Source: Candidatus Latescibacterota bacterium
GTDB lineage: Bacteria > Latescibacterota > UBA2968 > GCA-2709665
Direction: 5' to 3'
NCBI GenBank assembly: GCA_965219455.1
Contig: OZ244744.1
Coordinates: forward strand, 4,480,001 to 4,544,000
Length of the DNA: 64,000 nt
The notes under the pieces are model-generated. The model saw only the letters and a program-made list of their open reading frames with translations. It did no database searches and was not told the DNA's origin. The position numbers and the translations under genes were made by a program. Positions 1-64,000 of this stretch are shown here, in pieces (position 1 is the first letter of the stretch; each line of letters begins with the position of its first letter).

Positions 1-2
1 TC

Positions 3-170
3 GTCCACTGCCGCAGGTCCATCACGGCGGATTCAGCGCTACGAATCGGAAAGGCCCTTGGAATGACCCCTGACTTCTGGCTGAATCTACAGCGAATGTA
101 CGACCTTGACGTAGCCCGTTCCACGACAGACGTCAGCGCCATCGAGCCGCTTGTCAAGGTATCCGGTTAA
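3..170 (+). CDS. higA: HigA-family (XRE HTH) addiction-module antitoxin, 3' part (cut by window start)
   Basis: Frame from nt 3 reads VHCRRSITADSALRIGKALGMTPDFWLNLQRMYDLDVARS...VSG*, matching the HigA pattern ITA(D/E)xALRLxxxxGxxxxFWLNLQxxYDL. Not in the ORF track. Confidence 0.85.
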   Translation, partial: VHCRRSITADSALRIGKALGMTPDFWLNLQRMYDLDVARSTTDVSAIEPLVKVSG

Positions 171-216
171 GCCAACTCTGCACAACAGAAGGATACGCCA
201 GGAGATCGAAAAAGCG

Positions 217-793
217 GTGGATTTTCACATTCAGGAAGAAACCGCGGACATTCTCTCAGAATACGGCAGGGTGTCGATTGCCTTCGAAGTGAAGAGCCGC
301 TTTCGGGTCGAACCTGTTGCCAATGGCCTGGGCGGGTTCCGGCTGGTCGAGGAAACCGTGGATCCACCCTGTACGAAGGATTACGACCAACCTGACGGCC
401 CCGAGCGCTGGACCCGGAGATCGTGGGACCTCTCGAACTGAATCTTTCTGGGCGCATTCCGGGAGAACGAGCGAATCGGCGGCGCGATCATCGCGTTTCA
501 CGTCGATGGCCTGAATTACTGTGAGGGGCGTGAAGACCTCGCGGGCCTGTGGGACATCCGCGTCAGCCCGGAATATCGAGGACGGGGCGTCGGCAGGGCA
601 CTCTTTGATCGCGTTGAAACCTGTGCCAGAAACCGGGGCTGCACCCAGCTCAAAATCGAAACCCAGAACATCAACGTCCCCGCCTGCCGCTTCTACGCGC
701 GCTTGGACGCCACGTTGGGCAAGGTCCATCTCTACGCCTACCGTGCCGAGGGCCTGGACGAGGTGGAACTGACCTGGTACTAAGGATCTGTAG
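217..793 (+). pseudogene. GNAT acetyltransferase (streptothricin-acetyltransferase-like), interrupted
   Basis: The frame continues past TGA at 439-441: WDLSN*IFLGAF...LWDIRVSPEYRGRGVGRALF...LKIETQNINVPACRFYAR...TWY*. This includes the acetyl-CoA motif RGRGVG. Removing the T at 781 gives the ending WYKDL-TAG. Confidence 0.8.
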
Positions 794-843
794 CTCGGCC
801 GTCGCGGTAACCCCCGGAACTGCCGGGGTACCGGCGCATCCGC

Positions 844-872
844 TTGACTTTCCTTGTCGGCCTCGGCATATT
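844..872 (+). promoter_or_regulatory. sigma-70-type promoter candidate
   Basis: TTGACT-17 nt-CATATT. Confidence 0.5.
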
Positions 873-918
873 TGAACTTCGATTCGTACGTGAAACCGGT
901 TTCGGCTGAGGACGAAGG

Positions 919-984
919 ATGACAAACGGCGGCTTCGACGGGATCTATCCCGCAATCGTGAGTCCAAAGGACTATCAAACATGA
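919..984 (+). pseudogene. 21-codon remnant resembling the N-terminus of a DHDPS/NanA-family aldolase
   Basis: RBS-like GAGG/AAGG, then MTNGGFDGIYPAIVSPKDYQT*, resembling the family start motif FxGIxPAxVTP. Confidence 0.4.
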
Positions 985-1037
985 GCCTCGTCCATTTATT
1001 GATATTTGCGACCTTGTATACCGCCATTCAGCTGGCA

Positions 1038-2885
1038 ATGCCTCGACGCGTCAGGGCCGGGACTCGCGATTTCGGGGAAGGGTTCGCGCGGCATGGCGTT
1101 GCGGCGCCGGTGTCCCGCGCGAGGGGCGTGGCGGCAACCGTAGACGGCGACGGGCGGCCGATTGTTCTTGCGTGGCCGATGGACCATCGGGGCTGCGGAT
1201 CGATTCTTGTGATCGATGTCCTCTCGGGCAAGGTGGATCAGGTCCCGACCCCGTTCGGGATGGCCTCCACACCGTTTGCGGTGCTGCTGTCCACCCGGAA
1301 CCGGTTCTATTCCTATTTCGACAAGTTCGTGGAGTTCGACGCCGAATCACGTCGCTTCACGTTCTGGTCCGACGCGCCGCCGAATTTCGCCATGTCGTTT
1401 ACGGAAGACGATAGCGGCGTGGTCTGGACGTCCGCGTATCCCAACTGCGAATTGCTGAGCTTCGATCCGGATACGGGGGAACTGACAAACTATGGACCGC
1501 TCAACCATGAAAGCTGGCCCCAGTATCCCCGAACAATCGCGGTGGACCGCTCGGGATGGGTTTACGTGGGCATCGGCGCGACGCGCGGGCAGATCGTGGC
1601 GTTTGATCCGAAGACCCGGGAGCGGAACGCGTTCGTCGCCGAATCTGACCGTCAGCACGGCGCATCCACGGTCTACCGGGGTATGGATGGAAAGGTGTAC
1701 GGAAAGCCCTTCCATGAAGGACCCTGGTGGGCACTGTTCGAAGGGGTGGTGACCCCCGTGGACGCTCCAGCCGGCGAGCAGCCGATTCTGGCCGGCAGCC
1801 AGGAAGCGATTCTGGATAACTTTCCGGATGGCTGGTCGTTGGAAACGATCAACCTGCCCGAGAAATTCGTCGAGGTCAGCGAGGCGGGAACGGTCAGGCG
1901 GTTGGATATCGACTACGAATCCGACGGATCGCACATTCTGTCGATCGCGGAAGGCCCGGATGGCAAAATCCACGGTTCGACCGGGCATCCGTTGCGGTTC
2001 TATACGTACGATACCAATGCGGACACGTTCGTTCACCGGGGTCTCTGGGACCTGAGCGGACATCTGAACGCGCTTGCGGTGCAGGGCGACAAGGTCTATT
2101 GCGGGGAGTATTCGGGCGGCAGGCTCTGGGAATACGATCCGTTTCGGCCATGGGACGATCAGGCAACGGCGCATCCGAACCCGAGGGTTCTGATTTCGGT
2201 GAGTCCGACGATCATCCGGCCGCACGCGCTGCTGGCGCATCCGGACGGCCGGCGGCTGGTCATGACGGGTACGCCGGGCTATGGATTGACGGGCGGGGGG
2301 ATGCTGATCTGGGATACCGAAACGGAGAGCCACACGCTGCTGACACACGACGATCTGCTTCCCGCACACAGCACCGTATCGCTCGTCGCGTTGCCCGACG
2401 GCAAAATCGTGGGGGGCACCACGATCAGCCCCGGCACGGGCGGAGAGGCGCACGCGAAGGAGGCCGAATTGTACGTTCTGGATCCGGATGAAAGACGCGT
2501 GCTGTTTCGCGATGTGGTTGTGCCTGGCGCCACGGAGATTCGGGACATGGTTCTGGGGCCGGACGGATTGGTCTACGGCCTGGCCCCCGGATCCGCGTTT
2601 TTCGTGTTCGATCCGGTATCGTGGGAGATCGTTCACAGCGAGGAGAAACTGCCTTACGGCGATCTCGCGGGCCAACAGGCCCCCAGGATCCTGGCGATGG
2701 GACCTGACAAAAAGATCTATGCGCTGTTCCGCAACGCGATCGTTCGGATCGAGCCGGGCTCGTTCGAACACATCCTGCTGGGGAAGCCCCCGGTGAACGC
2801 GAATGCGGGAATCGTAATACACAAAGGCCGGCTCTATTTCACCCATAGTTCGGAAGTCTGGAGCTTCCAGGTGCCCGGCCTGTAA
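1038..2885 (+). CDS. Beta-propeller repeat protein (WD40/YVTN/NHL-like), function unknown
   Basis: Repeated blade motifs (GPDGKIHG, GPDGLVYG, LPDGKIVG, FDPDTG, YDP). Start could also be 981. Confidence 0.75.
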   Translation: MPRRVRAGTRDFGEGFARHGVAAPVSRARGVAATVDGDGRPIVLAWPMDHRGCGSILVIDVLSGKVDQVPTPFGMASTPFAVLLSTRNRFYSYFDKFVEFDAESRRFTFWSDAPPNFAMSFTEDDSGVVWTSAYPNCELLSFDPDTGELTNYGPLNHESWPQYPRTIAVDRSGWVYVGIGATRGQIVAFDPKTRERNAFVAESDRQHGASTVYRGMDGKVYGKPFHEGPWWALFEGVVTPVDAPAGEQPILAGSQEAILDNFPDGWSLETINLPEKFVEVSEAGTVRRLDIDYESDGSHILSIAEGPDGKIHGSTGHPLRFYTYDTNADTFVHRGLWDLSGHLNALAVQGDKVYCGEYSGGRLWEYDPFRPWDDQATAHPNPRVLISVSPTIIRPHALLAHPDGRRLVMTGTPGYGLTGGGMLIWDTETESHTLLTHDDLLPAHSTVSLVALPDGKIVGGTTISPGTGGEAHAKEAELYVLDPDERRVLFRDVVVPGATEIRDMVLGPDGLVYGLAPGSAFFVFDPVSWEIVHSEEKLPYGDLAGQQAPRILAMGPDKKIYALFRNAIVRIEPGSFEHILLGKPPVNANAGIVIHKGRLYFTHSSEVWSFQVPGL

Positions 2886-2956
2886 AGAAGACGCCGACTG
2901 GCGGGACCAAAGCACGGGCCGCGGCGTTGACGCGCTGTTCGCGGCTGCACGTCGGA

Positions 2957-3721
2957 TCAGTCCATCAGCGCCCGCCAGAGCGCCCTGTAGTAGCGCAACA
3001 GGCGCTCGGGTTCCGGGCTGGCGGGGATTTCGGCAAGCGTGTAACCCTCGTACCCTTCGTCCTTCAGGAGGCCGAAGAGTTCCCGCCACGGGTATTCGGC
3101 TTTGTGCAATTCATTGATGTGCACGAGCCCGATCTTGTGTTTCAACAGGTCGAAACTCGCTTTGACCGAGCCGTCGACGACGTCCTGGGGGTTGGAGTTC
3201 CAGCAGAGATGGACGTTGTCATGGTCTGTATGGTCGATGATGGTGCGCATGCGGCGGGGTTCGCACGTGTCCCGTCCGTGAACCTCCACGCGAATCCGGA
3301 CACCCAGGCCGGCGGTGGCTTCTCCACATTCTCTCAGGGCGAGCCCTATCTGTTCAAGCGTCTGTTCTTCCGGTATTCCTTTGTCCGTCTGCAGCCCGTT
3401 GGGACGCACCTTCACCCCCGGACAACCCAGGTCCGCGGCGAGTTTCGCGGTTTCGACCGTCCCTTCGACGTTCTGACGCACCGTTTTCGCGTCCGGTGCA
3501 TGGTATTCGTAGACGCTTCCCAGGCCGACAATATCAATTCCCGCGTCTTCGAATCGACGTCTGACAGCGCTTCGTTCGGCGGGTGAAAGGTCGATTTCCA
3601 CGCCGTGTGCGTGTGTGGTGCGCAACTCAACGCCCTGAATCCCCGCGGTTTGGCACATGTCGATCAGTGTGGGGACATCCCAGTCTTTGGCGATCTGGTA
3701 GGTGACAATTCCAAGCTTCAT
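2957..3721 (-). CDS. Sugar phosphate isomerase/epimerase (xylose isomerase-like TIM barrel)
   Basis: GVELR, metal-ligand-like EVH, VHINE and LAE motifs; RBS AAGGAG. Confidence 0.85.
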   Translation of the reverse strand: MKLGIVTYQIAKDWDVPTLIDMCQTAGIQGVELRTTHAHGVEIDLSPAERSAVRRRFEDAGIDIVGLGSVYEYHAPDAKTVRQNVEGTVETAKLAADLGCPGVKVRPNGLQTDKGIPEEQTLEQIGLALRECGEATAGLGVRIRVEVHGRDTCEPRRMRTIIDHTDHDNVHLCWNSNPQDVVDGSVKASFDLLKHKIGLVHINELHKAEYPWRELFGLLKDEGYEGYTLAEIPASPEPERLLRYYRALWRALMD

Positions 3722-4013
3722 TTCGGGTGCTCCTTCCGTCCCTTTGTGGTTGTAGGGGTCGAATTCAAAATATCGGCTCTCGAACGAAAGTCAACGGTTT
3801 TGTTTTTTTGCGGCGGGTGCGGGAAGCGGCCTGGCCCAGGCGGTCATTTCGCATTGGGAGCCGCTCCCGCCAGCGCTCCCATTGTTTCTGTCCACGCCGG
3901 CGCACAGGCCGCCATCGTGGCCGCCTGACACCTCGGTTGGCAGTGTCAGGCCCAATCCTGACCGTATATTCGTTTACATTCATCGTGTAACCCATCGTTC
4001 ACCCGGAGGACAG

Positions 4014-4532
4014 ATGAACCGCCCGCATTCTGAACTCGTCCCGGGATTCCGGATCCGGCCTGCGGTACGGGAGGATATGGATCGGGTGGGCGAGATCGCG
4101 CGCGAGGCGTGGCGAAGGATCCACGACAGTTCAACGCAAATTTTGGGAGAGGAGATGCACGGAGTACTGTGCGCGAATTGGGAGGAAGAGAAAACAGCCG
4201 CGGTTCGCCGGCACTGGGAGCAGTTCTCTGAGTGGTTCAGGGTCGTTGAGGCAATGGAAAGAAGGAAGGTGGTTGCATTCCTGACGTATCGGATCGATTG
4301 CGGGAAATCGATGGGAAGAATCACGAATAACGCGGTGGCCCCGGAAGCACAGGGAAAGGGGATAGGTACGGCGATGTATCGGTATGCCCTGCGCTGTTTT
4401 CGGTCGGAAGGGCTTCGGTTTGCGGCCGTGGGCACGGGTTTGGACGAGGGCCACGCGCCCGCCCGCCGGGCCTATGAGAAAGCGGGATTCAACATTGCGC
4501 AGCCCCAGGTAACGTATTATCAATATCTTTAG
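4014..4532 (+). CDS. GNAT family N-acetyltransferase
   Basis: NAVAPEAQGKGIG and ARRAYEKAGF motifs; RBS GGAGG. Confidence 0.9.
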   Translation: MNRPHSELVPGFRIRPAVREDMDRVGEIAREAWRRIHDSSTQILGEEMHGVLCANWEEEKTAAVRRHWEQFSEWFRVVEAMERRKVVAFLTYRIDCGKSMGRITNNAVAPEAQGKGIGTAMYRYALRCFRSEGLRFAAVGTGLDEGHAPARRAYEKAGFNIAQPQVTYYQYL

Positions 4533-4578
4533 GCGGAGTCCGTGGGCGGATGTGATTCCCAATACAGGAGAGCGATTT

Positions 4579-5223
4579 ATGAAAGTACTGATTACTTCAG
4601 GTGGGTCAACGCTGGCTCAGGCATTGGCGGCGGACCTGTCGCGGGAACACGACGTGACGTTGACGGACGTCGTGGCCGTGCCGACGGATCTCGCCTTCCT
4701 TCAGTGTGAATTGGGCCACGATGGAGAGACGGAATCCCTGGTGGATGGGATGGATACGATCGTGCATCTCGCGGAGTTGCCCGAAGGATTGAAGAGCGAC
4801 GAACGCGAAATCGACTTTCAGACGAGGTGCACGTATAACCTGTTGCATGCCGCCCGGGAGAAAAAGGTCGGCCACGTGGTTTATATCAGTTCGCTGAGCC
4901 TGTTTTCGACGTGTGATCCGAATTGGAACGTGACGGAGCAGTGGGCGCCGCGGCCGTCAACGGATGCCGCGCCAATGGGGAGTTACCTGGGTGAATTCAC
5001 CTGCAGGGAGTTCGCGCGGGAGCACTCGTTGCGCGTGACCTGTTTGCGTTTCGGCGATGTCGGTGACGGTGGCGACATGGCGTTGACGGTGGAAGACGCG
5101 GTCAGGGCCATTGCAATGGCACTGTCGAAAGACGGGCCCATGTGGCAAGTGCTTCACGTGCAGTCTGAAGTCGAAAACGCAAGGTTTCCCATCGACCAGG
5201 CCAAAAAAGCCCTGGGTATTTAG
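4579..5223 (+). CDS. NAD(P)-dependent epimerase/dehydratase-like protein with degenerate motifs
   Basis: MKVLIT..., DTIVHLA, YNLLHAA and VVYISS fit an extended SDR fold; GxxGxxG and YxxxK are degenerate. Confidence 0.75.
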   Translation: MKVLITSGGSTLAQALAADLSREHDVTLTDVVAVPTDLAFLQCELGHDGETESLVDGMDTIVHLAELPEGLKSDEREIDFQTRCTYNLLHAAREKKVGHVVYISSLSLFSTCDPNWNVTEQWAPRPSTDAAPMGSYLGEFTCREFAREHSLRVTCLRFGDVGDGGDMALTVEDAVRAIAMALSKDGPMWQVLHVQSEVENARFPIDQAKKALGI

Positions 5224-5419
5224 GGTCCCGTCCCGGAAATATGTCGCCATTCTTCCGCCGGTTCATCCCGTCTCACTGCGCCCGTTCTGGTCTCGTCTCT
5301 TCACGGCGCTGATGTCAACTGATTGGGTTTTTGGTTCAAGCTGACGGCTGAGAGCTGATAGCTGTTTTTGCTGCTTCTGATCGGCCGAATTTCGGCAACC
5401 TATTTCCGGGACAGAACAC
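5223..5419. mobile_element. MITE-like element, family C, copy 1
   Basis: Imperfect terminal inverted repeats GTCCCGTCCCGGAAATA / TATTTCCGGGACAGAAC; both ends are homologous to 52251-52413 (inverted), and the left end to 26103-26190. Confidence 0.7.
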
Positions 5420-5448
5420 CAGGCAGTGATATCTGACCCACTCTGGAG

Positions 5449-6183
5449 ATGGAAATGAAAGTCGTAGTTTACGGCGGTAATGGTATGTTGGGGCCCCACG
5501 TGGTGAAGGCCCTGGAGGGGCACGTTTCGCTGCGGTTAACCGATCTGGAGCCGTTCGAAACGCCCCATAAAATGATGCCCGTGGACGTAGCGGACCCCGA
5601 GGCCGTTATGCGCGCGGCCGAAGGGATGGATGCGATCATTAACCTTTCCGTCCTGCGCCCGCATCGGAAAATCGCGTTCGACGTGAATACCCTGGGGTGT
5701 TACAACGTCATGCGCGCGGCCGTTAGGAACGGGATCCGGCGCGTCATCAACACGGGGCCGTACTTTACCGTACAGGGCGACCCCTACGTGGACTGGGACT
5801 ATCACATCGGTCCGGACGTGCCCCCCAGGCCCGGAACGAATCTGTATACGCTGTCCAAGGGATTGGGCCAGGAAATCTGCCGGATCTTCACCTCGAACTT
5901 CGACGTGTACGTGCTGTGTTACCTGTTCTGGAGTTTTCGCGATCACGACCCATCCTCTCAACCGGTTCACGACCGGTCTTTTATTGTGACGTGGCGGGAT
6001 GCCGCTGAAGCGTTCCTCCCCGGATTGAAAATTCCACTGGAGCGTCTGCCGTCAAGATGCGAGGTATTCAATATTCTCGGCGACCGGCCGCACGGGCACT
6101 TTACGAACGCGAAGGCCAGGCGGATCCTGGGGTGGCAACCCCGGGATGGGCTGGAATACACGTACATGAAAAAACTCAGGTAG
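5449..6183 (+). CDS. NAD(P)-dependent oxidoreductase/epimerase (uronate-dehydrogenase-like SDR), paralog A
   Basis: GGNGMLG Rossmann motif and YTLSK catalytic motif. Confidence 0.85.
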   Translation: MEMKVVVYGGNGMLGPHVVKALEGHVSLRLTDLEPFETPHKMMPVDVADPEAVMRAAEGMDAIINLSVLRPHRKIAFDVNTLGCYNVMRAAVRNGIRRVINTGPYFTVQGDPYVDWDYHIGPDVPPRPGTNLYTLSKGLGQEICRIFTSNFDVYVLCYLFWSFRDHDPSSQPVHDRSFIVTWRDAAEAFLPGLKIPLERLPSRCEVFNILGDRPHGHFTNAKARRILGWQPRDGLEYTYMKKLR

Positions 6184-6205
6184 TCAAATCCGACCGACAC
6201 TGGAG

Positions 6206-6934
6206 ATGGAAATGAAAGTCGTAATTTACGGCGGTAATGGTATGTTGGGGCCCCACGTGGTGAAGGCCCTGGAGGAGCACGTGGCCTTGCGGTTAACCGA
6301 TCTGGAGCCGTTCGAAACGCCCCACGAAATGATGCCCGTGGACGTAGCGGACCCCGGGGCCGTTATGCGCGCGGCCGAAGGGATGGATGCGATCATTAAC
6401 CTGTCCGTCTTGCGGCCGCATCGAAAGATCGCGTTCGACGTGAATACCCTGGGGTGTTACAACGTCATGCGCGCAGCGGTCAGGCATGGGATCCGTCGGG
6501 TGATCAATACCGGACCGCACTTCACCGTTCAGGGGGACCCCTACGTCGCGTGGGACTATGGCATTGGCCCGGATGTGCCTCCGAAGCCCAGTACGAATTT
6601 GTATGCGCTTTCGAAGGGATTGGGGCAGGAAATATGTCGGATCTTTACGTTGCATTCCGACGTTTACGTGTTGTGTTACCTGTTTTGCATCTTTCGGGAT
6701 CACGATGCGTCGTCCGCGCCGGCTCGGGACTGGTCGTTCCTGGTATCGTGGCGGGACGCGGCCGCTGCGTTCCTGCCGGGGTTGACCATCGAACTGGACC
6801 GATTGCCGTCGCGGTGCGAGGTATTCAATATCTTCAGTGATCGTCCGCACGGGCAGTTTCTGAACGATAAAGCGAAGCGCATTCTGGGGTGGCAGCCGAA
6901 GGATGGCCTGCAATATACGTATTTGAAGAAATAG
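6206..6934 (+). CDS. NAD(P)-dependent oxidoreductase/epimerase, paralog B (tandem duplicate)
   Basis: GGNGMLG and YALSK; N-terminal half nearly identical to 5449-6183. Confidence 0.85.
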   Translation: MEMKVVIYGGNGMLGPHVVKALEEHVALRLTDLEPFETPHEMMPVDVADPGAVMRAAEGMDAIINLSVLRPHRKIAFDVNTLGCYNVMRAAVRHGIRRVINTGPHFTVQGDPYVAWDYGIGPDVPPKPSTNLYALSKGLGQEICRIFTLHSDVYVLCYLFCIFRDHDASSAPARDWSFLVSWRDAAAAFLPGLTIELDRLPSRCEVFNIFSDRPHGQFLNDKAKRILGWQPKDGLQYTYLKK

Positions 6935-6965
6935 ACGCCCGCCCACCGTTGAAAATTTCAGGGTT

Positions 6966-8309
6966 ATGCTCGTGAATTATACACCGCATACGGATCGAGA
7001 TATCCGGAAAATGCTGGAGACGATCGGGGTCGATTCAGTAGAGGCATTGTTTGAACCGGTGCCGGAATCCCTTCGCCTGAATTCCCTGAATCTGCCCGCC
7101 GGCATCAGCGAGATGGAGGCGCTTGGGCTGGTTCAGGACCTTGGCCGGTCAGCGCGAGAGCAAACGCCTGCGCTGTCTTTCGTTGGCGGCGGCGCCTACG
7201 AGCACTTCACGCCCAGCGTCGTTGATGCAATGATTTCACGCAGCGAGTTCTATACGGCATATACACCGTATCAGGCGGAGGTGAGCCAGGGTACGCTGCG
7301 GGCAATTTTCGAGTTCCAGACCATGGTCTGCGAGTTGACCGGTATGGAGGTGGCCAACGCCTCCATGTACGACGGCGCGTCCGCCCTTGCGGAAGCGGTG
7401 TTGATGGCGGTGCGGATTAACGACGGTTCCCGCGTACTGCTGCCGCGCAGCCTGCACCCGTTCTACCGGCGTGTGGTGGAGACGTATGCGTGGGGAATCG
7501 GACTGGAATTGGTGGAAATTCCGTGGACGGATGCCGGAACGATCGACCTGGACCGGGTCGAGTCGGAGATGAATGACGACACTGCCGCGGTGGTCGTGCA
7601 GAATCCGAATTTTTTGGGCGTGCTGGAACCGCTGGACGCACTGGGAAGCCTTATACGGAATCACCGGGCGGCCTATGTCGCGGCGGTGAATCCGATTTCC
7701 CTGGGGGTGATCCGGCCCCCGGGAGACTTCGGAGCGGACATTGTGGTCGGCGACGGGCAGCCGCTGGGATTGCCGTTGTCCTACGGGGGTCCCTACGTGG
7801 GGATGTTCGCCACGTGCGAACAGCATATTCGACGAATGCCCGGGCGGGTGGTCGGGCAGGCCACCGATGCGGATGGAAGGCGGGGGTTCGTGATGACCCT
7901 GCAGACGCGCGAACAGCATATTCGTCGGGAACGGGCAACCTCGAATATCTGTACGAATCAGACGCTATGCGCGACGGCGGCGACCGTCTATCTCGCGTCG
8001 CTGGGGCCGGAAGGTCTGCGGGAAGTTGGCATGTTGAACTGGAACCGAAGCCACGATGCGGCGGCTGCGCTGCGCGAGATCGATGGGCTTTCTCTCAAGT
8101 TCTCCGGCGCGTCGTTCAACGAGTTCGTGGTTGAAACCACCCGGCCGGCGCAGGAAGCACTCGGCGCGTTACGAGGAAAAGGCATCGCCGGCGGTATCGA
8201 TCTGGGGCGTTTTTATCCCGAACTGGACCGGTGCGTTCTGACGTGTTTGACCGAAACGAAGACCGGAACGGACGTGACGCGTCTGGTTGATGCCTGGAGA
8301 GACGTGTAA
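6966..8309 (+). CDS. gcvPA: Glycine dehydrogenase (decarboxylating) subunit 1
   Basis: EFYTAYTPYQAEVSQG, NASMYDG and QTREQHIRRERATSNICTNQ. Confidence 0.97.
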   Translation: MLVNYTPHTDRDIRKMLETIGVDSVEALFEPVPESLRLNSLNLPAGISEMEALGLVQDLGRSAREQTPALSFVGGGAYEHFTPSVVDAMISRSEFYTAYTPYQAEVSQGTLRAIFEFQTMVCELTGMEVANASMYDGASALAEAVLMAVRINDGSRVLLPRSLHPFYRRVVETYAWGIGLELVEIPWTDAGTIDLDRVESEMNDDTAAVVVQNPNFLGVLEPLDALGSLIRNHRAAYVAAVNPISLGVIRPPGDFGADIVVGDGQPLGLPLSYGGPYVGMFATCEQHIRRMPGRVVGQATDADGRRGFVMTLQTREQHIRRERATSNICTNQTLCATAATVYLASLGPEGLREVGMLNWNRSHDAAAALREIDGLSLKFSGASFNEFVVETTRPAQEALGALRGKGIAGGIDLGRFYPELDRCVLTCLTETKTGTDVTRLVDAWRDV

Positions 8310-9760
8310 TGGATCGGGATCTGTTGATTTTTGAAAGGGGTGAAAGCGGGCGGCGTTGTACGACCTATCCGGATGCCGGCGCTCCGGTTGTGCCCATACC
8401 CGAAGCTATGTATCGGAATGACGCGCCTGCGTTGCCGGAAGTCAGCGAACTTGAACTGGTGCGCCATTACGTTAAGCTCTCGACCATGAACTTCAGTATC
8501 GATACCGCGTTTTACCCGCTGGGTTCGTGTACGATGAAGTACAATCCCAAAGTACACGAACGCGCCGCACGGCTACCTGATTTCGCGGGATTGCATCCCT
8601 TCGCGGATGCGTCGTCGTCCCAGGCGGCGTTACGTGTCTTGTGGGAAATGGATGAGATATTGAAAGCCGTAACCGGGATGGACGGTTTTACGTTTCAGCC
8701 GGCGGCCGGAGCACAGGGAGAATTCGTCGGGATCTCACTGATAGCGGCGTACCACCGTGAGAAACAAGATAGCAGGCAGATCGTGCTGATTCCGGATTCG
8801 GCCCACGGTACAAACCCCGCTACCGCGGCGATGTGCGGCTTTCGGGTGGAGACATTGAAGTCTACCGACCGAGGAACCGTGGATGTCGCGGATCTGAAAG
8901 CCAAGATGAACGACCGGGTCGCGGGATTGATGCTGACCAATCCCAATACTTTCGGCGTGTTCGAGGATGAGATCCTGGAAATCCAGCAGGTGGTCCACGA
9001 CGGCGGGGGGTTGCTCTATTACGATGGAGCGAATTTGAACGCATTCTTAGGACAATGCCGGCCTGGAGATATGGGTTTTGACGTTGTCCACATCAACTTG
9101 CACAAGACTTTCACCACCCCGCATGGGGGTGGCGGCCCCGGGTCCGGGCCGGTCGGCGTGAAGGAAGCGTTGCTGCCTTATTTGCCGGTCCCTGTCGTGG
9201 CGAAAGAAGGCGATCTCTTCCGGTTGGACTACGATCGCCCGCAGTCGATCGGAAAGGTCAGTACGTTCTACGGAAATTTCGGGATGGTGATTCGTGCCTA
9301 TGTATACGCCAGAATGCTGGGCGCGGAAGGGATGCGGCGCACAAGCGAGATGGCAGTCTTGAACGCGAATTATATCGCCAGCCGGCTGGACGGCTACTAT
9401 GACCGCCCGAAATCGGCTCAGCCCATGCACGAAATGGTGTTCTCGGCGTCGCGGCAGAAACGGGCCAACGGGGTGAGCGCTCTGGATATCGCCAAGAGAC
9501 TGATCGACTACGGACATCACCCGCCCACGATTTATTTTCCGTTGCCCAGGGTGGCGCCGGAGGCGATGTTGATCGAGCCGACGGAGACCGAGAGCCTGGA
9601 ACAGCTTGACGAGTTCATCGACGCTATGATCCGGATCGCCAGAGAAGCAAAAGAGGACGCCGACCTGTTGCGCAATGCGCCGCATCACACGACCGTGCGG
9701 CGGCTGGATGAAGCAACGGCCGCGCGGAAGCCCGTGCTGCGAGCGAACCGGGGCGCATAA
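8309..9760 (+). CDS. gcvPB: Glycine dehydrogenase (decarboxylating) subunit 2
   Basis: YPLGSCTMKYNP, SAHGTNPATA and PLP-lysine motif HINLHKTFTTPHGGGGPG; TAATG coupling to gcvPA. Confidence 0.97.
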   Translation: MDRDLLIFERGESGRRCTTYPDAGAPVVPIPEAMYRNDAPALPEVSELELVRHYVKLSTMNFSIDTAFYPLGSCTMKYNPKVHERAARLPDFAGLHPFADASSSQAALRVLWEMDEILKAVTGMDGFTFQPAAGAQGEFVGISLIAAYHREKQDSRQIVLIPDSAHGTNPATAAMCGFRVETLKSTDRGTVDVADLKAKMNDRVAGLMLTNPNTFGVFEDEILEIQQVVHDGGGLLYYDGANLNAFLGQCRPGDMGFDVVHINLHKTFTTPHGGGGPGSGPVGVKEALLPYLPVPVVAKEGDLFRLDYDRPQSIGKVSTFYGNFGMVIRAYVYARMLGAEGMRRTSEMAVLNANYIASRLDGYYDRPKSAQPMHEMVFSASRQKRANGVSALDIAKRLIDYGHHPPTIYFPLPRVAPEAMLIEPTETESLEQLDEFIDAMIRIAREAKEDADLLRNAPHHTTVRRLDEATAARKPVLRANRGA

Positions 9761-9791
9761 CGCCCATGCCAATATCACCTTCAACGATGAT

Positions 9792-10226
9792 TCAACCCGC
9801 GCGTGTTGACCCTCGACACGTGATTTCAATCAGGTTGCCGTCGGGATCCTGGAGAAACACAAACCGGTTTCCGTCGTGCGGTCTGATTCCCGGACCGCCG
9901 ACGACATGTACCCACTCGCCGTCCAGAGATTTGATGACGCGTTTAAAGTCTGAAACCTCCAGCGCGATGTGGCGCCTGGACGGATCGGGGTGTTCTTCCG
10001 CGACCAGAAGGTGTATTTCCACGCTTCCGCATCGGTACCACGCGCCTTCGAAATCGTAACGGGGCCGGGGGATCGGGTGCAGGCCCAGGAATTTCTCGTA
10101 AAAGGACCTGGATCGATCCAGATTGCGTGCGACAAGGGTGATGTGGTGCACGCCCACGATGTCCAGCACGGGGGAGACCGCACCCCGGACAGAGCATTCC
10201 GGACTATTTAGGGTATCGTGTGCCAC
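9792..10226 (-). CDS. VOC/glyoxalase family protein (true start probably downstream)
   Basis: HHITLVARNLDRSRSFY, EIHL, HIAL and FLQDPDGNLIEI. Confidence 0.9.
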   Translation of the reverse strand: MAHDTLNSPECSVRGAVSPVLDIVGVHHITLVARNLDRSRSFYEKFLGLHPIPRPRYDFEGAWYRCGSVEIHLLVAEEHPDPSRRHIALEVSDFKRVIKSLDGEWVHVVGGPGIRPHDGNRFVFLQDPDGNLIEITCRGSTRAG

Positions 10227-10231
10227 GGTTC

Positions 10232-11113
10232 TCAGTTCTCCGTAAGGTATGCACGGATTTTGCGCACTCGCGACGGGTGTTTGAGTGCGGCAAGGGCCTT
10301 GTCTCGAATCTGTCGGACTCGCTCCTTTGTAAGGCTGAGTTGATTGCCGATTTGTTCGAGCGTCATGGAGTCTTGGCCGTTAATTCCGAAATAGAGCCGT
10401 AGAATTCGCGCTTCCCGCGAGGCAAGGGAATCCAGCGCGGACCGAATCTCGTCGGCCATCGCCTGTTCCATCACTTCAACCTCGGGCGATACCTGGTCTT
10501 TGTCTTCCAGGACTTCCAGCAGGGAAGAGTCCGGCCCGTCGTCCAGCGGCATGTCCAGTGACACGTGCCATCGCGATGCGTTCAACAGGTCCTGCGCTTG
10601 CTTGGGCTGCATCTCCGCCCCCACCGCGATCTCGTCGATGCTGGGTTCCCTGCCAAGTTTCTGCTTCAGGCTTGACGCGATACGCTCCAGCCGGCACAGG
10701 TGTTTGATCTTGTTTACCGGAAGCCTGACCATACGGGCTTTTTCGGCAAGCGATGAGAGAATGCCCTGTCGGATCCACCAGACCGCATAGGTTGTAAATT
10801 TGACACCGACCGTTTCGTCGTACCGCGTTACAGCGCGAACCAACCCGAGGTTGCCCTCGGCAATCAGATCTTCCAGGGGCAAGCCACGCCCCTGGTATTC
10901 TTTGGCGATCGTGATGACGAACCGGAGGTTGCACTCGACCATCTGATCCAGACTCTTGCGGTCGCCGGCCCTGATACGCTTGGCCAATGCCACTTCCTGT
11001 TGCGGCGTGAGCAGATCATTATAGGCAATATCCTTGAGATAAAGCTCAAGCGCCGTCCGATTCTTTCCCCGTGATGAGATTCCGTTCTGCTGGCTCACTA
11101 CCGTTGCAGGCAT
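10232..11113 (-). CDS. RNA polymerase sigma-70 factor, RpoD/SigA-like, lacking region 1.1
   Basis: YLKDI (region 1.2), NLRFVITIAKEY, DLIAEGNLGL, KFTTYAVWWIRQ (region 2) and TLEQIG..LTKERVRQI (region 4). Confidence 0.95.
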   Translation of the reverse strand: MPATVVSQQNGISSRGKNRTALELYLKDIAYNDLLTPQQEVALAKRIRAGDRKSLDQMVECNLRFVITIAKEYQGRGLPLEDLIAEGNLGLVRAVTRYDETVGVKFTTYAVWWIRQGILSSLAEKARMVRLPVNKIKHLCRLERIASSLKQKLGREPSIDEIAVGAEMQPKQAQDLLNASRWHVSLDMPLDDGPDSSLLEVLEDKDQVSPEVEVMEQAMADEIRSALDSLASREARILRLYFGINGQDSMTLEQIGNQLSLTKERVRQIRDKALAALKHPSRVRKIRAYLTEN

Positions 11114-11299
11114 TACTTTCCCCCAGGCAATGGTGCGGACGTCTGCATGCGGGTGCCGGGCGCATTTCAACTATTCACGGCAATACCCGGAACCCGTACG
11201 TAGACAAGTCCTGTACGGGTACCATACACTACCGACGACAGGCTGGTTTGAAAACACCACCTGTGAACGTGGACAACACGATGTGGAAAGGGGAGGAAA

Positions 11300-11586
11300 G
11301 AAAAAAGGGAGAAGGGGAATCTGGAGAGTTCAACCCCTCTTGGGGCGAGGCGTTGAACTTGTGGGGAAAACGGAAGATAGAGCCGGGAACCCTTTAGGGG
11401 AAAGGTTCCCTGATGCTATTTCCTGATCTGCGCCTTCCTGGTTCTGCAACCTGGAACTTACTCTCAGCCCGAGAGCAGGTTCATTCCCGGAATCACCGTT
11501 TCACAACCGCGGGGCACGGCTGATAGCTGCGGGAACTCCGAGTCCATCCGAATTCTATCGGTTCCAATGTACCGAAAGTCGTGTGA
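11300..11586 (-). ncRNA. Candidate structured RNA / long 5' leader upstream of the sigma factor
   Basis: Follows a near-consensus promoter; hairpins at about 11558-11575, 11454-11482, 11385-11410 and 11327-11359, then a pyrimidine/U tract; no credible ORF. Confidence 0.4.
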
Positions 11587-11592
11587 AATAGC

Positions 11593-11621
11593 AAGATAAC
11601 ACACGACCGGCGTTTTGTCAA
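11593..11621 (-). promoter_or_regulatory. sigma-70 promoter
   Basis: Minus strand TTGACA-17 nt-TATCTT with extended -10 TG. Confidence 0.7.
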
Positions 11622-11699
11622 CCCAGGATCGCGGTTTTTTTTGAACCAGGTAAAGAAATGGGATCGGCGGAATTCACCGGAGGTCGTGGTCGGGCCTAC

Positions 11700-11724
11700 C
11701 AGCCCGTTGAAAAAGTCCATCCGG
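11700..11724. repeat. Isolated end of MITE family A
   Basis: CAGCCCGTTGAAAAAGTCCATCCGG is nearly the reverse complement of the right end of 15195-15356. Confidence 0.65.
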
Positions 11725-11753
11725 TTACGGGGAGGCGCGCCCCGGTCCGGCGT

Positions 11754-12263
11754 TTATTCGTCCACTTCGCCTTCCGGGCCGCGCGTACCCAGATCTCTGT
11801 CCAGAATAAACAGGCCGTTGCCGTCGTTGCCAACCAATTTCAGTTTGTTAACGATATCGCTCGCGGTGGCTTCTTCTTCCACCTGTTCGGTCACGAACCA
11901 CTGGAGAAAGGTGTTGGTGGCGTGGTCTCTTTCCTTAAGGCAAAGGTCCACCAGGTCGTAGATCTGAGTGGTTACGGCCTTTTCGTGTTGATAGGCATCT
12001 TCGAACGCCGCCAGTGAATTGTCCCACTGCCGTTTGGGCGCTGCGATGGTCGTGAGTGCTACCTCGCCCTCGCGATCGTTGATAAAGTCGTAAACCTTCA
12101 TGGCGTGCACCAATTCCTCCTGCGCCTGGGCACGCATCCAGGAGGCAAAACCCGTCAGGTTGATGGCATGAAAATAAGCGGACATGGAAAGATAATAATA
12201 CGAGGCATAGAGTTCGGAATTCAACTGATCGTTCAAGGCGGCCTGTACATTATCTCTAAGCAT
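11754..12263 (-). CDS. ftnA: Ferritin (non-heme, FtnA type)
   Basis: QLNSELYASYYYLSMS, QAQEELVHAMK, HEKAVT and FLQWFVTEQVEEE ferroxidase ligands. Confidence 0.95.
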   Translation of the reverse strand: MLRDNVQAALNDQLNSELYASYYYLSMSAYFHAINLTGFASWMRAQAQEELVHAMKVYDFINDREGEVALTTIAAPKRQWDNSLAAFEDAYQHEKAVTTQIYDLVDLCLKERDHATNTFLQWFVTEQVEEEATASDIVNKLKLVGNDGNGLFILDRDLGTRGPEGEVDE

Positions 12264-12441
12264 TCACATTCTCCATGCGGACAAACGACCAGAGCACATA
12301 AGAGGGTCAATTCCGGTTTTTGCGATAGGCTGCGTACAATGGCTCACCCTATCTCATCTGTGATGTGACGACAAACCGAGGGGATGCAAGTATACCAAAA
12401 ACCGAAAAGAAAACAAGGGTTTCCTTTACTGATCCCTAACA

Positions 12442-12475
12442 GAAAGCCATCCTGCCTGTCAGCAGGATGGCTTTC
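12442..12475 (-). terminator. Hairpin, probable terminator downstream of the TonB-dependent receptor
   Basis: GAAAGCCATCCTGC-loop-GCAGGATGGCTTTC, 14-bp stem. Confidence 0.6.
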
Positions 12476-12609
12476 CAACGGGACGAGATGGTGGAGAGAT
12501 CAGCGGGCGGGTTACGGGCGGATCTTAAAAGTCTCGGGCCGGCCGTTTGCATCGTCCGAATTGAACGTCTACCCGCGACAGCTGCCGCGATACAACCTGG
12601 TTAGCAGTG

Positions 12610-14898
12610 TCAAAAATCGGTCTTGACGCCACCGATCAACCTGCGCGGCAAACCGGGTCGCACGCCTGCCGGGCGGCGTGCCGTGATGTAGGTCTTGTCG
12701 CTCAGGTTCCGCACGCCACCGAACAGCTTTGCGCGTTCCGTGAGCTTGAATTCTGCAGTGAAGTCCACAACCAATGCGGCGTCGGTACTCGCGAGTTCGG
12801 CGATGGCGCCAGAACCGGGTTCCGTTCGCATTCGGCTCGAATACTTCCCGCCCAGATCCAGGCCCCACCGTTCATAGTTCAGACCGACGTTTATGAAATA
12901 CTGGTGTCTGGGAATGTAGGGCAGTTCGTCGCCCTCTGTCACCGTGCCCCATGCATCGAATTCGCTATCGAAGTTGCTTCTGAACTGGGCGCTGGTGAAT
13001 GTATAGACAAGCCGGATTGGCAGCGAAAAGGGTTGTTGGGCGGCCTGTGCAGGGTCGTATCGCAATTCAAACTCCAGGCCTTTGGAGACGGCCCCGCCAC
13101 CGTTGAACAGGTCACCGGAGCCGCTTCCGCCCGCGGCGGCCAGGTCTGCGCCAAGCAGGTTGTCGTAGTTGTTTAAATAGACGATGGCCTCGGTACGGAG
13201 GGTGTTTTTTCGGTAACGCAGGCCCACTTCGTAACCGATGCTGTCTTCAGGCCTGGTGCCCGCCCTGGAGCCGGGCGGGGAGAATCCTTTGTGGACGCCG
13301 GCAAAGACACTTGCGCCGGATGGCAGTTTGTAGTTGACGCCAAGGCCGGGGATCCATACGGACACCTTGTTTTCCCGGTCCGTGAGGTTCGCGCCTGACC
13401 TGTCCGGATCCGACTTGCCGTAGTCTCTACGGTCGATTTTGATATTTTCGTACCTGATTCCCGGTGTGATCAGCCACTTGTCGCGGGTGAATTTGTATTG
13501 CGCGAAAGACGCGAAGGCGGTTGCCGTTTCCACGCGGTTGCTTTCCGTACCCTTCGCTCCGGCATCGGTCAGTTTCATGACGCCTGTATCCATTCTGTAC
13601 TTGTCTACCCATTGGAATCTGTCGATCTGGTCCTCGTGGAGCCGGAAACCGATTTCCAGTGCGTGGCTCATACCGTTGTTTTCGCCGCGTAGCGAGATAG
13701 TGGCCTGCGCACCCCTGGCGTAGTAACTTCGGTTGTTGGCCTTGACTTCCAGGGCGTTGTCGTTGGGGCTCGTTGCGCCGGTGATGATGTCGTATTCCGC
13801 TGTGTGTCCAATGGGATCTTTCAGGATACTGCCAATCCTGCCCCGGTCTCCGTCAAGAGAGGCTCGCGCCCGATCCAGCTTGTACCAGTTGCGATGGAAA
13901 TTGGTATGATACAGAGCGGCGGTAAAGTCGAGTGTTTCGTTTGCCTGGATGAAGTAGCGAACCAGCACCTGCTCCTGTTCGGCGGTCATCAGGTCCATCT
14001 GGGATCCGGCATATCGACGATAGGGCGTCCTGGCAAAGTCGGAATCGGTTAACCCCAGATAGGTCTCGTTTGACGTTTCGTTCGCCCGTCCCAGCTTGAG
14101 CAGCAGTTCCTGATACCCATCGCCGACGTCACGGGTGTTGACGCGGAATTTGGCGAGGTAGTCTTCTTTGTCAAACCCGGTATCGCCTCCGCCGTCCAGA
14201 ACCTTGTAGCCGTCGGTATTGGCCTGGTAACTTTCGATCATCCAGCCGAAATTCTCGTATGCGTCTCCCGCATACGTGTGGATATTGTGGGATCCATCCT
14301 GTCCAAGGGAAAGGTTCGCGCGGCCGCTGAAACGATCGGGAATGGCCGTCGAGATCAGGTTCAAAGCCCCACCCGTGGTGTACGGGCCGTGTTTGATCTG
14401 GCTGGACCCCTTTCGGACTTCGATGCTCTGCATGCGGCCCGCAGTAGGGAAATAATAGGCGGCGGGCGCGACGTACGGCGCCGGCGCCATCAGAATACCG
14501 TCTTCCATGAGGGTGATCTTGGCGCTGCGCTCCACGCCGGTGCCACGCATGCCGATGTTGGGGCGCAGGCCATAACCCTCCTCGTCCTGTATATTCACAC
14601 CTGGCACCTCGCGCAAGATGCGCAGGATGTCGTTGTAATTCTGTTTGGCAAGCCTTGCCTCGCCGATGTAGTGGGCCGATCCGGGAATATCGTTGATTTT
14701 GTCCGGGTCTCCGATGACCATCACGCGGTCGAGGACGATGACTTCGGCCAGAATCGAGTCGGCCTGTGCGGGCGTGGCTGTGGCGGTTGAGTCCTCCGCG
14801 AGCGCCCTGCTGCCGCCGGCCCCCGAAAGTACAAGGACGCCGAAGGCGCACGATAGTAGACGTCTTCCGAGGTAAGGTTGTACGATGCTCATGGTCAT
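12610..14898 (-). CDS. TonB-dependent outer-membrane receptor, FecA-like
   Basis: Signal peptide; plug motifs LREVPGVNIQDEEGYGLRPNIGMRG and IEVRKGSSQIKHGPYTTGGALN; C-terminal RPGLPRR...DF. Confidence 0.93.
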   Translation of the reverse strand: MTMSIVQPYLGRRLLSCAFGVLVLSGAGGSRALAEDSTATATPAQADSILAEVIVLDRVMVIGDPDKINDIPGSAHYIGEARLAKQNYNDILRILREVPGVNIQDEEGYGLRPNIGMRGTGVERSAKITLMEDGILMAPAPYVAPAAYYFPTAGRMQSIEVRKGSSQIKHGPYTTGGALNLISTAIPDRFSGRANLSLGQDGSHNIHTYAGDAYENFGWMIESYQANTDGYKVLDGGGDTGFDKEDYLAKFRVNTRDVGDGYQELLLKLGRANETSNETYLGLTDSDFARTPYRRYAGSQMDLMTAEQEQVLVRYFIQANETLDFTAALYHTNFHRNWYKLDRARASLDGDRGRIGSILKDPIGHTAEYDIITGATSPNDNALEVKANNRSYYARGAQATISLRGENNGMSHALEIGFRLHEDQIDRFQWVDKYRMDTGVMKLTDAGAKGTESNRVETATAFASFAQYKFTRDKWLITPGIRYENIKIDRRDYGKSDPDRSGANLTDRENKVSVWIPGLGVNYKLPSGASVFAGVHKGFSPPGSRAGTRPEDSIGYEVGLRYRKNTLRTEAIVYLNNYDNLLGADLAAAGGSGSGDLFNGGGAVSKGLEFELRYDPAQAAQQPFSLPIRLVYTFTSAQFRSNFDSEFDAWGTVTEGDELPYIPRHQYFINVGLNYERWGLDLGGKYSSRMRTEPGSGAIAELASTDAALVVDFTAEFKLTERAKLFGGVRNLSDKTYITARRPAGVRPGLPRRLIGGVKTDF

Positions 14899-15027
14899 TT
14901 CCCTCTCTTGTTTGCCGTCTGGCGGTTGGTTGAGGCCTGTCGTACATTCGGTCGATTGTGGTAACGACTTCCGATTTTCCGGAGGCGAACCCGAATTTTT
15001 TGAGGCCGCCATTTTGGTATACAAAGG

Positions 15028-15097
15028 AAACAATTATTAAATATATACGACAATTGTTTTATAACTATAACATACGAGTCCGGTTTTCAAATGTCAA
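15028..15097 (-). promoter_or_regulatory. sigma-70 promoter with AT-rich inverted-repeat operator for the receptor gene
   Basis: Minus strand TTGACA-17 nt-TATGTT (15097-15069); AAACAATT-16 nt-AATTGTTT (15028-15059) just downstream of -10. Confidence 0.6.
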
Positions 15098-15194
15098 GAA
15101 AAACCCGGCCTTTTTGAGGCGGAACAAAAAAAACGATTGGCTGCGATATCGAGGATATCTATTTTACGTAAAACCGGTGTTGAATTCATTGTAA

Positions 15195-15356
15195 ACAGTC
15201 CGTTGATAAAGTCGTTCTGCAGGCGAGGCCGAGTCATTGTGGTCGAAGACAAGGCGCGCGACCGCGTCGAATCGGGGGATTCGGGGAGGGAGTGCAACGC
15301 AGTAATTCGGCCACAAGGGCCGGACGCAGCCCGGATGGACTTTTTCAACGGCCTGT
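15195..15356. mobile_element. MITE-like element, family A, copy 1 (162 bp)
   Basis: Terminal inverted repeats ACAGTCCGTTGATAAAG / CTTTTTCAACGGCCTGT; same length as, and colinear with, 44729-44890. Confidence 0.8.
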
Positions 15357-15368
15357 TAAGGAGCGATT

Positions 15369-16358
15369 ATGAACGATAATCCCCTCAGGGTCGCCGTCAT
15401 CGGCGCCAGTGGAATCGGTCAGCATCACGCCCGTTGGTACGATCTCTCGGGGTGTGAAGTGGTTGCGTTTGCGGGTACGTCAAATGCCTCGTGTGAGCAC
15501 ACCCGCGCGCGGTTGGCATCCTACTTCGGATTCCGCGGCCGGACGTATCAGGATGTGGAGGCAATGCTTCGGGAGGAGGCCCCTGACATTGTCGCGGTAA
15601 CGAGCCCTTACCCCATGCACAAGGCGCACGCGCTTGCCGCGCTGGAGGCGGGGGCGCACGTGTTGTGCGAGAAGCCATTCTGTTGGGACAAGAACAAGGA
15701 TTTGGATGAGATTCTTGCGGACGGACGGGCAGTTGTGGCAAAGGCGAAGGACGCCGGCCGTCTGCTGGGTGTGTCTGCCCAGTATCCGGCGGGCATTCCA
15801 CATTACCGGGCCTTTTACGAGCAGGTCCGCGGGGCGTGGGACGACGTGACCCGGATTACGATGGAAATGGAAGTGAAGGGAAGAAAGGGTCCAAAACGCT
15901 ACGAGGAAATCTGGGCGGACGTCGCCCCGCACGCGTTGAGTCTGGTCATCGGATTCCTGCCGGATGGCAGGATGGATACGGGAACAGCGGTCTGTGAAAT
16001 CGAAGAGCGGGAGAATCGGGCGCGGTTTGACTGCGTCAGCCCCGGCGGGCGCTGCGCCGTCGATCTTGTGTTAAGGGATATCGACGTAGGCATTCCGGCC
16101 CGCCGGTTCGGTGTGAACGGCTTCATGGTGGATTGGGAGGGGTACGCAGATGCCGATGGGATCTACCGCGCACGGCTGGTTCATGGCGGTGAGTCGTTAC
16201 CATGTGACGACTTTCTGCATATTCTGATTGAGGCCTTCGTTTCGTTGGTGCGGGGTTCGGGCCGGCGGGCAGTTGTTTCAGGAAAGGAAGGGTTGCTGGG
16301 ACTGGAATACCAGGTCGAACTGTTGCGCATGGCCAGAGGGCGGGTCCCCTCCCAATGA
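15369..16358 (+). CDS. Gfo/Idh/MocA family oxidoreductase
   Basis: RVAVIGASGIGQHH and HVLCEKP. Confidence 0.88.
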   Translation: MNDNPLRVAVIGASGIGQHHARWYDLSGCEVVAFAGTSNASCEHTRARLASYFGFRGRTYQDVEAMLREEAPDIVAVTSPYPMHKAHALAALEAGAHVLCEKPFCWDKNKDLDEILADGRAVVAKAKDAGRLLGVSAQYPAGIPHYRAFYEQVRGAWDDVTRITMEMEVKGRKGPKRYEEIWADVAPHALSLVIGFLPDGRMDTGTAVCEIEERENRARFDCVSPGGRCAVDLVLRDIDVGIPARRFGVNGFMVDWEGYADADGIYRARLVHGGESLPCDDFLHILIEAFVSLVRGSGRRAVVSGKEGLLGLEYQVELLRMARGRVPSQ

Positions 16359-16378
16359 CGAGCACCGGGCGTGTAGGA

Positions 16379-17158
16379 ATGAAACCAGTGCGCAAGGCCA
16401 GTATTGCGGTTATCGTCACCTGTCACAACTACGGCCGTTACCTTCAGCAATGCCTGCATTCGATTGAATCGCAGGTGTTGAAGCCGGCGTCCGTTCTGGT
16501 CGTGGACGACGCCAGCACGGACGAGACAGAGGCCGTCGTCCGGCAGTTTCCGGAGGTGGAGTACCGGCGGGTTGAATTCCTGAATGGCAACAGATCCCGC
16601 AATTTTGGCTTCACTCAGGTCACTGCCGAGTGGGTTGTCTTTTTCGACGCGGACAACTATATGGCGCCCGAATTTCTGGATAAGCTTTACGGGGCGTCAC
16701 GCGCGCGGCCGGGCCTTGATTTTGTGTATTGCGATCGCATCAATTTCACAGACGGGGATGGTTCATGGTATCCGGAGCGGGAGGGAGTCCGGAAGTCCGG
16801 ACCCTTTCAGCCGGAGCGGCTGCGACAGGGCAATTATGTCGATCTCGCCTCGTTATTGCGTGCCGGTTGTTTTCCCGGTTTTGACGAATCTCTGCGGCGT
16901 TATCAGGATTGGGATCTCTGGTTGAATGTCGTCTTGAGACAGGGTGGGCGTGGATTCTACGTGCCGCAACCCCTTTTTTACTATCGGATCCACGGCGCCA
17001 ATGTCAGCCGAAAGGAGTCCGACGACCGGGCGGTCTGGTCCGTCCGACGGAAATACGGACTCGGACTCTACTTCAATCTGCCGCTGATTAAGGACGTACG
17101 CTGGCTGTTCTGTATCCTGCGAAAAATAAAAAGAGTCGTTTTCGGCTATAACCGCTGA
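16379..17158 (+). CDS. Glycosyltransferase family 2
   Basis: HNYGRYL, VVDDASTD, FFDADN and FDESLRRYQDWDLWL. Confidence 0.9.
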   Translation: MKPVRKASIAVIVTCHNYGRYLQQCLHSIESQVLKPASVLVVDDASTDETEAVVRQFPEVEYRRVEFLNGNRSRNFGFTQVTAEWVVFFDADNYMAPEFLDKLYGASRARPGLDFVYCDRINFTDGDGSWYPEREGVRKSGPFQPERLRQGNYVDLASLLRAGCFPGFDESLRRYQDWDLWLNVVLRQGGRGFYVPQPLFYYRIHGANVSRKESDDRAVWSVRRKYGLGLYFNLPLIKDVRWLFCILRKIKRVVFGYNR

Positions 17159-17253
17159 CGATAAGGTGACGTCGGTTTTCTCCTCGCCGGGTAGCCGGCT
17201 TGTTGCCCGATCGTGAGCCGGGCCGAGGTTGCGAGGATCCCGGACCATCGCAC

Positions 17254-17802
17254 CTATTTCGCAAACCCAAGAAAATTCAGAAACTCACGTTTTCCGCCTG
17301 CCTCTTCCTTCTTGTTCCAGGATTCGACCCGCTCGTAATAACACTGCTCCTCTTTTTCTTCCCAATCGCACAAGGCCTTGATTTGTCTGAGCGAGTTCCG
17401 GCCGTCGAGTTCGTACGGACATTCAACCGCGTCGCTGATACTGAGGAATTCGATCCCGCCGCGCGCGTCGAATTCGACGTTGAAGGGATAACGGCGACAG
17501 GTTACCGGGCGAAATTCATAGATGGTGCAGAGGTCGTCCTTTCCAAGAAATCGGCATCCGTCTTCATTCCGGCTCAAGCCCATGATGCGGTGTTCGTCTT
17601 CGAGCCTGATCCATCCCGGATTCGAGACGCCCCATTCAATTTCACCGGGTGAATAGAATTCAACGACATCGGCGGCGTCCCGGTCCGTATATAACACAAT
17701 GCGCCGGATATCTTCGTCCGTCACCAGTGCGATGGGTTCCCTGCAACAGTTACCGCAACCCGTGCAACGGAACCTGAGAAGGTGTTTCCATGCTGTCGCC
17801 AT
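17254..17802 (-). CDS. YkgJ-family (CxxCxxCC) cysteine-cluster Fe-S/Zn protein
   Basis: FRCTGCGNCC...CRFL...CTIYEFRPVTCRRYPF. Confidence 0.88.
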   Translation of the reverse strand: MATAWKHLLRFRCTGCGNCCREPIALVTDEDIRRIVLYTDRDAADVVEFYSPGEIEWGVSNPGWIRLEDEHRIMGLSRNEDGCRFLGKDDLCTIYEFRPVTCRRYPFNVEFDARGGIEFLSISDAVECPYELDGRNSLRQIKALCDWEEKEEQCYYERVESWNKKEEAGGKREFLNFLGFAK

Positions 17803-17938
17803 CGTATGGTATCCCGGACGCCGGGAATGCAAGCCGGCGAAGCGTATTGCTAGTGTTCTTCAACATGGGGTGTGTCGTCGATCGTTCTTCCGGTCGCCTC
17901 GACTCCCCATCGCGGTTGTATACGATCGTTCCGGGACA

Positions 17939-17967
17939 AACATATCCAGATGGATGCAGGCTGTCAA
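17939..17967 (-). promoter_or_regulatory. sigma-70 promoter upstream of the YkgJ-like gene
   Basis: Minus strand TTGACA-17 nt-TATGTT. Confidence 0.55.
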
Positions 17968-18161
17968 GGGCTGCGTAACCGGGAAATGAGGCTCGATTTT
18001 GTCTTTTCACCGGGGCCCCGGTTTGTTATACTTGGAATTTCCGTGAATCGGGACGGATTGAACCGGGGCTTCGGAGACATCGTCGTGGAGTTAAGAGGCG
18101 ACCGACGGTCGCCTCCCCGCGGAGGACAGCTGGCCCGGATCCGGCAATTCCTGGGGGCCGT

Positions 18162-18878
18162 TTGGACACTACGCATCTGGTGCTGGCGTTGGCGGGCCTG
18201 CTCATTGGCGTTATGAAGGCGGGTTTCGGCGGCGGCGTGGGTGTGGTCGTGACGCCGCTTCTGGCGCTCGTGATGCCGGCCAAGCTGGCGCTGGGTGTCA
18301 TGCTTCCGCTATCGCTGGCGGCGGATTTGATCGCTATTAAGTATTACTGGAAATACCGGGTTTCGAGATTCGTCTTCGCTCTGATTCCCGGAATGGCAGT
18401 GGGCGTGTTGGTTGGCTGGGTATTGCTGGATGCGATTCCGGAACTCTGGTTCCGGCGGATGCTTGGCGGACTGGCTTGCGTCTTCGGGTTGTTGCAGACA
18501 TTTAAGGACCGTCTGCCGAAAGTGCCACCCGTCTCGGGAGTCGCCGCCGGCGTGGCGTTGGGTGTCGTCTCGGTACTCACCCATTCGGGAGGCATCATTC
18601 TTATGCTCTATCTGATGCCACGGGGGTTGAGCGGCCGGGTGTTTGTGTCCACGGCGGTGGTGGTCGGGCTCGTTCTGAATACGATGAAATCAGGGGCCTA
18701 TGCGAAACTGGGTCTGCTGGGTCCCGAAGTCTGGCTTATGGACCTCTGGATGCTCCCGACGCTTGCCGCGGGCGTTGGGGTCGGCATTCTGATGAACCGC
18801 CGCTTGCCGGTCGTGTGGTTCAACAGGGCAATTCTGACACTGGTTCTTGTGATCGGCGTCAGGTTGATGATATCGTAA
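18162..18878 (+). CDS. Sulfite exporter TauE/SafE family membrane protein
   Basis: KAGFGGGVGVVVTPLL, multiple TM helices and HSGG repeat. Confidence 0.88.
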   Translation: MDTTHLVLALAGLLIGVMKAGFGGGVGVVVTPLLALVMPAKLALGVMLPLSLAADLIAIKYYWKYRVSRFVFALIPGMAVGVLVGWVLLDAIPELWFRRMLGGLACVFGLLQTFKDRLPKVPPVSGVAAGVALGVVSVLTHSGGIILMLYLMPRGLSGRVFVSTAVVVGLVLNTMKSGAYAKLGLLGPEVWLMDLWMLPTLAAGVGVGILMNRRLPVVWFNRAILTLVLVIGVRLMIS

Positions 18879-18922
18879 GAACGTGGTGGGCGCATGGCGC
18901 TTCAAACGGTGCGGGAGGACGT

Positions 18923-19657
18923 ATGTCCAGGCCCGTAATTGGTATCACCACGAGTGTTGAAACACCCGAAGGCGGGGATTCCCGGCAGGTCGTGAGCCGC
19001 GCATATATTCGTGCGGTTGAACGCGCTGGAGGATGTCCGGTGATTCTGCCGATGGTCGATCACAGAGATGCGCTGGCGCCGGTGCTCGACCGGATCGATG
19101 GGCTGATCATTACGGGCGGTCCGGGCATCACGGACGGGCTCATCGGCGCTCTGCCCGAGGATTTGCCGCCCGTGGACCCGACCCGCGGCCGTGCGGATGG
19201 GTGGGTCTTCCAGGGCGCACGAGAACGGGATCTCCCGATGCTGGGCATTTGCTACGGGATGCAGTTCATCAATGCCCAATTCGACGGTGCGATTTATGGG
19301 GATCTGCAGGCCCAACTCGGCAAATGCGCCCACTCGCCCGGGCGGTCGGGGGAACGTGGGGTGCGGCACCTCGTGCGGACGCGGGCCGATACCTGGCTTG
19401 CCCGCCTGACCGGCCGTGACCCCGCGGAGGTGAATAGCTCCCATATTCAGGCCATAGAGGGGCCAGGGATCGGGCTCCGCGTGAATGCGGTAAGCGAGGA
19501 CGGGGTGATTGAGGGGATCGAGACGGAAGATGGCCGCATTATTGGCGTTCAGTTTCACCCGGAAGGGTTGCCAGGCACGGTCTGGGACCGCATTTTCGAA
19601 CATCTGGTTGCAATATCGCAGACAGGCGGGAACAGGGGTCCCGGCAGCCGGGACTGA
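18923..19657 (+). CDS. Gamma-glutamyl-gamma-aminobutyrate hydrolase family (peptidase C26, PuuD-like)
   Basis: RPVIGIT, GLIITGG, LGICYGMQ, VNSSHIQ and GVQFHPE triad motifs. Confidence 0.92.
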   Translation: MSRPVIGITTSVETPEGGDSRQVVSRAYIRAVERAGGCPVILPMVDHRDALAPVLDRIDGLIITGGPGITDGLIGALPEDLPPVDPTRGRADGWVFQGARERDLPMLGICYGMQFINAQFDGAIYGDLQAQLGKCAHSPGRSGERGVRHLVRTRADTWLARLTGRDPAEVNSSHIQAIEGPGIGLRVNAVSEDGVIEGIETEDGRIIGVQFHPEGLPGTVWDRIFEHLVAISQTGGNRGPGSRD

Positions 19658-19762
19658 ATTTAATGCGGCGACCACCGCCGGTGTCCGAACCGAGGCGGTT
19701 GCTGAATAAAACGGTCTGAACGAGTGATGATTCGAAAGTACGCATCCAGGAAGGGATCTGCG

Positions 19763-20422
19763 ATGAGAGAGCGACCTGTTTACTGCTGCAGAAATGTCTC
19801 CAACCCGCCGCCGCTGGACGGGAAGATTTCCGGGACGGTGTGGGAGTTGGCCGACAAAGTCAACCGGGCATTCCATTTGCTCGGTACGGAAGCCGACCCG
19901 CCCGGTTATTTTCTGGAAGCCGCGGCGCTGTGGGACGAGGAGGCCCTGTACGTATGTCTTGTATCCGATCCGTCTCCCATTCCCGTGACGATGCGGGCGC
20001 GGGATCAGAATCTTTTCAACGAATGTGCTGTAGAGGTCTTCCTTCGAGCGGGGGGCGGTTACTACGAAATTGAGGTGAACCCCCGTGGCGCGGTACTGGA
20101 TCTGTATTTCCCGGACGAGAGGGAGACCGACTGGCGGAAGATGGCGGAATACGACGTGCCGGGGCTGGTGTGGTCGGCTACGGAGGTGGATGCAAATGGG
20201 CGCTGGTGCGCACAGCTGGCCATTCCGTGGGGCGGCGTACCGGACGTCGGCCGGGCGCAGCACGAAGGAACGGCGTGCGTTTTCGCGAATTTCACACGAA
20301 GCCAGAAGTTGCCAGACGGAAGTTATCATCTAACCACGTGGGGGCCTGCCCGGAATGCCTTTTGCGAATTGGCGAATATGGGCTGTGTGGTGCTCTCGCC
20401 CCACGAACAGGCATCTCAATGA
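19763..20422 (+). CDS. Carbohydrate-binding family 9-like (DOMON) protein
   Basis: PPLDGKI...W, LWDEEALYV, VEVF, YYEIEVNPRGAVLD and W.AQLAIPW. Confidence 0.8.
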   Translation: MRERPVYCCRNVSNPPPLDGKISGTVWELADKVNRAFHLLGTEADPPGYFLEAAALWDEEALYVCLVSDPSPIPVTMRARDQNLFNECAVEVFLRAGGGYYEIEVNPRGAVLDLYFPDERETDWRKMAEYDVPGLVWSATEVDANGRWCAQLAIPWGGVPDVGRAQHEGTACVFANFTRSQKLPDGSYHLTTWGPARNAFCELANMGCVVLSPHEQASQ

Positions 20423-20988
20423 ACGAATCCGCTTGCCCCGCCACGCCACGAGAGGATCGTTCGGCCAATCCATTCTGGACGATTTCAAATGGGCTGAGCC
20501 TGCTCCGGGCCGGGTTGACCGGACCGGTACTCTGGTTGATATGGATGGGGCCTGCGGGTAAGTGGTATCTGTTCTCTGTTGTCATTGCGATGATAATAAC
20601 CGATATTCTGGACGGCTATTTCGCAAGACGCTGGGGGGCCGTTACGTACTGGGGAAAGATCCTGGACCCCCTTGCCGACAAGGTGGCGATTGATGCGATC
20701 GCAATTATGCTGGCGCTCGTAAAGGGATTGCCGCTCTGGGTGGTCGTGGTAATTGTCGGGCGCGATGTCTTGATTGTTCTGGGCGGTGTATTTTTGGCTA
20801 CGCGGGACCAGATCGTGTATTCTTCGAACCTCTGGGGCAAGCTGACCACCTGTGCGATGAGCGTACTGTTGATTGCCTACGCGATGGATGCCGAGCCGCT
20901 GAAGGATCCTTTTCTGTACCTGTCGGCCGTACTGCTGCTGGTTTCTTCGGTAAGCTACGCACGGAGATTTCCAAGGCGCAAGGCCTAG
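20419..20988 (+). CDS. CDP-alcohol phosphatidyltransferase (PgsA-like)
   Basis: TDILDGYFARRWGAVTYWGKILDPLADK signature. Confidence 0.92.
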   Translation: MNESACPATPREDRSANPFWTISNGLSLLRAGLTGPVLWLIWMGPAGKWYLFSVVIAMIITDILDGYFARRWGAVTYWGKILDPLADKVAIDAIAIMLALVKGLPLWVVVVIVGRDVLIVLGGVFLATRDQIVYSSNLWGKLTTCAMSVLLIAYAMDAEPLKDPFLYLSAVLLLVSSVSYARRFPRRKA

Positions 20989-21021
20989 CACGGCAGGCTT
21001 TTTTCTTTCCACGAGAGGTCG

Positions 21022-21705
21022 TTGCAAGTTAGTGTGATTATTCCTGTTGTCAATGAGGCGGAGGTCATAGACGGTTTCCTGGCGCAGTTCCGCGAACAAC
21101 GGGACGTCGAAGTGATTGTGGTCGATGGCGGCAGTCGCGACGGTACGCAGGAGCGTATCCGGGAGACCGGAATGGTCCGGCTGGTGACGTCGCCGAGATC
21201 CGGCCGTTCCGTACAGATGAATCACGGGGCGAGTTCGGCCTCCGGGGAGGTCTTGCTGTTTCTGCATGCCGATACGTTTCTGCCGGAAGGCGGCATCGGG
21301 ATGATCCTGGAATCGCTTGAGGATCCGGATGTGGTGGGTGGACGATTCCGGCTGGGGCTTTCCGAGGATACGTGGATGTTTCGGGCGATCGCCTCACTTA
21401 GCACGATGCGTTCCAGATATCTGGGCATCACGTACGGAGATCAGGGAATCTACGTTCGTCGCTCCGTTTTCGACCGGGTGGCCGGGTTTCCGGACGTGGA
21501 GCTTTTCGAGGATTCGGAGTTCTGTGCGGCGGTACGCAAGTTGGGCCGTTTCGTATTGCTGAGTGGCACGGTCTGCAGTTCCACTCGCCGATGGCGGCAG
21601 CGGGGTGTCGTACCGACGGTGATCCGGATGTGGACGGTACGGATCCTGCACCTGTGTTCGGTTTCCGACAAGCGGTTGAGCCGTCTTTATCGCGACGTTC
21701 GATGA
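21022..21705 (+). CDS. Glycosyltransferase family 2 (TIGR04283-like transferase)
   Basis: VSVIIPVVNE, VVDGGSRDGT, GRSVQMNHGA, LFLHADT, YGDQG and FED. Confidence 0.88.
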   Translation: MQVSVIIPVVNEAEVIDGFLAQFREQRDVEVIVVDGGSRDGTQERIRETGMVRLVTSPRSGRSVQMNHGASSASGEVLLFLHADTFLPEGGIGMILESLEDPDVVGGRFRLGLSEDTWMFRAIASLSTMRSRYLGITYGDQGIYVRRSVFDRVAGFPDVELFEDSEFCAAVRKLGRFVLLSGTVCSSTRRWRQRGVVPTVIRMWTVRILHLCSVSDKRLSRLYRDVR

Positions 21706-21902
21706 GACGGTCGAGTGATGGATTCTCCGAATGGATTCCGGGGTTCGGGATCCGGGCTACAGGCCATGGATGGCCCTATAGGATACGCGCCCCGGCCCAT
21801 TTTGCGGATGCGCGTGAGTCAGCGAAGAAAACGGCGGGTGAGGCCGATTCTATTATCACGATTTGCCCCGGGTGCGTTGCATCCGGATAGGACGGGACCT
21901 GG

Positions 21903-22799
21903 ATGCAATACCGGCGTTTTGGCAGGACGGACTGGCTGGTCAGCGAGGTGGGGATGGGCGGTGCGTGGTTCTACGGCCGGACTGAGGAGGGTCTGCTGCC
22001 CGACGCTCACGGGGTTAAGATGGTTGAGCGGGCGCTCGAGTTGGGCGTGAATTATTTCGATACGGCGCCCTTGTACGGAAAGGGCCGAAGCGAAGAAATG
22101 TTGGGGCTTGCCCTGGAAGGTGTGACGGAACCGTACTATCTGGCGACCAAGGTCGGTTATTATCCGGAACCGTTCGACTATTCACGGGACGCGATCTGGC
22201 GCGGATTCGACGCCAGTCTGAAACGACTGCGGCGGGATCGGGTGGATCTGCTCCAGGTGCATGAAGCGGAGCAGGCCGCCTGGGAAGGTATCTTCGGAAA
22301 GGAACGCACGCTGGAGACGCTGGTGGATATTCGTTCGCAAGGGCTCGCGCAACATATCGGATTGACCGGGTCTGACCTGTCATTGATGAGCAAAATCCTG
22401 AAGGAGACCGATGAGTTCGTATCCGTGATCACGTTTTGCAAGTACGATCTGCTGACACAGGAAGCCAAGGAAATTCTGGTGCCTGTCGCGGCAGCCGAGA
22501 ATGTCGCGGTGATCGCCGCGTCTCCCCTGCACGGAGGTCTGTTGGGTTCCAAGCGCGACAGGTTTATTGCAAACGGACGATTTCCCGAGTTGCACGCCAG
22601 GCTGCGCCGTGTGGAGGTCTTACTGGCGGACGAGCCGCAGGGTCTGGTAAACGTAGCGCTTCGGTACCTGCTTACGGACCCGCGGGTAAAGATGCTGCTT
22701 TGCGGGGCATCCGACGTGGAGGAGTTGGAAATGTGTGCATCGGTTTCGGACGGCGAGTACCTCCCGCCGGACCGGGTCCGGCAGATCGAGGAGGCTTAG
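21903..22799 (+). CDS. Aldo/keto reductase
   Basis: MQYRRFGRT, NYFDTAPLYG, LATKVG and DLLQVH. Confidence 0.93.
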   Translation: MQYRRFGRTDWLVSEVGMGGAWFYGRTEEGLLPDAHGVKMVERALELGVNYFDTAPLYGKGRSEEMLGLALEGVTEPYYLATKVGYYPEPFDYSRDAIWRGFDASLKRLRRDRVDLLQVHEAEQAAWEGIFGKERTLETLVDIRSQGLAQHIGLTGSDLSLMSKILKETDEFVSVITFCKYDLLTQEAKEILVPVAAAENVAVIAASPLHGGLLGSKRDRFIANGRFPELHARLRRVEVLLADEPQGLVNVALRYLLTDPRVKMLLCGASDVEELEMCASVSDGEYLPPDRVRQIEEA

Positions 22800-22800
22800 C

Positions 22801-23868
22801 ATGACCGCAGCGCGACTCGGTATTATCGGTCTGGGTTATATTACGGTAAATGCCCATCTCCCGCCACTGGCCGAACTTGCGGAGAGAGGTCTGGCGGTGT
22901 TCCAGGCGTTCTGCGACGTGGACGAAGAAACGGCGGCCCGCCAGGCGCGGACTTTCGGGGCGAAAACCGTATATACGGATCACCACGAGATGTTTGAGAA
23001 AGAGGAGTTGGACGGGGTTTACATCTGCATTCCACCCACCTTGCATACGGATGCCGAGTTGATCGCCGCGGAAAAAGGGATCCCGGTTATGGTGGAAAAA
23101 CCCCAGACTCTGGATATCGCACAGGCGATTCGGTTCAGCGAGGCAATCCGGAAGTCGGGCGCCCCTTCTCAGGTGGGCTTCATGAGCCGTTATTACGAAA
23201 CGGCGGAGTACATGCGGGAAAGGATATTGGAGCGCAGGGCGAGGCACGCGCTTGTGCAACTGCTTTACAGCGGGAGGCATATTCGCTACTGGACGAGCCG
23301 CTTCGAGCTGTGTGGAGGGTCGTTTGTCGAGAATACGATTCATATGGTGGATCTCCTCAGATTTTTCCTGGGTGACGTTACGGATGTGTCCGCGTTTTAT
23401 TTCTATCGCGAGCCCGGCGAGGGGCCCGAGCCCATTAATCTTCCCCACGTGTACGACGTGAATTACCGTTTTGAAGGTGGCGTCGTGGCCAGTGTCACAA
23501 CCTCGCGCGTGCTGACGAATGTGAATGCATCCAGGCGGGAGGTGGTGGTGGTATGCGACGATTCGCTTCTGGAGTGGTCAGCGGAAAGGGTCGTGGAAAA
23601 CGGTGAGACGATTTTCGAGGCGCCCGCCCGGAACAACCCGTTCGCCAGGCAGGCGCGAGCGTTTGTCGATGCGATCCGAACGGGCGACGCGTCCGGACTG
23701 CGCAACGGGTACGGGCAGGCGCTGAATAGTCTGGCCGCGGGTTTGGGGGCCAATGCGTCGGCCTCCGAAGGAGGCGCACTGATACGGCTGGACGAGTTCG
23801 TTTCCGGGGCTGTTTCCGGCCCGGATCGTAGCCCGGCGAATACGGGTGTGGAGCGCGAGACTTATTGA
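22801..23868 (+). CDS. Gfo/Idh/MocA family oxidoreductase
   Basis: LGIIGLGYI, VEKP and GGSFVENTIHMVD. Confidence 0.92.
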   Translation: MTAARLGIIGLGYITVNAHLPPLAELAERGLAVFQAFCDVDEETAARQARTFGAKTVYTDHHEMFEKEELDGVYICIPPTLHTDAELIAAEKGIPVMVEKPQTLDIAQAIRFSEAIRKSGAPSQVGFMSRYYETAEYMRERILERRARHALVQLLYSGRHIRYWTSRFELCGGSFVENTIHMVDLLRFFLGDVTDVSAFYFYREPGEGPEPINLPHVYDVNYRFEGGVVASVTTSRVLTNVNASRREVVVVCDDSLLEWSAERVVENGETIFEAPARNNPFARQARAFVDAIRTGDASGLRNGYGQALNSLAAGLGANASASEGGALIRLDEFVSGAVSGPDRSPANTGVERETY

Positions 23869-23875
23869 CATAGGG

Positions 23876-24304
23876 ATGGCGCCGATGAACGAAATCAGGT
23901 ATTTTACGCCCCTGGAGGCCAACCGGACATTGCCGCTGGTGAAACGAATTGTTGCCGACATCCAGGCTTCCGGTCGTCGGTTGCGTCAACTTGCCGGGGA
24001 ACTGGGGTCGGCCGCGGCCGATGATGCCGAGATAAAGAAGCTGATTGCGTCGCTGAATGAATTCTTCGAGGAATTGGAGGGAATCGGGTGTTCGTACAAA
24101 GATCCGAATTTCGCCCTCGGCCTGGTGGATTTTCCCTGCGTAATCAACGGCGAGGAGGTGCTTCTGTGCTGGCGGAGCGATGAGCCCCGGGTCACACACT
24201 ACCACAGTCCCACGGAAGGCTACCCGGGGCGCAAACGGATTCCCGATGAATTACTTCGGGAACGAACAACGGAACATGGAGAGGAGACAAAGGATGACGG
24301 TTAA
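23876..24304 (+). CDS. DUF2203 family protein
   Basis: RYFTPLEANRTLP...KD...GLVDFP...LCWRSDEP.VTHYH....GYPGR. Confidence 0.85.
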   Translation: MAPMNEIRYFTPLEANRTLPLVKRIVADIQASGRRLRQLAGELGSAAADDAEIKKLIASLNEFFEELEGIGCSYKDPNFALGLVDFPCVINGEEVLLCWRSDEPRVTHYHSPTEGYPGRKRIPDELLRERTTEHGEETKDDG

Positions 24305-24632
24305 GGAACTGGTGAGCCGGTTCCCGGAGATCCCGGCCGATCTTCGCGGTGAACCGCAGCTTGCGGCGTTCGCTGACGCGTTCGAAGCACAACTGGAAAT
24401 CGCGCGGAAGCCCAGCGCCTGCGCGGTGGAACACGACGCGGACAACCATTTCTATCTGCAGCTGATCGGACCCATCGACATCTACAGGTACGGACTCTAC
24501 GACAGGGAGCGGGTGTTGGAAGAGATCCGGAAACTCGTCGACGGCCATCGGGCCGACCCCGTCGGGTTTGTACGTGGTCTGCTTCCGGAGAAGATTGCGC
24601 GGCAGGAGGTTAAGGGGCCGGGCTGCGAATAG
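24294..24632 (+). CDS. Hypothetical protein
   Basis: RBS GGAG; overlaps the DUF2203 stop; natural-looking composition. Confidence 0.7.
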   Translation: MTVKELVSRFPEIPADLRGEPQLAAFADAFEAQLEIARKPSACAVEHDADNHFYLQLIGPIDIYRYGLYDRERVLEEIRKLVDGHRADPVGFVRGLLPEKIARQEVKGPGCE

Positions 24633-24708
24633 GACAGAGCAGGATTTGCGATGATCTTCACGAGGGGTGACTCCCAATGCAATTTTCCCATTCATTGAGC
24701 ACTCGGCT

Positions 24709-26103
24709 ATGGCGGATCAGTCCCTCCATTTATTGACGGCGACGGAACTCGCCGCGCTCTACCGCAGCGGGCACGTTTCGCCCGTGGCGGTTACGGAGGC
24801 GTATCTGGATCGGATCCATCGCTATCAGTCCGAAACGAAGGCGTTCATTACGGTAACGGCGGAACGGGCGCGGGCTGACGCAAGAGCGGCGGAACTGGCC
24901 ATTCGATCGGGTAACGATTACGGACCGTTGCACGGTGTGCCTATTGCATTAAAGGACCTGTGCGATACGGCGGGCATTCGCACGACGTCGGGATCCGGGG
25001 CGCGGAAGGACCATGTGCCGACGCGTTCTTCGACGGTGGCGAAGCGGCTGGCGCGCGCGGGCACGGTGTTGTTGGGCAAGACGAATCTGGTGGAATATGC
25101 ATTCGGTCCGTTCGGAATCAACCCGCATTTCGGCACCCCTCCGAATCCGTGGGACGCGGAACGGGTTCCGGGCGGGTCCAGCAGCGGATCCGGCCTGGCC
25201 GTTGCGGCCGGCCTGGCTGCAGCGGCGATCGGAACGGACACCGGCGGGTCGGTACGCATTCCCGCGGCGTTCTGCGGTGTCGTCGGCCTCAAGACCACAA
25301 CGGGCCGCATCGGTACGGCGGGAGTGATGCCGCTTTCGTGGACGCTGGACACCATAGGGCCCATGGCCAGATGCGTTGAGGACGCCGCGCTGATGTATGT
25401 GGCAACCGCAGGCGCGGACGTGGAAGATTCCTCGGCCCTTGATTTGCCGGTCGGCGACGTCATGGGCCTCCTGAAGAAGGATGTCAAGGGCCTGCGACTC
25501 GCGGTGGTCCGTGAGCCGTTCTTCCACGGAGCGGATCCCGAGGTGGTCTCGCTGGTGGAGGACGCGATCGAGGTCCTGGCCGGACTGGGCGTTGACGTGC
25601 GGGAAATGGCGTTTCCCGAGGCGGTACAGGCCGAAAGAGAGGAAGATAACCTGAGGCTTCTGAGGACTGAGGCGGTTGTTGTCCACCGCGAGGCGCTGGC
25701 GGATGCGCCGGATTCATTCGGCCCCGTCGTGCGTGCGCGCCTCGAGGTCGAGCCCGGATTGCTGGCCGTGGATCTGGCCGAAATTCAGCGCAAACGCGCC
25801 GAGATGATGCGGACGACGGCGGTCAGGTTGACCGACGTCGAGGCCGTCGCCGGTCCCACGATGTCGAAGCCCGCGCCTCGGCTGCGTGATCTGGACCGCG
25901 GGGAGCCGACACGCTTGCTTACCCGGCTTGTAAACTGGCTGGGTCTGTGCGCGGTAACCGTGCCCTGCGGGTTTACATCGCAGGGATTTCCGGTCGGGTT
26001 GCAACTGACGGGCAAGCCGTATGACGAAGCGACGATCCTTCGGCTGGCCTATGCGTACGAGCAGGCAACGGACTGGCGCGCATCGCGTCCACCCGGGTAC
26101 TGA
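24709..26103 (+). CDS. Amidase signature family enzyme (GatA-like)
   Basis: PIALKD, GGSSSGS and GTDTGGSVRIPAAFCG (Ser-cisSer-Lys triad). Confidence 0.93.
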   Translation: MADQSLHLLTATELAALYRSGHVSPVAVTEAYLDRIHRYQSETKAFITVTAERARADARAAELAIRSGNDYGPLHGVPIALKDLCDTAGIRTTSGSGARKDHVPTRSSTVAKRLARAGTVLLGKTNLVEYAFGPFGINPHFGTPPNPWDAERVPGGSSSGSGLAVAAGLAAAAIGTDTGGSVRIPAAFCGVVGLKTTTGRIGTAGVMPLSWTLDTIGPMARCVEDAALMYVATAGADVEDSSALDLPVGDVMGLLKKDVKGLRLAVVREPFFHGADPEVVSLVEDAIEVLAGLGVDVREMAFPEAVQAEREEDNLRLLRTEAVVVHREALADAPDSFGPVVRARLEVEPGLLAVDLAEIQRKRAEMMRTTAVRLTDVEAVAGPTMSKPAPRLRDLDRGEPTRLLTRLVNWLGLCAVTVPCGFTSQGFPVGLQLTGKPYDEATILRLAYAYEQATDWRASRPPGY

Positions 26104-26190
26104 TGCCCTGTCCCGGGAATACGTCACCACACTTCCGCCTGCCTCGCATGCTTCAGCAGGCAGGCCGGTTCATCCCGTCTCACGGCGTTG
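26103..26190. repeat. Partial MITE family C copy with a palindromic CCTGCC...GGCAGG insert
   Basis: Aligns to 5223-5280 apart from an inserted CCTGCCTCGCATGCTTCAGCAGGCAGG-type hairpin. Confidence 0.6.
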
Positions 26191-26240
26191 GGCCGACCTT
26201 CCGTTAAAACTCAATGCAGAGAAAAAGAGGGGAGCGCGCT

Positions 26241-27827
26241 ATGCTGGTGGGTTACGTGAGTGACGAGCGCTACATTGCGTTATCCGACGTGGCTCTGGAA
26301 TTCAGAGACGCGTCGGGAAACGCGGTGCTCGTACGTTCGTCCGCATCGGGTGCGGTATATGCGGAGGTGACGCCGGGTCGTTACCAGGTGATTCTGGCAA
26401 GGAACGGGTATGGGTCGAAAATCGTCGATATGGAGGTGAAACCGGACGAACCCCGTCAGTTTCGTCTGTTGAAGGACTGTCTTTTGGGTTACGTGTGGCC
26501 CAAGTGCGTGAAGTCGGGCGACCGCTCCGAATTTCGTGTGCATTCACACGAACAGTATAAGCTGGAGCTATGGCGTTACGGCTGGAAAAAGGAACTCATC
26601 AGGCCCGTCGGATGGTACGACGAGCACGGTCCGCGGGCCACCGTCCAGCTGACGCCCGACGGCGATTATACGCAGGTGGGCGCGCAGTGGAACAAGTTCG
26701 GATATACCAGCCCCGGTCACAAACAGCTTGTCACCGCGCCTGAAAGGTCGGGACTTTACTACTTCCACGCCAGGACGGAATCCGGTTTGTTCTTCTCGTT
26801 TCCGTGGGTTGTGGCCCCCGCGGAACCGAGGGCGAAGGTGGCCGTGCTGGCATCGGATATCAACTGGAACTGCTATAACAATTTCGGCGGGCGCAGCAAT
26901 TATATTCACCCGGACAGGATGCCCCCCACACCCACCATCAACGCCCGGCTGGAGTTGAAGCGCTACACCGATCCGGAGCACATCAATTACGACGCGGAGG
27001 AATATCTGCCGCTGTCTTTCGAACGTCCGGAGCCGATAAACGTCGTGCCGGAGGATGAGCAGGTGACCGATCCGATTGAAGGACGGGCGCCCAATCACGT
27101 CGCCCCGGCGGAGTGGCGGCTGATGGGGTGGCTGGAGCGGGAGGGGTTCGAGTACGATCTTTATTCGGAAACACAGCTGCATTTCGGCGCGCTGAACCTG
27201 GACGATTACGCCGTGTTGATTCTGGGACCCCATCCCGAATACTGGTCCGGTAAAATGTATTACGACGTGAAAGATTGGGTTTTCAACCGGGGTGGCAGGT
27301 TGATGTATCTTGGCGGAAACGGGCTGAACTGCGAGGTGGAGTTCGTGGACGAGGAAACGATGATCGTCCAGAACGGAAACCGGCGTCAGCAGCGGGACGA
27401 AGGGTTTGAGAGCCGCATGCATATGCGCCAGGAGTCGGAGGCCAACCTGCTGGGGGTGGTGTTCACCCAGGCAGGCATTATGACGGCGGCTCCGTACCGG
27501 GTCGTCGACGCCGGCCACTGGGCATTCGAGGGCACGGGCCTCGGCGAAGGGGATATCTTCGGCCGGGAGTATCTGCATATGCGAATTCCGGGCGGAGCGT
27601 CGGGGCACGAAACGGATAAGATCTCATCCCGGTTCTCTCCCCCGAACGTCAAGCTGCTTGCCCGCGGGATGAACGAAAACGACGGGGGCGCCCACATGGT
27701 CATTCACGAACCGGCCGGGGGTGGCGCGGTCTTCTCGACGGGTTCTATCACCTACATAAGTTCCCTGCTGGTCAGCGATGAACTTTCCCGGCTCACAGGC
27801 AACGTGGTGAGGCGATTCCTGGAGTAA
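26241..27827 (+). CDS. N,N-dimethylformamidase large (beta) subunit-like protein with N-terminal carboxypeptidase-regulatory-like domain
   Basis: SGLYY, WNCYNNFGGRSNY, LSFERP, WLEREG, HPEYWS, LMYLGGN, GHETD and GAVFSTGS. Confidence 0.8.
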   Translation: MLVGYVSDERYIALSDVALEFRDASGNAVLVRSSASGAVYAEVTPGRYQVILARNGYGSKIVDMEVKPDEPRQFRLLKDCLLGYVWPKCVKSGDRSEFRVHSHEQYKLELWRYGWKKELIRPVGWYDEHGPRATVQLTPDGDYTQVGAQWNKFGYTSPGHKQLVTAPERSGLYYFHARTESGLFFSFPWVVAPAEPRAKVAVLASDINWNCYNNFGGRSNYIHPDRMPPTPTINARLELKRYTDPEHINYDAEEYLPLSFERPEPINVVPEDEQVTDPIEGRAPNHVAPAEWRLMGWLEREGFEYDLYSETQLHFGALNLDDYAVLILGPHPEYWSGKMYYDVKDWVFNRGGRLMYLGGNGLNCEVEFVDEETMIVQNGNRRQQRDEGFESRMHMRQESEANLLGVVFTQAGIMTAAPYRVVDAGHWAFEGTGLGEGDIFGREYLHMRIPGGASGHETDKISSRFSPPNVKLLARGMNENDGGAHMVIHEPAGGGAVFSTGSITYISSLLVSDELSRLTGNVVRRFLE

Positions 27828-27864
27828 GGTTTGCCGCCCACCCGTCTTGTGCGAGGAGCATGGC

Positions 27865-28782
27865 ATGCTTTTTGACACGCATACCAATCTGTTGTGGTAT
27901 CCGGACCATCTGACGGATGAATTCGTCGAGTCCGCACTTGCCGCCAAAAAGGCAAAGATGCGATTGTCGCCCGACGTGTATTTTGCGGACGACTCCCGGG
28001 ACGAGCGCAATGCGTTCGACGCCACACCCGAGCAACTGCTGGTGGCCACCGAAGATTGCGACGGGGCGATCGTGTTCGGTCTGCGGGCGCCGCACGTGGG
28101 AATCGACGTGCCGCAGGAACTGGTTGCCGGATTCGTGAACGAAAACCCGGATCGGTTCTTCGGCTGGAGTTCGGTAAATCCAAACGACGCGGATTGTATC
28201 GACCAGCTGGTATATTGCGTGGAGGACCTGGGGCTGCGGGGGCTGAAGGTGGCCCCGATCTACCAGAATTGGGATCCACAGGATCCGCGGCACCTGCCGT
28301 TTTTCAAAAAAGCGGAATCGCTGGGTATTCCGATGAATATCCATCAGGGCACCTCGTTCGTCCGGTTCGGCCCTTTGAAGTACGCCAATCCGATTCTGCT
28401 CGAGGATATTGCTATTGCGTGCCCGGATCTGCGTATTGTCATTTCTCACATGGGGCATCCGTGGGAGGATGAATGCGTGGTGCTGATCCGCAAGCATCCC
28501 AACCTTTACGCCAACGTGTCTGCCCTCCACTACCGGCCGCGGCGACACTACCAGGCATTCATGTCGGCGGTCGAATATGGCGTGGAACACAAACTGATTT
28601 TCGGATCCGATTTTCCATCGGCCACGGCGGCGCAGGTGATTGCCGGCCTGTGGAAGGTAAACGACGTGGTCAAGGGGACAAATTTCCCGACCATGCCGGA
28701 CGAGATGATCCATAACATCATCTACGAGAACTGGAAGCTGGTCTTTCCGGAGTATATCGGGCCATTGAATCGGGGTTCTTGA
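27865..28782 (+). CDS. Amidohydrolase 2 family metal-dependent hydrolase
   Basis: DTHT, GLRGLK, IHQG, ISHMGHPW and LIFGSDFP. Confidence 0.9.
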   Translation: MLFDTHTNLLWYPDHLTDEFVESALAAKKAKMRLSPDVYFADDSRDERNAFDATPEQLLVATEDCDGAIVFGLRAPHVGIDVPQELVAGFVNENPDRFFGWSSVNPNDADCIDQLVYCVEDLGLRGLKVAPIYQNWDPQDPRHLPFFKKAESLGIPMNIHQGTSFVRFGPLKYANPILLEDIAIACPDLRIVISHMGHPWEDECVVLIRKHPNLYANVSALHYRPRRHYQAFMSAVEYGVEHKLIFGSDFPSATAAQVIAGLWKVNDVVKGTNFPTMPDEMIHNIIYENWKLVFPEYIGPLNRGS

Positions 28783-28878
28783 GATGTCGCGGTTTATGCC
28801 GGAGCCCGGCGGCATGGAATGGGGCAAAGTGGATTTTCCTGCGGCGAAATGCGGTGTGCTCAATAAAGAGAGGTCTGG

Positions 28879-30120
28879 ATGAGCCGATTGTACTACAGCG
28901 AAGACGGGCGGGTCATGCCGTCTCTTTGTGAGGAGTTGACCACGTTCCGGCGGGGGCGCAAAACACTCACGTTGCCTGAGACGGACGCGCCCGGGCAGGT
29001 TTATATTCTGGCCCGGCCCTATCCGGAAAACGAAGCCCCGCTTCGGGTGGCCCTGAACGGCGTTGAGGTCGAGGCTCTCAGTCCCGACCGGCCAGGTGCG
29101 TATTCCTGGTCTGAACTTTCGGTGGCGGATCTGAGAGCCGGCGACAATACCTTCGAACTGTGGACCGACGGGACGGCGATGGATGGCTGGTCGCTCGCGA
29201 TGGAAGCCGGCCACGCCGAACCCGACAGCGGGGTCAGTGACGACGGTGGGCAGACCTGGCGGAGTGAGCGGATGGGCTACCTCAATTCCGTTCTGGGTGA
29301 GTACGTGATACGGGTACGGCTGGCCGAGGGAGAGGATCCGCCGCCGCCGCCCATGGTTTGGGAGGTTGCAGAGTCGCCAAGGCTGGTATCGTTGAGGCGT
29401 ATATTGCCGCCCGTGGCAAGAGACCAGGGGCCGCTGATAAATCGGGTCCGCGCGTTATCGGCCTGGCTGGCGTCCAGTTGGGAGCACACCAATTCACTGA
29501 GGGCGGGGCAATATGCACCGTGGGACGCGGAGACCCTGCTCTCCTGGGCTCCCGGACAGGTGGGACACAACGGAAAACGGCCGGTTGCGATGTGCGTTCA
29601 CTATGCGGCGGCTTTCGTGAGTTGCGCTCAGGCGGTGGGCATTCCGGCCCGTTGTGCGGTTCTGACCGAGGCGGTAAACGGATTCAACGGGCATTTCGTG
29701 GCGGAGGTCTGGTTCGATGAGTATGGCAGGTGGGCAGTGGTGGATCCGAACACCGATGCGCTGTTTGTCAAAAACGGGGTGCCCATGTCAATGGCCGACG
29801 TGCGGGCCGCAGGTGAGAATCTGAAGACCCATATTGAATACGGCCCGGGTGCGGAGTACCAGCGGACGTTTCCGCATATGGTTGAATTCGTCCAGGAGAA
29901 TCTGGAGAAGGGCGTGTGTTTCGGGCACCGGAGCGTCTGGTTCCGGAGCGACTTGCTGGGGCGTCCGGAGTTTTCGCCACCCGCTCACGGCTCGCTGAGC
30001 TATTGCGAAACCGGCCTTGTCTGGGAGCAGCGTGATCTGGCGGCGGGGTTTGGGATGTTTCCTTTCTTCGGCGACGAGCGGTACTTCGATGCCGCCCCGG
30101 TCTGTCCTGGCTGGGGTTGA
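28879..30120 (+). CDS. Transglutaminase-like domain protein
   Basis: Cys-His-Asp-like motifs MCVHYA, GHFVAEVW and WAVVDP; Asp-box SDDGGQTW in the N-terminal part. Confidence 0.75.
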   Translation: MSRLYYSEDGRVMPSLCEELTTFRRGRKTLTLPETDAPGQVYILARPYPENEAPLRVALNGVEVEALSPDRPGAYSWSELSVADLRAGDNTFELWTDGTAMDGWSLAMEAGHAEPDSGVSDDGGQTWRSERMGYLNSVLGEYVIRVRLAEGEDPPPPPMVWEVAESPRLVSLRRILPPVARDQGPLINRVRALSAWLASSWEHTNSLRAGQYAPWDAETLLSWAPGQVGHNGKRPVAMCVHYAAAFVSCAQAVGIPARCAVLTEAVNGFNGHFVAEVWFDEYGRWAVVDPNTDALFVKNGVPMSMADVRAAGENLKTHIEYGPGAEYQRTFPHMVEFVQENLEKGVCFGHRSVWFRSDLLGRPEFSPPAHGSLSYCETGLVWEQRDLAAGFGMFPFFGDERYFDAAPVCPGWG

Positions 30121-30169
30121 AGCGCCGATGGACGGCGTGCGGGCCCTCCGGACGTCGGCCTTTACCGGA

Positions 30170-31087
30170 TTATACCCCGATTGTTTCGATGCCGAGTTTA
30201 TCGAGGGCGGCGCGAATTTCCGCGCGACCCGCTGTGGAAACGTCGACGCGAGGCGGGCGAACCGGTCCGCCGGACAGACCGACGAGGTCCATACCGGCTT
30301 TTATCATCGCGACGTCCCCGTATCTGGCTCTCAACCTTTCCAGGGAGACAAGCTGGCGCTGGATGAGGACCATGGCCTCCCAGTTCTTATCGCAGGCGAG
30401 GTCGAAGAGTTCGAGTTCGTATTCCGGTGCGAAGTTGACGATGCCGGCCGAGAATCCGTCGATGCCCATCTGGAAGCGAAGGTGGAGCACACCCGGGTCG
30501 TGGCGTTTGTTGCCTATCCAGACAAAGCGGTCGCCGAGGGTCTGAATGGCGGCGAAAAGATTATGCGGCGCCCGGCACGGATCCTTGATCCCGATGATAC
30601 GGTCGACCTCCGCGAGCCGGAGATAGAACCCTGCGGGCCAGGCCTGGGTGTTATAGGGCATTAATGCCAGCCCCGAGGCGCCGGCAAGCATTCTGTAGTG
30701 GTTCAGAACACCCTCCAGGTTGTCCGGTACTTCGTTGCGAATATAGGGCGCCATTCCCAGGGCGACCCGGGCGCCCATTCGTTCGTAAGCGGGCGCAAGT
30801 TCCAGGGCGGCGCCGAGATTTTCCGGCAGGGTGGGAATGACCAGCGGCCCGGACCCCGCAATGTCGAATGCGGTCCGGGTGAGTGTTGCAAGTTCGGAAT
30901 TGGAAAGGGCGTTGACCTCACCGGTGCCTCCGCCGATGCTCAACACCTTCACGCCGTGCTCGATGAGAAAGCCCGCGTTCCTTTCCAGCGCGTTCGCGTC
31001 AAGTCGACCGCGGTCTCCCCTTTCGAACGGGGTGACAACAAAGGCATGGGTGTTCTTGAGTTTGTTTTTCAGGTCTTCGGGAAACAT
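30170..31087 (-). CDS. Dihydrodipicolinate synthase family protein (5-dehydro-4-deoxyglucarate dehydratase-like)
   Basis: VTPF, GGTGE, PYN and Schiff-base lysine GIKD. Confidence 0.88.
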   Translation of the reverse strand: MFPEDLKNKLKNTHAFVVTPFERGDRGRLDANALERNAGFLIEHGVKVLSIGGGTGEVNALSNSELATLTRTAFDIAGSGPLVIPTLPENLGAALELAPAYERMGARVALGMAPYIRNEVPDNLEGVLNHYRMLAGASGLALMPYNTQAWPAGFYLRLAEVDRIIGIKDPCRAPHNLFAAIQTLGDRFVWIGNKRHDPGVLHLRFQMGIDGFSAGIVNFAPEYELELFDLACDKNWEAMVLIQRQLVSLERLRARYGDVAMIKAGMDLVGLSGGPVRPPRVDVSTAGRAEIRAALDKLGIETIGV

Positions 31088-31197
31088 TTCCGGCTGGCTC
31101 CGTGGAATGCAGGTTGTCGGTTATGGATAAGAACTGAAGCAATATAGTCCGGCACGCGGCCGCGCAAAAATGAAAATTTCGTCCTGAGAGGTGTCCC

Positions 31198-32187
31198 GTG
31201 ATCAAGATTGGAACGCGGATCGATCCGAAATGGCTGGACCGGCCGCAGGATTTGCAGTTCCTGAAGCAGATTGGCGTGGACGTGGTGGATGTGACGCTGG
31301 ATATTTTTCCGGGCTATAAGGAGACCGGAAAACTCGAGCGCGAAAGCGTGGAGGCAGTGGTGGAGGTGGTGGACGGCGCCGGCCTGAAGATCGAACGGGC
31401 GAATTCGACCAGCGACTATTCACGAGCGGTTTTTCTGGATGAACCGGGTGCGGCAGAGGAACTCGATCATCTCGTGGCGAACGTCGCGCTTTGCGGGGAG
31501 TACGGTTTTCCCGTTATCGGGATACAGTGTTTTCAGGCCGCCGGGTTCGGCGGGTTTTCACGAGGTGTTTTCGAGTGGGTGGAGGGCCGTGGCGGGTACC
31601 GGCATCTAAGGGTCGATTTGCGCGACGCGCTCAACAGGCCCGTTCGGGAAGGCGCCCCCACGCCTGAGGAACTCTGGGAACGAACGCTGAAGATTTTTCG
31701 CGCGACGGTGCCGGTTGCCGAAGCCGCGGGCACACGGGTCGCCATGCATGGAAACGATCCGCCCGTGCCCAGCCTGTATGGCGTGCCGCAGGTCTTGTAC
31801 GATTTCGCGGCATTCGATCGGCTGTTCTCAGAGGTGCCGTCACCGGCAAACGGGATGACGTTTTGCGTGGGCACGCGGTACGAGTCGGGCGAAGACGTGT
31901 TCGAGGGAATCCGGCGTTTTGGCGGGCAGGGGAAGATCTTCCACGTTCATTTTCGAAACGTGCGGGGAACCATTCCCGAAACCGGAGGATATGAAGAAGT
32001 GATTCCGGACCTGGGAGACCTGAACATGTTCCAGGTGGTTCGGGCGTTGCACGAAGTGGGGTTTGAAGGCGCCATTGACTACGACCATATCATGGAATTG
32101 GCGGGTGACGCGGAAGGGCGGGCTTACATAGCATTTTGTGTGGGACAGATGCACGGGTTCCTGCAGGCGCTCGAGACGGACCGATAG
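31198..32187 (+). CDS. Mannonate dehydratase (UxuA) family protein
   Basis: LKQIGV, PVAEAAG..VAMHGNDPP, NGMTFCVG, HVHFRNV and DH. Confidence 0.85.
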   Translation: MIKIGTRIDPKWLDRPQDLQFLKQIGVDVVDVTLDIFPGYKETGKLERESVEAVVEVVDGAGLKIERANSTSDYSRAVFLDEPGAAEELDHLVANVALCGEYGFPVIGIQCFQAAGFGGFSRGVFEWVEGRGGYRHLRVDLRDALNRPVREGAPTPEELWERTLKIFRATVPVAEAAGTRVAMHGNDPPVPSLYGVPQVLYDFAAFDRLFSEVPSPANGMTFCVGTRYESGEDVFEGIRRFGGQGKIFHVHFRNVRGTIPETGGYEEVIPDLGDLNMFQVVRALHEVGFEGAIDYDHIMELAGDAEGRAYIAFCVGQMHGFLQALETDR

Positions 32188-32361
32188 TTGCGGCCGCGCG
32201 GCCGGCATTCAAGGATGAGGCAAGGATGACCGTCGCACGGCGGCCTTTCGCTGTCCGCCCGACGGGAACCCGGGCCATGCGAATTGCGGAGGACCTTTCG
32301 CCCAGCCGATATCCGGCCGGGCCAATTACGATCGTGCCGGCAGATAACGCTGAGCGTCGTC

Positions 32362-34968
32362 ATGGCAAACACGATGGAAATGGTTGTTGAACTCGCACGG
32401 ACGCCCCGGGCTTCATTGGAACAGGTTGGCGGAAAGGCGCGAAATCTGGGGCGCCTGCTTGCCGGCGGATTCCGTGTTCCGGACGGGTTTTGCGTGACGG
32501 CGGACGCCTGTGTGCGGTTTCTGGAATACAATGGCCTTGATCCCGCCGGCGCGACCGAGGAGACGGTTGCGGGGGGATCGTTTCCCCCCGACGTTGAACA
32601 GGCCGTTCGAGCTACCTCCGAATCGCTCCTCGGCAAAGGAGCAAAATCCGTTGCAGTGCGTTCGTCCGGCGCGTCTGAGGACGGCAGCGCGTTCGCTTTT
32701 GCCGGACAGTTCGAGACCTACCTGAACCTGACGGATGTCGAATCCGTTCTTGCGCACGTCCGGTTGTGCTGGGCGTCGGCGTGGAACGACCGTCTGCGGA
32801 CCTATGCGCCGGGTCTGGTACCGCGCATTGCGGTTGTGGTCCAGGAGATGGTCGACGCCGAAAAGTCAGGCATCCTTTTCACGCGGAACCCGGTAGCGTC
32901 AGGTGCACCGGGTATTTTTGTAGAGGCCAACTGGGGGCTCGGAGAGACCGTGGTCGCGGGAGAGGTTTCGCCCGATTCTTACGTACTGGACCGGAAGACG
33001 GGCCGGGTCGTCGAGAAACAGATAGCGCACAAGTTGTGGAGGCTCCGTCCGGGTGACCGCCGCGCCGAACCCATGCCGGAGGGGCTACGGGACGCAGAGG
33101 CGCTTTCCCCGGGTGAGCTTCATATGCTGTGGCGGCAGGGCAGCGAGGTCGAGGCGTTTTCCGATGGCCGGCCTCAGGATATCGAATGGGCGTTTTCCAA
33201 TGGCCGGCTCTATCTCCTGCAGACACGTCCAATTACAACGACCGTGTCCCGGCCGCGTGGGAGGTGGTCACGGGGGATCTGTGACGACCTCTGGTCCGAG
33301 GCCCTGTGTCCGATGGCGGCGTCGATAATTGCGGATCGCCTGAGCGAGGCGTATACGTTTCAGGGTCCCGTACGGCGGCTGGGTCTGGAGGCGTTGGTAC
33401 GCAGCGACATGATGAAAGTGATCGATTGCTACATGTACGTGAATGCGGACGCCGTGGCGCAGGTACTCAAGCTGGTTCCGGAGAAACTTCTGGTGGACGA
33501 TGCGCTGCTCATACTGCCCCGGAAACTCCAGGAGGAAGTGGCTGGCGCGACGCGGACCTGGCGGCGGATTATCCCGGCGCTGCTGCGTCTGCCGGGCCTT
33601 CTTATGACCGAACCCTACGGACTGATTCACAGCAATCACCGGAGGGTCAGGCACGCGTTTTGCCCGGTATTCAACCGGCGGGCCCGTTCGATTGAGCGGC
33701 AGATTTCCTCGGCACGCGATCCGGATGCGCTGCTGTTGGCCGTGGATCGTCTTACGGCACTCGCGATGCATCAGCAACGGGACGTCAACCAGTGGAGTTA
33801 CGCGTTTGCGATGAACTGCATCTGGGTTCTGCGCGTGATGGTGGTCCGTTGGGCGGGTCTCGATATGGCCGCTTTCAAGGATCTGCTGCTGGTCCCGGCA
33901 AGCAACAAGACTTCCGAGGCCAACGCCGCACTGGAGAAATTGGCGGATGAGGTCCGAAGCGATTCCGGTCTGCGACGGATCATGGAGACCGGGACGGACG
34001 AGGCGTTCCTCGAATATCTTCGGGCAGGCGAAGGTGGCTTCCCTTTCAGGTTCAATGCATTCATCGACGCGTATGGGTTTCGCGCTGCGAATAGGGATTT
34101 TACATTTGCGCGATGGCATGAACGTCCGGAAGCCGTTGTGCAGATGCTCCGACAGAACCTTTGCGCGGAACCCGCACCGGCGCACCGGGCGTCGCGGGAA
34201 CTGATGCGGACGGCCGAAATGGAGGTGGCGAGTCGTCTGTCGGAAACGACGTGGGGATGGGCACGGACCGTGACGTTCAGGTTTGTGTTGAAATATACGA
34301 GGATCTATCTCGGGCTTCGAGAGGAGCTGCGATTTTATCTGGACAGACTGTTTGCAGGGTACAGGGCGGTTTTTCTGAAACTGGGCGACCATCTCGTATC
34401 CCGCGGCGTGCTGGGGCGGAAGGAAGAGGTGTTTTTCCTGACGTGTACCGAGGTAGAGAACGCGTTCAAGGGCGGCTCCGTGGCTTGCGAGGATGAGATT
34501 CATCGACGGATCGCCGATTTCGAACGTGCGCGTGGTCGCCAGCCGTTTTATTTCTGGATTGAAGGACGTGGTGAGAATCCGGTTCCCGACGAGAATCAGG
34601 ATGCGCATCGGTTGCGAGGCATCGGAACGAGTTCCGGTACGGCAACCGGAATCGCACGGCTGATACGCGGACCCGAGGAGTTTGAGACACTGGCGCAGGG
34701 GGAGGTACTGGTCGCAATGGGTACCGACCCCGGATGGACACCGCTTTTTCGGCGCGTAAGTGCGGTCGTGACGGAAATCGGCGGGGTCCTGAACCACAGT
34801 TCGGTGATCGCGCGGGAGTACCAGGTTCCGGCGGTGGTGGGTGTGTCGGGTGCCACGTGGCGCATACGCACCGGAGACCGGATTACGGTGGATGGGAGCC
34901 GGGGTGTTGTGGAAATTCACGGTGACGGAAGCGAGCACCGGACATCATCGGGACAGAACACTGGATGA
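32362..34968 (+). CDS. PEP-synthase-like dikinase with rifampicin-phosphotransferase (RPH)-type domain order
   Basis: N-terminal ATP-grasp (VGGKARNL, VAVRSS, ED...FAGQFET, QDIEWA, LQTRPIT); long central domain; C-terminal phospho-His swivel (TDPGWTPLF, GGVLNHSSVIAREY). Confidence 0.85.
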   Translation: MANTMEMVVELARTPRASLEQVGGKARNLGRLLAGGFRVPDGFCVTADACVRFLEYNGLDPAGATEETVAGGSFPPDVEQAVRATSESLLGKGAKSVAVRSSGASEDGSAFAFAGQFETYLNLTDVESVLAHVRLCWASAWNDRLRTYAPGLVPRIAVVVQEMVDAEKSGILFTRNPVASGAPGIFVEANWGLGETVVAGEVSPDSYVLDRKTGRVVEKQIAHKLWRLRPGDRRAEPMPEGLRDAEALSPGELHMLWRQGSEVEAFSDGRPQDIEWAFSNGRLYLLQTRPITTTVSRPRGRWSRGICDDLWSEALCPMAASIIADRLSEAYTFQGPVRRLGLEALVRSDMMKVIDCYMYVNADAVAQVLKLVPEKLLVDDALLILPRKLQEEVAGATRTWRRIIPALLRLPGLLMTEPYGLIHSNHRRVRHAFCPVFNRRARSIERQISSARDPDALLLAVDRLTALAMHQQRDVNQWSYAFAMNCIWVLRVMVVRWAGLDMAAFKDLLLVPASNKTSEANAALEKLADEVRSDSGLRRIMETGTDEAFLEYLRAGEGGFPFRFNAFIDAYGFRAANRDFTFARWHERPEAVVQMLRQNLCAEPAPAHRASRELMRTAEMEVASRLSETTWGWARTVTFRFVLKYTRIYLGLREELRFYLDRLFAGYRAVFLKLGDHLVSRGVLGRKEEVFFLTCTEVENAFKGGSVACEDEIHRRIADFERARGRQPFYFWIEGRGENPVPDENQDAHRLRGIGTSSGTATGIARLIRGPEEFETLAQGEVLVAMGTDPGWTPLFRRVSAVVTEIGGVLNHSSVIAREYQVPAVVGVSGATWRIRTGDRITVDGSRGVVEIHGDGSEHRTSSGQNTG

Positions 34969-35176
34969 ATCACGGACCTGGATTTGTCCAATTCCTGTAC
35001 ACAATCGCATAATCCGTTTGTTTTTAAATATTTAGGTGATTTTCTCTGATGCCGCCGGTCCAACTTCGTACTCTCGAGTCCGCGAATGGGTTGCCAAACC
35101 ATCCGTTTTATTCTAAATTTATAATTCTACATCGGAACCGCTGTTGAGTTTTTTTTTACGTTTCGGCAGAGCGCCA

Positions 35177-35866
35177 ATGACTTCGATTTCGGAGAATCTG
35201 AAACGGGTCCGGGAACGCATCGTCCGTGCAGCGGAGCGAGCGGGGCGACCGGCGCAGGACGTAACCCTCGTCGCGGTTTCCAAGACAAAGCCCGTTGAGG
35301 TCATCCGTGAAGCGGTGAAGGCCGGGGTCCATGTGCTGGGTGAGAACCGGGTACAGGAGGCAGAGACGAAGGTTGGCAGCGTCGCGGGTGCGGTGGATTG
35401 GCACCTGGTGGGGCATTTGCAGCGGAATAAGGTGAAAAGCGCACTCCGCATGTTCGAAATGGTTCACTCGGTGGACAGTCTGCGGCTGGCAAGGGAGATT
35501 GGAAAACGCGCGGTACAGGCCGGAATGTCCGCGCGGACGCTCGTGCAGGTGAATACCTCGGGGGCGGATTCCCAGTTCGGGGCCGCGCCCGACGCAGCGA
35601 TCGATCTGGTCGGGCGGATTTCGGAGATGGACGGGGTGGATGTGGAGGGGTTGATGACGATTGGTTTGTTTTTACCGGACCCGGAGGCGGTGCGACCCTG
35701 CTTCGTACAGCTGCGGGAACTGAGTGAGAAGATTGCGGCGGCGCGTATACCGGGTGTATCCATGACACATCTGTCAATGGGGATGACGGGGGATTTTGAA
35801 GTGGCAGTTGAGGAGGGCGCCACGATGGTGCGCGTCGGCTCGGCGATTTTCGGTTCCAGACAGTAA
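35177..35866 (+). CDS. yggS: PLP homeostasis protein YggS
   Basis: LVAVSKT, GENRVQEA, WHLVGHLQRNK, GLMT, LSMGMTGD and VRVGSAIFG. Confidence 0.96.
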   Translation: MTSISENLKRVRERIVRAAERAGRPAQDVTLVAVSKTKPVEVIREAVKAGVHVLGENRVQEAETKVGSVAGAVDWHLVGHLQRNKVKSALRMFEMVHSVDSLRLAREIGKRAVQAGMSARTLVQVNTSGADSQFGAAPDAAIDLVGRISEMDGVDVEGLMTIGLFLPDPEAVRPCFVQLRELSEKIAAARIPGVSMTHLSMGMTGDFEVAVEEGATMVRVGSAIFGSRQ

Positions 35867-35950
35867 CGCTGGAGCAGGGTGCGTCGGTGCGATTAACCGC
35901 CGGTCCGGCGCCTGCCCGTCTTCGGTGGCAGGATTCAGCGAAGGGCAATT

Positions 35951-36553
35951 ATGTTATACGTTCTGTTGCAGGTGTTCGACTACATGCGGGCAGCCATCAG
36001 CTTTGTGGCGTTTTCGGCGGTTGTGGTTGTCGTTGTGTTGATGGTTCTACGATGGATCCTGTTGAAGGCGCAACCGTTTGGCCGGCTGTCGCAGGTCGTT
36101 CGGGAATGGACTGATCCCATGATCTGGCCAGTCGCACAGAGCCTGCCCGCACCCAACAGTCTCGCCATTGCACCCTTGTTTGTGATTCTGGCAACGTTGT
36201 TGGCAGCGTTTTTTCTGAAGTGGGTCAGCAACGACGTGCTTCTGGCGCTGGAGGGGGTGGTTCGGGCGTTGTTGAACCTTGCCCTTCTTCAGGTCGTTGG
36301 CTGGCTCTTTTACGGCGCAATTTCGGTTTTCCTGGTGTTGATCCTCGCTCGCATCATTGTTTCCTGGATGCCCTTCTTGCGAAACGGGCGGTTAATCTGG
36401 ACACTGTATTCGCTTACCGAGCCCGTCATGGCGCCCTTCCGGCGCCTGATTCCGCCACTGGGCATGTTTGATCTGTCGCCGATTCTGTTGATCCTGCTGT
36501 TAAATTTCGCCAAAGGAGCGGTTCTCGTGGTTTTCGGATTGAGTATGTCGTAA
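35951..36553 (+). CDS. yggT: YggT family membrane protein (two repeats)
   Basis: TDP/TEP repeats and PFRRLIPPLGMFDLSPI; follows yggS. Confidence 0.9.
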   Translation: MLYVLLQVFDYMRAAISFVAFSAVVVVVVLMVLRWILLKAQPFGRLSQVVREWTDPMIWPVAQSLPAPNSLAIAPLFVILATLLAAFFLKWVSNDVLLALEGVVRALLNLALLQVVGWLFYGAISVFLVLILARIIVSWMPFLRNGRLIWTLYSLTEPVMAPFRRLIPPLGMFDLSPILLILLLNFAKGAVLVVFGLSMS

Positions 36554-36720
36554 AGGCGGGAGTCGGGTATGGGAACGTGTATAACGGATACGCGTTCCGC
36601 CAAACCCGGCTCTGAATCCTGATTTCCGCCTTTCCTCTCCGCGAGTGGCGGTTTCCCCTGCCGCCCGCTTGAGGTATCCCGGCGCTGGCGGCGCCGAGGA
36701 CGGTCATGGAGGTGGTTCCC

Positions 36721-36864
36721 GTGAAGATGACTTCGCCGGATATCCGGAAGGATGAATTCGACGGCGTTGACGACGCGCGTACGAATGATGGAGACGAGAA
36801 ATCGTACGTGAAGGACGGCAACGGCCAGATCCCGAATGGAGATTACACGGAGACGGAGGACTGA
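36721..36864 (+). pseudogene. 47-aa ORF with DivIVA-like N-terminus (truncated divIVA remnant or small protein)
   Basis: Strong RBS GGAGGTGG; MKMTSPDIRKDEF resembles the DivIVA start M(K)LTPxDIxxxEF; located after yggS-yggT. Confidence 0.45.
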
Positions 36865-36933
36865 ATTTCTGTCTGCCTTCCAGGCGCCTCGCCATTGCGA
36901 GACCGATTTTACCGGCAGGAGCGGAGCGGATCC

Positions 36934-37821
36934 ATGACAGAGACAAAGCCGTTGCGCCTGGGTGTGATTGGCGGTTCCGGGTTCTATGAGATGGATGGCG
37001 TCACGGTGGTGCAGGAACGTGAGGTGGACACGCCATTCGGCCAGCCCTCCGATCTGCTGTTAGAAACGAATATTAACGGACGTACGGTTGTATTCCTGCC
37101 CCGCCACGGGCGCGGACACCGGCTGCTGCCTTCCGAGGTGGGATACCGTGCCAATATCCATGCGTTGAAACAGCTGGATGTCACCCACGTGCTCGCCGTG
37201 GGCGCCGTGGGAATTATGAAAGAACATATCAGGCCGGGAGACATGGTGGTTCCGGATCAGGTTTTCGATCGTACCAAGGGGATTCGGCCGTCCACGTTTT
37301 TCGGCGACGGGGTTGTGGGGCACGTGACGTTCGCAGACCCGTTTTGCGCGGATATGCGCGGCGTTGTTGCGCAAGCGGCGAGGAATCGCGGCGCTAAGGT
37401 TCACGACGGCGGCACGTATGTCTGCATGGAAGGGCCACAGTTTTCGACCAGGGCAGAGTCGCATTTTTATCGCCGGGCGGCAAATGCCACGGTGATCGGA
37501 ATGACGGCGCTTCCGGAGGCCAAGCTGGCACGAGAGGCGGAATTGTGCTATGCCGTGCTGTCCATGGGTACGGACTACGATTGCTGGCACGAGCGGGAAC
37601 AGGATGTGGATATTGAAGCCGTGCTGGCCATTCTGAAGGCCAATACCCGGATGGCCAATGCGGTCGTGAAAGAAATCGCCGGTCTGCTGCCGGAGGCGTT
37701 GGATTGCGAATGTCACCACGCGGCGCGGGATGCGATTATTACGGCGCCCGGCGCCATTTCGAATGAGGCAAGACAACGGCTGAGCGTACTTTATGGACAC
37801 TATCTGGGTGGGACGAGATGA
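36934..37821 (+). CDS. mtnP: S-methyl-5'-thioadenosine phosphorylase
   Basis: GVIGGSG, TPFGQPS, RHGRGH, EGPQFSTRAES, GMTALPEAKLAREAE and TDYDCW. Confidence 0.95.
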   Translation: MTETKPLRLGVIGGSGFYEMDGVTVVQEREVDTPFGQPSDLLLETNINGRTVVFLPRHGRGHRLLPSEVGYRANIHALKQLDVTHVLAVGAVGIMKEHIRPGDMVVPDQVFDRTKGIRPSTFFGDGVVGHVTFADPFCADMRGVVAQAARNRGAKVHDGGTYVCMEGPQFSTRAESHFYRRAANATVIGMTALPEAKLAREAELCYAVLSMGTDYDCWHEREQDVDIEAVLAILKANTRMANAVVKEIAGLLPEALDCECHHAARDAIITAPGAISNEARQRLSVLYGHYLGGTR

Positions 37822-38288
37822 TCGACGAACGATGGTACCGGAAACCCGAGGGCATGCCGGAAGCCGTTTCGGCGGGGGGTGTGGTTGTACGGGTGGCGGA
37901 CGGACAGGTGATGGTGGCGCTGATTCGCGAGCAGTCCTACGAGGAATACGTGCTGCCCAAGGGACACGTGGACAAGGGCGAGACCGTCGAGGAGGCTGCG
38001 CGACGGGAGATCGAGGAGGAGGCGGGGTTTACGGAATTGGAGTTGATCCGGTCGATGGGCGTACGGGCGCGGATGAATTATCATCGGACGGAATGGAAGA
38101 CCACGCATTATTTCCTGTATCGGACCAGGCAGGTGGATGTCGTGCCCTCGGACGTAGAACATCACGAAGTCGTGGACTGGTTTCCCATCGATCGGCTGCC
38201 GTTGATGATGTGGCCGGAACAGAAGGTGTTGCTGGGGGAGAACGAGGGCCGGATTGCCGCGATGATGAATGGCGAATCGGTTCGATAA
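37818..38288 (+). CDS. NUDIX hydrolase
   Basis: Nudix box PKGHVDKGETVEEAARREIEEEAG. Confidence 0.92.
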   Translation: MIDERWYRKPEGMPEAVSAGGVVVRVADGQVMVALIREQSYEEYVLPKGHVDKGETVEEAARREIEEEAGFTELELIRSMGVRARMNYHRTEWKTTHYFLYRTRQVDVVPSDVEHHEVVDWFPIDRLPLMMWPEQKVLLGENEGRIAAMMNGESVR

Positions 38289-38443
38289 CATCAAGTAACT
38301 CCAAGCGCGATATTTTCGCGTGAACCGGTTTTCGGTACGGTGCAGGAGGATTCCGATCGGTCGCTGACCCTGAACTGAGCAGGACGTTGAAACCTTAAGT
38401 GTACGGAACGTTTCAGACCACACCCGTGAAGCGAACAAACCTC

Positions 38444-41400
38444 ATGGCGGCGGAACAAAAGGCAGACACGGTGTTTGAAGATGTTTCCGGCAGGATGAAC
38501 TTTCCCCGGATGGAGAAGGAGATTCTTCGGTTCTGGGAGGAAAACCGGACGTTTGCGAAGTCGGTGGCAACCCGCCCGGAATCCGGTTCGTTCATTTTCA
38601 ACGACGGGCCGCCGTTCGCAAGCGGGCTTCCGCACTACGGGCATCTGCTGGCGTCCATTATCAAAGACGTCGTGCCGCGGTACTGGACGATGCGCGGTTA
38701 CCGCGTGGACCGGCGTTTCGGGTGGGATTGCCACGGACTGCCGGTCGAGAACGAGGCCGAGCGGCAGTTGGGCCTGAAGTCCAGAAAAGACATCCTTGCA
38801 TTCGGAGTGAGTCGGTTCAACGAGTTCTGCCGGGAACAGGTGCTTCAGTACACGGCGGAGTGGAAACAGGTGATCCAGCGATGCGGACGGTGGGTGGATT
38901 GGGACCACCAATACCGGACCATGGATCCGGATTTCATGGAGTCGGTGTGGTGGGTGTTCAAAAGCCTGTGGGAGAAGGACCTTATCTATGAGGGTTACTA
39001 TTCCCTGGCCTACTGTCCCAGATGCGCCACGCCGCTTTCGAATTTCGAGGTGAATCTGGGGGGCTACCGGGATACCCAGGATCCTTCGATCACTGTGCGT
39101 TTCCGCGTGCGGGGACAGGCGAATACGTCGATTCTGGCCTGGACGACCACCCCGTGGACGCTGCCTTCGAATATGGCGCTCGCGGTCGGAGAAGACATCC
39201 CGTACGTGCGCGTCCACATGGAGAACGGAGAGCAGTTAATCCTTGCGGAGCCGCGTTTCGATGCCCTGTTTGGCGGGCGCAACGGGGAAGTGGCGCGGGT
39301 GGAAACGGAGCCGATGGAGGCACTGCTGAAGATGCGTTACGTGCCGCTGTTCGGCTACTTCGCAGATCTGGGAAATGAGGGCGCGTTTCGCGTGGTTGCG
39401 GCCGATTTCGTGTCGACCGAAGACGGTACCGGGATCGTGCACGTCGCACCCGGTTTCGGTGAAGACGACTATCAACTGGGCGTTGAAAAAGGCATCCCGG
39501 TCGTGTGTCCGATCGACGAGGACTGCGCCTTCACGGATGCGATCCAGGACTATACCGGACAGTTTGTGAAGGAAGTCGATCGTCATATCATACGGCGACT
39601 GCGAAAAGACGGTCTGCTGTTCTCCGAGGGCACGCTGGTTCACAGCTACCCCTACTGCTGGCGGTGTGACTCTCCCCTGATTTATCGCGCAATCGCAACC
39701 TGGTTTGTGGCCATTGAACCGATCAAGGAGAAGATGATTGCCTCGAATCAGCGGGTCCGCTGGGTGCCGGAACACATAAAGAACGGGCGATTCGGACGCT
39801 GGCTGGAGGATGCGCGGGATTGGGCGATCAGCAGGAACCGCTACTGGGGCACGCCGTTGCCGGTCTGGCGAAATGAGGAGACCGGGGAGACAATTTGTGT
39901 GGGCAGCCGTGAAGAACTGGAGCGCTTGAGCGGTGAGAAGGTGGAGGATCTGCACAAGCATCTGATCGATCATATCGAAATACCCAGTTCCACCGGAAGA
40001 GGCGTGTTGAGGCGTATTCCCGAGGTGCTGGATTGCTGGTTCGAGTCCGGGTCCATGCCCTACGCCCAGATGCACTATCCGTTTGAGAATCGATCGTTTT
40101 TCGAGGCGAATTTTCCGGCCGACTTCATTTCCGAGGGGCTGGATCAGACCCGGGGCTGGTTTTATACGTTGACGGTTCTCGCGGCCGCGTTGTTTGAGGA
40201 GCCGGCGTTCAGGAATTGCATTGTATCCGGGATGCTGCTTGCAGAGGACGGACGCAAAATGAGCAAGCGGCTCAAGAACTATCCGGAACCCACCGAGATG
40301 CTCGATGCGTACGGCGCGGACGCGTTGAGGCTGTATCTGTTGAACTCTCCGGCGCTTAAGGCCGAGGAGTTGAGGATCAGTGAGCGGGGCATTCAGGAGA
40401 GCCTGCGTTCGGTGATTATTCCACTTTGGAACGCGTACGGCGGGATTTTCGTCACCTATGCCAATATCGACGGTTGGACGCCGGCCGGGGCGGGAGGCGT
40501 GGCGCGCACCCACGAACTGGACCGCTGGATCCTTTCGGAATTGCAGACCCTGCTGCACGACATGAATGCCGAGATGTCAGCTTACCGGCTGTACAGGACC
40601 GTGCCGGTAATGGTTTCATTTGTAGAGAAATTGACGAACTGGTACATCCGCCGCAGCCGCCGCCGCTTCTGGAAGTCGGAAGACGACGAGGACAAGGCGG
40701 CGGTTTACGAGACGCTCTACGAAGTGCTGGTTGTATTGGTAAAGGCCATGGCGCCGGTGCTGCCGTTCGTGACCGAGCATATCTATCAGAATCTGGTGAG
40801 AAGAGTGGATGCGGAGGCGCCAGAGAGCGTGCACCTGTGCGAAATGCCGCTTGCCGATGAGTCGTTGCGCGATACCGAACTTGAGGGCCAGATGCATCTG
40901 ACGATGCGCGCGGTTGCTCTGGGTCGGTCGCTTCGCAACCGGCACGACCTTAAGGTGCGTCAACCGTTGCGGCGGGTCTACCTGCTGCCGCCCGATACGG
41001 CCGGGCGCGATGCGCTGACGTCGATGCAGGGCCTGATCGCCGAGGAACTGAACATCAAAGAGGTGGTGTTGGTGGAGGACGAGACCGAGTTGAGCGAAAT
41101 TTCATACAGACCCAACTTCAGGGCGTTGGGACCGCGTTTCGGGAAACGCATGAAAGAGGTGGCCGAGCGCATTGCCGATTTGGCGCCGGAAGAGGTCGAA
41201 CGCCTGCGGTCCGGTGAGAAGCTGTCGGTTGCGGGAGGGGAAATCGCTCTTGAGGATCTGGAAATCCAGCGGCGGAAGAAAGACGACGTCGTGGTGGCTG
41301 TCGAGAACAATTTGTGCGTCGGGCTGGATGTGCATCTCGACGAAGAGCTGATCGACGAGTGTACGGCGCGTGAATTCGTCAACCGCGTACAGAACATGCG

Positions 41401-41614
41401 GAAGGAGACAGGGTTGGAAGTTGTCGACCGCATCCATGTGGGGGTGTTGGGTGAAGGCTGTCTGGAGCGGGCGGTCACCCGCTATCGGGCATACGTCAGC
41501 GGCGAGACGCTTGCCGAGGAGGTGCTGGCGGGTCAACTGCCCGATTCCTGCCGGCTGACGCGGGAATGGCAGGTGAACGGGTTGCGCGGCACAATTGGCA
41601 TTTCACGCGTTTAA
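38444..41614 (+). CDS. ileS: Isoleucine--tRNA ligase, type 2 (eukaryote-like)
   Basis: DGPPFASGLPHYGH, GWDCHGLP, WTTTPWTLPSN, EGLDQTRGWFY, KMSKRLKNY and NWYIRRSRRRFW; lacks the type-1 C-terminal Zn finger. Confidence 0.97.
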   Translation: MAAEQKADTVFEDVSGRMNFPRMEKEILRFWEENRTFAKSVATRPESGSFIFNDGPPFASGLPHYGHLLASIIKDVVPRYWTMRGYRVDRRFGWDCHGLPVENEAERQLGLKSRKDILAFGVSRFNEFCREQVLQYTAEWKQVIQRCGRWVDWDHQYRTMDPDFMESVWWVFKSLWEKDLIYEGYYSLAYCPRCATPLSNFEVNLGGYRDTQDPSITVRFRVRGQANTSILAWTTTPWTLPSNMALAVGEDIPYVRVHMENGEQLILAEPRFDALFGGRNGEVARVETEPMEALLKMRYVPLFGYFADLGNEGAFRVVAADFVSTEDGTGIVHVAPGFGEDDYQLGVEKGIPVVCPIDEDCAFTDAIQDYTGQFVKEVDRHIIRRLRKDGLLFSEGTLVHSYPYCWRCDSPLIYRAIATWFVAIEPIKEKMIASNQRVRWVPEHIKNGRFGRWLEDARDWAISRNRYWGTPLPVWRNEETGETICVGSREELERLSGEKVEDLHKHLIDHIEIPSSTGRGVLRRIPEVLDCWFESGSMPYAQMHYPFENRSFFEANFPADFISEGLDQTRGWFYTLTVLAAALFEEPAFRNCIVSGMLLAEDGRKMSKRLKNYPEPTEMLDAYGADALRLYLLNSPALKAEELRISERGIQESLRSVIIPLWNAYGGIFVTYANIDGWTPAGAGGVARTHELDRWILSELQTLLHDMNAEMSAYRLYRTVPVMVSFVEKLTNWYIRRSRRRFWKSEDDEDKAAVYETLYEVLVVLVKAMAPVLPFVTEHIYQNLVRRVDAEAPESVHLCEMPLADESLRDTELEGQMHLTMRAVALGRSLRNRHDLKVRQPLRRVYLLPPDTAGRDALTSMQGLIAEELNIKEVVLVEDETELSEISYRPNFRALGPRFGKRMKEVAERIADLAPEEVERLRSGEKLSVAGGEIALEDLEIQRRKKDDVVVAVENNLCVGLDVHLDEELIDECTAREFVNRVQNMRKETGLEVVDRIHVGVLGEGCLERAVTRYRAYVSGETLAEEVLAGQLPDSCRLTREWQVNGLRGTIGISRV

Positions 41615-41711
41615 ATTTCATATAGCCGTATTTGGTCTGGGCATCGCGGACAGGCGATGGTGGCGCCATCCGGCTGGTACGCACAGTTTGAATTGACAGG
41701 CGGAGAGGACG

Positions 41712-42095
41712 ATGAACGAGAAAGATCTGAAATACTTCCGGGAGATCCTGGTAAAAAAGCAGTTGTCCATCGTTCAGGATCTGGGGATGTTGGAGCAACG
41801 ATCCATGAATGCGACATCCGAAGAGGCTTCCGGCGGGCAAATTTACTCGGATCACATGCCGGAACTGGGTAGCGACTCCATCGAGCGGGAGAAGGCGTTC
41901 CTGTTCGCTTCTCGAGACGGCGCCTATCTGACGCAGGTGGAGCACGCGCTGGAACGCATAAAGAACGGGACGTTTGGAGAATGCAGGGTCTGCACGAAAG
42001 AGATCCCGAAAGCGCGCCTGGAGGCCGTGCCCACAACCCGGCTGTGCGTTCCCTGCAAAGAGGGGGAACATCGGCAGAGTTTTCGTTCCTCATAA
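41712..42095 (+). CDS. TraR/DksA C4-type zinc finger protein
   Basis: ALERIKNGTFGECRVC...IPKARLEAVP....CVPC. Confidence 0.93.
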   Translation: MNEKDLKYFREILVKKQLSIVQDLGMLEQRSMNATSEEASGGQIYSDHMPELGSDSIEREKAFLFASRDGAYLTQVEHALERIKNGTFGECRVCTKEIPKARLEAVPTTRLCVPCKEGEHRQSFRSS

Positions 42096-42153
42096 TCGCT
42101 CACGACCCGTTTGCGGGAACAGACGGGTTCGTTCCATCGCCAAGGGAGGCGTT

Positions 42154-42618
42154 GTGCGCAGCCTCTGGATTTCGGGTGTTGTCCTTTTTCTGGACCAGGT
42201 GTCAAAGCGGATCGTGATGGAATCGATGTTCCTTGGTGAGTCGATTCCCGTGATGGGCTCTTTCTTCAGGCTGACCTATATTCAGAACCCCGGCGCCGTG
42301 TTCGGAATGAGGTTGGGCGGGAACGTCGTGCATCTGATTTTCGCCGGGGTGGCATTGATCATTGTGGCGGTGATGTGGATCCGTCTGCCGCCTAATCAGC
42401 GGGTGGCTTCGGCCGGCCTGGCGCTTGTGCTGGGGGGAGCCGTCGGCAACGTCGTAGACCGGATCCGTTTCGGTGCGGTGGTTGATTTTCTGGACTTCGG
42501 AATCGGATCCCTTCGCTGGTGGGTGTTCAACGTGGCCGACGCCTCCGTTACGGTGGGGGCCGGCCTGTTGATACTGGGCTGCGGACTTCTGAAGGGCGGA
42601 AAGGATGAAGCAGTTTGA
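42154..42618 (+). CDS. lspA: Lipoprotein signal peptidase II
   Basis: DQVSK, NPGAVFG, GGAVGNVVDR, VVDFL and FNVAD. Confidence 0.95.
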   Translation: MRSLWISGVVLFLDQVSKRIVMESMFLGESIPVMGSFFRLTYIQNPGAVFGMRLGGNVVHLIFAGVALIIVAVMWIRLPPNQRVASAGLALVLGGAVGNVVDRIRFGAVVDFLDFGIGSLRWWVFNVADASVTVGAGLLILGCGLLKGGKDEAV

Positions 42619-43573
42619 GGTTGCCGTCCTTTCGGAACACGCGGGCAGCCGACTGGACCGGATGCTGGCAGACGTCTGCGAACCGCTCTCCCGGTCTCGA
42701 ATTCAGGCGTTGATCGCATCGGGGGAAGTGCTTGTAACGGGAAAACGGGTTCGATCAAGTTACAAGGTTTCGGCCGGCGAACGGATCGTGGTTTTTCTGC
42801 CCGCACCCGAGCCCGCCGGACTTGATCCGGAGGAAATTCCTCTGGAGATTTTTTTTGAAGACGCGCATCTGCTTGTCGTGAACAAACCGCCAGGCATGCT
42901 TGTGCACCCAACCGGCAGGATGCGATCCGGTACGCTGGTGAATGGTCTCCTTGCCCGTTGCGACGGTCTCTCCGGTATCAACGGCGTTCTGCGTCCCGGC
43001 ATTGTACACCGGCTGGACAGGGAAACCTCGGGTCTGCTCATGGTTGCCAAGGACGACGTGGCTCACCGGGGGCTTGCGGCGCAACTGGAGGCGCGAACGG
43101 TAATCCGGCGATATATCGCCATGGTATGGGGGCAACCGGAATCGGAGCACGGCCGCATCGAGGCCGCCATCGGCAGATGTCGAAAAGACCGCAGGCGCAT
43201 GACCGTGGTGGACACCGGTGGGCGCACCGCCGCCACCAGGTACGAGGTGAAAGCATTCCATGGGTTCGCATCAACGCTGGATTTGAGGTTGGAGACGGGT
43301 CGAACGCATCAGATTCGTGTCCATCTCGCCCATATCGGACATCCGGTCTTTGGAGATGCCACGTACGGTGGCGGCGCGAGACGAATTCGAGGCATTTCAC
43401 CGCTACTGCGGAACGCTGCCAGGACGGTCCTGAATCTGGCGAACCGGCAGATGTTACACGCCGGGACCCTCGGTTTCACCCATCCCGTTACGGGCGAAGC
43501 GCTGGTATTCCACGCGGACGTACCGCAGGACATGCACAGTGTCTGTGAGGCGCTGTCAGCCGGCGAGTACTGA
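42605..43573 (+). CDS. rluD: RluA/RluD-family pseudouridine synthase with S4 domain
   Basis: RLD..LSRSR, VVNKPPGMLVHP, RPGIVHRLDRETSG, LETGRTHQIRVH and QMLHA. Confidence 0.92.
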   Translation: MKQFEVAVLSEHAGSRLDRMLADVCEPLSRSRIQALIASGEVLVTGKRVRSSYKVSAGERIVVFLPAPEPAGLDPEEIPLEIFFEDAHLLVVNKPPGMLVHPTGRMRSGTLVNGLLARCDGLSGINGVLRPGIVHRLDRETSGLLMVAKDDVAHRGLAAQLEARTVIRRYIAMVWGQPESEHGRIEAAIGRCRKDRRRMTVVDTGGRTAATRYEVKAFHGFASTLDLRLETGRTHQIRVHLAHIGHPVFGDATYGGGARRIRGISPLLRNAARTVLNLANRQMLHAGTLGFTHPVTGEALVFHADVPQDMHSVCEALSAGEY

Positions 43574-43742
43574 CTGGATACGGCTCGCGGAGTGAGAGCG
43601 CGACCGTCCCGACGATATGACTTGATCGGCGGATTCCTCGCGCGATACCGAATGCCGCCGCCGGCGAAACCCGTTAACGGATGCGCGACAACACAAACCG
43701 ACAGCTTAACGCGCAATCTGGCGGCTTCGGCATGCCACAAAA

Positions 43743-43776
43743 AAAGAGCGTCAACCGGATCCGGTTGACGCTCTTT
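43743..43776 (-). terminator. Rho-independent terminator, probably bidirectional
   Basis: Perfect palindrome AAAGAGCGTCAACCGGATCCGGTTGACGCTCTTT with an adjacent A tract, between convergent genes. Confidence 0.8.
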
Positions 43777-43802
43777 CCACTTGACGTGTGGTCGAAAACG
43801 AT

Positions 43803-44537
43803 CTAGAACGTCCCCACGGGAATACCATATGCCTCTTCAACCCGCTGGGTGTCCACCATTTCGATGGCTTCCCACGGGCAGATATGCACACATTGGATGC
43901 ATCCGATGCAGTCTTCGAGCCGAACTTCACAAAACGTACCGATACCGTCCAACCCCGCGTCAGCCACGTCCACTTCTTCGATACAGTCTGTTGGACAGAC
44001 TTCGATGCAGGCGTTGCAACCGGTGCAATAGTCGGGGTTGACAATGGCAATAGACCGGGGCCGCTTCTTCTTGGCAGCCATGCCGGAGCGGGTTTCCAGC
44101 CAGAGGTGTTCGTGAAAATCGACGCGTTCTTTCTTCGAGACCCGCTCAGGACGGTAGATCTCTGACTTCGGCGCGAACTCCAGCGCGCCTTCGGCGTGGG
44201 CGTGGCTGAGGCGGTATCGGTCCGCGGTAACGAGTTGGTCGGGATCGTCGTCGTAGACGAAACTGACCAGCTCATAACGGATGCCCACGGTCCGGCCGGC
44301 CCGTCCGTTCAGTTTGAAATGGATGCCCGGCCTGAATTCGAGGATGGTAAGGCCAGTGGGCTCCTTTTCGGTCTCCACGGAAGCCGGTGCGGTTTCCAGT
44401 GCCGGGGCGGCTGCCTCGGGTGCGGATTCTGCGGCGTCGCCAGCGCCCTGTTTGGCTTTCCGCATGGCCTCGGCTTTGGCCTTCGCCCGCGCGACCCGGT
44501 CGGTGATGCCGTCAAACTGAGTAAGGTCGACGTTCAC
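43803..44537 (-). CDS. 2x[4Fe-4S] ferredoxin-domain protein with N-terminal extension
   Basis: CTGCNACIEVCP and CIGCIQCVHICP; GTG start after AGGAG. The ORF-track extension to 45056 runs through a MITE and is spurious. Confidence 0.88.
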   Translation of the reverse strand: MNVDLTQFDGITDRVARAKAKAEAMRKAKQGAGDAAESAPEAAAPALETAPASVETEKEPTGLTILEFRPGIHFKLNGRAGRTVGIRYELVSFVYDDDPDQLVTADRYRLSHAHAEGALEFAPKSEIYRPERVSKKERVDFHEHLWLETRSGMAAKKKRPRSIAIVNPDYCTGCNACIEVCPTDCIEEVDVADAGLDGIGTFCEVRLEDCIGCIQCVHICPWEAIEMVDTQRVEEAYGIPVGTF

Positions 44538-44595
44538 GGGAACGATATCTCCTGTTGAACGTAATCTGTGTCGGGGAATAGTGCCGTCCGAGCAT

Positions 44596-44699
44596 AAAAT
44601 AGGGTCTTTCTCAGGGTTTGTCAAGGATGAAGGGGCTGGGCCGGACAAACCTGGTCGCGGACCAATATCTTGACAGCGTATGCCGACTCTGTTTATATT
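44596..44699. promoter_or_regulatory. Divergent sigma-70 promoter pair
   Basis: Minus strand TTGACA-17-TATTTT (44624-44596); plus strand TTGACA-18-TATATT (44670-44699). Confidence 0.6.
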
Positions 44700-44728
44700 G
44701 GTCCGCGTGTTTTCGTCCGTCGACTCTA

Positions 44729-44890
44729 ACAGTCCGTTGAAAAAGTCGCTCTGCAGGCGAGGCCGAGCCATTGTGATCGAAGACAAGGCGCGCGACCGAG
44801 CCGAATCGGGGGATTCGGGGAGGGAGCGCAACGCAGTATTTCGGCCACAAGGGCCGGCCGCAGCCCGGATGGGCTTTTTCAACGGACTGC
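44729..44890. mobile_element. MITE-like element, family A, copy 2 (162 bp)
   Basis: Terminal inverted repeats CAGTCCGTTGAAAAAG / CTTTTTCAACGGACTG, near TAA on both sides; highly similar to 15195-15356. Confidence 0.8.
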
Positions 44891-44931
44891 TAAGGGTAAC
44901 GTTTGCCGTTGTTCGAAATAGAGGATGCCGA

Positions 44932-45840
44932 ATGGACCATCCGACTCCCGAAGAGGAACTCAGAAAAATCGCCGAAGATGCCACCGCGCCGGTTTTGGAG
45001 GCGGAAGTCTCCCGGGCGAGGCTGGTCTCCCAATTCGTCATTTTCCCGGTGGCCATTCTCCTCGTGGCGCTTGCAATTTACCTGGGGTTGGGGCTATTGA
45101 CGGCCGAGCGAAAAATGGCGGAGGATTATCTCAATACGATTCGCGTGGGCGGCATCAACAGCCGGTGGCAGGCGGCGTACGAACTGGCCGCAGTGCTCGA
45201 CCAGGAGCAGCGCGAGGGACGGATTGGCCGCAAGTTCGTCGGAGAGTTGATACGGGTGTTCGAGGCTTCCCGTTCGGACGATCCGCGTGTAAGGCGGTTT
45301 CTGGCCGCGGCAATGGGAAGGGTGCGCGATCCCGCGCTGGTCAGCGTTTTGATTTCCGCGTTGGATGATCCCGACGACGAGACCCGGATCAACGCGATGT
45401 TCTCGCTCAGGGCTCATGGAGACCCCGGCGCCGTTCCACATCTCGTCAGGATCGCGTCCAACGACGATGCCGGCCTGCGTAAGGCCGCGGTATACGCCCT
45501 GGGTAGTCTCAACGACCCGCGTGTGCAGCCCGCACTCGAACAGGCGCTGCACGACCGGGCGCCCGACGTTCGCTGGAACGCCGCCCTGCAATTGGCGGCA
45601 GTCGGCAATAACGCGGGCCTGGAGGTTCTGGGCGAGATGCTGAGTCCGGGGTACCTGGAAGGGTTCGATCGGATAAGCGGAGAGGGGCGGCGCGATATAC
45701 TGGTCGGGGCGATCAGGGCCGTAGGCATTCTCGACGCCAGGTCCCTGACCTCCACGCTGCAGGAACTGCGCGGACAGGATCCGGATATGCGGGTCCGGCA
45801 GGCGGCCATTGAAGTTCTGAATGAATGGGGGGAGAAATGA
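44932..45840 (+). CDS. Membrane-anchored HEAT/PBS-lyase repeat protein
   Basis: TM segment (FVIFPVAILLVALAIYLGLGLL), RWQAAYELA and repeated D..VR..AA.ALG units. Confidence 0.85.
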   Translation: MDHPTPEEELRKIAEDATAPVLEAEVSRARLVSQFVIFPVAILLVALAIYLGLGLLTAERKMAEDYLNTIRVGGINSRWQAAYELAAVLDQEQREGRIGRKFVGELIRVFEASRSDDPRVRRFLAAAMGRVRDPALVSVLISALDDPDDETRINAMFSLRAHGDPGAVPHLVRIASNDDAGLRKAAVYALGSLNDPRVQPALEQALHDRAPDVRWNAALQLAAVGNNAGLEVLGEMLSPGYLEGFDRISGEGRRDILVGAIRAVGILDARSLTSTLQELRGQDPDMRVRQAAIEVLNEWGEK

Positions 45841-45946
45841 GCGACTTGAATCCACGGAACTGCAGGGTCGAATCCGGCCCGTTCAGGTGTGCGCCGGGTC
45901 CCTCGTTCGTTCTGTGTGGAAGCCGCGAATCTACAGAAAATCCCGC

Positions 45947-45975
45947 TTGACAATCCGGGGTGGTTTCGATATATT
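45947..45975 (+). promoter_or_regulatory. sigma-70 promoter of the bc/oxidase operon
   Basis: TTGACA-17 nt-TATATT, followed by an AT-rich tract (46015-46045). Confidence 0.65.
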
Positions 45976-46098
45976 GGCCCGGTATCTTTAGCGCTGTAAG
46001 TGATTCAATTTCCGGTATTTTTATAACTTATATCATATATTATTTCGTCCTGACGGTTTTCGGCTTGAAAGCCGCTTGAGCGGTTTCTGGGGTGTTCC

Positions 46099-47049
46099 AT
46101 GTCGGAAGGCAATATCGATCTTTCGGAATTTGACGAGATTCCGGATCGGGTGGCCAGGGCGAAGGCCAAAGCGGAGGCGCTACGCAGGGCCAGAAAGGCC
46201 GCCGCGGGCGAAGCGTCCGCGGCAACGCCGGCCGCGGGGGCTTCCGCGAAGGTCCCGGAGAAACCGGGGGGGGATTCCGCCGCCACCGAAGTGGATCTTT
46301 CGTCGCTGAACGAGATCCAGGATCGCGTTGCCCGTGCAAAGGCCAAGGCCGAGTTGATGCGCAAGGCGCGTGGGGGTGGCGCAGCGGCGCCGGCCGGTGC
46401 GCCGGCGAAGAAGGCCGCTTCCACGGCAGCCCGGGCGGCTGCCGCTCGGGCGTTAACGCAAAAAAAGGACGTGCCGGAAGCGGAGCGCGTCATCGTCCAG
46501 ACCTCTCCGGCCCCGCCCGCAATCCGCCCTGGGCCCGAAAGAACGCAGGCGGTGGTGGAAGGCGGCATGACCACCCGGCGGGGGTTTTTTACCTGGCTGA
46601 CCCTGGCCTGGGCGTCGTTTGCGGTCGCGTCCGCGGCGGGGCTCCTCGGGTTTACGCGCTTTCTGTTTCCGAATGTCCTGTTTGAGCCGCCCCAGACTTT
46701 CAAAATCGGGTTTCCGGAAGATTACGACTTTGGTGTGGACGAACGCTGGAAGGACAAGTTCAGCGTCTGGGTGATCAAGACCACGCAGGATATGTTCGCG
46801 CTCATTTCGGTATGCACCCACCTGGGTTGTACGCCCAACTGGCTGGGCAACGAACAGAAATTCAAATGTCCCTGTCACGGCAGCGGTTTTTATATGACCG
46901 GCATCAACTTCGAGGGCCCGGCGCCGCGCCCGCTGGAAAGGGCGCGCATTGTGCTGGCCGAGGATGGCCAGGTGCTGGTCGACAAGACCCGAAAATTCCT
47001 GTACGAGAAGGGTCACTGGGACAACCCGGAATCCTTTTTGCGGATCTAA
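46099..47049 (+). CDS. Rieske [2Fe-2S] subunit of cytochrome bc complex with long N-terminal extension
   Basis: Twin-arginine motif TRRGFF plus TM helix; CTHLGC, CPCHGS and GPAPRPL. Confidence 0.95.
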   Translation: MSEGNIDLSEFDEIPDRVARAKAKAEALRRARKAAAGEASAATPAAGASAKVPEKPGGDSAATEVDLSSLNEIQDRVARAKAKAELMRKARGGGAAAPAGAPAKKAASTAARAAAARALTQKKDVPEAERVIVQTSPAPPAIRPGPERTQAVVEGGMTTRRGFFTWLTLAWASFAVASAAGLLGFTRFLFPNVLFEPPQTFKIGFPEDYDFGVDERWKDKFSVWVIKTTQDMFALISVCTHLGCTPNWLGNEQKFKCPCHGSGFYMTGINFEGPAPRPLERARIVLAEDGQVLVDKTRKFLYEKGHWDNPESFLRI

Positions 47050-47123
47050 GTATCCGTCTTAAAATCCCCAGCGGTCTTCGCACCTGCCTGCTGCCGCAGG
47101 CAATGCAGGCTGCAGTATCGCCG
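47049..47123. repeat. Partial MITE family B end with a palindromic CCTGC...GCAGG insert
   Basis: GTCTTAAAATCCCCAGCGGTCTTCGC (47056-47081) is the reverse complement of 56761-56786 with one mismatch. Confidence 0.6.
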
Positions 47124-47179
47124 TATACGCGATTTTTCTTGTCAGTTTCAGCATTGCGAACCCATCGGGAGAACACGGT

Positions 47180-47965
47180 ATGCCGAAGATTTCCGGCCTC
47201 CTGGACCGGACCAAACGCTCTCAAATCTGGAAGTCCATCTTCAGGCACGACGTGCCGAGAGACGAACGCGGCCGCGCACAGGTGGTGCTGACCAATGTAT
47301 TTCTGCATCTGCATCCGGTGCGGACCCCCAAATCGGGTATCCGGGTGCGCTACACGTGGTGTATGGGTGGGCTCACCTTTTTTATTTTTCTGATTGAGAC
47401 CATCACCGGCATTCTGCTCATGTTTTACTACCGGCCCACACTCGAATACGCCTACACCGACATCATCGACCTGGGCGAGCAGGTTCCGCTGGGTATCATG
47501 CGGGAGATTCACCGGTGGGGCGCCCACGCGATGATTATTACGGTCTGGCTGCACATGTTGCGCGTATTTATGACCGGTGCTTATAAACCGCCCCGCGAGT
47601 TCAACTGGGCGATCGGTGTCATTCTGCTTCTTTTAACGCTGTTGCTGAGCTTTACCGGGTATCTGTTGCCATGGGATCAGCTTGCCATCTGGGCCATCAC
47701 GGTGGGGTCGAATATGGCGCGGGCAACGCCTTTCCTCGGGCACGAGGGGCCGGGAGCGGCGTTCCTGATGCTTGGCGATATCAACCTGGTCCATGCCGGC
47801 AACGACGCCCGATTTGCGCTGTTGGGGGGCCGTTTTGTCGGGGAGGGCGCGCTGCTGAGATTCTATGTCCTGCATTGTCTGTTCATCCCGTTTGTGGCGG
47901 CTATATTAATGGCCGTTCACTTCTGGCGGGTCCGAAAGGACGGCGGGATCTCCGGACCGATGTAG
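47180..47965 (+). CDS. Cytochrome b6-like N-terminal subunit of a split cytochrome b
   Basis: WCMGG (heme ci Cys), [35 protein letters not shown] and [14 protein letters not shown]. Confidence 0.95.
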
Positions 47966-48010
47966 AAGCGACCTCCGCTTGTCCGATCTGCGGAATCATC
48001 GAGGAAGACG

Positions 48011-49087
48011 ATGGATGTTCTGAAAGGCTTTATCAACTGGCTGCTCACGCCTGAATATTTCATGCCGTTGTTTGCCATTCTCTTTTTCCTGGCTTTGCGG
48101 ACCCGCTGGGTCTGGACGGTCCGGTTCGGCCTCCCCGCCCTGATCGCCTCGATCGTATTCTTCGTTGTAAGTTTTCAGGATGAGAATTTTCGCATTATTG
48201 TGACCAAGGGCGACAATATCCCAATTGTCATGTTGTTGTTCCTGGTCGGTTTTTTTGTCTGGTACAGCCTGAAACAGGGGTACGACAACGACGAGCGTAT
48301 CGAACGCGGAGAAGGGCCGGTTGAGAAAGCCGAATTCAAAGAGAAGGTCCTCACCTGGCCCCATCTGGTCTACACGGAGTTGATCTGCCTGACCCTGGCC
48401 ACGGTCTTTCTGATTCTCTGGTCCGTGCTGATAAAAGCCCCCATCGAAGAGCCTGCCAACCCCGCAACAACTCCCAATCCGTCCAAGGCGCCCTGGTATT
48501 TCCTGGGCCTTCAGGAAATGCTGGTGTATTACGATCCATGGATCGCCGGTGTCGTTCTGCCCACTCTCGTCATTGTGGGTCTTATGGCTATTCCGTATAT
48601 CGATCGGAATTCCAAGGGACTCGGTTACTACACGTTCAAGGAACGCCGGTTCGCCATTACGGTGTTTCTATTCGGTTTTGTGGTGTTGTGGGTGATGCTG
48701 ATCACGATCGGTACGTTTCTGCGCGGCCCGAACTGGAACTTTTTCGGGCCGTACGAATTCTGGGACGTGCACAAACTGGTAGCACTGGTCAACGTCAATC
48801 TGTCGGAATATATCTACGTCCAATGGCTGGGCACGGGTTTGCCATCCTTCTGGTTGACGCGCGAAATATGGGGTTTCCTCCTTGTTATCCTGTATTTTCT
48901 GGTGCCCCCGCCTGTACTTGCGCAAACGGTGTTCAAGGAGTTCTACAAGACGATGGGATTCGTCCGCTATAGCGTGATGATCCTCTTCTTCCTCTGCATG
49001 GTCGCCCTCCCCATCAAGATGTTGCTTCGCTGGCTGTTCAACCTGAAATACATCGTTGCCATTCCGGAATATTTTTTCAATATCTGA
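48011..49087 (+). CDS. Cytochrome b subunit IV-like (C-terminal) protein with extra TM helices
   Basis: WPHLVYTE, EEPANPATTPNPSKAPWYFLGLQE (PEWY-equivalent), PYID and FLRGPNWNF. Confidence 0.9.
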   Translation: MDVLKGFINWLLTPEYFMPLFAILFFLALRTRWVWTVRFGLPALIASIVFFVVSFQDENFRIIVTKGDNIPIVMLLFLVGFFVWYSLKQGYDNDERIERGEGPVEKAEFKEKVLTWPHLVYTELICLTLATVFLILWSVLIKAPIEEPANPATTPNPSKAPWYFLGLQEMLVYYDPWIAGVVLPTLVIVGLMAIPYIDRNSKGLGYYTFKERRFAITVFLFGFVVLWVMLITIGTFLRGPNWNFFGPYEFWDVHKLVALVNVNLSEYIYVQWLGTGLPSFWLTREIWGFLLVILYFLVPPPVLAQTVFKEFYKTMGFVRYSVMILFFLCMVALPIKMLLRWLFNLKYIVAIPEYFFNI

Positions 49088-49201
49088 GGGTTCTTTCTTG
49101 TTTTTCGGCGCCGCTGCAACATGCTTTGGAATTTCTGAAGGAGTTGAAGGACGCGGCAAGTACGGTGCTTTGGGTGGATGCCGCCCCTCTGGAGCCGTTC
49201 G

Positions 49202-52200
49202 ATGAATGAGCAGAAGCGCTTCATAGACTTTGTCTACAATGTAGATAAATTGAACATGATTTTCGCCGTGTCCAGCGTGGTGCTGGTTATTGCCGTGCTC
49301 TGGATGGTCTGGGACGACTACGACCGTGAATGGAAGGGCTTTCAGAAGGAAGCGATGTCGCTGGAGGCCTACAAGACAGAGGCGGAAATCAAGCTGGCTC
49401 AGGAGAACACTGACCAGGACGCCCTGAACGCGATTGAAGACGAACTCACGGGAATTGAGGCCGCGATTCAGGCGCATCAGCAGCGATACGACGCGGCGAC
49501 GAGCGAGTTGAAGCGGCTAACGCAGGCGGAATGGTACGGGGCCGATCAGAGGCTCAAGTTCGAGAAAGCGCAGTACGACGTGGTGAAGTTTGAATATGAA
49601 GACGCGGCCAAAGCGGGGCATGAGGAAACTGCTACGAAGAAAAAGGCCGAAATGGAAGCCATGGAAGTCCGGATCTACGAGTTCCGGCTGGCCAGGGAGG
49701 CGGTGGAGGAAAAACAGGCTGCGCAGCAGAAGATCATCGATGCAGTGGCGGGACAGAGGCAGGCGTTAGAGTCCAGACGGCGTTCGTTGCGCAAGGATGA
49801 AGAAAACCTGAGGCGCAAGTTGACGGGACTTGTGCCGAGTTTCCCCAACGTGTTCCGAAATCTGCCGGTGGTCGACTTTATCGATCCGTCCATTAAGGTC
49901 CGGCAGGTCGTGCTGGCCGACCTCAGAAACGAGCTCAACTTTACCACGGTTCCCCGGGTGGACCGATGTACCACGTGTCATTTGAACGTGGACCGCCCGG
50001 GGTACGAGCTCGATCGGGAAACCGGCTGGTTTGAGGACGAGACACTAAAGACGTATATGGAAACGGTCTACGGGGACGAAGACGTCCGGCTGGGGCGCAC
50101 CAGTGTATTTTCGACACATCCGAGGCTGGACCTTTTCCTGAGTAGCGGCTCACCCCACCCGATCGATGAGTCGGGGTGCACAACCTGTCATCTCGGTCGC
50201 GACCGGGGCGTGACGTTCAAGAATACGGCCCATACCCCGGGCGACGACGTCGAGGCGGCCCGCTGGAAAAAGCTGTACGGATGGAAGAAAATGAAATACT
50301 GGGACCACCCCATGCTGTCCAGCCGCTACGTCGAGTCGACGTGCGCTCAGTGCCACACGGGCGTTGTGGACGTACCCCGGGCGGAAAATCTGAATCGCGG
50401 TATCCATCTCGTGCGCACGCTGGGTTGCCACGGCTGCCACAAAATCGCCAGGCATACGCTGCGGAATCTGCGCAGGGTCGGCCCGGATCTCCGCAAGGCG
50501 GCCGGTAAGCTGGATCGTGAATGGGCCGTTAAGTGGGTGCGGGATCCCAAGGGGTTTCGTCCTTCCACCAAGATGCCCAAGATTTTCGATCTGTCCAACG
50601 TGAGTGGGCCGGAGGATATCCAGCGCAATACGGCAGCGGTCAACGCTGTTGTGGCGTTTATTTTCGAGAAGTCCGAGCGTCCCGTATACCCCCCGCCTCC
50701 GGTGCAGGGCGACGCCGGTCGGGGCGAACGTCTCGTCGAAATGGTGGGATGCAAGGCCTGCCACGTGGTGGGTGCGGACGATCGGTTGGGCCAGGAATAC
50801 GGGCAGCGGAATTTCGGCCCCAACCTGAACGAAGTTGGCAGCAAACTGTCTGCGGGCTGGCTGTTCGCATGGCTGAAGGATCCCACGGCCTATTTCCCGG
50901 ATACCCGGATGCCGAATCTGCGGCTGACCGACCGGGAGGCGGCCGATATCACGGCCTATCTGCTCACCCGTCGGAATACGGCGTTTGAAGCCCGACAGGT
51001 GGCGCCGGCGGACCCACAGGTCCGCGACGATCTGGTGCTGAACTATCTGCGCAGCCGGTTGCCCGTGAAGGCCGCGAGGGAGCAACTGGCTCAGATGTCG
51101 AGTCATGAGCGCGACATCTGGCTGGGCGAGAAGATCATCTCCCGGCAGGGCTGTTTCGGATGCCACCTCATTCCGGGATTCGAAGATACCCAGCCGATCG
51201 GCACGGAACTGACCGAGGAAGGCAGCAAGGACGTGGACAAGCTGGATTTCGGTCTGCTGGCCAGGAAGGCGGGTTCCTCCTACGACAGCGATCCCGACGC
51301 CATACCCTATACGCGTCACGACTGGTTCTACAAAAAGCTCAAACAACCCCGCGTCTTCGATAAGGGCAAGGTGAGGCTGTTCGACGACAAGCTGCGTATG
51401 CCCCAGTTCGGTCTGAGCGATGAGGATGCGCACGCGGTGACGACGGCGCTGCTGAGCATGAACAGGAGCCAGGTGGGGGCCAACTCGATAAAACGCCTGG
51501 CGCCCGAGGAAGTCGATATCGAGAAGGGCCGCTGGCTGGTTTACGACAGAAATTGCAAAGGGTGCCACGTCGTCGAGAATCAGGGCGGGGCGATCCGCGA
51601 TCCACTGGTGAAGGCCTACGGGGCCGAGGACGTTTCCGCCTCCGACGCCGAGGGTTTCGTGCCGCCGGTCCTGAACGGCGAGGGCAGGAAAGTTCAGTCG
51701 GACTGGTTCTTCGCTTTCCTGAAGAACGTGGAGCCTATCCGTCCGTGGCTCGAGGCACGGATGCCCACGTTCGGATTCGAAGACCGGCAGGCCATCGATC
51801 TGGTCACTTATTTTTCCCGCCTCGACAAGGAGCAGTTTCCCTACGCGACGTTTGTGCATAAGCGTTTGAGTTCTAAGGAATTGAGTGGCGCGAAGAAGCT
51901 GTTCAGCGAGGACATTTACAACTGTTTCACCTGCCACCAGCAGGGCGATATCAAGCCCAAAGGCGACCCGGCAAGCTGGGCGCCCGACCTGAAGTTGGCG
52001 CGGGAGCGGCTGAAACCGGCGTGGATCCGGGACTGGTTGTGGGATCCGCAAAAGATTCAGCCGGGAACCAAAATGCCCACGTTTTTCGGTGACGAGATGA
52101 CCTACCTTCCGGTAGAAATGGCCGCCTATCTGAAGCTGCCCGAGGGGGTCAAGCCCGAGGATGGCCTGCTCGTCCTGCCAACCGACGTGGTCATTCAGGC

Positions 52201-52270
52201 GCTCACGGACTACATCGTCTACGGCTTGCACCAGGATGCCCGGCTGACAAGTGTTTCGTCACGGAAATAG
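49202..52270 (+). CDS. Membrane-anchored multiheme (8 CxxCH) cytochrome c with coiled-coil stalk
   Basis: CTTCH x2, CAQCH, CHGCH, CKACH, CFGCH, CKGCH and CFTCH; distal MP motifs; N-terminal TM helix then coiled coil. Confidence 0.92.
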   Translation: MNEQKRFIDFVYNVDKLNMIFAVSSVVLVIAVLWMVWDDYDREWKGFQKEAMSLEAYKTEAEIKLAQENTDQDALNAIEDELTGIEAAIQAHQQRYDAATSELKRLTQAEWYGADQRLKFEKAQYDVVKFEYEDAAKAGHEETATKKKAEMEAMEVRIYEFRLAREAVEEKQAAQQKIIDAVAGQRQALESRRRSLRKDEENLRRKLTGLVPSFPNVFRNLPVVDFIDPSIKVRQVVLADLRNELNFTTVPRVDRCTTCHLNVDRPGYELDRETGWFEDETLKTYMETVYGDEDVRLGRTSVFSTHPRLDLFLSSGSPHPIDESGCTTCHLGRDRGVTFKNTAHTPGDDVEAARWKKLYGWKKMKYWDHPMLSSRYVESTCAQCHTGVVDVPRAENLNRGIHLVRTLGCHGCHKIARHTLRNLRRVGPDLRKAAGKLDREWAVKWVRDPKGFRPSTKMPKIFDLSNVSGPEDIQRNTAAVNAVVAFIFEKSERPVYPPPPVQGDAGRGERLVEMVGCKACHVVGADDRLGQEYGQRNFGPNLNEVGSKLSAGWLFAWLKDPTAYFPDTRMPNLRLTDREAADITAYLLTRRNTAFEARQVAPADPQVRDDLVLNYLRSRLPVKAAREQLAQMSSHERDIWLGEKIISRQGCFGCHLIPGFEDTQPIGTELTEEGSKDVDKLDFGLLARKAGSSYDSDPDAIPYTRHDWFYKKLKQPRVFDKGKVRLFDDKLRMPQFGLSDEDAHAVTTALLSMNRSQVGANSIKRLAPEEVDIEKGRWLVYDRNCKGCHVVENQGGAIRDPLVKAYGAEDVSASDAEGFVPPVLNGEGRKVQSDWFFAFLKNVEPIRPWLEARMPTFGFEDRQAIDLVTYFSRLDKEQFPYATFVHKRLSSKELSGAKKLFSEDIYNCFTCHQQGDIKPKGDPASWAPDLKLARERLKPAWIRDWLWDPQKIQPGTKMPTFFGDEMTYLPVEMAAYLKLPEGVKPEDGLLVLPTDVVIQALTDYIVYGLHQDARLTSVSSRK

Positions 52271-52413
52271 ATCGCCGAAATTCGGCCGTCGAGTCGCCCG
52301 TATCGCAAGGAGCCTTCGCGCAGGTGACCTGCGCAAGGTCAGCGAGCGAGGGCAACGCAGCGAGACGGGATGAATCGGCGGAAGAATGGTGACATATTTC
52401 CGGGACGGGACAC
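52251..52413. mobile_element. MITE-like element, family C, copy 2 (inverted), overlapping the cytochrome c stop codon
   Basis: Terminal inverted repeats GTGTTTCGTCACGGAAATA / TATTTCCGGGACGGGACAC; both ends match 5223-5419 in reverse orientation. Confidence 0.7.
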
Positions 52414-52539
52414 AGAACGATAGTTGGAACTTCGGGTGTCGTCACGATTGAAATTAAAGAGGGAACGTCAGCCGGCGAGCGGCGCGAAAGTCCGTCCGGC
52501 CAGTTGCAACCGTAAACGCAAGAGAGAGGGGATATCACG

Positions 52540-53289
52540 ATGGAACGACGCGGGTTTATTGCAACGCTTATTGCGTTGAGTTTCACCTGTTTTGCGTCAG
52601 GCGACGCGGTGGCGGGCGCGACGGTTTCCGGAACCATCAAACTGGAGTTCCCGGGCGGAAAAAAACCGGGCCGCAAGAAAATCCAGATGGCGGCCGACCC
52701 GGTCTGCGCGGGAAAACACACCGGCGGGCCGGCATTGAGCGAGGTCGTGGTGGTGGAGGACGATGGGGGTCTGCACAACGTGTTTGTCTACGTCAAGAAG
52801 GGGTTGGAGGGGAAGAAGTTCGACACGCCCGCCGAGGCCGCCGTTCTGGATCAGCAGGGCTGTATATACAGACCCCACGTCCTGGGCGTTATGGCAGGGC
52901 AGTCGATTACGGTGTTGAACAGCGACGGGACCCTGCACAACATCCATCCGAAGCCGCAGAACTCCTCCGAAGTCAATAGAGCGATGCCGAAGTTTTTGAA
53001 GAAGATCACGATTTCGTTCGCAAATTCGGAGGTGATGGTACCGGTCAAATGCGATGTGCATCCCTGGATGCGATCCTATATCGGCGTGATGGAACATCCT
53101 TTCTTCGCCGTTAGCGGAGAGGGCGGCAAATTCGAGATCGCGGGGTTGCCGGCGGGCGCCTATACCATCGAGGCATGGCACGAAAGCCAGCGGCTGGGCA
53201 CGATGACGGAGGAGATTACGGTTGCCGATGGCGAGTCCAAATCCCTGGATTTCATGTTCAAAATAAAGGCGAGAAAGCCGAAGAACTAG
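52540..53289 (+). CDS. Exported cupredoxin-like/carboxypeptidase-regulatory-like domain protein
   Basis: Signal peptide; DPVC, LDQQGCIYRPHV, NSDGTLHNIH, KCDVHPWM and LPAGAYTIEAWHE. Confidence 0.8.
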   Translation: MERRGFIATLIALSFTCFASGDAVAGATVSGTIKLEFPGGKKPGRKKIQMAADPVCAGKHTGGPALSEVVVVEDDGGLHNVFVYVKKGLEGKKFDTPAEAAVLDQQGCIYRPHVLGVMAGQSITVLNSDGTLHNIHPKPQNSSEVNRAMPKFLKKITISFANSEVMVPVKCDVHPWMRSYIGVMEHPFFAVSGEGGKFEIAGLPAGAYTIEAWHESQRLGTMTEEITVADGESKSLDFMFKIKARKPKN

Positions 53290-53361
53290 GCGCGCTTCCT
53301 CGGACTGGCAACGCGGGCGGATGATAGGGTCCGCCCCGCGACAATACGTGAGGGGTCCCGA

Positions 53362-54132
53362 ATGCAAGAAAAGGTGTACGGTTACTGGCTGCCAATTGAT
53401 ATCTCAACACACGGCGCAACCGTGGATTGGCTGATCAATTGGCTGCATGTCTTTATGTTGGCGCTGTTTCTGGGTTGGGGCGTGTTCTTTGTCTACTGCC
53501 TTGTCCGGTACCGGAGGAGAACAAACCCCGCGGCGACTTACGATCCCGTGAAGGGAAAACTGGCCAAATACGTGGAGTACGGCGTGATCGTCGTCGAGGC
53601 CGTGCTGCTTGTCGGACTCTCCATGCCGCTCTGGGCGGACTTCAAACACGCGTTTCCCGACGAATCCGACGCGCTGGTGGTGCGGGTGGTGCCCGAGCAG
53701 TTTGCATGGAATATCCACTATTCGGGGAAAGACGGAATATTCGGACGGTCGGCGCCGCAATTCGTGAGCGCCGATAATCTGCTTGGGCTGGATCCCGACG
53801 ATCCGAACGGCAACGACGATTTCAATGCCATCAACAACCTGCATATTGTGAAGGACAAGCCCGTCATTGCGCACCTCTCGTCGAAGGATGTCATTCACAG
53901 CTTCAAGATCCCGGTGATGCGATTGACGCAGGATGCGATTCCCGGGCAGGACATCAAGATCTGGTTCGAGGCGACCAGGACCGGTACGTTCGATATCGCG
54001 TGTGCCCAGCTGTGCGGTCTGGGGCACTATCGCATGCGCGGGCAATTGACGATCGAGTCGGAAGCGGTGTTCCAGGCCTGGTTCGATGAGCAGTCCGGCG
54101 CAGCGGATGAAGAAGACGAGTTTTCCTTTTAA
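53362..54132 (+). CDS. coxB: Cytochrome c oxidase subunit II (CuA)
   Basis: Two TM helices, QFAW, DVIHSF and CAQLCGLGHYRM. Confidence 0.95.
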   Translation: MQEKVYGYWLPIDISTHGATVDWLINWLHVFMLALFLGWGVFFVYCLVRYRRRTNPAATYDPVKGKLAKYVEYGVIVVEAVLLVGLSMPLWADFKHAFPDESDALVVRVVPEQFAWNIHYSGKDGIFGRSAPQFVSADNLLGLDPDDPNGNDDFNAINNLHIVKDKPVIAHLSSKDVIHSFKIPVMRLTQDAIPGQDIKIWFEATRTGTFDIACAQLCGLGHYRMRGQLTIESEAVFQAWFDEQSGAADEEDEFSF

Positions 54133-54144
54133 GGAGCCTGTTTT

Positions 54145-55941
54145 ATGGCTGAGCAAGCGCACGGTGATCACGGACACCATGAATTGACGTACTGGCGCAA
54201 GTACATTTTTTCCGTCGATCACAAAATTATCGGGATTCAATACGCGGTCACCGCCCTGTTTTTCCTGTTTTTCGGCTTCTGCCTGATGATGATGATGCGG
54301 TGGCAGTTGGCCTATCCCGGGCAGCCGATACCCTGGATCGGCAAGTTGTTCAGCGCGGTGAACATGCCGGAAGGCGTGATGGTGCCGGAGTTTTACAACC
54401 AGCTCGGGGCCATGCACGGAACCATCATGGTGTTCCTGGGCGTGGTTCCGCTGGCCGTGGGTGGATTCGGGAACTACGTGCTGCCCCTCCAGATCGGCGC
54501 GCCGGACATGGCGTTTCCGAAGATCAACATGGCGAGTTACTGGATATTTGTCGTGGGCGGCATCATTATGCTGGCCAGCTTCTTCGTTCCCGAGGGTGCG
54601 GCTCAGTCCGGCTGGACGTCCTATCCTCCGCTGGCCAACATCGCGCCAACGGGGCAGACCTGGTGGCTGTGGGGCATGGTGGCCCTGATTACGTCATCAT
54701 TACTGGGCTCGGTGAATTTTATCGTAACGACGGTGCAGATGAGGGCGGAGGGGCTGTCGTTCTTCCGGCTGCCGTTTTTTGTGTGGGCGCAGTTCGTGAC
54801 GGCGTTCCTGCTGCTGCTGGCGTTCCCGCCGCTGGAGGCCGCCGGCGTTATGCAGCTCATGGATCGGATCGGGGGTACCAGCTTCTTCATGCCGAGCGGC
54901 CTGGTCGTAACAGGGCAGGCGCTGGAAGTGAGCGGCGGCGGCAGTCCGCTGCTGTGGCAGCACCTGTTCTGGTTTCTTGCGCATCCGGAAGTCTACGTTC
55001 TGATTCTGCCGGCGATGGGCATCGTCGGCGAGATTGTGGCCAACAATACCCGCCGGCCGCTATGGGGGTATCGCACGCTGGTCTACTCGATTATCTTTGT
55101 CGGGTTCATGTCGTTTACCGTCTGGGCGCACCATATGTTCATGACGGGGATGGGGACCACAATCAGTACCTTCTTCCAGGCCACGACCATGATCATCTCC
55201 ATTCCGTCGGTGATTATCCTGACGGCGTTTGCGTTGAGCCTGTACGGCGCGTCCATCCGGTTTTCGGTGCCCATGCTGTTCTGCCTGGCATTCATTCCCA
55301 TGTTCGCCATCGGGGGGTTGACCGGGCTTCCGCTGGGTCTCACGGCCGCGGACCTGCATCTGCACGATACGTATTACGTGATCGGCCATTTCCACTATGT
55401 GGTGGCGCCGGGCACGATATTTGCGCTGTTTGCCGGGGTCTATCACTGGTTTCCCAAGGTGACCGGCCGCATGATGAACGAGGCATTGGGCAAGCTGCAT
55501 TTCTGGTTCAGCCTGATCTTTATGAACGGTGTATTCATGCCGATGTTGTTCGTGGGGATGGCCGGGGTTTCCAGGCGGCTTTACGACCAGACACAGTACG
55601 CGTACGGGGCGCAGGTGCAGGGGCTGACAACGATGAGTTCCTGGTCTGCATGGCTAATGGGGCTGGCGCAGATATTCTTCATCGTCAATTTCTTTATGAG
55701 TATAAGGAAGGGCCGGAAGGTTGAGTCGGACAATCCGTGGCAGGCCACCACCCTGGAGTGGGCAACGCCCACGCCGCCTCCGCACGGGAATTTCGCGGTT
55801 CCGCCTACGGTCTACCGCGGGCCGTACGAATATAGCGTGCCCGGGGCCTCGAGCGATTTCACGCCACAATACGCGTCTGAAAACGGGCAGGTGGCTCAAC
55901 CCGAGCCCGCGCCCACGCCCACGCCCGCGGACGACGACTAA
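54145..55941 (+). CDS. coxA: Cytochrome c oxidase subunit I (type A, HPEVY)
   Basis: DHKIIG, MHGTIM, GWTSYPPL, WFLAHPEVY, WAHHMF and HDTYYVIGHFHY. Confidence 0.97.
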   Translation: MAEQAHGDHGHHELTYWRKYIFSVDHKIIGIQYAVTALFFLFFGFCLMMMMRWQLAYPGQPIPWIGKLFSAVNMPEGVMVPEFYNQLGAMHGTIMVFLGVVPLAVGGFGNYVLPLQIGAPDMAFPKINMASYWIFVVGGIIMLASFFVPEGAAQSGWTSYPPLANIAPTGQTWWLWGMVALITSSLLGSVNFIVTTVQMRAEGLSFFRLPFFVWAQFVTAFLLLLAFPPLEAAGVMQLMDRIGGTSFFMPSGLVVTGQALEVSGGGSPLLWQHLFWFLAHPEVYVLILPAMGIVGEIVANNTRRPLWGYRTLVYSIIFVGFMSFTVWAHHMFMTGMGTTISTFFQATTMIISIPSVIILTAFALSLYGASIRFSVPMLFCLAFIPMFAIGGLTGLPLGLTAADLHLHDTYYVIGHFHYVVAPGTIFALFAGVYHWFPKVTGRMMNEALGKLHFWFSLIFMNGVFMPMLFVGMAGVSRRLYDQTQYAYGAQVQGLTTMSSWSAWLMGLAQIFFIVNFFMSIRKGRKVESDNPWQATTLEWATPTPPPHGNFAVPPTVYRGPYEYSVPGASSDFTPQYASENGQVAQPEPAPTPTPADDD

Positions 55942-56006
55942 CCCCGCTGTCGGCGAGGGCGGTGGAACCGAGGTGTCGGTCCGCGACAACGCAAAGGAGA
56001 TAAACG

Positions 56007-56606
56007 GTGTCCGTTGAAGAAATTCCCCACACGGTGGAGCCGCATCCGATAACCGGGGTATATAACGGGAAGTTCGGGATCTGGTTGTTCCTGGCGTCCG
56101 AGGTGATGCTGTTTGGTGCGCTGTTTTCAACGCTGGTCCTGCTCAGGGTCGGCGCGCCGTCCTGGCCGCACGGCTGGGAGTTGCTGAATGTCCCGCTGGC
56201 CACGCTGAATACGTTCGTGCTCATCGCCTCCAGTGTGACCATGGTGATGTCCTGGGCATCCTTGAAAATGGACAACTTCGGCAGGTTCAAGCTCTATCTG
56301 GGCCTGACGGTATTGCTGGCGTTTGTGTTCCTGGTTGTGAAGTACTTCGAATACACCCACAAATTTCATCTCGGCATCTATCCGTCCACCAACACGTTTT
56401 ACGCCACGTATTTTACGATGACCGGCCTGCATGGACTGCACGTGATCGGTGGCATCGTCGTAAATCTCTACCTGCTGTTCCCGGGCAGCAAGCTCTGGCA
56501 CACGGCGCCGGAGCAGTTTGCAAACCGGATCGAGTGCGCCGGACTTTACTGGCACTTTGTAGATCTGGTCTGGATCTTTTTGTTCCCGATTCTTTATCTG
56601 CTGTAA
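56007..56606 (+). CDS. coxC: Cytochrome c oxidase subunit III
   Basis: WLFLASEVMLF, TGLHGLHV and GLYWHFVDLVW. Confidence 0.95.
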   Translation: MSVEEIPHTVEPHPITGVYNGKFGIWLFLASEVMLFGALFSTLVLLRVGAPSWPHGWELLNVPLATLNTFVLIASSVTMVMSWASLKMDNFGRFKLYLGLTVLLAFVFLVVKYFEYTHKFHLGIYPSTNTFYATYFTMTGLHGLHVIGGIVVNLYLLFPGSKLWHTAPEQFANRIECAGLYWHFVDLVWIFLFPILYLL

Positions 56607-56793
56607 GAAGCTGTTTTAAAATTACCGGTGAGTTCCCGAGCGCGAGCGAAAAAGGGGCGGTCAAGGCGGGCGAAGTCGCCCAAGAGAGGCGAGCGAGCGC
56701 AGCCTCGACCTCTCAATACAGGTGGCTTTGACCAACACCGACCGGCGCTTTTGCAGCCGCGCGAAGACCGCTGGGAATTTTAAGACAGCTTCT
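56606..56793. mobile_element. MITE-like element, family B
   Basis: Terminal inverted repeats AGAAGCTGTTTTAAAATT / AATTTTAAGACAGCTTCT; begins at the TAA stop of coxC and ends at TAAGGAG. Confidence 0.75.
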
Positions 56794-56805
56794 AAGGAGC
56801 CTGGT

Positions 56806-57123
56806 ATGGCTGATAGCGCCGAAGAGATCAGAAAGCATGTTCGGGTTTACATTTTGGTGTTTGCCGCGCTGGCCGTGCTGACGGGCGTCACGGTCGGCGT
56901 GTCCTATCTTCAGATCGAGTCGGTGGCGGCTACCGTCCTGATCGCGCTATTCATTGCGAGTATCAAGGGCGGGCTGGTCGCCGGATATTTCATGCATCTG
57001 GTTTCGGAAAAACAGATCGTCTACTGGGTGCTGGCGCTAACGGTCGTGTTTTTTGCCGTACTGATGCTGGTTCCGGTGGTTACCGAATTCTCGGGCGTGG
57101 GTGAACTGATGGGCAAGACCTGA
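56806..57123 (+). CDS. Cytochrome c oxidase subunit IV family protein
   Basis: Y..VF.AL..LT, IASIKGGLVAGYFMHL; three TM helices. Confidence 0.9.
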   Translation: MADSAEEIRKHVRVYILVFAALAVLTGVTVGVSYLQIESVAATVLIALFIASIKGGLVAGYFMHLVSEKQIVYWVLALTVVFFAVLMLVPVVTEFSGVGELMGKT

Positions 57124-57136
57124 ACCGGAGAACGCG

Positions 57137-57343
57137 ATGTCTCTTAAAGCATTCCACGTGGTCTTTGTGATTGTGTCCATTCTCTGCTGTCTGGGATTTG
57201 GCATCTGGGCTATACAGGACTATGTCGCAACAGGCAACAGAACGAATCTCGGACTGGGTGTCGGCTCCTTCGCGGGGTGCGGCGTGCTGGTCTGGTACGG
57301 CCTGTGGTTCCTGAAGAAGCTCAAGGGATGGAGTTATCTATGA
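57137..57343 (+). CDS. Small two-TM membrane protein
   Basis: MSLKAFHVVF...WFLKKLK; RBS GGAG; ATGA overlap with the next gene. Confidence 0.75.
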   Translation: MSLKAFHVVFVIVSILCCLGFGIWAIQDYVATGNRTNLGLGVGSFAGCGVLVWYGLWFLKKLKGWSYL

Positions 57344-57636
57344 GGCGGACCTGCGTTGCGGCGGCCGTGGTTGCGGCGGTGATGCTGCCCGAGATGGTGC
57401 GGGCCTGTGCAGTGTGTTATGGGAATCCGGAATCGGATATGGCAAAGGGCGCGGCGGCGGGCGTTCTGGTGCTGATGGGCATCATCGTGTCCGTGCTGGC
57501 CGGGATTGTGGGGGTGACGGTGTTCTGGATGCGCCGGGCGCGCCGCTACCGGAACGCACGTGCGCAATATATATCCGAACGACGAACGGGGTTTCCGGGT
57601 ATGAACGGTAAGTGGCTTGCCGCCGACGCGGAATAA
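57340..57636 (+). CDS. Small membrane protein with CxxC after a signal peptide
   Basis: Signal-like N-terminus, ACAVCYG, then one TM helix. Confidence 0.7.
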   Translation: MRRTCVAAAVVAAVMLPEMVRACAVCYGNPESDMAKGAAAGVLVLMGIIVSVLAGIVGVTVFWMRRARRYRNARAQYISERRTGFPGMNGKWLAADAE

Positions 57637-57664
57637 GTGGAGCTGGCGGGTGAGCCGGACGGAG

Positions 57665-58669
57665 ATGGATATCGCGATGGCGCAGGGGTATCGCTGGCTG
57701 CACCGGTTTTCCGTGTTCACGGCCGGCGCAACCCTTTTTTTAATTTTCGCCGGCGCAATGGTCAGCAGTACGGGTTCGGGGCTGGCGGTTCCGGACTGGC
57801 CGCTCTCCTACGGAATGGTTTTTCCGCCCATGGTGGGCGGGATCTTCTACGAACACGGACACCGGATGGTGGCGACCTTTGTGGGGATCCTGACCACGGT
57901 TCTTGCCATCTGGTTGTGGCGTAGGGAAGAGCGGGGTTGGTTGCGGGGCCTGGGCGTGGCGGCTCTGGCCGCCATTGTCCTGCAGGGTCTGCTGGGCGGT
58001 TTGACGGTGCTGTATCTCCTGCCCACGTGGATTTCCGTTAGCCACGCCTGCCTGGCGCAGGCCTTTTTCTGTCTAACCGTTGGTATCGCGCTGTTTACGT
58101 CGGCCGGGTGGCGTACGGCCGCCGAGCCGTTACCGGAGACGGGCGGTGTACCGCTGAGTTGGCTGGCTGCGGCCGGCACAACGGCGGTTTTCGTTCAACT
58201 GGTATTAGGCGCACTGATGCGGCATACCGAGTCCGGTCTGGCCATTCCCGATTTTCCACTTTCCTTTGGCCGTCTGATTCCGCCGTTTTCCGAATTGACG
58301 GTCGATGCAACGGACCCGTTTCCCATCTCGATCGATACGTACAGGACGCGCGTGGCCATTCACTTTGCCCATCGGGCCTGGGCCGTTGCTGTGTCGGGTG
58401 TTCTGATCTGGGGTGTGTGCCGCGTGCTGCGCGCGTACAAGACCCGACCCGCATTGACGAGGCCCTCGTTGGCGCTACTGGGGCTGCTGTTTGTTCAGCT
58501 TGCTCTGGGCGCCCTGGTGATCTGGACCGGTAAGGTCGTCGCGATTACGACGTTGCATGTCGTGGTGGGCGCGGCGGTGCTGGCTACCAGCCTGGTGCTG
58601 ACGCTTCGCGTATGGCGGATGCATGCCGCTACAGATACGGGGATCGTATTCACGGGCGCGGCACGTTGA
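57665..58669 (+). CDS. ctaA: Heme A synthase (COX15/CtaA)
   Basis: SGLAVPDWP, EHGHR, QGLLGG, HACLAQ, HFAHR and TLHV. Confidence 0.9.
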   Translation: MDIAMAQGYRWLHRFSVFTAGATLFLIFAGAMVSSTGSGLAVPDWPLSYGMVFPPMVGGIFYEHGHRMVATFVGILTTVLAIWLWRREERGWLRGLGVAALAAIVLQGLLGGLTVLYLLPTWISVSHACLAQAFFCLTVGIALFTSAGWRTAAEPLPETGGVPLSWLAAAGTTAVFVQLVLGALMRHTESGLAIPDFPLSFGRLIPPFSELTVDATDPFPISIDTYRTRVAIHFAHRAWAVAVSGVLIWGVCRVLRAYKTRPALTRPSLALLGLLFVQLALGALVIWTGKVVAITTLHVVVGAAVLATSLVLTLRVWRMHAATDTGIVFTGAAR

Positions 58670-58689
58670 GTGTTGGAGGTTCTACTTTT

Positions 58690-59595
58690 ATGAAACCGCA
58701 GGTTGAGGCCGGGGCGGCGAGTCTGGCGCTATCGTGGGTGCGCGTGATGGACTACGTGGCCCTCACTAAACCCAAAATCACCGTATTCGTCGCATTGAGT
58801 ACAACGGTAGGTTTTGTTCTGGGTGCGGCCGGTGTCTTCGAGTTCCTTCGACTCTTGCATACGCTGCTGGCGACGTTCCTGGTCGCGAGCGGTTCGGCGG
58901 TGCTGAATCAGTTCCTGGAGCGGAAGTTGGATGCCCGGATGGAGCGGACCGCGAACCGGCCCCTGCCCGCCGGCCGCCTGTATCCGGAAGAGGCCTTTCT
59001 TTTAGGGCTGCTGTTGTCCGGAATCGGTATCCTTTATATGGGGCTGCAAATCAACTGGTTGGCGAGTTTTCTGGCTGCGTTGACGTCGGTTATTTATCTT
59101 TTTCTGTATACACCGCTGAAGCGGAAATCCACGCACAACACCGCCGTCGGCGCCATCGCGGGGGCGTTACCGCCCGTGGGCGGTTGGGCCGCGGCGCAGG
59201 GGGAGATCGGCGGCGGCGCGTGGCTGCTGTTCGGTATTCTGTTTTTCTGGCAGTTCCCGCACTTTTTCTCTATCGCCTGGATCTATCGGGAAGACTACGT
59301 CCGCGGCGGATTCAAAATGATTTCGACAAACGATCCGGAGGGCCGGCGCACGGCCAGGCAAATCAACATTTACAGCGCCATCCTGCTGGCTTTTTGCCTG
59401 CTCCCCTGGCTGGCGGGATTGGGCGGTGTGCTTTACCTTGCCGTGGCTGTGGCAGTGGGGCTCCCCCTTCTGTATTCCGGTATTGTGTTTGCCAGAACCC
59501 GGTCCGAGCAAAACGCGAGGCGGCTGTTGCGCACGACGCTGATCTATCTGCCTCTGCTTTGGATCGCCCTGTTGTTCGATACGTTCAGTTTGTGA
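58690..59595 (+). CDS. ctaB: Protoheme IX farnesyltransferase (heme O synthase)
   Basis: LTKPKI, NQFLERKLDARMERTANRPLPAG, YTPLKR, GALPP and WQFPHF. Confidence 0.95.
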   Translation: MKPQVEAGAASLALSWVRVMDYVALTKPKITVFVALSTTVGFVLGAAGVFEFLRLLHTLLATFLVASGSAVLNQFLERKLDARMERTANRPLPAGRLYPEEAFLLGLLLSGIGILYMGLQINWLASFLAALTSVIYLFLYTPLKRKSTHNTAVGAIAGALPPVGGWAAAQGEIGGGAWLLFGILFFWQFPHFFSIAWIYREDYVRGGFKMISTNDPEGRRTARQINIYSAILLAFCLLPWLAGLGGVLYLAVAVAVGLPLLYSGIVFARTRSEQNARRLLRTTLIYLPLLWIALLFDTFSL

Positions 59596-59686
59596 GATCG
59601 GGCTACGCAATCCAGGTATTTCCAGGTGATAGGGGTTGCCTATCACCTTTCTCTTTTCGGAAGATGAAGGTTTCCAAGGAGTTTCT

Positions 59687-60628
59687 GTGTCGATTGCCAT
59701 AGCGGTTGCCGGGCTACGCCATTGTTACGGAAAACGGAGAGCACTGGACGGTATCAGCCTTCGAATCGAGAAGGGGGAAGTCTATGGCCTGCTCGGCCCG
59801 AACGGCGGCGGGAAGACGACCCTGTTCCGCATCCTCAGCACCCTGCTGGAGCCCAACGATGGAACGGTTCGTATATTGGGCCGTGATCCCCTGCGAGATG
59901 CGGCAGGAATACGTGCGCGCATCGGGGTTGTGTTTCAGCACGCCAGCCTGGACCTCAAGCTGACGGTTCTTGAGAATCTGCGCCACCAGGGCCATCTATA
60001 TGGTCTGCGTGGGCGGAGCCTGCTGGAGCGAATCGAATCGGTTCTCGGGAGGGTCCGCCTCACGGATCGCAGAGACGACCGGACGGAGGAGCTTTCCGGC
60101 GGACTTCGGCGGCGGGTGGACCTGGCAAGGGGGCTGTTGCACGGGCCGGAGCTGTTGCTATTCGACGAACCCTCCAGTGGATTGGATCCGCTCGCCCGGA
60201 GGGCGTTGTGGGGCGATCTGCAGAAGCTTCGGGAGGAACAGGGTGTCACGGTCCTGCTGACCACGCATTTCATCGAGGAAGCGGAGCGATGCGACCGGGT
60301 GGGCATCCTGGATCGGGGGCGGCTTGTCACGGAGGGTACGCCGGAGGCACTGAAGCGTTCGATGAACAAAGACGTGTTGGTGATTGAAGCGGAACATACG
60401 GAGGCATTGAGCGCCGATATTGAAGCGCGGGTGAGCGTTTCGCCCGTACTCCTGGACGGTACCGTGCGGATCGAGTGTGACGACGGGCAGGCGATGATGG
60501 CATCTCTGTACGCCTGTTTCAGGGAACGGATTTCTGCAATCAGACTGGGAAGGCCCACGTTGGAGGATGTGTTTATCCGTGAGACCGGGCGTCCGTTCGA
60601 GTCGGAGGAGGGCGAAAATGCCGGCTGA
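59687..60628 (+). CDS. ABC transporter ATP-binding protein (DrrA-like)
   Basis: GPNGGGKTT, LSGG, DEPSSGLD and TTH. Confidence 0.93.
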   Translation: MSIAIAVAGLRHCYGKRRALDGISLRIEKGEVYGLLGPNGGGKTTLFRILSTLLEPNDGTVRILGRDPLRDAAGIRARIGVVFQHASLDLKLTVLENLRHQGHLYGLRGRSLLERIESVLGRVRLTDRRDDRTEELSGGLRRRVDLARGLLHGPELLLFDEPSSGLDPLARRALWGDLQKLREEQGVTVLLTTHFIEEAERCDRVGILDRGRLVTEGTPEALKRSMNKDVLVIEAEHTEALSADIEARVSVSPVLLDGTVRIECDDGQAMMASLYACFRERISAIRLGRPTLEDVFIRETGRPFESEEGENAG

Positions 60629-61427
60629 CGCAAGGCGTGGCGAGGGGTTTTTTCTGCCGGCGGCTACGCTGTGGAAGCGGGAACTCGTACGATTTGCCAG
60701 AGACCGGCACCGGTTGTTCGGCGCCATCCTGCAACCCGTCGTGTTCTGGCTGCTGTTGGGCATTGGAATGAATGCGTCTTTCGCACCCGCCGGGCTGGCG
60801 GGTACGATGAGTTACCTGGAATATATCTATCCGGGCACGCTCCTGATGGTGCTGCTTTTTACCGCTATTTTCTCCACGATTTCGGTGGTTGAGGACCGGA
60901 GAGAGGGGTTCATGCAATCCGTGCTGGTCGCGCCGGTTTCCCGAAGCGGCGTGGTTCTCGGCAAGGTGCTGGGTGGTACGACGCTGGCGGTGTTGGAAGG
61001 GATGGTGTTCCTGGTGTTCGTCTATCAGCTGGACATTCCGGTCAGCCCTGTTTCTCTCGCGGCAACGGTGGCGTTTCTGTTTCTGGTGGGTTTGGCGCTA
61101 ACGGGCCTGGGTTTTGCAATCGCGTGGCGAATGGCGTCCACGGCGGGCTTCCATGCAATTATGAATCTGTTTCTGTTGCCCATGTGGGCGCTCTCGGGGG
61201 CGCTGTTTCCGCTTTCCGGCGTGCCGGACTGGCTTGGGTGGGTGATGCGGATAAATCCATTGACGTACGGCGTCGCGGGGGTGCGGCATACTCTGTATAT
61301 GGAGGCGCCTGAATTGACGGGGCAGATTCCGCCGCTGGAGGCGTGCATTGTTGTGACGTGTCTGTTCGTTCTGTTGACGTTGGGCATTTCCCTGGGTGTG
61401 ATCAGGCGACGGGAAGGAGCGCGATAA
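60618..61427 (+). CDS. ABC-2 type transporter permease
   Basis: Six TM helices; EDRREGF, VAPVSR, SGALFP and INPLTY. Confidence 0.92.
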   Translation: MPADARRGEGFFLPAATLWKRELVRFARDRHRLFGAILQPVVFWLLLGIGMNASFAPAGLAGTMSYLEYIYPGTLLMVLLFTAIFSTISVVEDRREGFMQSVLVAPVSRSGVVLGKVLGGTTLAVLEGMVFLVFVYQLDIPVSPVSLAATVAFLFLVGLALTGLGFAIAWRMASTAGFHAIMNLFLLPMWALSGALFPLSGVPDWLGWVMRINPLTYGVAGVRHTLYMEAPELTGQIPPLEACIVVTCLFVLLTLGISLGVIRRREGAR

Positions 61428-61432
61428 ATACG

Positions 61433-62065
61433 ATGGGCGTACCCGGACAGGTTCGTGTTTTCTGGTTGGTATTGATAGGCGCAACACTATTGATGCTGAC
61501 GGTGGGGGCGTTTCTGTTCTTGCGTGAAGTCAAGGCGATACGGGCGCAGTCTCAGCGGCTGCCGGTTCTGAGCGAGGTTCCGGAGTTCGTGCTCGTGGAA
61601 CGCAGCGGGACGGATGTACGGCTTTCGGACCTGCTCGGCCGGGTGTGGGTTGCGGATTTTATCTTCACCCATTGTGCGGGTCCGTGTCCGCTGCTTTCGG
61701 CGCAGATGCAGGCGCTTCAGGCGCCGCTGAGGGAGATGCCGGATGCGCGGCTGGTGTCCTTTTCGGTGGATCCGGAGCGGGATACGCCGGGAGTGCTTTC
61801 GGAGTACGCGGATCGTTATCTCGCGGATAAGGATCGCTGGCTGTTTCTGACGGGCGAGAAGGCCAGGGTGTACAGCGTTATTCTCGAGGGATTTCAACTG
61901 GGCGTGGGCGGTGTGGAGGCCGGCACCGACCAGATCATGCACAGTCTGCGCTTTGCGCTGGTGGACAGGAAAGGGAGGGTTCGGGCCTACTACGACGGGA
62001 CCGACCCGGGTCTCCCGAGGAAATTACTCCCCGAGTTGAGGATGCTGTTGAAGGAAAGCGACTGA
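61433..62065 (+). CDS. SCO1/SenC copper chaperone
   Basis: FIFTHCAGPCP, SVDPERDTP and conserved His (IMHS). Confidence 0.93.
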   Translation: MGVPGQVRVFWLVLIGATLLMLTVGAFLFLREVKAIRAQSQRLPVLSEVPEFVLVERSGTDVRLSDLLGRVWVADFIFTHCAGPCPLLSAQMQALQAPLREMPDARLVSFSVDPERDTPGVLSEYADRYLADKDRWLFLTGEKARVYSVILEGFQLGVGGVEAGTDQIMHSLRFALVDRKGRVRAYYDGTDPGLPRKLLPELRMLLKESD

Positions 62066-62299
62066 GTTTCGCCGCCTCCTGGTGTGCGGTTCGAACGCCC
62101 GTTCAATCGATATCTGTCGGATTCGGCACCGATTCGGCACAGGCGTCCGCTAACAACCCCGTCCGTTTGATGGAACCCGATGGTTGCCAGGGAGTTAGAA
62201 CAAGCGTTGCAAACCCGGGCTTGCCGACTTCATGGCGATACCCGGGCGAACCCGTTCAAAGCGGTTGTCTCGCCCGTCTTGTTTTTTCCGAGGGATCTT

Positions 62300-62998
62300 G
62301 TGCGCTGGACACTGGCGTTGTGTTGTCTGTTTTCTCTTATGGGCTGTGGTCTTCTGGACAAACAGGAAGAGCCGCAGATTGTTGCGGTCACCACGGACCA
62401 GGACGAGTATCCATCCGTAGGTCGGGGAAGCAAGGTCCAGATTACACTGTTCACAGACGACGCGGACAACGACGAACTGGACTATCTCTGGACGGATCTC
62501 AAGAAGGAGGCGGGCGGTCAGTTCGCGGCCAGCCGACTGGATTCCTTGACGGGTCTCTTCCAGGATTCCGTGACCGTGGTCTGGATTGCGCCCGTCGCGG
62601 TGGGCGTATATACGCTCAAGGTGGAGGTGGATGACGGGAGGTCCGGAACCAAAACGGAGGGGATGGTTGAAATCCACGTCACCCAGGCCCCGCCCGTGGC
62701 GGACGCAGGGATAGATCGTGCCATCGCCTACGCGAGCGGACTCCGCGTGACACTGGACGGTACGGGCAGTTCGGACCCGGAAAGGGACGTTCTCCGGTAT
62801 ATCTGGACCCAGCTGGACGGCCCCGGCGTTGATTTCGACGCAGAAAACAGCATGCCGGTTTTCCGGGCCGTTGCGCCTGCCGACTTTGTTTTTGCATTGC
62901 GGGTCCGCGACGACGTTGTCGTTGCGGAGGGCGCGGTCACAAGCGATCCGGACACCGTGACGGTGCGCGTGGACGACCGCCTGGGCTTTGGATTCTGA
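62300..62998 (+). CDS. Putative lipoprotein with Ig-like/PKD domains
   Basis: Lipobox-like LMGC; DADNDELDYLW, PVADAG, LDGTGSSDP and YIWTQLDGP. Confidence 0.8.
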   Translation: MRWTLALCCLFSLMGCGLLDKQEEPQIVAVTTDQDEYPSVGRGSKVQITLFTDDADNDELDYLWTDLKKEAGGQFAASRLDSLTGLFQDSVTVVWIAPVAVGVYTLKVEVDDGRSGTKTEGMVEIHVTQAPPVADAGIDRAIAYASGLRVTLDGTGSSDPERDVLRYIWTQLDGPGVDFDAENSMPVFRAVAPADFVFALRVRDDVVVAEGAVTSDPDTVTVRVDDRLGFGF

Positions 62999-63078
62999 GG
63001 CGTTGTCGGGTCGGTCAACGGTGTGAGGCGCAGGCATTGACCTGCCTTTTTTGTTTCTGGCGGTATCGGAGGGGACAG

Positions 63079-64000
63079 TTGGCGCGGGTTTCGGCAAATT
63101 CGGTCTTTCTCACCGCGGAAAAAAGCGCCCACCTGTTGGGAGGGATGCTGCTGCTGGTGGGCGTGGCCCGGTTTCTCGAGGGGAGCGGACTGGCCGACTA
63201 TGTCTTCGTTATTGGCCTGACCGCTTTTTTCGTTCCACTCCTGGATGCGGGATCGAACAACCGGGTCATCAAGGCCGCGGCGTCGAGCCTGGCCGAAGGT
63301 CGGATCGCGTGTTCCGAGGCCCTGTCGTTCAAGCTGGTGCTTGCCCTGCCGGCGCTGGGGGTGATGGTGGGGGCCGCCTGGGCGTTCGGAACCGGGCCGG
63401 ACGTGACGCTGGCCGCCCTTCTTGTGGGCGTTTCGACGGTGTTGATGAGTTTGGGCGACGGGTTCAACGCGGTGTTCAAGGGTCTCCAGCGATCCGGATA
63501 CTGCGCCCTGCTTATGCTTGGGCTCAACGTCCTGCTGCTGGCGAGCGGGTTCGGCGCGATGATTGCCGGTTGGGATATTGTGGGCGTCGGGATGTGCTAT
63601 CTGGTCTGCCGTGCGGGGTATCTGGCGGCGGGGTTTGTCTTTATCCGGCGGGCCGCGGGTGAACTCGGTCTTGCCTTGCGTCCTGGACTCAATTGGCGTC
63701 GGATCGTGGAGGGGTTGAAACATCTGCCCGCGGTGTATTTCCTGATTAATCTGTTGAACCTGAACTTCCTGACGACCTATTATCAGACCGGAGGCGGCGC
63801 GGAAGCCGGATATCTGGCCGTCGGGTACCGGCTGGCGGCAGCGCTGCTCATTCTGATTGGTGCGAGTTTTGAGGCCGTCTTGCCCGCGCTGAGCACCCGT
63901 CTGCCGGATCGGCGGGCGTTCGTGAAACTCGTCGCGCGGTCGGCCCTGACACTGACGGGCATCGCCATTGTGGTTTCGGCCGCCGTTCACGTGATGCTCG
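63079..64000 (+). CDS. Oligosaccharide flippase (Wzx/MOP family), cut by window end
   Basis: TTG start after GGAGGGG; MARVSANSVFL...VARFL....LADY...LLDAG...; multi-TM; AGYLAVGYRL. Absent from the ORF track because it has no stop in the window. Confidence 0.8.
   Translation, partial: MARVSANSVFLTAEKSAHLLGGMLLLVGVARFLEGSGLADYVFVIGLTAFFVPLLDAGSNNRVIKAAASSLAEGRIACSEALSFKLVLALPALGVMVGAAWAFGTGPDVTLAALLVGVSTVLMSLGDGFNAVFKGLQRSGYCALLMLGLNVLLLASGFGAMIAGWDIVGVGMCYLVCRAGYLAAGFVFIRRAAGELGLALRPGLNWRRIVEGLKHLPAVYFLINLLNLNFLTTYYQTGGGAEAGYLAVGYRLAAALLILIGASFEAVLPALSTRLPDRRAFVKLVARSALTLTGIAIVVSAAVHVML

Follow-up and report, generated by a model that had tools for sequence, protein, structure and literature searches.

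The window, a 64,000-nt stretch of a Candidatus Latescibacterota genome, encodes a complex that is b6-type as judged from its genes, with an aa3-type oxidase encoded downstream (Table 1). The b6f-type features are a cytochrome b split into b6 and subunit IV, and Cys61 of the former, whose counterpart in the alignment is the Cys of 'YCLGG' in b6, which we take to bind haem ci. This Cys supports the haem-ci-type cytochrome b of the original prediction, whose other gene assignments hold as well, namely a 2x[4Fe-4S] ferredoxin, a twin-arginine Rieske protein with one TM segment, and oxidase genes downstream. Cytochrome f was rejected as the high-potential haem subunit; the product of the gene at its place is 1030 aa long and has eight CxxCH motifs. 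A scan of 16 ORFs from 43.8 to 63 kb of the window found no FAD/NAD(P)-binding family.

Table 1. Features of the locus, with positions in the window
Feature	Position	Strand	Basis and remarks
Ferredoxin-like subunit gene, 244 aa	43803..44537	minus	ORF; GTG start 12 nt after GGAG
2x[4Fe-4S] domain	43806..44048	minus	Ferredoxin aa 164-244; Pfam
Middle domain, small SH3/Tudor-like beta-barrel	44154..44345	minus	Ferredoxin aa 65-128; pLDDT 85-91
Hypervariable acidic Ala/Pro/Glu linker	44346..44438	minus	Ferredoxin aa 34-64; 21% mean pairwise identity
Motif copy 1	44439..44534	minus	Ferredoxin aa 2-33; genome HMM match and AF2 helices
Membrane-anchored HEAT-repeat protein, 302 aa	44932..45840	plus	Pfam HEAT_2; TM aa 35-53; divergent from ferredoxin gene
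Rieske protein, 316 aa, with 157-aa tail (predicted cytoplasmic)	46099..47049	plus	ORF, Pfam, alignment
Motif copy 2	46111..46206	plus	Rieske aa 5-36; HMM match
Motif copy 3	46288..46383	plus	Rieske aa 64-95; HMM match
TTRRGFF and TM anchor	46570..46668	plus	Rieske aa 158-190
b6-type cytochrome b, 261 aa	47180..47965	plus	Pfam Cytochrome_B; best solved relatives are cytochromes b6
Enlarged subunit-IV-like protein, 358 aa	48011..49087	plus	Pfam Cytochrom_B_C; about 8 hydrophobic segments
Membrane-anchored cytochrome c, 1030 aa	49178..52270	plus	Eight CxxCH motifs
COX2, COX1, COX3 of haem-copper oxidase	53362..56606	plus	Directly downstream

An alignment of 39 sequences defines the domain layout of the ferredoxin-like subunit. 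From the N-terminus, it consists of the motif, a linker, an SH3-like middle domain, a basic connector, and the 2x[4Fe-4S] domain; no hydrophobic or TM-like segment was found in the fused protein. The linker carries a charge of -6 and is modelled with a pLDDT of about 30. The middle domain has no Pfam match. Its best VIA-align match is 7pik_A (Z 6.9, rmsd 1.8, 63 aligned), followed by CarD, FeoA, and Tudor domains at Z 5-6, every score being below 8 and hence middling, while TnsB and the C-domain of KorB rank on top in Foldseek (E 3e-3 to 0.1). Pfam places Fer4 families at residues 156-229, with two CxxCxxCxxxCP motifs at residues 171 and 210. This Fe-S domain is strongly acidic (charge -14, pI 4.1), and the solved structures closest to it in sequence are those of MvhB polyferredoxin (E 2.7e-9), PsaC chains (down to 4e-9), and FwdF. 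Foldseek aligns PsaC to it with 36-41% identity over about 58 columns, the AF2 model of the domain being poor (pLDDT 41-58).

The soluble domain of the Rieske protein is closest to Kuenenia Kustd1480 (9rk3_A), at an E value of 4.6e-45. In the Rieske alignment, Thr158, Thr159, Arg160, Arg161, Gly162, and Phe164 are invariant and precede a TM-like segment at residues 167-185. In Tat-inserted Rieske proteins, the sequence ahead of the twin-arginine motif and TM helix remains cytoplasmic, and the tail ahead of TTRRGFF is therefore predicted to be cytoplasmic. Outside the motifs, the tail is also basic and Ala-rich.

The motif itself is about 30 residues long (28-32 by alignment). It is composed of a short acidic turn, [VI]DLSxFDxIxD, and a 17-residue Ala-rich helix with a charge of +5/+6 (RVARAKAKAEAMRKAK); AF2 models copy 1 as a short helix (residues 6-8) followed by helix 14-30 at a pLDDT of about 72. 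All three copies described in the original prediction were recovered, each followed by an Ala/Pro-rich stretch. An HMM built from them was searched against 84,364 stop-to-stop frames of the whole 5.84-Mb genome and retrieved only these three, at E values of 1e-17 to 1e-19 each. The best other match has an E value of 1.8, and this gap rules out chance resemblance. The copies share 59-70% nucleotide identity over 96 nt. Within the 11 codons of the core DRVARAKAKAE, comparison of the three copies reveals 0 nonsynonymous and 5-7 synonymous differences, so the likeness is held at the peptide level and a recent DNA duplication is excluded, as had been suggested. Across orthologs, the motifs have a mean pairwise identity of 79-84%, against 84-85% in the Fe-S and Rieske domains and 21-26% in the linkers; the motif is thus as conserved as the cofactor domains. 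Thirteen of its 32 columns are near-invariant, including those of the acidic DLSxFDxI part, and the helix is conserved on every face, with no single seam or basic side. No hydrophobic face was found in the helix (hydrophobic moment 0.02-0.10, mean hydrophobicity -0.55 to -0.72 on the Eisenberg scale), and the low moment speaks against an amphipathic helix for membrane binding or microcompartment encapsulation. Pfam searches with the tails alone at E values up to 10 returned only sub-threshold noise (WASH_WAHD at 15 bits, cut-off 24; DUF1707 at 12.6 bits, cut-off 27.6), and NCBIfam returned no match at E values up to 1. The motif is a genuine peptide module under strong selection and has no named family; that it is not a named domain had been expected.

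Within the phylum, the motif occurs in 30 of 168 genomes, always at one locus and on both genes, in two to three copies per locus (1+1, 1+2, or 2+1). The expected co-conservation on the ferredoxin and Rieske genes therefore holds in 30/30 motif-bearing genomes, which form one clade and are not independent, so that the co-occurrence may reflect a single gain. Exactly the same 30 genomes possess the SH3-like middle domain and Rieske orthologs of at least 71% identity. Four other genomes (G048, G049, G050, and G071) have Rieske orthologs of 55-65% identity, and these genomes lack both motif and middle domain. The Rieske relative in G048 bears two copies of a different module, shared by nothing else in that genome. 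The Rieske tail may therefore serve to display modules in general, with ligands other than ferredoxin, which counts against our preferred reading below. A profile of 16 motif copies was also searched against 1,835,955,588 representatives (E<=1e-3) and yielded 27 matches. The clear ones are ferredoxins, Rieske proteins, a split form, fragments, and NuoI-type proteins, the others including one spurious repeat protein and one unplaced fragment. No RnfC-like protein is among these 27, at variance with the suggested resemblance to the Ala/Lys repeats at the RnfC C-terminus; the lack of matches among proteins of 554-2000 aa adds weak evidence. In a region search, all 50 of the 50 matches listed are Rieske, ferredoxin, or no-Pfam proteins, and those of the last group that were inspected are split forms. 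Motif HMM matches are thus confined, as anticipated, to redox proteins of this locus type.

In the split form, two motif copies and an SH3-like domain ending in two hydrophobic segments make up one protein, and a separate 105-aa ferredoxin follows. Its neighbours, HEAT-Rieske-b-IV-cytochrome c, are those of the fused form, and the HEAT gene adjoins the Rieske operon in motif-less loci as well. The free Fe-S protein has neither motif nor membrane anchor, the motif carrier has no Fe-S motif, and up to three motif copies are found in one split-form protein. In addition, a paralogous operon has an 86-aa ferredoxin gene between subunit IV and cytochrome c. This internal gene, together with the gene fusion or fission, indicates that the ferredoxin belongs to the complex. 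As the split form keeps the motif on the membrane-anchored SH3-like subunit, the motif is not simply the ferredoxin's anchor, and its copies are probably not the ferredoxin's primary anchor. The original prediction of a tethered interaction module that holds the ferredoxin is therefore partly supported: the ferredoxin's place in the complex stands, and the role of the motif as a simple tether does not.

The NuoI-type matches carry, at the C-terminus of NuoI in NDH-1 operons, two to three tandem copies of a 60-aa tail module, of which the motif is, on sequence comparison, the first half. hhalign aligns the two with a probability of 92% (E 6e-7, 28 columns), and the NuoI module with the whole Rieske and ferredoxin alignments at 82-83%, a similarity that spans just 28-34 Ala/Lys-rich columns. 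A NuoI-module profile built without these genomes has the three motif copies as its only matches in the one genome searched, and these are weak (E 2.5e-4, 0.03, and 0.07). Both elements are predicted to begin with a short helix followed by a long one, and both come in several copies with Ala/Pro/Glu-rich linkers. Like the ferredoxin's motif, the NuoI module belongs to a 2x[4Fe-4S] subunit that lies at the cytoplasmic face of a quinone-linked membrane complex. They differ in that the NuoI module is a complete four-helix domain (pLDDT 94), whereas the motif lacks helices 3-4: the alignment ends at column 28-34, and in the window the disordered linker directly follows. Moreover, the NuoI module is C-terminal and limited to one subunit, while the motif is N-terminal and common to two. 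The NuoI locus inspected (n=1) reads nuoA-B-C-D-H-I-J, then antiporter-like subunits, with no nuoEFG between nuoD and nuoH. Carriers of the NuoI module come from marine metagenomes; the module is unnamed, no Pfam model was found for it, and Foldseek returned no solved fold at E<=0.001.

The motif probably helps a ferredoxin-like module to work at the inner face of the b6-type complex. Our preferred reading, which we hold tentatively and at slightly less than an even chance, is that the copies act as tethered, multivalent docking elements for a common partner at the n-side Fe-S module, likeliest an acidic 2x[4Fe-4S] ferredoxin domain. Each locus has two to three copies, carried on hypervariable Ala/Pro arms at the N-terminal ends of the Rieske protein, where the arm is predicted to be cytoplasmic, and of the SH3-like/2x[4Fe-4S] subunit. 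The candidate partner is the Fe-S domain encoded in the locus itself or, where the gene is split, the free 105-aa ferredoxin. The arms would hold it near the n-side face, and electrons could then pass, in one direction or the other, between the low-potential Fe-S carrier and the quinone-reduction/haem-ci side. The charge complementarity between the helix (+5/+6) and the Fe-S domain (-14) favours that domain as the partner. Against this reading, conservation on all helix faces points to a specific enclosing site rather than simple electrostatics. The variable copy number would suit avidity better than a fixed bundle. Tethered modules on flexible Ala/Pro linkers are familiar from the peripheral-subunit-binding and lipoyl domains of 2-oxoacid dehydrogenase E2 and from the L7/L12 stalk; as in the window's arms, a short conserved module there is joined to an Ala/Pro linker that is hypervariable, and the number of copies varies, but this is an analogy only, with no sequence relation. 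It also counts against the preferred reading that the motif copy borne by the fused ferredoxin itself is superfluous in a model in which the arms purely catch the ferredoxin.

Instead of binding a common partner, the copies might bind each other, with the ferredoxin arm pairing with the Rieske arms, for example in a helical bundle of half-modules, and so hold the signal-less ferredoxin. One consensus on both proteins in 30/30 genomes agrees with such pairing, and a fused ferredoxin without TM segment needs some attachment. Two halves of a four-helix module could in principle pack, and the Ala-rich faces may permit close helix packing, which is established for Ala-rich coiled coils. Yet a helix with a charge of +5/+6 and no hydrophobic face is poorly suited to pairing, which counts against the predicted self-association; its conservation covers all faces instead of one seam, and a defined bundle would poorly tolerate a change between two and three copies per locus. 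In the split form, moreover, the motif carrier has a membrane anchor of its own, and the free Fe-S protein bears no copy. We consider pairing of the copies unlikely.

A fixed subunit is a still less probable receptor, be it the HEAT protein, through its repeats or its conserved acidic N-tail, or cytochrome b/subunit IV at the cytoplasmic face, with the motif serving in assembly or structure. HEAT solenoids commonly wrap around helical peptides, and the HEAT gene lies between both motif genes and is syntenic in the 14 loci aligned with that of the window; of 23 HEAT matches, 22 are from loci that bear the motif. The acidic stretch conserved in the HEAT N-tail (charge -4) is absent from the one HEAT ortholog in a motif-less genome (n=1). 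However, the gene is kept where the motif is absent (G048), and K/R counts are similar on both TM flanks in 15 HEAT orthologs, which would allow a periplasmic repeat domain. hhalign does not relate the HEAT protein to the NuoI module, and the NuoI locus inspected has no HEAT neighbour (n=1).

It is also improbable, slightly more so, that the motif is a biogenesis signal, that is, an N-terminal tag read in the cytoplasm by a chaperone or Fe-S delivery factor, which would coordinate cofactor insertion and hold the Rieske protein before Tat export. The first copy is at the extreme N-terminus in all three architectures and both carriers in the window are Fe-S proteins, but in the split form the carrier is devoid of Fe-S motifs and the Fe-S protein beside it is untagged. 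Elsewhere, chaperones that bind the signal peptides of Tat substrates are established, and so are peptide tags for the recruitment of Fe-S delivery; in this locus no dedicated chaperone gene is evident, and extra internal copies and C-terminal NuoI modules misfit an N-terminal signal. Least probable of all is a low-specificity polycation that binds anionic lipids, nucleic acid, or another polyanion, or serves as a charged spacer: the Ala/Lys/Arg-rich composition, the charge of +5/+6, and the basic, Ala-rich remainder of the Rieske tail would fit, but the 13 near-invariant columns with acidic DLSxFDxI exceed the needs of a charge function, no hydrophobic face is available for membrane binding, and the motif is strictly limited to one locus type.

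Docking at the Fe-S module leads to a wider proposal that we regard as a rather unlikely one: a natural ferredoxin-coupled b6-type complex with a PsaC-like domain and an SH3-like partner at the haem-ci face, whose motif founds a 'ferredoxin-capture' family that includes NDH-1 without its NADH-oxidising module. If true, ferredoxin would exchange electrons directly with the quinone/haem-ci site, forward as a ferredoxin:quinone reductase or in reverse, with quinol driving ferredoxin reduction at the expense of the octahaem-c/aa3 branch. The ferredoxin-to-b6f route of cyclic electron flow has long been debated, and the locus would offer a genetically hard-wired model for it.

Known complexes have related features. 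PetP of b6f, PsaE beside PsaC, and NdhS of NDH-1 are SH3-fold auxiliary subunits beside Fe-S/ferredoxin sites; PMC9342900 describes PetP as binding the b6f n-side face within 16 Å of haem cn, at the proposed Fd-FNR site. The window likewise combines a small beta-barrel with a PsaC-like 2x[4Fe-4S] domain at the cytoplasmic face of its b6-type complex, a fold-class likeness only, and PetP, PsaE, and NdhS have no such N-terminal motif. They are absent among the best 50 matches of VIA-align and Foldseek, which does not exclude them. The b6f-like Rieske/cytochrome b complexes of the anammox bacterium Kuenenia stuttgartiensis (Kustd1480-1485 and Kuste4569-4574), as described in PMC12954380, resemble that of the window in their b6-type cytochrome b, their enlarged subunit IV, and the multihaem cytochrome c that replaces cytochrome f; the Rieske protein alone was compared directly, and b6, subunit IV, and cytochrome c were matched by that description. 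An Fe-S-carrying module on the n-side is also proposed there (PMC12954380). In that account it is a flavin NAD(P) oxidoreductase, whereas the window has the 244-aa SH3-like/2x[4Fe-4S] protein and no flavin domain was found among its ORFs scanned. Since the only profile match above 418 aa is the spurious repeat protein, the anammox subunits show no sign of the motif. Unlike the anammox operons, that of the window continues into an aa3-type oxidase.

The window locus opens with two divergently transcribed genes, after which comes an operon. Judged by genomic evidence, which comes from uncultured bacteria throughout, the encoded complex is a new version of the multihaem, b6f-like type found in anammox bacteria. 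The nearest solved relatives of its cytochrome b are cytochromes b6, and Cys61 aligns with the cysteine in the YCLGG stretch of b6, which we take to be the covalent ligand of haem ci. The Rieske domain is nearest to Kustd1480 of Kuenenia (9rk3, E 4.6e-45). The anammox complexes are described as b6f-like, with an enlarged subunit IV, multihaem cytochromes c, and a cytoplasmic (n-side) NAD(P) oxidoreductase, whose Fe-S clusters are modelled as leading to the cytochrome b part; a bifurcating reaction in which quinol drives NAD(P)+ reduction is proposed for these complexes (PMC12954380). The window complex looks like a relative of these, with two differences. Its n-side module is a small ferredoxin-type protein instead of an NAD(P) oxidoreductase, and its operon, unlike the anammox type as described, runs on into an aa3-type oxidase.

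Features of the window locus and their coordinates
Feature	Coordinates	Strand	Remark
Ferredoxin-like gene	43803-44537	minus	244 aa; GTG start 12 nt after GGAG
Motif copy, ferredoxin	44439-44534	minus	
Membrane-anchored HEAT-repeat protein	44932-45840	plus	302 aa
Acidic stretch of HEAT-repeat protein	44932-45030	plus	residues 1-33
Rieske protein	46099-47049	plus	316 aa
Motif copy 1, Rieske protein	46111-46206	plus	
Motif copy 2, Rieske protein	46288-46383	plus	
Further tail segment, Rieske protein	46384-46569	plus	residues 96-157
b6-type cytochrome b	47180-47965	plus	
Subunit-IV-like protein		plus	358 aa; about eight hydrophobic segments; after cytochrome b
Membrane-anchored cytochrome c		plus	1030 aa; eight CxxCH motifs; after subunit-IV-like protein
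249-aa protein	52540-53289	plus	weak sub-threshold CarboxypepD_reg match; between octahaem cytochrome c and COX2
COX2, COX1, COX3		plus	downstream of 249-aa protein
CtaA, CtaB, SCO1		plus	beyond COX3

Several features of the neighbouring subunits are recorded here. Residues 41-46 of cytochrome b read FLHLHP, so that His43 and His45 come before TM helix 1. For the Kuenenia complexes, AlphaFold3 modelling led to the proposal that a His43 (or His62) of each cytochrome b monomer is a ligand of an extra n-side haem b (PMC12954380), to which the two window histidines may or may not be equivalent. The HEAT-repeat protein has a conserved acidic N-terminal stretch of the EELRxIAEDATAP type (charge -4) before its TM helix. 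This stretch is found in 15 HEAT orthologs of motif-bearing genomes, is weak in locus L027, and is missing from the ortholog at L022, the sole one from a motif-less genome, where the HEAT gene comes after that of cytochrome c and not, as elsewhere, upstream of it. By the positive-inside rule, the K/R counts on both TM flanks are too alike in the 15 orthologs to decide the topology. The 249-aa protein has one N-terminal hydrophobic segment. Its position is kept in the related loci L021, L026, and L027 (56-60% identity), and at L024 a relative of about 30% identity adjoins cytochrome c.

The three motif copies lie exactly where they were originally predicted. A profile HMM built from them and run on the 84,364 frames of the 5.84-Mb genome retrieved only these three, with the next match at E 1.8; hence, the motif is real and far beyond chance. 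The 96-nt copies are mutually only 59-70% identical in nucleotides, while in the 11-codon core they differ from one another by 5-7 synonymous changes and 0 nonsynonymous ones, in agreement with the proposal that selection acts on the peptide. Taken over 16 copies of the window and its related loci, the consensus is xVDLSQFDxIxDRVARAKAKAEAMRKAKxGGG, in which 13 of 32 columns are invariant. Among 39 ferredoxin and 23 Rieske orthologs, the mean pairwise identity is 79-84% for the motifs, close to the 84-85% of the Fe-S and Rieske domains, and 21-26% for the linkers. The motif is a module conserved at the peptide level and displayed on disordered arms of two proteins whose N-termini should both be cytoplasmic. 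In the AF2 model, a short helical turn leads into a helix spanning residues 14-30 (pLDDT about 72), and a disordered linker comes next. The long helix has a charge of +5/+6 and the segment preceding it -2 to -4. As its hydrophobic moment is 0.02-0.10, the helix lacks a hydrophobic face, and the same values rule out reading the motif as an amphipathic helix or an encapsulation peptide.

The motif is strictly restricted to this type of locus. It occurs in 30 of 168 genomes of the Latescibacterota, the phylum of the window's genome, with two or three copies each, all inside one locus. As anticipated from co-conservation, all 30 carry at least one copy on the ferredoxin gene and one on the Rieske gene. 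The ferredoxin middle domain, which has an SH3-like fold, co-occurs with the motif in the same 30 genomes (plus one weak match elsewhere, E 0.004), as do Rieske C-domains that are at least 71% identical. The more distant Rieske orthologs (55-65% identity) in G048, G049, G050, and G071 are accompanied by neither motif nor middle domain. Because the motif-bearing genomes are kin belonging to three related families, one gain plus losses may explain the pattern. Screening 1,835,955,588 representative proteins with the motif profile gave 27 matches at E<=1e-3, namely ferredoxin, Rieske, and split-form proteins (described below) with fragments of them, four proteins of the NuoI type (E 8e-8 to 7e-4), a single unplaced fragment, and a repeat protein whose match is spurious. 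When Rieske residues 1-110 were used to score a word-based search, the 50 matches were all Rieske proteins, ferredoxins, or proteins without a Pfam domain; those of the last group that were examined are split forms. For longer proteins (554-2000 aa), none of 8000 scored candidates bears the motif, although this negative carries little weight. Neither the phylum genomes nor the profile search showed any spread to non-redox proteins, and the suggested resemblance to RnfC was not borne out, as no RnfC-like protein is among the 27 matches. No Pfam or NCBIfam model spans the motif or matches it as a named family, and cluster look-up of eight proteins gave only the names '4Fe-4S binding protein' and 'ferredoxin family protein [bacterium]'. 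The papers examined on Latescibacter, Rieske, and cytochrome b do not mention the locus. The motif is new and unnamed, as judged by literature searches, in which peptides are not searchable as text, and by the absence of Pfam and NCBIfam models.

The rest of the ferredoxin was inspected by structure prediction. Residues 65-128 form a small β-barrel with one helix (AF2, pLDDT 85-91). The best structural match is the SH3/Tudor-like barrel 7pik_A (Z 6.9, rmsd 1.8, 63 aligned residues), followed by CarD, FeoA, and Tudor domains (Z 5-6); as every Z is under 8, these matches give only the fold class. The top Foldseek matches are TnsB and the KorB C-domain, and a Protein Atlas search for look-alikes of residues 1-130 gave no usable match. 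The Fe-S domain is very acidic (charge -14) and poorly modelled (pLDDT 41-58). Its nearest solved relatives by sequence are the MvhB polyferredoxin, PsaC chains, and FwdF (E 2.7e-9 to 5e-9), and Foldseek aligns it with PsaC at 36-41% identity over about 58 columns. This pairing of a barrel with a PsaC-like domain, at the cytoplasmic face of a b6-type complex, is reminiscent of PetP, PsaE, and NdhS, which are SH3-fold proteins at ferredoxin-related sites; the likeness is one of fold class and setting only, and all three are absent among the 50 structural matches listed for the middle domain. On b6f, PetP binds at the n-side within 16 Å of haem cn (PMC9342900).

Gene variants separate the parts of the ferredoxin. 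Two sister-family genomes (loci L021 and L026) have a divided gene. Its first part encodes two motif copies, the linker, the middle domain, and two hydrophobic segments at the end; the second, directly after it, encodes a separate 105-110-aa 2x[4Fe-4S] protein about 70% identical to the C-terminal part of the window ferredoxin. The neighbours are as in the window, with the HEAT protein, a Rieske protein with one motif, cytochrome b, the subunit-IV-like protein, cytochrome c, and the 249-aa protein. Metagenomic split forms have one to three motif copies. A second operon of genome G079 (L025:6156-11197) encodes a paralogous Rieske/b/IV/multihaem-c set with a gene for an 86-aa 2x[4Fe-4S] ferredoxin, devoid of motif and SH3-like domain, between subunit IV and cytochrome c. 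Hence, the motif goes with the middle domain and not with the Fe-S domain. The same variants suggest that the ferredoxin is likely a subunit or dedicated partner of this type of complex.

The four weaker profile matches are NuoI-like 2x[4Fe-4S] proteins that extend into a long tail at the C-terminus. Scanning metagenomes gave 113 relatives, of which 80 were kept; the tailed family comprises L039:8001-9458 and about 80 further loci (L030-L109). L039, the sole NuoI locus examined, encodes nuoA, B, C, D, H, I, and J and then antiporter-like subunits, with no nuoEFG between nuoD and nuoH. The tails hold two to three repeats of a 60-aa module on Ala/Pro/Glu linkers. AF2 models the module as four helices (pLDDT 94), for which Foldseek found no solved fold at E<=0.001. 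Using hhalign, the motif aligns with the first 28 columns of the module (probability 92%, E 6e-7), and the probability against the full Rieske and ferredoxin alignments is 82-83%, the similarity spanning only 28-34 Ala/Lys-rich columns. A module profile containing no Latescibacterota sequence matched only the three motif copies in the window's genome, albeit weakly (E 2.5e-4, 0.03, and 0.07, as calculated for one genome). The second half of the module has no hhalign match in the HEAT, Rieske, or ferredoxin proteins beyond the motif. These matches indicate that the motif is most likely a truncated relative of a module that sits on the Fe-S subunit through which electrons enter another membrane complex. 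The NuoI-tail module is likewise unnamed, and none of the papers listed for NuoI, C-terminal extension, and ferredoxin was relevant by title or abstract.

The original prediction placed a ferredoxin module at the n-side of a haem-ci-type complex, and this association is well supported by gene context. Its further proposal that the motif is the tether, like motif-motif or motif-HEAT binding, is somewhat disfavoured. The motif copies may be docking elements. Their variable copy number, all-face conservation, strong positive charge, and missing hydrophobic seam would be better explained by a set of identical ligands that compete for a single receptor than by helices zipping together. An acidic 2x[4Fe-4S] ferredoxin domain is the favoured candidate receptor. 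Such a receptor would bring the bc-type and NuoI-type settings under one explanation, and the absence of a tag on the free Fe-S protein in the split form would also make sense. We adopt this reading tentatively, along with the broader one in which the motif serves the n-side Fe-S module as a tethered docking element. Self-association of the motif would account for its presence on both subunits, and is unlikely given the helix properties; nor is the motif needed to anchor the split-form protein, which is already membrane-anchored. A receptor in the membrane core or the HEAT protein, the latter a constant neighbour at the split loci, appears improbable. A biogenesis tag is slightly more improbable still, and an unspecific polycation, for all the positive charge of this highly conserved peptide, is the least credible. 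Co-folding of Rieske motif 1-36 with HEAT 58-302, the HEAT N-tail 1-32, and middle domain 62-128, run without controls, gave scores of 0.00 and 0.00, which count neither for nor against any of these readings.

The observation behind the original prediction is correct and its significance real. Whether ferredoxin feeds electrons straight into b6-type complexes at haem ci has been debated for decades in photosynthesis, and for anammox complexes a similar n-side Fe-S route is a proposal (PMC12954380, PMC9342900). The bacterial b6-type complex of the window comes with a likely 2x[4Fe-4S] subunit of its own, tied to the membrane complex by gene fusion and fission, and a unique, extremely conserved peptide is displayed from two subunits. 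The 30-aa peptide and the small subunit set are concrete handles. The NuoI link suggests that such docking modules form a broader, as yet undescribed family, carried by the electron-input subunits of respiratory complexes without a dehydrogenase module of their own.

The Rieske tail shows further variation. In G048, the motif-less Rieske protein (L022:9470-9856, minus strand) has a cytoplasmic tail with two copies of a different module of about 45 aa on Ala/Pro-rich linkers. No other protein in that genome has this module, both matches being inside the Rieske gene, and Pfam gave only sub-threshold Ribosomal_S3_C and Rho_N. In G021 (C5:95292-96259), the tail with two motif copies (135-aa frame) and the Rieske domain (256-aa frame) are out of frame, perhaps owing to a frameshift or to misassembly within the repetitive linker. 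In the window protein, the tail segment from the second motif to the twin-arginine has two more conserved stretches, one Ala/Arg-rich and helix-like around residues 106-122 and the other VIVQTSPAPPAIRPGPER at residues 131-148, both with a mean identity of 68-75%.
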